From Chrysomallon squamiferum (lineage: Eukaryota > Animalia > Mollusca): a stretch of 64,000 bases of DNA. The DNA is taken from contig CM022679.1 in the NCBI GenBank assembly GCA_012295275.1, positions 5,022,001-5,086,000 of the forward strand, read 5' to 3'. The translations under genes were made by a program, and so were the position numbers. The notes under the pieces are model-generated. The model had not been told where the DNA came from, searched no databases, and worked only from the letters and a program-made list of their open reading frames with translations. This document shows positions 1 through 64,000 of the stretch, in pieces (position 1 is the stretch's first letter; every line of letters begins with the position of its first letter).

Positions 1-227
1 TTCCAGCTCATTTTGCATTCAACATTTTCTCACTTTATCACACAATAAAAATCTGATTCATTTGAATGACAAGTTTTAAAATGAAAAATAAATGGACAGA
101 CCAGCTGATTCAAATAACTGTACATTAACTGGGCAGTGAAGTTAAACTAAGTTTCATGAAAGGTTGATGTTTATTAATTAACAATGAACACATCACTGTA
201 ACATACATTTAAATAAAATAGTATATA

Positions 228-451
228 CAGGGTGTCCACACAGTCTGGGTACATGGGGAATTTTACTATGTTATTTATTTATGTTATTTTTCTTACCAGA
301 TTGAATGATGGCTCTGTCTAAAGAATTATGCATTGAAAGTAATGGAAATCATATTGAAAACATTATTTATTAACATTAGAATTAAATAAAACTATTTTAT
401 TTTAAAAGTATGTGTTAATCCCTTATGTACCCAGACTTTGTGGACACCCTG
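228..451 (+). mobile_element. Tc1/mariner-derived MITE (internally deleted element)
   Basis: ~30-bp terminal inverted repeats (CAGGGTGTCCACACAGTCTGGGTACAT... / ...ATGTACCCAGACTTTGTGGACACCCTG) flanked by TA on both sides (226-227, 452-453). The interior keeps a transposase C-terminus-like remnant (LCIESNGNHIENIIY*). Confidence 0.85.
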
Positions 452-798
452 TATGTATATGTATTTAACTAATCACACAGTTATGGAGAGACATGTTGGT
501 GTGAACAAAAACAAACCCCAAAACAACAAGAAAAAAAGAATAAAAAAATAACATACACACAAAAAAAGGTTTTAAAAATGTGCTTTCCAAAAAGAATTAG
601 GTTTTTTTTTTTTTTTTTTTTCCAGACACAAGTGGAACAAAGTGCTTTGTTTAGGAAACAGATCTGTGGTTGCTCTGATAAGGTTTGATCCTACAAACCA
701 TGAAATTAAATGTTTCATTTCCAACAAAATCCTCCTGCCCCTAAACAAATACAAATTAAGTATTTCTGTAATATATTGATAGATTAAATGTTTAAAAG

Positions 799-834
<36 letters not shown>

Positions 835-2147
835 CTAACCATTTATTTTGTTCATATTAAAAGCACATTAGTCAAATAACATAACAAGGCATGAAAGCTG
901 ATGTATATATATTGTTTTATCAGGGGTGTCATATGCTAATAAAAATGTACCAAAAAAAACCCACATAAAAAAAAAAAAAAAAAAAAAGAACTCCAGAATA
1001 CTGATACTGTAAATTATAGCTAAGAATTATTTGACACTAACTAAATTCAAGGGAGTTTATTCCCTGTGATAAAATAATGCAGACCAGTTTTTGAGGCCAG
1101 CCCAAAATATTGTTAAAATATACAAGTGCAGTTATATGATCATGAAAATTTACACAAGTTTAATTATTCCTTATCTACAGTCATCTATGACATATCATAA
1201 ATTGTTAGGAAAATATTTAGAAGCATTGTGATATATACAATTTAAATACATCTGTACATAAATATACAGGCAATGCTTTACATATTTACAAAGTTTTTCA
1301 AATGAAAAATTCATTATATTTATAAGTTATTATGTTGTTATTATCTGACTAACCTAGAATCATTCATAACAAAGCAAGATAATAAAATAATGGTGTGATA
1401 AAAGATCTGAATTCTGCAGTTTTACTGTTTTACCTCATTATAACTGGAGTTGTGATGTCATTGTTTATGTGGTAGACTGAAACCTGTATTTGTCTTGCCC
1501 TTGTACTATGGACTGATACCAGTACACAACTGAAAATTGGCTGCATGCAGAAATTATAAAATACATTTTTTTTTTTTTGCTATAGCTTGTTGTTAATTAA
1601 AATTGGATACAAAATACAATGAAAAAAATCTGAAATTAAAACCCTATCCAAAAACAGCCTAATCTAGAAGCAAGCAGAATATATTTAGACTCTTTGTTCA
1701 TATCTCCAAACATATATGTTGATCAAAACTCCATTACACTTTAACCTGTTCTCTCTAATTCTGACCACATTTACTCCTCCACAAAACAGTGCAGCACCAG
1801 TACAGGCACTGCAATGGTTTTGTGCAACATCAAAACAATCAGACTGTCTCTCTTTCGTAGATTAAATGTTTAGCTGACATTAATATCAAACAACCATTTA
1901 TGAATTGTCCAGTGATGATATTTCAATTTTTTTTTTGTATTTGGCTGCATGGTAAATATTCACAATACAACATGAGCTTTAAAACCGTATTAAACTACTG
2001 TAACATTAACAATACATCAGTATTATTAGTTTTGCTGATGTTTGAGAGAGTACGCCTTCAGCATTAGGACTTGGAAGAGGGATGGGAAAACACCAAACAT
2101 TATTTTGTTATTCCCTGAAAAGTCACTTCCAGAGGTGGGTTTTTTTT

Positions 2148-16592
<14,445 letters not shown>

Positions 16593-17158
16593 GTCAATTA
16601 TTAATAATAGTATCTGTTGTGAAAAAAGCGCTGTATAAACAAAGTGTTTTGTGCTATGGAGCTGAAGAACTACGTCTGAACTCTATAACGCCATAGCAAT
16701 TTCGTCGTTCACTGTTAAATAAAGAACGCAGAAGCTTGCACTGTCAGCCATTTATGATTTTCGATAACACATTTTCATGACGTTGGAGCCATGACGTCAG
16801 GACAGGTTTTCACCTACATCATTAGATGTAATGTATATATATATGCAAAACTTTAATCTGAACGCAAGTTATGTGAAAAGAATGAAACTACAAAAGTTAT
16901 TAATTTTTTCTAACGATATCTCATCGTGTTGCTATGATATGGAAAATGCAGGATTAAAGAAAACGGACAAATTTTCCTTGACAGGGAACTGATTAAATAG
17001 AAAGAGAATTTATACATATACAAAAATAATTGAACAAAACAATTAAAAAAATGAACTGAATGAACAATAACTGAATTAATCTTAAGTTTACAGAAAGGGA
17101 AACTGAAAACATATTAAGTAAACGAATATAAACGGCCCCTGAGAGTTTATTTGCCACT
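16593..17158. promoter_or_regulatory. Putative bidirectional promoter between head-to-head TMC-A and TMC-B
   Basis: Divergent ATGs at 16592 (-) and 17159 (+). Locally CpG-containing, with a full CRE palindrome TGACGTCA at 16792-16799 and a half site TGACGT at 16778. Confidence 0.55.
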
Positions 17159-26773
<9,615 letters not shown>

Positions 26774-27943
26774 CAGACTAAATACCTTGAACACTGGGAA
26801 CACTGAAGTGAGCTCAAAGGAAATACAGAACCATTTAGTGGAGTAGTGATGTGATCTCAAAACACTGAATATAATACAAGCATCTTGAACACTTTTACGA
26901 ACAATATTATTACATGTGAAGTGATCAGTTTTAGATATAAAATTATTATATGTAAAATGATCACTTTTAGATTTAAAGTTTCTATATCTGAAGTGATCGT
27001 TTTTGGAAATAAAATGATTGTGTGAGACCACAGTTTGATATAAAATGGTCCCATACTGATATAATATGATTATATGTGAAGCATTATACTTGTGAAAACC
27101 ATTCTTAACAACCTGCATATGGAAAATTATGATTTTTAAATACAAATGTGAAAATATGACTGTATATCATTTATATGTGAACCTGTTTCATTATACATCA
27201 GAATGAAAAAACCCCAAAACATCAAACAAAACATACTGACTTAAGTTTTTATTATATAAAATGGTGATTTTCCTTTTTCTTTTCTTTTTTTTTTTTGTAT
27301 TTCTGGATGTAAATTTCTTTAATGAATATCAGTTTGTAGGAAATAAAGTTACTTCATTTATCTATATCTGAAAAATATTATCAGAATTTTATATGATGAA
27401 AATTAGACACCTTTCAATATTCTCTATGCAAAATACAGTGATTTTTTTCACATAAAGATGAATAACTATTAAAAACAATTTTTATAATCATACATTTGAA
27501 GAAAGTTTTTGTATAGCTGCAGTTCAAAATATAACTGTCACACTGAATCTAATGATAAATAACAACATTTATTTTTATTTTCTATATGTATAACAGTCAA
27601 GACATTTTTTTTCTAGTTTTCCTGTTATTCTTATTCTACTAGATTAAAATATAAAAATAAAAAAAAACATATTTGTTAATTATTGTTTGTTTGTTTGTTT
27701 CATTTTATTATTATTATTATTGTGTGTGTGTGTGTGTGTGTGTGTTGTGATTTCAGTAGGAATTTTATTGATCATAAAGTTTAAGCTGCAATGTAATTTT
27801 AATGTAGAATAATAATTATGATAAAGCACATACTCATTAGAATACAATAACAGTTGAAAACTAATTGAATGTCTAATTCATATAAACAATAGGCATCAAT
27901 AAATTTAAATAACAACAACAACAACAACAACAATAACAATAAC

Positions 27944-27992
<49 letters not shown>

Positions 27993-28135
27993 GTAATAAT
28001 AATAATAATGTCCCTATCAATTCTCCTGCCCACCAAAAATGATTTTCTTTTTCTTTTTAGTATTCTTTTTCGTTGTTCATACAATGTTTATACAAATCTT
28101 CATATTGGACTGGTAATAAGCTGTGTATGTCACCG

Positions 28136-28168
<33 letters not shown>

Positions 28169-28354
28169 CTTATTTACTAAAACAAAGGAGGATAAATATT
28201 TTTTAAATATTTCAATAGTTTTGCTACTTTAGGTAAGGTGGGTTTGTGAAACAATATGTAAATACTTGTAATTTGAAATTAAAATTTTTTGCAGGATACC
28301 TGAGCGAGAGAAAGAGAGAAGTGCCTTAGAAGCTACATTGTCAAAACATATTTT

Positions 28355-28423
<69 letters not shown>

Positions 28424-29246
28424 TTAATTTGCTTTGATCCTTTGGCATCTTGCTCGCGTTTGCATTCAAAATAAAAATTATAAAATAATGGTTTAAAAAG
28501 AAACTCATGGGGATACGGCTCTAAATCTTTAGACGTTTAAGTAGTGGATTACTACATTTCTAACATAAAATTAAAAGTCAGATTTGTAGGTGTGTGTGTG
28601 TGGGGGGATCTCTTTTCCTTTCTCTCAGTTTTGTTTGTTTCTTTTTTTAACACTCACCTGTAATCTTTCTTTGGATGCTAAGTTTTTCAAGAGAGCACCC
28701 CCATATGCCCAGTATCCCCCACAACAAGACGGAAATACGTCAGCCGATAAATTTGCTGTATTTGCTAAGATTACGAAACCGTACATAATATTAAACATAA
28801 AAGTAATTGGTGAATTTCTTGTTTTTTTCTTTCTTTCTTTCTTCTTGTTTGCTTCTTGTGTTGTTTTATTTGTCACTGTGTTTTCTTTAACTGTTACTTA
28901 TTATTTTAAAATAAATATTTGCATTAAATTTTGCACATTTTGCACTGTTTATTACTTAGTCATAACTAAATAACTAGAAAACAGTGTAAGAATTAAACTC
29001 TTGATATCAAACAAAATAAAAACAAAGAAAACCCACGTAACTTCTATATTATTTTATCATCGAACAATATCAAGAAAATTTTGACATTATCTTGATTATA
29101 GAAATATTTTTAAATTGATATTCTTAAACGGAATCACAATAAAAATAAATTTATACACATATCAGAGAATGATAATGTTACAGAAGATTTTAACGCGTTA
29201 AAGTTTCAACGCAAAAAACACAGTTCCTTGTTGGCGTAGTTGTGTC

Positions 29247-29301
29247 TATATAAGGACGACAAAAATGGAATGACGTAAGCCTGAGGGTTCTTTTTATAAA
29301 A
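29247..29301 (+). promoter_or_regulatory. TATA-box promoter with ATF/CRE-like site, hairpin unit 1
   Basis: TATATAAG 29247-29254, TGACGTAA 29271-29278, TATAAAA 29295-29301. All are conserved in copy 2 (34962, 34986, 35010). Confidence 0.55.
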
Positions 29302-29687
29302 CAATTGAACATCCACTACCCCGTTGGTTTATATCCGGGATGTGGAAAAACGGGACGCTGATTAAACAGCAAATCTCAAGGAGTGTTTCTTTGTTCACTG
29401 GATTCTGCATCCTGCATCTTGGTGCTGTGTTTGGTTGGAAATCGTCTTCAAAACTGATTGTTGATGATCCGTTCCGAGGTTCATTACTACGGTTAGAGGT
29501 CGGGACACCCCGAACTTTCCAGAACGTGGCCGAAGGGAGGATCTTCTGCAATCAAAAGCGAAGACGACTCCAGCATTCTGCAGCTCTCAACGATGACAGG
29601 ATGAAATCCAGAGACCGAGAGAAACAAAAAATAAATAAAATAAAAATATCCCCACCCCAAAACCCCGGCCCTTTTCAGGGCCACCAA
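29280..29687 (+). ncRNA. Candidate long-hairpin RNA gene 1 ending in a histone-type 3' stem-loop
   Basis: Rod-like foldback 29384-29626 around an axis at ~29506 (TGTTTCT/AGAAACA, CTGGATT/AATCCAG, CATCCTG/CAGGATG, TCGTCTTC/GAAGACGA, TGATTG/CAATCA, GATCC/GGATC, TCGGG-acac-CCCGA), followed by GGCCCTTTTCAGGGCC-ACCA. Transcription is inferred, not shown. Confidence 0.55.
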
Positions 29688-29699
29688 ATCTTAAGAAAA
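29667..29699 (+). terminator. Replication-dependent histone mRNA 3' stem-loop plus purine-rich downstream element
   Basis: AAAACCCC-GGCCCT-TTTC-AGGGCC-ACCA matches the SLBP-binding consensus (6-bp stem, UUUC loop, AC-rich flanks). AAGAAAA lies ~10 nt downstream. Confidence 0.85.
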
Positions 29700-31149
29700 C
29701 GTATTTTCAAACAACTGCTGTTAAATAGTAATAAAATAAAAAGAATAATAATCTGTTTATGATAATAAAATTAATTATGCTACATAAACAAACAAATAAA
29801 TAAAATAAAATGAATGATAATTCGTACTAATAATACCTAATAATAACAATGTCAAATTTCATAAGCTAAATATGATTTAATTAGAACAGTTTATGATAAA
29901 TGTAACATTCAAATATACTATTTACTGAAATTAAATAAATTACTCGTATGTAAATAAAAAAAAAAAATAATAAAAAAAAAAAAAAAATAAATTATATTAC
30001 TGAATAAAATTAGTTATTTATGATATTTTTGTCGTTTTCTTTTACAGAAGCAATAGGAATGAAAAAGAAACATGAACTGCTTTCTTCTTTTCTTTTATTC
30101 TTTCTTTGACTGTTTTTTTTTTGTTGTTGTTTATTTTGTGGCGGTTTTGTGGGTTTTTTGATAGATAGATGGGACTGATGTAAATTGTTCATTATTCGAA
30201 TTAGTATGCACACTTCAAATTAAAAAACACTTCACTTAAAAAACTTGTCTGTTGATATCTTGATGAATTTGAAATAACCAGTTTAAATAATAATAGTAAC
30301 AACAACAATAATAATAATAATAAATTATTTAAAACAAAAGTATTAATCTGGATCTATTTGTTTCCTATTGTTTTTTCATCACATGTAAAACTAAATTTTG
30401 TAGTAAATGATACAGACTGAGTAAGGTTTAGAAAACGCGTCACTGTTTTGAATGATTACGTCACAAATTCATTAGCTTAATGCAACCGTCAAGTGGTTGT
30501 GCTAGTGTGTGCTTTGTTTATTTGTTTTTCTATTTACAGTTTCAATATATGCACAAAAGGTATGTACATTTCATATTCCAGATTCTTAATGATATATAAG
30601 GCATCTTAAAACATTGCTAAAAAAACCAGCATTGATTTTAAAATCTATATTAAATATGCAGTCAGTTATAAATTTTGTTTCAACCTGGTGTTTTTTTAAT
30701 TGGCGTCAAGGAAATATTGACATCATGCGGATAAAAATATAAATACTGAAAACAGAAACATATAACAAATATACACATATATCTGACATAAAGTATTATT
30801 ACGGTACCACATTCTAAAACTGTAAAGTTTCGAAGACAAAAACACAACTCCATCACGGATGGCGACGTCACGAGAACGTTTGCCGCTTGTTTACTAATTA
30901 CGTCACATGTTTGTGCTTCTATGGTCAATTCATCGGCGTGTATATAAGACAGAACTGTTAGCCAGGCAATTTAGATTCCCGTGCCCACATCTGTGCCTTG
31001 AGAAGCCCCTCAGATGAATGAGAAAATGTATATCCTGTTTCTTTGAACGTCAAATACTGGCGGCTGAAGTGGCAGACCTGAGAAACCTCGAAAGAATGAG
31101 AAAATGTAATTCTTTGTTCTCAAGTACTGGCGACTCGAGAGACACACCT

Positions 31150-32150
31150 AAAGAAGCTGAAGATTCCGGTGCGCCTAGCAAAGATAATATACGAACCGGT
31201 GGATGAATCCTCGGCAGACTTACACTGGCGACTTAAACTGAAGAAACGAAGCTGAAGATTCCGGTACGCCTAGGCAAAGATAATATACACACCGGTGGAT
31301 GAACCCTCGGCAGACCTACATTGCAGGCTTAAACTGAAGAAACGATGCTGAACATTCCGGTGCGCATAGTAAGGCCTATATGCGCACCGGAATGTTCAGT
31401 TTTGTTTCTTCAATTTAAGCCTCCAATGTAGTCTCCCGAAGATTCATCCATCGGTGTGTACATTATCAATGCGCACCGGTGGATGAACCCTCGGCAGACT
31501 TACATTGGAGGCTTAAATTGAACAAACGAAGCTGAACATTCCTGTGCGCATAGTAAGGCCTATATGCGCACCGGAATGTTCAGTTTTGTTTGTTCAGTCT
31601 AAGTCTCCAGTGTAGTCTCCCGAGGGTTCATCCATCGGTGTGCGCACTGGAATCTTCAGCTTTGTTTCTTCATTCTAAGCCTCCAGTGTAGTCTCCCGAG
31701 GGTTCATCCATCGGCGCATATTATCTATCCGGACAGGTGAATGAGCCCTCGGCTGGAGGCTGAAGTTGAAGAAACGAAGCTGAAGATTCCGATGAATGAA
31801 CCCACGGCAGACATTCATTGGAGACTGAAGTTGAAGAAACGAAGCTGAAGATTCCGGTGAATGAACCCACGGCAGACATTCATTGGAGACTTAGATCGTA
31901 GAAATGAGGCTGAAGATTCCGGTGCGCATAGCAAAGATAATATGCGCACCGGCGGATGAACCCACGGCAGACATTCATTGGAGGCTGAAGTTGAAGAAAC
32001 GAAGCTGAAGATTCCGGTGAATGAACCCACGGCAGACATTCATTGGAGACTTAAGTTGAAGAAACGAGGCTGAAGATTCCGGTGAGCGTAGCAAAGATAA
32101 TATACACACCGGCGGATGAACCCTCGGCGGACATACACTGGAGGCTGAGA
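31150..32150. repeat. Array of ~61/88-bp units in direct and inverted orientation (two ~180-nt hairpins at 31279-31467 and 31471-31643)
   Basis: Unit core GAAGAAACGAAGCTGAAGATTCCGGTG(..)ATGAACCC.CGGCAGAC.T.CA.TGGAG. Perfect 21-bp inverted repeat CTGAACATTCCGGTGCGCATA (31348-31368) / TATGCGCACCGGAATGTTCAG (31379-31399). Confidence 0.92.
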
Positions 32151-32189
32151 AAACAACAAAGAGTCGAACTCTTCAAGAAGATATTTGTT

Positions 32190-32925
32190 TATCTGTGGGG
32201 AGACGGAGAAGATGTAGCGGAAAACTGGTAAAGCACTAGCAACAACCCAGGAACTGTGAAACACTCCAAAAAGACATTCGTGCCAAAGGGAGAGACAGTT
32301 TTCACCAGCATCAACGATGCTTCAACAGTCAAAATATTTGCCACTGCATCCACTTCGTCTGTGGGGAGACGGAGAAGATGCAGCGGAAAAGTGGAAAAGC
32401 ACTAGCAACAACCCAGGAACTGTGAAAAACTCCAAAAAGACATTCGTGCCAAAGGGAGAGACAGTTTTCACCAGCATCAACGATGCTTCAACAGTCAAAA
32501 TATGTGCAGGCCACTGCATCCACTTCGTCTGTGGGGAGACGGAGAAGATGCAGCGGAAAAGTGGAAAAGCACTAGCAACAACCCAGGAACTGTGAAAAAC
32601 TCCAAAAAGACATTAGCGCCAAAGGGAGAGACAGTTTTCACCAGCATCAACTATGTCCATATGCAGGACATTGCTTCCAGTTTGTCAGTGGGGAGACAGA
32701 GAAGATACAGATAAACAGTGGCAAGGCACTAGCAACAGCCCGTGAATTGTGAAACACTCCAGAAAGATATGTTACACCAGAGGGGGAGACAGTTTTCAGC
32801 ACCATGAACGATTCTTCAACAGTCAGTGTCCATATGCAGGACATTGCTTCCAGTTTGTCAGTGGGGAGACAGAGGAGATATAGATGAAATGGGTGAAGGC
32901 ATAGCAAGAAACCTCTAATTGTGAA
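32190..32925 (+). repeat. ~170-bp tandem repeat, ~4.3 copies
   Basis: GTGGGGAGAC.GAGAAGAT recurs at ~32195, 32361, 32531, 32688 and 32861. Unit lengths (~158-171) are mostly not multiples of 3. Confidence 0.92.
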
Positions 32926-33889
32926 ATTGTTAATGAACATTAAATATAATATCGCGATGAACATTGTAAAATTTCGCGAATTTAAATTGTAATGGAAATT
33001 AAAAATCTGTATAATAAAATAATTATATAAAATGCATTTTATTTGTTATTATTTTATTTATTTATTTATTAATTATATATTTCTTTAAATTTTACTTTTT
33101 CTTTTGTTACATATCTAGAGATGATTCATGGAATATCGCTGTTTATATTTAATAAGTTTATTTTTAAAGATCCAATTCTGCAAGGAAAACAGTGGAACTA
33201 TAATTAATTCTTGCATACATACATACATACATATAAATCTTCAATATATATAGTTTACGGAGCAAGAAATACAGAGATTACCACTTAACAATTATTGGTT
33301 TATGGAGTATTTTGATATAAAACAAAAAACTTAGAAAAAGTAAAATATATATTAATTACATTTGTCAGTGTAGTTGACAGAAATTATTAGTGGGTGTGAC
33401 ACTGTAACTTTGACTGTTGTTTTTTTTCTTCTTTTTTAATTCCTCATTAAATGGTACTTTAGGTTACTCAACTTTCGTTAACAGCTAATTTGTTAATTAA
33501 ATTTATTCAAAATAAATAAATGAATATGTTTATAATTACATATTCTGTATTAGTCCTTGTTGAGTATACAGTCTTTGTTAAGCAGAAATCATATTTTATT
33601 GATACTGTAATATGATCCAAGGTACATAAATATATTGTTATTCACTGGTTGCATGCATATATATCAAGTAATAAGTGGTATTTCTCAAATCACACAAGTG
33701 GTGGAGTAATTATATTCTGTTACTGGCTGGCAACATTTAGAAAGTTCACACACTCTGATTAGCTCCTTTCTGTCTCTTACGAATAGCTCGTATTGAAATG
33801 TATCTATTTGTTTTTTAGTACGAATGTATGTACGTATGCATATGTGTATGTATTTAGGTAAGAATATTCTCTGTATTATGTACATCTAT

Positions 33890-33985
33890 TTAGATCCTGA
33901 ACAAGGACAATATCCAGGAACATGTAAACTGAATTGGCACAGGATAACATCAGAATCCGCTCACGAGACTCGAACCTGTGGAGAA
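33890..33985 (-). mobile_element. Possible tRNA-SINE fragment
   Basis: B-box GGTTCGAGTC on the minus strand (GACTCGAACC at ~33967-33976) in a short GC-richer patch. Confidence 0.25.
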
Positions 33986-34994
33986 TGAAATCAGTGTCAC
34001 AAAAGGTTTAAAGTGAAAGTATCAGCCGTGGTTCTGTTGTCCCATGTCAAAAGATCTCTTGGCACATTCTGACAGTTTCACATCAACCAATGTTCCTGTA
34101 AGTTATTCAAGGAAAGGAAGGTGAGAAAGAAGAAAAGAAAGTAGAAATAAAACTAATAAAGATAAAAACAAGGAAAGAATAAGGAACTAGAAGTAAAATA
34201 AATAGAAAAATTGAGAATCAACGTATCAAGTAAAAATGTTTAATCAGAAAATAACAATGTTTATATGTATGTATGTATGTATGTATGTCTATGTATGTAT
34301 TTATGCTTTCTTCTGTCGTTCATGAATAAAGGAGATATCAAACGTACAGAGTATGCATCAAAATGTTTGACGATAAGACCCCCCTTATCCCCAGCTTTCC
34401 CCCGCCACCTAACAAAAGTAAATATGATTACGTCAGACCCTAAATTCGCTGGATTTACTAACATTACAGAACCGTGCACAAATTAAAAACAAAATTACAT
34501 TTTTTTTGCACTTTAATTCTTCTTCTTCTTAGTTTTTTTTTTTCTTGTCTCGTTCTTCTTTAATAATTAATTATTATTTTTGAATCAATGTATTCATTGA
34601 ACAATTCACATTTTATACTGTTTATTACTTAGTCGTAACTAAATAACTAGAAAACACTGTCAGAAGTGAACTGGTTGTATTAAACAGAATAAAAACAAAG
34701 AAAACCACTATAAATTCTGTATTATTTTATCTTTCTTTGAATAATATCTCGAAAGTTTCGACATTATCTTGATTACAGAAATATTTTTATAATGTATTCT
34801 TAAACAGAATCACATCAAAAATACTTATATACACATATCAGAGAATGATAATATTACAGAAGATTTTAACGCGAAAAAACTTGAACGGAAAAAAACACAA
34901 GTCCTTGTTGTCGACGCCATTGCTAAACTCAAGGTGACTTCTTTTACGTCCGCTTTCTGTCTATATAAGGACGACAAAAATGGAATGACGTAAG

Positions 34995-35402
34995 CCTGAG
35001 GGTTCTTTTTATAAAACAATTGAACATCCACTACCCCGTCGATTTATATCCGGGATGTGGAAAAACAAGACGCTGACTAAACAGCTAATCTCCAGGAGTG
35101 TTTCTTTGTTCACTGGATCCTGCATCCTGCATCTTGGTGCTGTGTTTGGTTGGAAATCGTCTTCAAAACTGATTGTTGATGATCCACTCCGGGGTTCATT
35201 ACTACGGTTAGAGGTCGGGACACCCCGAACTTTCCAGAACGTGGCCGAAGGGAGGATCTTCTGCAATCAAAAGCGAAAACGACTCAAGCATTCTGCAGCT
35301 CTCAACGATGTCAGGATGGAATCCAGTGACCAAATGAAACAAAAAATAAATAAAACAAAAATATTCCCACCCCAAAACCCCGGCCCTTTTCAGGGCCACC
35401 AA
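34995..35402 (+). ncRNA. Candidate long-hairpin RNA gene 2 ending in a histone-type 3' stem-loop
   Basis: Foldback 35099-35341 (TCACTGGAT/ATCCAGTGA, CATCCTG/CAGGATG, TGATTG/CAATCA, TCGGG/CCCGA) with the same TATA/CRE promoter and stem-loop at 35382-35397. Confidence 0.55.
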
Positions 35403-35415
35403 ATCTTAAGAAAGT
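35382..35415 (+). terminator. Histone mRNA 3' stem-loop plus downstream element (copy 2)
   Basis: GGCCCTTTTCAGGGCC-ACCA followed by TAAGAAAGT, which is close to the invertebrate HDE consensus CAAGAAAGA. Confidence 0.85.
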
Positions 35416-35637
35416 GTCTTTTCATGCAATTGCTAATCCAGTGTAATCATAGTTAAATAATAATAATAAAAATAAAATAATAAATAATAAAATATTTATG
35501 ATAAAAAAATATTACTTCTACTAATAGTTATAATAACAAATAATATAGTTAGAATAATAAAGATAATTATACTACTAAATAAAGAAAGAAATAATAGTAA
35601 ATATTACGTTTTAATAATAATAATAATAATAATAATA

Positions 35638-35679
<42 letters not shown>

Positions 35680-37526
35680 GGAACAATAAAATAAAGACGA
35701 AACTGAAGAAATTAAGTAATTTAAAAAATTCACATATATATTGACAAGTAATTATGATATTATCATCATTTATCACTTAATAATTAATTATATCACAGAA
35801 AATCGTTACTTGACTAGAAGATTAAACAGACAAAAAAGCAACAATTACAAAATGAATATAAACTCAAGTTATAGGACTGAAATATGGAAAGCAAGTAACC
35901 AAGTAAATAAATGACCATACAAGTAAATTATGTAAGTAAGTAAATAAATAAATAATGTAAATAAATAACCTAATAAACAAAGAACAAGAAAGTATAAACA
36001 AACAAACAAATAAATAACTAAAATTATAATAAAAATAATAATATAAGAAAATTGTAATAAAAATAATTTTAAAAATAAACAAAAGAAATTATTCAAATTT
36101 ACTAAAGCACTTTCATTATATCATGCATAAATATAAATGATTTTTATATTATATACCTAAATAAAAAAATAAAATAAAATAAATTAAAATAAATAAATTT
36201 AAAAAAAATCAACTTTCATTTCTTACTGTGTTCTAAAATACTGATGATCAATGTTTTGTTGATTTTTGGGATTGTTTAAATCAGTTATCTCCATAATAGA
36301 ATAATACACATAATCAACATGTAATAAGTAGTATGTAATTCTAGAAAAAGAAAATAATGTCAAAATATATTATTATAATTATTTTTATTATGTTGACAAT
36401 TACGAGACACAGTATATGGTTCAAGGGAGATCACTCCCAATATATTTCGTTTTCATAATGAATTATTCTCCTTGCATCTATTTTTAGTAAAATATTTGCT
36501 ATTTTTGCTATTAACTGCTACGATGAAGCATTTCATTCACAGAGATACTTCTATTTTAGGGAAATTTACTTTGTTTTCAATACTACTACTGCTAATAATA
36601 AATAAATAAATAACTGATGAAATTAAGTCATTCAGTCTGTTTCACAAAGACTACCAGCAAAAGAGACTGGATGAATCATTCACTGTGATTAATAAGTACG
36701 GTTTATATCATTCTAGTTATTTATAATTATTACCTTCTTTTTATTTATATATTTTCTTTATTTTTCAAATTTCTTTAATTTTTTTTTTTTCATTTAATTA
36801 ATTTATCATGCATTTATTTAGATATTTTTTTTTAAGAAGAAGAGAAATAAATATCAAAATGTTTAATTATATTTACAACTTCTTTTGATTTTGGTTGCTA
36901 ATTTTGTAATTTATTTAATAGTTTATTTTATTGTAGTAGTAGTAGTAGTAGTAATAATAGTAGAGGATTATTAAGAACAACTATTATTTTGGGAAATCTT
37001 TCTCTCTAGTATTACAATATAAGTTGAACTTATATCAATGGTTCTTCCCTAAATCTTTACCTGACAAATGCTGATTAATGTACAGTAAAATAAGTAAAAA
37101 ATAAGTTTAATAAGACATAATATTTTATTTCTTAAAGTGTCAAATGATACAATGTAAATAACAAAGTATATCACATTAAGGGAAAGAAAACTTTGTTTAC
37201 AAAGAATAATCTTGTCATTTGTCACAGTTATTATGACTAGAATGTGGTTACTCAGTCAGTAGATATTTATATTATACGTACTGATTAGAAAAACAAGTAA
37301 ACATTTGAATCATTTTGCTTTGTGTCTTTTTCAGGATATGTTCTTAGATTATGTGGCATGTATGTTTTCCTTCTCAGATTTGGTAAGATTCAGTCATTTA
37401 TTCATATAGGTCTTTGTAATTTATTTGATTTATCTTTTTATGTTTTTTAGACAATTACATATATCATATTCAAAGAGCAGAAGAAGGACATCTGTGTATT
37501 TTAGTTACAGGACAATGATGAAATAA

Positions 37527-37582
<56 letters not shown>

Positions 37583-38226
37583 GGTTTAAATTAGAAACAA
37601 AATAAATGATCACAGTTTAATACACATCTAGATATAAAGTTATTATTACGTGTAATGATCATGTTTATATACTGATTATTGTACGATGTGATTGTTATGT
37701 GAATCATCATATTTAGATGCAAAATAGATCTCATGTAATAATGAACAAAGTAATAAAATTATAAATTTGTAAGTTTTATGTAATTTTATATTTGTAAAAA
37801 TTAGTGGAAAAATAGTCACTTTTTATGTTATAATGGGGAAAAAATAGCATAGATTATTAAAAAATGTAGAAAAAATGTGAATGTTCTCTATTTTTTGTGC
37901 CTTTTACTATTCCAGATTTGAAAAAAACTAAATCAATTTGAAAACATTATGATTTTTAGCTTCCCATTCCATTTATATTTCATATACTGGTTACAAAAAA
38001 ATAATCTGCAGGATTATATATATATTTAATTATTTTGTGAGTAAAATAAAAAAAAATCTATTCAAAAACGATCAGAAAACTAAGATATCACAATTTCTGA
38101 AATGTCAGATTTTGGAATTTTGGATAAGGGATTCTCACAATTCGTTTAGTAAATAACAGTAAAACATAGATGAATGTCTGTCAAAAAATTGCTAACAAAA
38201 AAAAAAAAAAAAAATAATAATAATAA

Positions 38227-38287
<61 letters not shown>

Positions 38288-38713
38288 TATTAATAGAAAA
38301 AAAAAAAAAAAAAAAAAAATAAAAATAATAATAATAATAAAAAAATAAAAATAAAAATTAGAAAGAACAACAACATCCAAACAAAACAGTCAATGATTTT
38401 ATTTCACTTTATTCTCATCCAGTGCTTAATACAAATACCAGTCTGCTAGCCTGGCTTTAAGGCGTGTGTTTTCAGCATATCAGTATATATATATATATAT
38501 CACATGTTGTTATCACATTTACTAAAACAAAAGATTAAAAATACGTTTTACTATATCACAGTGGCTTTGCTATTCCTCTGGACGGAATAGAGGTCATAGA
38601 GGACAATACACAGACAGACAAAGCTGATCACAGGTAACAGCGTAACAAGATTTCCTTGAAAATGTTAAATAAATAAATAAATAAATAAAATCAAAATATG
38701 TATGAAAAAAATA

Positions 38714-38773
<60 letters not shown>

Positions 38774-39368
38774 TCTAATAATAATAATAAATTATAAATA
38801 TTTAAAAATAACCAAAAAATACCAAATACAAATATTATTATTATTATTATTATTTTTAATTATTATTATTATCATTATTGATATTGATAATTTTGTTGTT
38901 GTTCTGGTATTAGTATTATTGAAATAATTATTAAAATTATTATTATTATTATTATTATTATTATAATTATTGTTATTATTATTATAGTACAATAAAACTG
39001 CTTTAAGTAAATTACAGAAAGAATAATAAAATTTTAAACATCCAAGTTCATTTAGAAAACAAATATGTAAAAATATTTGTTATCCATTTATTTCTGTGAA
39101 CTTTTTGAAAACCCTTTATAACTAATATATACATTCTGAACAAAAAATCACCAAGCTGTTAACAAAGAATCAGTCTACACAATAATATATAAAATATATA
39201 ATATTCATACAATACCTTAGAGGGTATGATTCATAAAAATTAAAACAAACAATAATAGTTTTTTTTTTTATATACACAGAATAATTATGGTTATCATCTA
39301 ATAAACTGTTAGTATATAAATTCATGAGACAGCAGTTAATAAACATAATATGGGTAAATGTTAGACTG

Positions 39369-39428
<60 letters not shown>

Positions 39429-40257
39429 GTAATAATAATAATAGTAGTAACAATAATAACAGAAATAACAGTAATAATAATACAAATGATGATGATAATA
39501 ATAATCATCATTTTTGACATTATTATCATTATTAATAATAACAACAGAAAGAAATCAATAACAAGAAAAAGATGAACTGATGGTAAAAAAAATCAGCCAT
39601 TATTGATTTATGGAACATTCTCTGTTAATTTAAGATAAGAAACATAGTGGACAACAAGCAGGTTTTGAAAACAGGCAAAAACTGATGTCTTTGAAGTCAG
39701 TTGCATCTTTCATTGCAACAATGTCAGTAGATTTAATATGGTAACTATAGACATAAACAAATTCATACAGCAGATATCGTTTCTTTCAGAATAGAGATTT
39801 ATATTTTATATTTTTAACATCAAATCTTTGTAGAAAATTATTTATCAATTTCAGTATGAGACATTTGTCTCATTTGTCTCAACGAAGTTACAGCCATGAA
39901 CAACTGTTAACACATAATACCTAATAATACACACATTAGGAATGCTAATATTTTCAGCTAGAATCACCAGTATTGAACATTTGAATATTTTATACAAATC
40001 GTGCTATATAATATTTTGCAATAATTTTATGTATTTAAATACACACACAGGCACAGTTGAAAAGCAATGGTAATATTTTACATAAAGAATACTATCTCTC
40101 CATTATGACTTAAAACTTTGGTATTTGTTAGTGTAGATTTAATAATTTATATTGTATATCTTTAAAATTTTAAAATTAACAGTATTATGTATATATGTAT
40201 ATGTTTGTATGTATGTATGTATATATGTATGTAAGTGTGTATCTCTGTGTGTGTGAA

Positions 40258-40288
<31 letters not shown>

Positions 40289-40497
40289 GACATATTACAA
40301 TATGACATATTAGTATGATTGTCTAAATCATAATTAAAAAATATATATTTGTATTACTAAGTTATTGTAATCTAAAAATATTTATATGTAATAAAATACA
40401 AATAATGTGTTAAAGACTGCCAGCAGTATTCTTTTTTTAAATATAAATTTGAATTAGAAACAGTCCAAATAATTATTAACAGTTTTATAGTACTAGT

Positions 40498-40567
<70 letters not shown>

Positions 40568-40811
40568 AAGCCAAAATAAAATAAAATTAATAAAAATAAT
40601 AACCAGTCTGTTTTATTTCTAATTGTCAGTTATATATATATTTTTTTTAAATAAAAAAAAAAAAAAAAAAAATTAAAAAAAAAAAAATTAATTTAAAAAA
40701 AAAAAAAAAAAAAAAAATAATAATAATAATGTAAATAAATAAATAAATTAATAAATAATAATAATAATAATAATAAATAATAATAATAATAATGTTTTCT
40801 CTTGAACGTTT

Positions 40812-55411
<14,600 letters not shown>

Positions 55412-56418
55412 CTGATATTAAGTTATGTAACTGTCCTCTCTGTCTGTCTACAGAACCCTCAGCTGAAATAACAAATAAATAAATAAATAAATAAATAAAT
55501 AAGTTTCGTAGATTGCTTTACTGCCTCTGTTAATGGTTTCGTACGCTTGACAACAAATATAATAAAAAAATTATATACGTAGATCAAAAATGCTATAAAA
55601 ATCTCGTAAAGCACCTTAGGTTTAATATGTAACAGTTTCAAGGCCGGGTCAAAGGTGTCAGCCACATATAAAGGCCTTTTCTTTTCTTTTTTTTACAAAA
55701 TATCAAAATATACACTCCATTAGTGCTGACTAAAACTCAATATTTGGAAGGCCATAAGACTTAAGACTTGGTTCGATGTGACCTGTCACAAATTGTGAAG
55801 TTTTCAGAATAAAGATATCTCAAGCTCAATCAGAAAAAAAGATATAAAAAAAAAGATTAAAATTAAATTTACAATTCTATTATCCTGTCTTATTTGTACA
55901 CTTGAGATATTATTCAGACAGAAAAAAATACAAATAAAATAAAAAAATAAAAAAATAAAAAAAATAAAAATCTAAATTGATAATTTATTTCTCTGTCGTT
56001 GCTTTTCTTGGCCTATTGATGCCTCAGTCTAAAATTAACGATTCTTTACACGAGAAATTTATTTTTATTTCTTGCTGTCGCGAATGGCTGGAGATGAATG
56101 AACCTGATAAAATGGTTAAAAAAAAAAAAACACCTCTGGATTTGCTATTTCTGTTTCTCTTGTTGGGAAGTACATAATACCTCCGATAGAAAAAAAAAAA
56201 AAAAAAAATAAATAAATAATAATAATAATAAGAAAGGATAAATGTTTCGAGCGGATTTTCTTTTTGCCTTTGTTGTTTAGGGCTTAGCCGAGTTAATGGA
56301 TTGCTGCGAACATGATTCTAAAATAGCCAGGTTGGCATGTTATTCTACTCTGAAACGATAAATGACATCGTGGCAAGAAAAAGAAAAAAACTCGAGTCAC
56401 AGATAAACAGAGGGAGAG

Positions 56419-56483
<65 letters not shown>

Positions 56484-56950
56484 AACAGAAAGAGAGACAG
56501 AAAAATTAAGAGAGAAATATAAAAGAAAGAGACGCAGAGAGATGTAGAGGAAGACAGACAGACAGAGAAGAAAAGAGGGCGAAAGAGAAAGAAAGGAAGA
56601 GAGAAAAAAGAGAGAGAAAGAAGATAGAGAGAGGAGAAAAATAACAGACAAATAAAGAAAGAAATGGATGGAGAGATAGACAAGTATATAAAAAGACTGA
56701 CAGATAAACAGACATATAGATAGATAATTAAATAAAATAAAATAAAATAAAACAAACGAAAAAACCTAAAATAAAATTCCTTGCCAAACCAAAATTAAGA
56801 CAACAAAGAAAAATAAATATTATATACATATAATTTGTTGTGCAGTGAGATACATATTCCTATGGTGGCCATCTCAACTAACCATTTATGTATGTGTATA
56901 TATATATATATTTATCTATATAAAACAGAGGAAAGCAAACCAATATAAAT

Positions 56951-56981
<31 letters not shown>

Positions 56982-57362
56982 AACGAAGCAACAATAACAC
57001 AAATAAAAAGTAAAATGGAGAGAATGTCATATAAAAATAAAAAAAGTTAAAAAAAAAAAGAAGAAAGTAGTTTATGGTTTTGTCGTTGTTCACCGATATT
57101 GGATTTCTGATTCTGATTTATTTGAATAATAAAAAAATAAAAAATAATAAATAAAACTTGCGTGTGAAGCAGACATTAACGTGTCTGGGTGAAAACGCTT
57201 TCTTGCGTTACTTCTCGTTAATAGTGTACAGACACCCCGCTTATTTCACTACTGCGATAACTGTCGGTGGACGTGTATGTGCGTGCGTGCGTGTGTGTGT
57301 AAAGGTACTTATAGTTGTGTGTATAAGCATGCGTTTGTATCTCCAATAACATTATTCTTATT

Positions 57363-57394
<32 letters not shown>

Positions 57395-57483
57395 TTTTAG
57401 TAACAATAACAACAGTATTGACCGAATAATAGAAACAGCATTAGTGTTTTATCTTGATTATAATTACATATCACTTCAAGGTT

Positions 57484-57539
<56 letters not shown>

Positions 57540-57815
57540 TTTAGAAAATAAAATTAAAGAACTAACGAATAAATCTACTAGTCTCCCATTCAACGAACGA
57601 TGCATCTACCATTCATTCATCCATCCATCCATCCATCCAGTTATATTCTGAACATATCATTCAAGCAACCAACCAGCGCACTAAAAAATCAGTCAACCAA
57701 ATTACCAAACAATCCAGTCAAGTATCCAACCATTCATTCAACTTGCAATTAACAATGGTCAGCCACATATTTATATACTGCCAGTACAAATTCTTTATTC
57801 GTGAACAAACCTTAC

Positions 57816-57855
57816 CTTTTTCACTGTCGCATACCTCCATTGTTATGTACGCTAA
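57816..57855 (-). CDS. Putative 40-nt upstream exon of TMC-C (LAYITMEVCDSEK)
   Basis: TTCAG acceptor and strong AG|GTAAGG donor. Its phase-1 end matches the phase-1 acceptor at 55411, the same phase as intron 1 of A and B. Contains an in-frame ATG. Confidence 0.55.
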
Positions 57856-59039
57856 CTGAATTGCAGGTATGAAAAATATAATTATTTACGTAATTCACAA
57901 ATATAATTACAATTCTCGTAGATCACTGTTTACATGGGTCACTGACAGTTCCGAAAGAAAGACAAACTTAAAAACACGCACATTATTTTTTTAAATATAT
58001 TTTCCGTATGTTTATCGTTTCTGATGAAAGTTTAAGTAGTTTTGTCTTGGCCTGTTCTGCACAAACTTGAAAATTTGAAAATTCACAAGATTTTGTCTCC
58101 TTTCTTTCTTTTCCCTGGGTTGTTTTTTCTTCTTCTAATTTGTAATATAGAAATGGTAGGTGAATAATACAAAAATCTGCAGCTTTTCGTACTTGTGTCG
58201 TATATTTAAATTTTCAGACGAAACTCTGATGAGGTTAAAACTTTCCCCAGTATTTTCCTTTATCTTATATCATCATAAAGCTAGTTTGTCCTAATATGAA
58301 ATCTAATGCAGGTTTTGTCATATGCTGTCAGTTTCCTATACTAAAACACTGTTTTATTTCCATACAGCAAATGAAGTATTCCTGTCCTGTACTACCATCT
58401 GTTTTACTCTCTGTTTTTGTGTACCACACGTAGTCAGTCAGTTCTCACATGCACATTCTTACATCGTTTAGTCTGCTCTCTGTATCAGTACGACAACGAC
58501 ACCTTTACGCATGACATTTCTCCACTAGTCCACATTTCCTATCACAGAAGAAAAATTTAATTGCACGTTAATTTCTACGCAAATCTCTTCTCGCTCTGTC
58601 TGTTTCCGTATCACATGAACCTTTTTGCAGTGTCGCTTATCACCGACGCACTCAAAAAAATTATCGCTTGATTTTTTTTTTTCCACCACGTAGAGACAAC
58701 GTTACCAATGAGTTTGTGAGTACGTGTTTTACTGTTTACTCCTTGTTTTACTGTTTACTCTTCGCATACGACATGCTGCTCGAATTTCTATTCTCTCTCT
58801 CGGAAACAAACACTACTTGTGTTTTAGTGTGATTACGGTCGCGTAGTCTAGTTATAAATAACTAAAAGGGTGTTGTAAAGTGTTTGTTACATGAAGATAA
58901 ACTATACTAAAGAGTAATGTACTGGTGTAAACAGTGCTGTGGGTCCATGTATGTATAGAAAAGAGGACTGTATATATATATAGAGAGAGAGTATGTAACA
59001 ATGCTTAAATACAGTCTGTAATAATATATAAATACATAC

Positions 59040-59432
59040 CCTTACACACATATTAGTACATACATACATACATACATACAGTCATACATACATACATACA
59101 TATATATACATACATATATTCATACATACATACATACATACATAAATACATACATATATACATACATACATTCATACATACATACATACATACATACATA
59201 CATACATACATTCATACATACATACATACATAAATACATACATATATACATACATACACACATACATACATAAATAATACATACATTCATACATACATAC
59301 ATACATACATACATACATACATACATACATACATACATACATACATACATACATACATACATACATACATACATACATACATACATAAATACATACATAT
59401 ACATATACATACATATATATATATATATATAC
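59040..59432. repeat. Long (TACA)n microsatellite
   Basis: ~390 bp of imperfect CATA repeats; one of many (GA)n, (CA)n, (TAA)n and (TA)n tracts in the window. Confidence 0.95.
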
Positions 59433-59789
59433 AACCCATGGGGTAAAGAGCTGCAGTTATATGGTGTGACATATGCTCTATCAGAGTCAGTGACTGGGTT
59501 TTACAACAATTAATCAATTTTAGACATCATCTCATAATCATACCCGACTTTTAAATCAATATGTAACAGTTCGTGAAATCAATTCAGTGTAATGGAATAC
59601 TCGATTCAAACAGGTCTTTACCATGATGAATGACAAAGGCATTTTTTATTTATTTATTTATTATTATTATACTTTTTTTTTTTTTTTTTTTTTTTTTTTA
59701 ACGCTATGAATTTAATGTCGTTTTAGGATGGAGTATTATCACCGTTATCATGACAATTAACGCTTCTTAGAAAGTTATTATGAAATGTT

Positions 59790-60255
59790 TAAAAGAACCG
59801 AAATTAGTTTAACGCGAATGTTATTAGATATTTTTTTTATTACTTTTTTTAAAATTTAAATATCACCTTATCGTAACGCTTGTTTAGACTTTTTTTTTAC
59901 TAGTCTAGTTCAACGTAACGCTTATTTAGACTGTTACTAGTCTAGCTTTACAATAAGCGAATTCAGTTTAACGCCACATTTTGTTAGACTGTTACTCATT
60001 ACTTTTTTTTACACTGAATTCAGTTGAACGTAACATTTGTTAAAATATTGACCAGTCTTACAACAGCCGAAGTCAGTTCAACTTAAAATGTTCTTACACT
60101 ACTACCACTGTGACATTTTACTGTAAACGAATTCGGTTTAACGTAATCTTTTTATTACACAACTATCAATGTGTCATTTACAATAACCGAATTCAGCTGA
60201 ACGTAACGCTTGTTAGACTATTACCAGTCGTTTTATAATAATTAAATTCAGTACG
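59790..60255. repeat. Degenerate ~55-60-bp tandem repeat, ~7-8 copies
   Basis: Recurrent GAATTCAGTT.AACGTAAC..TTGTTAGACT.TTAC.AGTC. Confidence 0.7.
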
Positions 60256-61637
60256 ACAGAAAACAGTACTATATTGTCATCAATGCCATTTTGCGACCAT
60301 TATTCGACTTTTTTGAACATGAAAACAAACACGAATGACCGATCACGAATGAAATTCAGCTAAACAGGAGCTGGTATAACAAACAACACGATTTATTAAT
60401 TTCCCGTTAATGTACTGTTGTGAAAAATGACTTGTGTTCAAACAATGCAAACAATTACTGTGAGAACTGAAAATTTGCTTTGATTATTTTATTTAATATG
60501 AAGTTACGCTCGAACAGTTAACTTATCTGGACCAAATAAACAAATAACCTAGCTAGCAAGCATATTTGTCGTTTTTCCCGTTCCAGCCATAGCATTTATC
60601 GTTCATCATTTTGGCAAGTTTTGGTATTTGTAGTATTGTACTAAATTATGTCTGTCCTCTTTCTTTCTCTGTCAATGATTGCGTGTGTCTCATCCTGAAT
60701 GTCTCTGTCTGTGTCTCTCTCTGCCTGTGTCTCTAAGTCTCCTTTTCTCTGTCACATATTTCTACAGACGAAGAACAGTTAAACCCATAAATTAATATTT
60801 ACATATTCAAATATGTACACTCGCTTTCACATAATTTATAACTATATTCTCACTTTCGTACAAATTCGAAAATACATCGTAAATAACATAAATGATATCA
60901 AATCTATTAACTTTTCTTAATGATTTTGTTTACGTTCATATTTTAATTTAATTATTATTTTCGTAAAAACTGACTTTTCTTTTTAACTTGTTATTTTATT
61001 TCAAAATGCCCCAAGCCGAGGCATCCCGTTTCACCTTTTCAATCAACCTGTTGTCATTTTAACCTCTGTAATAACTTCTAATATCTACTCTGTCACCTAT
61101 TTCGTTTACTCTATTCCCCCCTCTCATCACCCGGGCTATTCACCCACACAGACGTCAACGTTCTCGCTTAATCGATTTCATCTGACAATACACTTTCACA
61201 GGACACTTTTATTAAAAACGGTCGACTCTGTATAGTGGACGTCTTTTATAAAGCATTTCCAACGGGTACAAAAATAATAATAATAACGCACAATACACAA
61301 ATAAAGGTACGAAAATAATAACAACGCACAATACACAAATAACAAAGGCCCGAATCAAGAATAGTCAAAGTATGGTAAGTGATTGTGTGGTTTGGGATAA
61401 CGTTTTTTCTATAAATGTTGTTTACCCTCTAATGTTCATGTAAATAATATCATCGACTGTTTTTTTTTTTTCTATGTGAGATATATTTTGAGAGTGGGCT
61501 GAAAATAGACGGTTTAATATCTGATAGCTTGATCTTGAATGAATAATGGATCAAGATGACACAGAAATGTCAGGGAATTTTAGTATAGCTGTCCTGGGTT
61601 AAAAAAACCATGCAACAACGACAACAGCAACAACTAC

Positions 61638-61884
61638 AATCCCTTATTCGTATCGCCACGTGAAGTATTTTAAACTTAATTTATCCGTTGGAAGTACGTT
61701 CCATATGACTTCGGATGAGTAAAATTAGTTTATTACATATAATTATTAGTATTAGCACGATATATTCTTAATAAGTACTACGCAATAGAGTAATGAACAT
61801 ACACTTACAACAAAACAATAATATGCAAGTCAAAATAAAAACCAAACACCCATTACAACAAAAAATAAAATAAAATAAAATAAA

Positions 61885-61979
<95 letters not shown>

Positions 61980-63677
61980 TAAAAAACAACCCCCCAAAAA
62001 AAAAAAAAAAAAACAAAACATGAACAAAAAAAACCTCAACGAAAAAAAACTGCATCATTTTAAAAATTATAACCGGGCAGTTTTTTAAACATATTTATGT
62101 ATGTGTGTGTGCGTCTGTGTGTATGTCAGTATATAGATATATAAAATAATAAAATGAATGAAAGTAAAAATAAAAATTCAAATATCAAAGTAAATGTGTA
62201 AAAATTATAAAAAAACCCCAAAACAACAACAAAACAAATATAAATGAATAAATAAAAAAAATAATAAATAAAAAACATAAACAAAACAAAAAACAAAACA
62301 AAAATAAATAAATATATAGATAAATAATAAATAAATAAAAAACATAAACAAAACAAAACAACAAACAAAACAAAACAAAACAAAACAAAACAAACAAAAC
62401 AAACAAAACAAAACAAAACAAAACAAAACAAAACAAAACAAAACAAAACAAAACAAAACAATCAAACAAATAAATAAATAAACTAATTAATAAATAAACT
62501 GACACAATTACTACTGGTGCGTAAAGAAGATTTATCGCCCGAGTTGAGATCTCGCGGTTGAAGATTTTTATTGGTTTCTTCGTGGGAGAGATAAAACCCA
62601 GTGATCTGACATCAGCGCTTTTCAAACCACTCATTTCTGAACCACTCATTTCTATAATGTTCTCATGTGTCTTACGGAGCCTAATTAGGCTAGATGACGA
62701 CATTATTTTTCTACGAATGATGTGTTATAACATGTTTTTTTCAAGCATGTGATACGTTAATTAATAATACAAATGTTTCATTTCGTTCCTAATTAAGTTT
62801 AGAATTAGTAATGAGTAGTTATTTCATTAATACAGTGTTTGTTATGTGATTGTTTGGTTTTTTTTTTTTTTGTGTTGTTGTTTTTGTGTGAGAGAAAGTT
62901 GGAGATAGAAAGAAAGAGAGAGAAAAAGGTCTAATGTGTTATGAAAATGATATATAATATGACCATATACACATATAAAGATTGTTTTTTGAAAACTGAT
63001 TTCATTGAATTATTTCTTAAGAAATTCCTCTTAGCTTTAAAAAAAAAAAAAAAAAATTAAGAGAATGAGAAAAAGGTCTAATGTGTTATGAAAATGATAT
63101 ATAATACGAATATCGCTTTATTTTGAATTGTATGTCCATACACATGATCAAAAATAATCTATAAACATAATATTAAAATAACAACAACAACAACAAAAAT
63201 AATTTACAATTAAAATGTGAATCAGTGACGCAGTTCTGATATAAATAGAAAAACGTGACAATAACAACAGTGCTCGGTTGATCGTTTTGTCTTGGGTTCT
63301 GTTTTTTGTTTTTTTTTTTTCTTTTTTTTTTCGCAGTTTTACAATACATTATAGAACGCGTCACTACTTATCTGTATAAGTATATAATTTCTTAAAGGGC
63401 TGGCAGATCGAAATACGTGAACATTAATGTATCAATTATTCATACCTCTAACTAAATGTTGTTTGAAAATTAATGAGCTTCTGTTGAAATATCTTACTGT
63501 TAGTTAATCCCTTATTCGTAACCGCCAAGTGAAGTATTTTAAAATTAATTTATCCGTTGGAAGTACGTTCCATATGACTTACGACGAACAATATTAGTTT
63601 ATTACATATAATTTTATTAATATTATTGCAATACATTCTTAATAAGTACTATGAATTATAGAAATGAACACAGACAC
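61638..63677 (+). repeat. ~170-bp direct repeats (61638-61805 and 63506-63677) bracketing the candidate distal first exon
   Basis: Both copies contain AATCCCTTATTCGTA.CGCCA.GTGAAGTATTTTAAA.TTAATTTATCCGTTGGAAGTACGTTCCATATGACTT. Confidence 0.85.
62512..62703 (-). CDS. Candidate distal first coding exon of TMC-C (MSSSSLIRLRKTHENII...LLYAPV), giving a ~854-aa isoform
   Basis: 64 non-repetitive codons from an ATG with a phase-0 donor (GTA|GTAATT) compatible with the 40-nt exon at 57855. No homology evidence; it could belong to another transcript. Confidence 0.45.
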
Positions 63678-64000
63678 ACTCAATTACATACGTTGGCTAT
63701 CGGCTTTTTGGCAAGCATTTCATATGTAAAATAATTACATTGGACAATTAGTGTTATATGAAGGATGGACAGTTAATATTATGTAGAATGTGTTTTTTTT
63801 TAAAGGAATTTTTCATAATATAAATTTTTCAGTGATATACAGTTCTTTTCTGTTCTGAACAAATAACTGTTTTAAAAAAAAAAACATTTTTTCCCCCAGA
63901 TATGTATAATGTCATATAATGTGCAATTCAAAATATTCTTTATCATTTTCGTAACACATTAGACATTTTTTGTGTATGATAATTCAACATACTGGCGGTT

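Follow-up and report, generated by a model that had tools for sequence, protein, structure and literature searches.

Judging from its DNA, the snail Chrysomallon squamiferum may use the pathway of histone messages to produce folded RNAs that are non-coding. Two related units in the analysed window (the whole stretch of 64 kb) each combine a TATA promoter, a bulged rod-like foldback and a histone-type stem-loop. We tentatively explain them, with a confidence that falls a little short of even, as members of a non-coding Pol II gene family whose transcripts are likely processed by SLBP and U7 and whose rod acts as an intact, bulged double-stranded RNA (dsRNA). Members of this family encode no histone and likely no protein.

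Organization of the two units

The original prediction placed two paralogous units at 29247-29699 and 34962-35415. Both start coordinates were borne out on re-examination and the duplication itself stands; the true repeat is larger and extends over about 1.05 kb (28736-29788 versus 34429-35509), with 81% identity over 1105 columns in a pairwise alignment of both copies. The following features are assigned:

28736..29246, plus strand: copy 1 upstream region, likely regulatory, 81% homologous to that of copy 2
29247..29254, plus strand: copy 1 TATA box TATATAAG, predicted start ~29277 from spacing
29271..29278, plus strand: TGACGTAA, a CRE/ATF-like word, by motif position
29277..29353, plus strand: copy 1 leader with a small hairpin (~29310-29346), common to long and short members
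29295..29301, plus strand: copy 1 second TATA-like box TATAAAA, putative alternative start ~29323-29326
29340..29762, plus strand: copy 1 open frame, 140 codons, running through the stem-loop; probably not a gene product (no homologue, no purifying selection)
29383..29627, plus strand: copy 1 rod, 88 pairs, longest helix 9 bp, predicted fold
29628..29666, plus strand: copy 1 linker, A/C-rich, unpaired, with three AATAAA (29630, 29634, 29639)
29667..29682, plus strand: copy 1 histone-type stem-loop (RF00032, 36.4 bits)
29683..29699, plus strand: copy 1 ACCA, predicted cut ~29687 and AAGAAA at 29693, with putative use by U7
34429..34961, plus strand: copy 2 upstream region, by homology to copy 1
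34962..34969, plus strand: copy 2 TATA box, by motif
34992..35068, plus strand: copy 2 leader, containing a small hairpin and the second TATA-like box (35010)
35055..35456, plus strand: copy 2 open frame, 133 codons, running through the stem-loop
35098..35342, plus strand: copy 2 rod, 88 pairs, longest helix 9 bp, predicted fold
35382..35414, plus strand: copy 2 histone-type stem-loop, ACCA and AAGAAAG element (RF00032, 33.0 bits)

Each unit begins, as had been claimed, with the TATA box TATATAAG (at 29247 and 34962). The motif TGACGTAA is found at 29271 in copy 1 and at 34986 in copy 2, 24 nt ahead of a second TATA-like box, TATAAAA (29295 and 35010), which is absent from the original prediction. 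The upstream region of copy 1 (28736-29246) contains words that we take to be CRE-like, AP-1-like and GATA-like.

Histone-type 3' ends

Both units carry the predicted histone stem-loop, GGCCCTTTTCAGGGCC (29667-29682 and 35382-35397), with ACCA after it, and the purine-rich AAGAAA, expected about 10 nt on, starts exactly 10 nt past the stem in both copies (29693 and 35408). The stem-loop consists of a 6-bp stem and a 4-nt loop, with G-C pairing at position 2 of the stem and a U at loop position 3, and thus has the features that the available text of bioRxiv 10.64898/2026.10.14.759114 describes as diagnostic. A loose stem-loop pattern matches only twice on both strands of the window, namely at the two units. 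For the Rfam family Histone3 (RF00032), copy 1 reaches 36.4 bits, over the gathering score of 34, and copy 2 reaches 33.0 bits (E = 1.2e-6), just under it. The stem-loop of copy 1 is still folded in the full-length RNA prediction (pairing probability 0.83-1.0).

The linker (29628-29666) had been described as A-rich; it is A/C-rich, and the five bases just 5' of the stem read ACCCC. Histone messages are usually A-rich just before the stem, whereas the long form has CCCC there. AATAAA motifs are located 28-37 nt 5' of the stem, and more are located 3' of it. Transcribed hairpin genes that are polyadenylated at AATAAA, and whose stem-loop is left over from the captured end of a histone gene and not used, would account for the three (copy 1) and two (copy 2) AATAAA in the linker and those downstream, the C-rich bases, the related middle gene without a stem-loop (see below), and a contig of another family member, from RNA library X9, that extends 45 nt beyond the stem-loop. 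We nevertheless consider this reading very improbable: of 33 positions in the stem-loop and downstream element, 1 has changed between the copies, whereas the next 90 nt are 72% alike, and short members without a linker still keep the stem-loop.

Coding potential

The original prediction found no histone frame, and none emerged here: both long frames match 0 Pfam families, and 14 histone peptide motifs match 4 times in the window, with no match closer than 26-40 kb to the units. It also holds that the long frame has no stop before the cleavage site, as it ends only 3' of the stem-loop (29762 and 35456); at 25-60 nt ahead of the stem-loop this frame contains no stop codon. Between the copies the frame shows 16 non-synonymous and 3 synonymous differences, which fits the neutral expectation (p = 0.59). 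A search among 1.84 billion proteins yielded no credible relative, and an Atlas search with the 133-aa frame yielded no usable match (recognition 1079). A single match to the 133-aa frame (P0007, E = 1.6e-7) was rejected as a 62-aa tandem-repeat translation whose score adds up from 7 weak stretches (29.6 bits at best in BLASTP). The lack of a histone, the 16:3 substitutions and the lack of a credible homologue support the non-coding claim.

It is unlikely that the units are instead a fast-evolving or decayed non-histone coding gene with a histone end, whose 133-140-codon frame is or was translated from transcripts that pass the stem-loop and reach a downstream AATAAA. The frame is stop-free for 137 codons in both copies, a length that 0.2-0.6% of 3000 shuffles match (p = 0.002-0.006), an ATG is found 15-17 nt past the start that the second TATA box predicts, and an AATAAA follows each stop (29764 and 35465), all of which such a gene would explain. 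AATAAA is common, however, with 422 occurrences on the plus strand of the window, and the neutral substitution pattern, the differing C-termini of the two frames, the missing stop 25-60 nt before the stem-loop, the lack of any Pfam, Atlas or sequence relative and of codon-position bias in the long frame, and a short form without this frame argue against a coding gene.

The rod-like foldback

The claimed foldback of about 245 nt on one axis is recovered as a rod at 29383-29627, whose 88 pairs have coordinate sums of 59008-59013 in copy 1. Comparison of the whole-unit folds with shuffles, as originally suggested, gave z-scores of -6.7 and -4.8, with 0 of 100 shuffles as good for each copy. About 72% of the rod bases are paired in the predicted fold, yet the rod is by no means a perfect duplex, with 20-23 helices, the longest of 9 bp, and arms that are about 64% alike with 15 gap columns. 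The 12 rod differences between the two copies include no clean compensatory change and affect 6 of 177 paired versus 6 of 68 unpaired positions (p = 0.10). The minus-strand fold is equally strong (z = -5.5 and -7.0) and G-U pairs show no clear plus-strand preference (8:3 and 5:5), which is what a DNA foldback would give.

The original prediction regarded the rod as a possible endo-siRNA or miRNA precursor, which would be cut by Drosha or Dicer to 21-23-nt silencing RNAs. The unpaired flanks of the rod, the 22-nt window with most pairing (at 29408, 20.4 of 22) and the long clean stems of the related middle gene, similar to those of fly hairpin RNAs, are consistent with this function. However, according to the available text of PMC11114477 and PMC12479628, molluscs have lost Dicer-2 and the siRNA Argonaute and have no endo-siRNA signature, with rare exceptions allowed for in PMC12479628. 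Given this reported loss, a heavily bulged rod whose helices do not exceed 9 bp and the lack of compensatory changes, the endo-siRNA idea is weak and, in our view, quite unlikely. Moreover, no miRNA family matched the rod in an E-value Rfam scan, and the rod arms have no sequence target within the 64-kb window. The miRNA-family matches in Rfam are all below gathering scores, coincide with the middle hairpin or with microsatellites, and reflect shape only. A likeness of the rod to 166-nt and 96-nt repeats, spotted by eye, was rejected (best z = 1.0 in 18 comparisons).

Copy number, long and short forms

Copy number, forms and RNA were studied in assembled contigs of 5 of 11 public runs (X1, X2, X4, X8 and X9). 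Core contigs are, as a rough measure, 7.8-10 times deeper than a long, near-identical flank contig (65.9/8.45 in X1; 416.7/41.6 in X4). Rod-bearing copies number about 8-10, again roughly and from contig depth, within a family of about 20 in two length classes. The listed long contigs with a rod begin in the leader. In the short form, which the original prediction lacks, contigs of X2 and X4 go from the leader directly into the same stem-loop, with no rod, no linker and no long open frame; a contig of X9 goes from the leader directly into a variant stem-loop. The stem-loop is therefore kept in diverged members, and the leader and stem-loop appear to be the common core of the family, with the rod as an optional module.

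From TATA box to stem-loop, the core is identical at 433 of 455 positions (95.2%) between the copies, compared to 400 of 492 (81.3%) upstream and 65 of 90 (72%) downstream. The difference between core and upstream region is pronounced (Fisher p = 3e-11; core divergence 4 times lower) and is what a gene under constraint or homogenisation would show, rather than uniform transposon decay. The units thereby resemble snRNA gene families, in which the core is conserved, the flanks have diverged and short 5' fragments occur elsewhere.

A possible, though rather doubtful, alternative is a selfish non-autonomous repeat with its own promoter and histone-type end, spreading by duplication or retro-copying, in which the rod stems from an old foldback that inserted into the short form and serves no function in the host. 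It would fit the two length classes among some 20 copies, an upstream homology that begins at about 28736 in both copies, and a fold with neither strand preference nor covariation. In some contigs the match to the unit sets in at 29278 or breaks off at 29322, with unrelated DNA beyond, which would be expected of fragments derived from RNA. At 29352-29353, X4 has other commonest letters than X1/X2, suggesting fast turnover. The uneven divergence speaks against such a repeat, and so do the flanks of rod and unit, where a single AT-rich 7-mer each is all that could pass for a target-site duplication. The hammerhead core CTGANGA, a feature of Penelope-like pLTRs and retrozymes, is absent from both units, no ribozyme occurs among 16 Rfam matches up to E = 5, and the longest stop-free stretch between the copies (30940-33000) is 117 codons. 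With arms 64% alike and 15 gap columns, the rod lacks terminal inverted repeats of the MITE type, and identities of 81, 95 and 72% along the repeat differ from the even divergence of an LTR retrotransposon. By the tests run, the family, which is multi-copy, is neither a MITE nor a histone pseudogene, the two identities that the original prediction had named for checking.

No second species was seen, hence the family may be young. Two scans of viral contigs gave 0 and 0 matches and prokaryote genomes gave 0. The one match of a metagenome scan (L001), a bacterial terminator sharing 23 bases only, was dismissed as chance. Spliced-leader RNA, 7SK, SRP, telomerase RNA, U7 and a Helitron end, considered by eye, were rejected for want of an Rfam match or a fitting motif.

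A third gene between the copies

A third, related gene, absent from the original prediction, lies between the two units, with a homologous upstream region and a long hairpin but no stem-loop:

30698..30872, plus strand: middle gene upstream region, homologous to that of both copies (nhmmer E = 1.6e-7, 24.3 bits)
30941..30948, plus strand: middle gene TATA box TATATAAG
31290..31640, plus strand: middle gene near-perfect 351-nt hairpin of inverted 96-nt-family repeats (-256 kcal/mol, z = -32)
32192..32879, plus strand: middle gene tandem repeats, 4.1 copies of a 166-nt unit, with no stem-loop after them

We used nhmmer for the upstream region, as plain alignment scored 111 versus 109 for an AT-rich control; the next nhmmer match has 3.2 bits and the reversed window 8.6 bits. 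The homologous upstream region and the long hairpin were counted toward a family of hairpin genes.

Contigs from RNA libraries

Both RNA runs, X8 and X9, come from one single study. A contig of X9 covers 241 nt of the unit (29322-29562, depth 60.9). Its 6 differing letters are those also found in the DNA runs, and no editing is seen at the level of the consensus, from which contigs drop rare variants. It starts at 29322, 27 nt past the second TATA box, although contigs cannot show starts or ends, and this position was given no weight. In X8, a contig with a depth of 3.9 continues upstream beyond the TATA box, 53 nt past 29235, which indicates that DNA can be present in these libraries. The rod contig in one RNA library hints at transcription.

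We note that in X9 the promoter bins (0-0.35) and the unique upstream flank (0-2.6), both deepest in the DNA runs, are nearly bare, as would fit RNA and not DNA; contigs cannot show absence, and no weight was given to this observation. The same holds for 29563-29665, over which X9 has no contigs.

Proposed mechanism and relation to known systems

For a non-coding Pol II family, transcription would start about 30 nt past one of the two TATA boxes (29277 or ~29325). SLBP would bind the stem-loop, U7 snRNA would pair with AAGAAA(A/G), and CPSF73 would cut about 5 nt past the stem, at 29687 in copy 1 and 35402 in copy 2. The product would be an RNA that carries a cap but no tail, measures about 365-410 nt (short form: ~100 nt or less) and turns over as a histone message does. 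The rod would serve as an intact bulged duplex for dsRNA-binding proteins (ADAR or innate sensors), as a decoy or scaffold and not as an siRNA precursor. This role is the weakest step and rests on the helix lengths and the reported loss of Dicer-2. The missing compensatory changes, the strandless fold, the AATAAA near the stem, the stop-free frame, the CCCC flank and the restriction of human SLBP to histone messages (see below) were counted against our preferred reading. More speculatively, and with clearly less confidence, such genes could form a class of non-coding RNA genes in animals, with the promoter, leader and SLBP/U7 end as an interchangeable cassette. Its product would be either a minimal RNA bound by SLBP or a bulged double-stranded rod, and it would link dsRNA signalling or SLBP titration with S phase or the oocyte where the siRNA pathway is lost.

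With replication-dependent histone genes (RF00032, HDE, SLBP, U7 snRNP), as far as described in the available text of PMC4604434 and bioRxiv 10.64898/2026.10.14.759114, the units share a TATA promoter, no signs of introns and multiple copies. Further common features are the 16-nt stem-loop with its G-C pair and loop U, ACCA, the purine element at +10 nt and AATAAA beyond. In contrast to histone genes, the units have no histone frame and no stop 25-60 nt before the stem-loop, the coding region is replaced by a 245-nt rod or by nothing, and the long form has a C-rich 5' flank of the stem. The available text of PMC4604434 reports that SLBP in human cells cross-links to histone messages only. If our reading is true, the histone-message pathway would widen to non-coding RNA, beyond the histone messages held to be its sole clients. 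The literature searched, in which most subscription journals were outside coverage, contains no description of non-coding genes with a histone stem-loop end.

Drosophila hpRNA genes, as far as the available text of PMC10317233 describes them, are likewise discrete, clustered, multi-copy units with an inverted-repeat body, and the middle gene is much like one. However, hpRNAs are capped, polyadenylated and Dcr-2-dependent, whereas the units have a far more bulged rod, a histone-type end and no target in the window. The long inverted-repeat duplex of the hpRNA type is present in the middle gene; the rod fold is significant, but its longest helix is 9 bp. If true, our reading would show a role of long hairpin genes in molluscs, reportedly without Dicer-2. 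MALAT1 and MEN-beta, cut by RNase P according to the available text of PMC3188798, are also non-coding Pol II RNAs with an end formed without poly(A), as predicted here. In contrast to both, the end signal of the units is a histone stem-loop with HDE, and no Rfam family matches their body.

A final group of comparable RNAs comprises VA-I, EBER and viroid-like rods; unlike these, the units are host chromosomal genes with a Pol II-type end, no ribozyme and no matches among viral contigs. What they have in common with these viral decoy RNAs and rods is a short, imperfect duplex, and EBER genes also have an ATF-like word and a TATA box upstream.

Extent and fold of the repeat units

Every feature originally listed for the two paralogous units, copy 1 (29247-29699) and copy 2 (34962-35415), was found in its place: a TATA box, a rod-like foldback of ~245 nt (29383-29627 and 35098-35342), a linker, a histone stem-loop and an AAGAAA element. 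The unit itself had been drawn too small, the repeat spanning 28736-29788 and 34429-35509. Identity between the copies is 81.3% upstream, 95.2% from the TATA box to the downstream element, and 72% beyond (p = 3e-11); the low divergence of the core would be expected from selection or gene conversion. The tests run spoke against a histone gene, a MITE, an LTR pair and a hammerhead element; for two LTRs, even decay would not yield the observed profile. At 29295 there is a further TATA-like box, and the TGACGTAA word 24 nt upstream of it represents the more usual order; the predicted start therefore falls in the range from ~29277 to ~29325.

In both copies the rod forms 88 pairs along a single axis and, as anticipated, folds better than 100 of 100 shuffles. 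The fold is real. It is bulged, with 20-23 helices of at most 9 bp and arms that are ~64% alike, and the minus strand folds equally well. Selection on the fold is not demonstrated by the 12 rod differences between copies: they include no clean compensatory pair, and their lean towards unpaired positions (6 of 68, versus 6 of 177 paired) is not significant (p = 0.10). The rod unit, a real observation, combines a 3' end of the histone-gene type with a body resembling that of a hairpin RNA gene; in agreement with the original prediction, no such gene class was found in the searchable literature.

One frame contains no stop over the full length of the predicted transcript: 137 codons, or 116 when counted from an ATG. 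The rarity of equally long stop-free frames among 3000 dinucleotide shuffles (0.2% and 0.6%, a post hoc test) speaks for a coding relic, which we nevertheless consider quite improbable: the 16 non-synonymous and 3 synonymous differences between copies fit the neutral expectation (p = 0.59), no stop precedes the stem-loop, neither a Pfam family nor an Atlas relative was found, and the one match among 1.84 billion proteins is artefactual.

A middle gene with an unrelated hairpin

A third gene has its own TATA box:

30941, plus strand: TATA box TATATAAG of the middle gene, between the two copies

Upstream of this box lies DNA with homology to what precedes the TATA boxes of the two copies (E = 1.6e-7 at 24.3 bits; next match 3.2, reversed control 8.6). 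Within the gene, repeats of a 96-nt family in both orientations fold as a near-perfect 351-nt hairpin (z = -32), accompanied by a tandem array of a 166-nt unit (4.1 copies); histone stem-loop, long frame and sequence likeness to the rod are absent. Thus the same upstream module precedes two unrelated double-stranded payloads. As a whole, 30400-33000 (plus strand) is a putative TATA-led non-coding unit resembling a fly-type hairpin RNA gene. Fly hairpin RNAs are described as Dcr-2-dependent and polyadenylated (excerpt of PMC10317233), yet molluscs reportedly lack Dicer-2, the siRNA Argonaute and endo-siRNAs (excerpts of PMC11114477 and PMC12479628, the latter allowing rare exceptions).

Long and short forms of the family

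Nine of the 11 listed runs, from 3 studies, contain part of the stretch, and the contigs of 5 runs were compared; since all run data are contigs with one depth value each, copy numbers are rough. The window's own flank occurs in the DNA runs X1 and X4 at ~99% identity (4 other letters in 414 and 1 in 274) with depths of 8.45 and 41.6, and single core contigs reach 65.9 and 416.7, or ~8x and ~10x flank depth. In the DNA run X2, with 75.8 assumed to be one copy, the rod contig corresponds to 10 copies, a second leader contig to 11 and the shared leader start to 22. As an account of the family, a selfish non-autonomous repeat is conceivable, if unlikely.

At 29353 the leader runs directly to the same stem-loop in loose ends of X2 (3 records) and X4 (1 record), and a contig of the RNA-library run X9 passes from the leader straight into a variant stem-loop. 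Therefore the common core consists of promoter, leader and stem-loop, with the rod as an optional module of ~315 nt, linkers included. In another X9 record (29666-29731) the stem-loop and downstream element are preceded by other sequence than in the window copies; this member resembles the window copies downstream, its contig extending 45 nt beyond the stem-loop.

Over 311 positions compared with the X1 majority, the window copies show 7 and 6 differences. At 29352-29353 the commonest letters of X4 are unlike those of X1 and X2, a soft hint, given that contigs drop rare variants, of homogenisation or recent turnover. X2 and X4 each contain two records that join at 29278 and two, perhaps the same ones, that pass into unrelated DNA at 29322; these joints may mark 5' fragments spread by retro-copying, or else a promoter module held in common. 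A joint of 29318 to 29281 in X2 marks one member with a ~38-nt tandem duplication in the leader.

Possible transcription and predicted processing

Two RNA-library runs of the same single study contain the unit: X9 with a 241-nt contig (depth 60.9, 29322-29562) and X8 with a 390-nt contig (depth 3.9) that spans the unit and reaches upstream past the TATA box. This is a hint of transcription, short of proof.

At histone 3' ends, SLBP recognises the stem-loop, the downstream element forms base pairs with U7, and cleavage by CPSF73 falls five bases past the stem (excerpt of bioRxiv 10.64898/2026.10.14.759114). Bivalve histone genes share the stem-loop as well as the purine-rich element (PMC6210712, in part), and an AATAAA 3' of the histone hairpin is common, its use not being required (PMC1924863, in part). 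In PMC4604434, as excerpted, histone messages are called the sole cellular mRNAs known to lack poly(A), and human SLBP is reported to cross-link to no non-histone transcript; the excerpt of a histone review (PMC13525598) mentions no non-histone stem-loops. For U7, the one non-histone role reported is repression of LTR12 transcription via HDE-like motifs, not 3' cutting (PMC11417402). A transcribed unit whose histone stem-loop goes unused appears highly improbable to us.

Judged from sequence, the originally proposed non-coding hairpin gene with a histone 3' signal is retained as the best reading, at somewhat less than even confidence: a family of non-coding genes, likely processed by SLBP/U7, with the rod as intact bulged dsRNA. 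These genes would take the SLBP/U7 route to give tail-less RNAs of a predicted ~365-410 nt and at most ~100 nt. The accompanying proposal of an siRNA or miRNA precursor is disfavoured and distinctly improbable. Because the helices are 9 bp or less and Dicer-2 is reportedly lost in molluscs, the rod would more likely remain uncleaved and serve dsRNA-binding proteins as a scaffold or decoy than give rise to small RNAs. Short imperfect duplexes inhibit dsRNA sensors.

Neighbouring genes

The window has the base composition of AT-rich animal DNA. TMC7-like (transmembrane channel-like) genes were located by tblastn:

3100-16600, minus strand: TMC7-like gene 1
17160-25600, plus strand: TMC7-like gene 2, in tandem with the others
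40815-55350, minus strand: TMC7-like gene 3, of the three closest to Gigantopelta aegis TMC7

With the exon at 47842-48093, TMC7 of the vent snail Gigantopelta aegis shares 77% identity and abalone proteins 48-56% (6 matches among 116 candidates). This places the host among the gastropods, probably in the family of Gigantopelta aegis. In the window, tblastn gave no TMC7-like exon matches at 25.6-40.8 kb; the hairpin units therefore sit between two convergent genes, the located exons of the plus-strand gene reaching to 25.6 kb. Segments 6372-6526, 23192-23345 and 44025-44146 (76-83% mutual similarity) correspond to one conserved TMC exon in the three paralogues. A tRNA-Ser(AGA) gene (53675-53756, plus strand) is apparently intronic to TMC7-like gene 3. 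The GC-richer segment 10127-11156 has broken frames that by eye resemble what we take to be a hAT/zBED-type transposase fragment; 10194-10523 has no Pfam match. Segments 61638-61799 and 63506-63670 form a direct repeat of ~165 nt with 86% identity.

What the first reader, a model, noticed from the sequence alone, without database searches (positions are those of the whole stretch)
31150..32150. Nested repeat array forming long hairpins, with a compensatory base-pair swap
Seen: ~61/88-bp units in both orientations form two ~180-nt hairpins (31279-31467 and 31471-31643) plus a third reverse arm (~31645-31725) that could pair with flanking forward units. At the equivalent position hairpin 1 has G31339:C31408 and hairpin 2 has C31523:G31592, a double compensatory change. 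Forward units also have internal stems (CCGGTGAATG/CATTCATTGG; CCGGTGCGCATA/TATGCGCACCGG). Established: tandem-repeat hairpin loci of this type (Drosophila hpRNAs such as hp-CG4068) are Dicer substrates. Inference: an hpRNA or young miRNA cluster. Arm-to-arm gene conversion could also explain the swap.
Basis: partly seen in the sequence, partly recalled or inferred. Interest (0 to 1): 0.8.

Follow-up and report, generated by a model that had tools for sequence, protein, structure and literature searches.

The report
Snail long-hairpin RNA gene trio
In a snail genome, this repeat array is found in RNA and is predicted to fold into a Y of three ~80-base-pair helices; it shares its promoter region with two neighbouring hairpin RNA genes that end like histone mRNAs, so it likely belongs to an undescribed family of double-stranded-RNA genes in an animal group reported to lack the enzymes that process fly hairpin RNAs.

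Summary
The hairpins and the G:C/C:G swap are real. The array runs F-F-F-R-F-R-R-F×6. The reverse unit at 31641-31726 is predicted to pair with 31182-31269, enclosing both hairpins in a Y of about 238 bp. The hairpin loops are the unit's own 12-bp mini-palindrome, which points to a fold-back (template-switch) origin. The swap alone is not beyond chance (P≈0.11), and G·U against A·C mismatches (7:5) show no strand bias. The host is a gastropod; two papers report that molluscs lack Dicer-2 and siRNA Argonaute, so a fly-type hpRNA is unlikely, and the stems are too long for canonical microRNAs. New here: the upstream region is homologous (E=1e-7) to the promoters of two flanking ~420-nt non-coding units. 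These fold into ~250-nt rods, are conserved from TATA to a perfect histone stem-loop (5% divergence against 19-32% in the flanks) and show no histone frame. The three units are the strongest non-microsatellite folds in the window. RNA contigs cover the array's ends and one splices it out as an intron. Best reading (0.35): a long-hairpin RNA trimmed by microRNA-type Dicer; neutral by-product 0.30. No small-RNA data or target. The scan's earlier notes hold no look-alike sequence.

The parts
29240..29706 (+). Unit A: TATATAAG (29247), non-coding body with a ~250-nt imperfect rod (29384-29626), histone-type stem-loop 29667-29682 followed by ACCA and a purine-rich box
   Evidence: (z -5.8)
30508..30871 (+). 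Upstream block homologous and collinear with the upstream regions of units A and B
   Evidence: nhmmer hit 30699-30871, E=1.1e-7, next best 0.38; local alignments including 30508-30620
30518..30559 (+). Exon a of a spliced non-coding host transcript (5' end unknown); donor AAAAG|GTATGT
   Evidence: one RNA contig of run X2 joins it to exon b, 40 letters on the short side; splice sites
30864..30948 (+). Two CRE-like motifs (30864, 30898) and TATATAAG (30941): predicted core promoter of the array unit (H); motif names recalled
30990..31146 (+). Two degenerate ~70-nt units with 15-16-bp hairpins
31150..31272 (+). Partial unit F0 and forward unit F1; F1 (31182-31269) is the predicted 5' arm of the outer 77-bp stem
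31279..31467 (+). Hairpin 1: F2 (31279-31368), 10-nt loop, R1 (31379-31467); G31339:C31408
31468..31643 (+). Hairpin 2: F3 (31468-31552), 10-nt loop, R2 (31563-31643); C31523:G31592; 184-bp tandem duplicate of hairpin 1
31641..31726 (+). Reverse unit R3, predicted 3' arm of the outer stem (pairs with F1 in 3'-truncated folds, partly with F9 in the full-length fold)
31730..32150 (+). Forward units F4-F9 (65/95-nt spacing, 160-nt higher-order repeat) with short 10-21-bp hairpins
32192..32926 (+). Second, unrelated array of ~4.4 copies of a 157-173-nt unit; weakly structured overall, one ~17-bp hairpin across two junctions
33013..33018 (+). First AATAAA after the arrays: predicted poly(A) signal of unit H
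33894..34120 (+). Exon b of the host transcript (acceptor TTTAG|, donor |GTGAGA); the intron 30560-33893 holds the whole array
34955..35421 (+). Unit B: paralogue of A (TATATAAG 34962, rod ~35099-35341, histone-type stem-loop 35382-35397), inside the intron 34121-35798
35799..35920 (+). Exon c of the host transcript (3' end unknown)
   Evidence: one RNA contig of run X1 joins exon b to it, 28 letters on the short side

Best explanation
The array is the body of one of three neighbouring non-coding units that share a homologous upstream region with a TATA box; it is present in RNA and is predicted to fold into a Y of three ~80-bp helices, which the snail's single microRNA-type Dicer likely trims into a few ~22-nt guide RNAs for the microRNA Argonaute. 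Shown: the repeat order, the duplexes, the promoter homology, presence in RNA contigs, the intronic position, and no sign of coding. Inferred origin: the forward unit carries a 12-bp mini-palindrome at its junction; a fold-back or template switch there copied upstream units in reverse and turned that palindrome into the hairpin apex; a 184-bp tandem duplication then made two hairpins inside one outer stem. Inferred function: transcription of the + strand from the CRE/TATA promoter or from the host transcript, co-transcriptional zipping, some ADAR editing, and slow end-by-end cutting by Drosha and Dicer-1 instead of processive Dicer-2 dicing. It would work like a fly hpRNA or a mouse-oocyte hairpin without being a member of the fly class. 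The target is unknown.
For: Duplexes: 77+85+76 bp in 31182-31726. Of 491 tiles of 260 nt, the four lowest folding energies are this array, the fifth is unit A and the seventh unit B; the sixth is a microsatellite tile with z -2.5. Two unrelated bodies (A/B against H show no similarity) behind one promoter type thus both form long duplexes. Promoter homology E=1.1e-7. A and B differ at 25 of 467 positions from TATA to the histone-type end, against 92 of 487 upstream and 29 of 92 downstream, so the family looks like constrained genes. RNA contigs of X1, X2, X3 and X4 lie on the unit, and run X6 of another study (kind not on record) covers 31797-32014 and 32471-32856 with 0-2 differences per contig. 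GT..AG joints, TATA boxes and histone stem-loops all point to the + strand. PMC12479628 (passages) proposes that any small RNA from long dsRNA in molluscs comes from distributive Dicer cutting and loads into the miRNA Argonaute.
Against: No small-RNA data were available, so dicing is untested. The same paper found Dicer-type read pairs in molluscs at least fivefold lower than in species with siRNAs. The mismatch pattern of the hairpins looks neutral: 7 distinct G·U against 5 A·C, swap P≈0.11, and hairpin 1 folds better on the minus strand (-137 against -126 kcal/mol). A well-paired long stem without an internal bulge was poorly cropped by Microprocessor in PMC12553114 (passage), and the two inner hairpins start from a junction, not from single-stranded flanks. 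No complementary site above shuffle level in 6,332 nt of TMC exons of the window. RNA contigs start upstream of the TATA box (30619, 30824), so use of that TATA is not shown and the RNA may be intronic. With simple scoring the H upstream tile ranks first among non-self tiles for B but below AT-rich tiles for A.
Confidence: 0.35

Rival explanations
1. Unselected by-product. The array is an unstable tandem repeat inside a transcribed intron or a decaying paralogue; its mini-palindrome invites fold-back replication, short template switches explain the swap, and the duplex RNA is simply edited or degraded.
For: The hairpin loops equal the unit's junction palindrome. Template switching can make stems and compensatory changes in one event (PMC8794818, abstract and passages). 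Neutral-looking mismatches and swap P≈0.11. In the window's haplotype hairpin 1 carries three pair-breaking letters (31346, 31440, 31442) where run X5 and hairpin 2 have the pairing letter. A loose end in X1 suggests a different number of reverse units.
Against: It does not explain why the strongest non-microsatellite folds of 64 kb all follow the same promoter type. The swap is bracketed at 5 nt on both sides by unhomogenised positions, and five older differences between forward and reverse arms persist, so arm-to-arm conversion is not general.
Confidence: 0.3
2. Shape-based function. The RNA is an inducible long dsRNA that is edited by ADAR and occupies or tunes dsRNA-binding proteins (Dicer, ADAR, RIG-I-like sensors), like C. 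elegans rncs-1; its sequence hardly matters.
For: Unrelated bodies share only their duplex nature. CRE-like motifs cluster here: 8 of 21 TGACGT/ACGTCA sites of the window lie in 28700-35000. One candidate edit, A31222G, in two RNA runs and not in X5. rncs-1 is a ~300-bp edited stem-loop induced by starvation (PMC3409262, PMC4408787, passages).
Against: A31222G cannot be told from an allele: X1 and X5 also differ at 30884, and no DNA of the same individual is on hand. The longest uninterrupted run is 27 bp. Induction is untested.
Confidence: 0.2
3. piRNA precursor. The spliced non-coding host and its repeat-rich units feed the Piwi pathway as single-stranded precursors, and the hairpins are incidental.
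For: Molluscs have abundant somatic and gonadal piRNAs (PMC12479628, abstract and passages); a spliced, non-coding, repeat-laden transcript fits.
Against: piRNAs do not come from dsRNA (same paper); nothing here explains the duplexes or the histone-type ends; no transposon match was seen in the ORF scan.
Confidence: 0.1
4. Drosophila-type hpRNA processed by Dicer-2/Loqs-PD into phased siRNAs for AGO2, or a canonical young miRNA cluster.
For: The architecture resembles fly hpRNAs: long inverted repeat, local tandem duplication of an arm, spliced transcript (PMC10317233, passages).
Against: Dicer-2 and siAgo reported absent in Mollusca; stems more than twice the canonical length; no Rfam family at gathering score; 0 matches for six 10-11-nt arm motifs in 9 supplementary files of the oyster miRNA catalogue.
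Confidence: 0.05

Closest known systems
Drosophila hairpin RNAs (hp-CG4068, hp-mir-997-1, de novo D. simulans hpRNAs; PMC10317233 and PMC12553114, passages)
   Same: Pol II-type non-coding locus with long imperfect inverted repeats, local tandem duplication of arms, splicing and fast turnover.
   Different: They depend on Dicer-2 and have arms homologous to a target gene. The host here is a mollusc, reported to lack Dicer-2 and siAgo, and no target was found among the window's TMC exons.
C. elegans rncs-1 (PMC3409262, PMC4408787, passages)
   Same: Stand-alone long non-coding stem-loop of comparable duplex length (~300 bp against ~238 bp) in an animal with one Dicer; edited and partly diced.
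   Different: rncs-1 is one rod with shown editing and starvation control. This RNA is a Y built from tandem units, has paralogues with other bodies, and neither editing nor regulation is shown.
Giant invertebrate miRNA hairpins (mir-989, mir-12; PMC12553114, abstract and passages)
   Same: Long, well-paired hairpins that the miRNA machinery can mature when a bulge lies near the dicing site.
   Different: [quoted passage not shown]
Replication-dependent histone mRNA 3' end (Rfam RF00032), for units A and B
   Same: Perfect 6-bp stem and 4-nt loop followed by ACCA and a purine-rich box; TATA promoter; no intron.
   Different: No histone frame was found, the body is a ~250-nt rod, and unit H (the finding itself) has no such stem-loop.
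Template-switch-born hairpins (PMC8794818, abstract and passages)
   Same: An existing short stem-loop is extended into a long stem in one event, and compensatory changes can appear at once.
   Different: An origin mechanism, not a function; here whole repeat units were inverted and then duplicated.

Membership tests
Drosophila-type hpRNA | Long intramolecular inverted repeat in a transcribed non-coding RNA | tested here: met
   duplexes; RNA contigs on the unit; strand and ends not shown by contigs
Drosophila-type hpRNA | Dicer-2 and siRNA Argonaute available to process it | not testable with these tools
   No genome held. Papers report both lost in Mollusca; host assigned to gastropods from one TMC exon
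Drosophila-type hpRNA | Phased ~21-nt siRNAs from the arms | not testable with these tools
   No small-RNA run among the 6 runs listed
Drosophila-type hpRNA | Arms homologous to a target gene | tested here: inconclusive
   Best 21-nt complementarity 16-17.5 against shuffle maxima 17-18.5, over 39 exon stretches (6,332 nt) of the window only; no other locus in the window; transcriptome not searchable
Canonical miRNA cluster | 30-35-bp stems with single-stranded flanks | tested here: not met
   76-85-bp stems starting from a three-way junction; downstream hairpins of about 21 bp or less; criterion from PMC12553114 abstract
Canonical miRNA cluster | Match to a described miRNA family | tested here: not met
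   No miRNA family at gathering score; best sub-threshold hit plant MIR840, 59.5 bits against 150; 0 motif hits in the oyster catalogue supplements
rncs-1-like long dsRNA | A-to-I editing of the duplex | tested here: inconclusive
   One candidate, A31222G, in X1 and X2, not in X5; alleles not excluded; the inner hairpins have almost no RNA contig cover
rncs-1-like long dsRNA | Expression regulated by nutrition or stress | not testable with these tools
   Only contigs; depth does not rank expression
Abundant dispersed satellite or transposon subterminal repeat | Many copies across the genome | tested here: inconclusive
   No second locus in 64 kb; X5 contigs over the array have depths 65-196 against about 60-80 in some neighbouring bins, a weak hint of one locus since depth is no copy number; genome not held
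Replication-dependent histone gene (units A, B) | 3' stem-loop with downstream purine-rich element | tested here: met
   RF00032 36.4 bits (A) and 33.0 bits (B; gathering score 34); AAGAAA 10 nt after the stem (element consensus recalled)
Replication-dependent histone gene (units A, B) | Histone open reading frame | tested here: not met
   No Pfam family at cut-off in 8 ORFs of A and B; no protein homologue of the longest ORF; 3 synonymous against 15 non-synonymous codon changes in that frame

The most novel reading that the evidence does not exclude
Molluscs, having lost Dicer-2, run a family of long-hairpin RNA genes built on histone-gene hardware: a shared CRE/TATA promoter drives interchangeable double-stranded bodies, some cut off by the histone stem-loop/U7 route instead of polyadenylation. 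This array is a young member whose duplex was assembled by fold-back replication and now feeds guide RNAs to a slicing microRNA Argonaute.
Probability: 0.2. Interest if true: 0.8.

Novelty: new variant of a known kind. Interest (0 to 1): 0.5.

Why it matters
Two recent surveys conclude that molluscs make no endogenous siRNAs, yet long-dsRNA knockdowns are widely reported in them and the fate of long dsRNA in mollusc cells is called open (PMC12479628, passages). A natural, transcribed locus with about 240 bp of predicted duplex and two constrained hairpin paralogues makes that question testable: map small RNAs and edits on three short genes. Units A and B also offer a non-histone RNA with a full histone-type 3' end. 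My one literature search for that combination listed two papers, on U7 repression of human LTR12/lincRNAs and on histone genes, and an earlier search listed one unrelated paper; neither was restricted to molluscs. If the array proves neutral, it is still a clean record of how a mini-palindrome in a tandem repeat grows into long hairpins with apparent compensatory changes.

Tried and rejected
Protein coding: 36 ORFs of 28500-36000 gave no Pfam family at its cut-off (36 of the 87 listed). No frame of A/B, hairpin 1/2 or the 160-nt repeat has more synonymous than non-synonymous changes. The spliced host product has no ATG ORF above 31 aa. Homologues: the 18-nt unit motif gave 117 single matches in metagenome contigs, none extending beyond 30 nt; 0 matches in viral contigs for two motifs; 2 single matches in bacterial genomes, taken as chance and not followed. 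No look-alike in the scan's notes by sequence or nearby. Targets among the flanking TMC genes: none above shuffles. Similarity between the bodies of A, H and the 166-nt array: none, all P>0.06. Hammerhead ribozyme: the unit holds CTGAAGA, but no ribozyme family appeared at E≤5. G·U strand bias as proof of RNA selection: 7:5 in H; 8:4 in A but 5:6 in B. A second double change shared by both hairpins (column 62) lies in the perfect run next to the loop and is explained by inheritance or loop-primed copying, so it was not counted. Lack of RNA contig cover over 31304-31621 resembles the drop-out described for fly hpRNA arms, but X5 has a hole nearby too and holes prove nothing. X6 has no contig on A or B; its library kind is unknown, so nothing is drawn from that. 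X5 contigs are deeper over A/B (about 360-1090) than over unique flanks, which may mean more family members, but depth is no copy number. No paper on non-coding RNA of this snail group was found (8 listed, none relevant by title and abstract start).

Full report
Setting. The window is AT-rich animal DNA with many microsatellites; no whole genome is held. A coding exon at 47842-48096 is 77% identical to a TMC7-like protein of the gastropod Gigantopelta aegis, the only hit among 187 candidates at E≤1e-8. tblastn with that protein outlines three TMC genes. The finding lies between the converging 3' ends of two of them. I treat the host as a gastropod on this one exon; notes on the same genome also call it a snail (unchecked).

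The observation. Both hairpins exist at the stated coordinates with 10-nt loops. Hairpin 1 has 79 Watson-Crick pairs, 3 G·U and 4 A·C; hairpin 2 has 71, 7 and 1. They are one 184-bp duplication with 13 differences in 169 nt. The swap G31339:C31408 against C31523:G31592 is the only WC-to-WC double change among 69 consensus pairs. With all units turned to one orientation, the order is F0 F1 F2 R1 F3 R2 R3 F4-F9. Folding ever longer 5' pieces, as a rough stand-in for co-transcriptional folding, gives F2:R1, then F3:R2, then F1:R3 (77 bp) around both: a Y of about 238 bp in 545 nt. At full length R3 splits between F1 and F9. The longest uninterrupted run is 27 bp. A second, unrelated array of ~166-nt units follows at 32192-32926 and is weakly structured.

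How much the swap says. Placing 6 and 7 changes at random on the two arms gives at least one WC-to-WC swap in 11% of trials. Counting shared mismatches once, there are 7 G·U and 5 A·C, so no strand bias. Hairpin 2 folds better on + and hairpin 1 on −. Three of hairpin 1's mismatches are absent from a contig of run X5, which carries the same letters as hairpin 2 there; this may be an ancestral allele, conversion or a merged contig. In favour of RNA-level constraint, the swap is flanked at 5 nt on both sides by positions where the arms still differ, and five older forward/reverse differences (three G·U, one C·C, one bulge) persist, so conversion would need a tract of at most 9 nt. The swap is compatible with selection but does not show it.

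Origin. The forward junction holds a 12-bp palindrome with a 10-nt loop. The apex of each long hairpin is this palindrome, and the inverted blocks end inside earlier copies of it. That is the pattern expected from template switching, which can create stems and compensatory changes in one event (PMC8794818, abstract and passages). The order of events (fold-back, then duplication) is my inference.

Surroundings. Two 1.1-kb duplicates flank the array (28736-29788 and 34429-35509, 81% identical). Each has TATATAAG, a ~420-nt body and a perfect histone 3' stem-loop followed by ACCA and AAGAAA. The body folds into a ~250-nt imperfect rod (z -5.8 over 100 shuffles; B scores alike on both strands). 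A and B differ at 25 of 467 positions from TATA to the downstream box, 92 of 487 upstream and 29 of 92 downstream (limits set at those features after seeing the profile; gene conversion could also give this). Of 12 differences in the rod, 6-7 fall in the 30% unpaired positions and 2-5 break a pair, which is weak. They do not look coding. A profile of the A/B upstream regions finds one other place in the window, 30699-30871, directly before the array's CRE-like motifs and TATATAAG (E=1.1e-7; next 0.38), with a collinear block at 30508-30620. A simpler control is mixed: that tile is the best non-self tile for B but is beaten by AT-rich tiles for A. The bodies of A/B and H share no detectable sequence. 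Among 491 tiles of 260 nt, ranks 1-4 in folding energy are H, rank 5 is A and rank 7 is B. z-scores were computed for the top 45 only; other tiles with z ≤ -5.7 (2341, 6111, 49661) are AT-rich and overlap simple or tandem repeats. As A and B are one event, this is two independent duplex bodies behind one promoter type.

Transcription. Six runs hold part of 30900-33000: four RNA runs of one study and two of unrecorded kind from two others. All are contigs, so strand, ends and level are not shown. X1 covers 30619-31303, 31622-31714, 31778-31872 and parts of the 166-nt array; X2, X3 and X4 cover smaller parts; X6 covers 31797-32014 and 32471-32856. X1 has no contig in 7 of 30 bins, among them 28751-29252 and 34273-34774, while X5 covers 29 of 30, which argues against plain DNA carry-over but is only a hint. 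One X2 contig joins 30559 to 33894 and one X1 contig joins 34120 to 35799, both GT..AG on +: H and B lie in introns of a spliced non-coding transcript. Each joint rests on one contig, laid at 85% likeness, the second with only 28 letters on its short side. An X1 contig on 35037-35277 carries A-type letters at the four differences listed, so the A/B family is in RNA too. X1 contigs begin upstream of the TATA at 30941, so independent initiation there is predicted, not shown. A31222G occurs in X1 and X2 but not X5; it may be an edit or an allele.

Which machinery. Fly hpRNAs need Dicer-2 (PMC12553114, passages; PMC10317233, passages). PMC11114477 (abstract and passages) reports loss of DICER2 in Trochozoa and of siAGO in Mollusca. 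PMC12479628 (abstract and passages) finds no endo-siRNA pathway in molluscs and suggests distributive Dicer cutting into the miRNA Argonaute, or editing, as the fate of long dsRNA. I could not check this species' genes. Canonical miRNA stems are 30-35 bp; these are 76-85 bp, match no Rfam family at threshold and none of six arm motifs occurs in the oyster catalogue's nine supplementary files (PMC4138081, supplements searched only). No target was found in the window's TMC exons. The closest single-Dicer precedent I read is rncs-1, a ~300-bp stem-loop that is edited and partly diced (PMC3409262, PMC4408787, passages). The mouse-oocyte comparison rests on a passage of PMC12479628.

Verdict. I commit to a long-hairpin RNA gene trimmed by the miRNA-type enzymes (0.35), ahead of a neutral fold-back by-product (0.30), a shape-based dsRNA ligand (0.20), a piRNA precursor (0.10) and the fly-type or canonical miRNA reading (0.05). 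It is not filed as an hpRNA or miRNA cluster. The scan's notes hold no look-alike sequence. One note on another genome describes histone-type end signals on presumed non-coding transcripts (e1-8619291), and two on this genome describe miRNA-like arrays; all are unchecked. Interest 0.5: a real and testable oddity, with function unproven.

Noticed in passing
window 29240-29706 and 34955-35421: Two paralogous ~420-nt non-coding units: TATA box, ~250-nt rod, perfect histone stem-loop and downstream purine box, no histone frame; conserved between TATA and the 3' box; family present in RNA contigs. They merit a finding of their own.
   Followed up: partly
window 3100-17800 (-), 17100-26800 (+), 40800-56000 (-): Cluster of three TMC7-like channel genes; the third is about 60-90% identical to the Gigantopelta protein over most exons, the other two about 35-70%. 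Outer limits are approximate.
   Followed up: partly
window 30518-30559, 33894-34120, 35799-35920: Spliced non-coding host transcript with short exons; exon b holds a reverse B-box-like motif near 33966, possibly a tRNA-derived SINE piece (motif recalled).
   Followed up: partly
window 30619-30852 and 31049-31117: RNA contigs of X1 match these stretches at 85-96% and, at 30853, run on into other sequence, suggesting further loci with the same upstream block and other bodies.
   Followed up: no
window 32335-32405, 32655-32735: In the 166-nt array the inner stem around GTGGGG changes on both sides between early and late copies (C:G to T:A) while the outer stem is lost.
   Followed up: partly
window 31789-31821, 31854-31886, 32014-32046: Downstream units F5, F6 and F8 gained changes that close a 10-bp stem absent in F1-F3, slightly stronger on +.
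   Followed up: partly
window 53675-53756: tRNA-Ser(AGA) gene on +, opposite the third TMC gene.
   Followed up: no
window 10087-11050: GC-richer stretch with short ORFs that read like a broken hAT/SCAND3-type transposase (impression from the translations, not searched).
   Followed up: no
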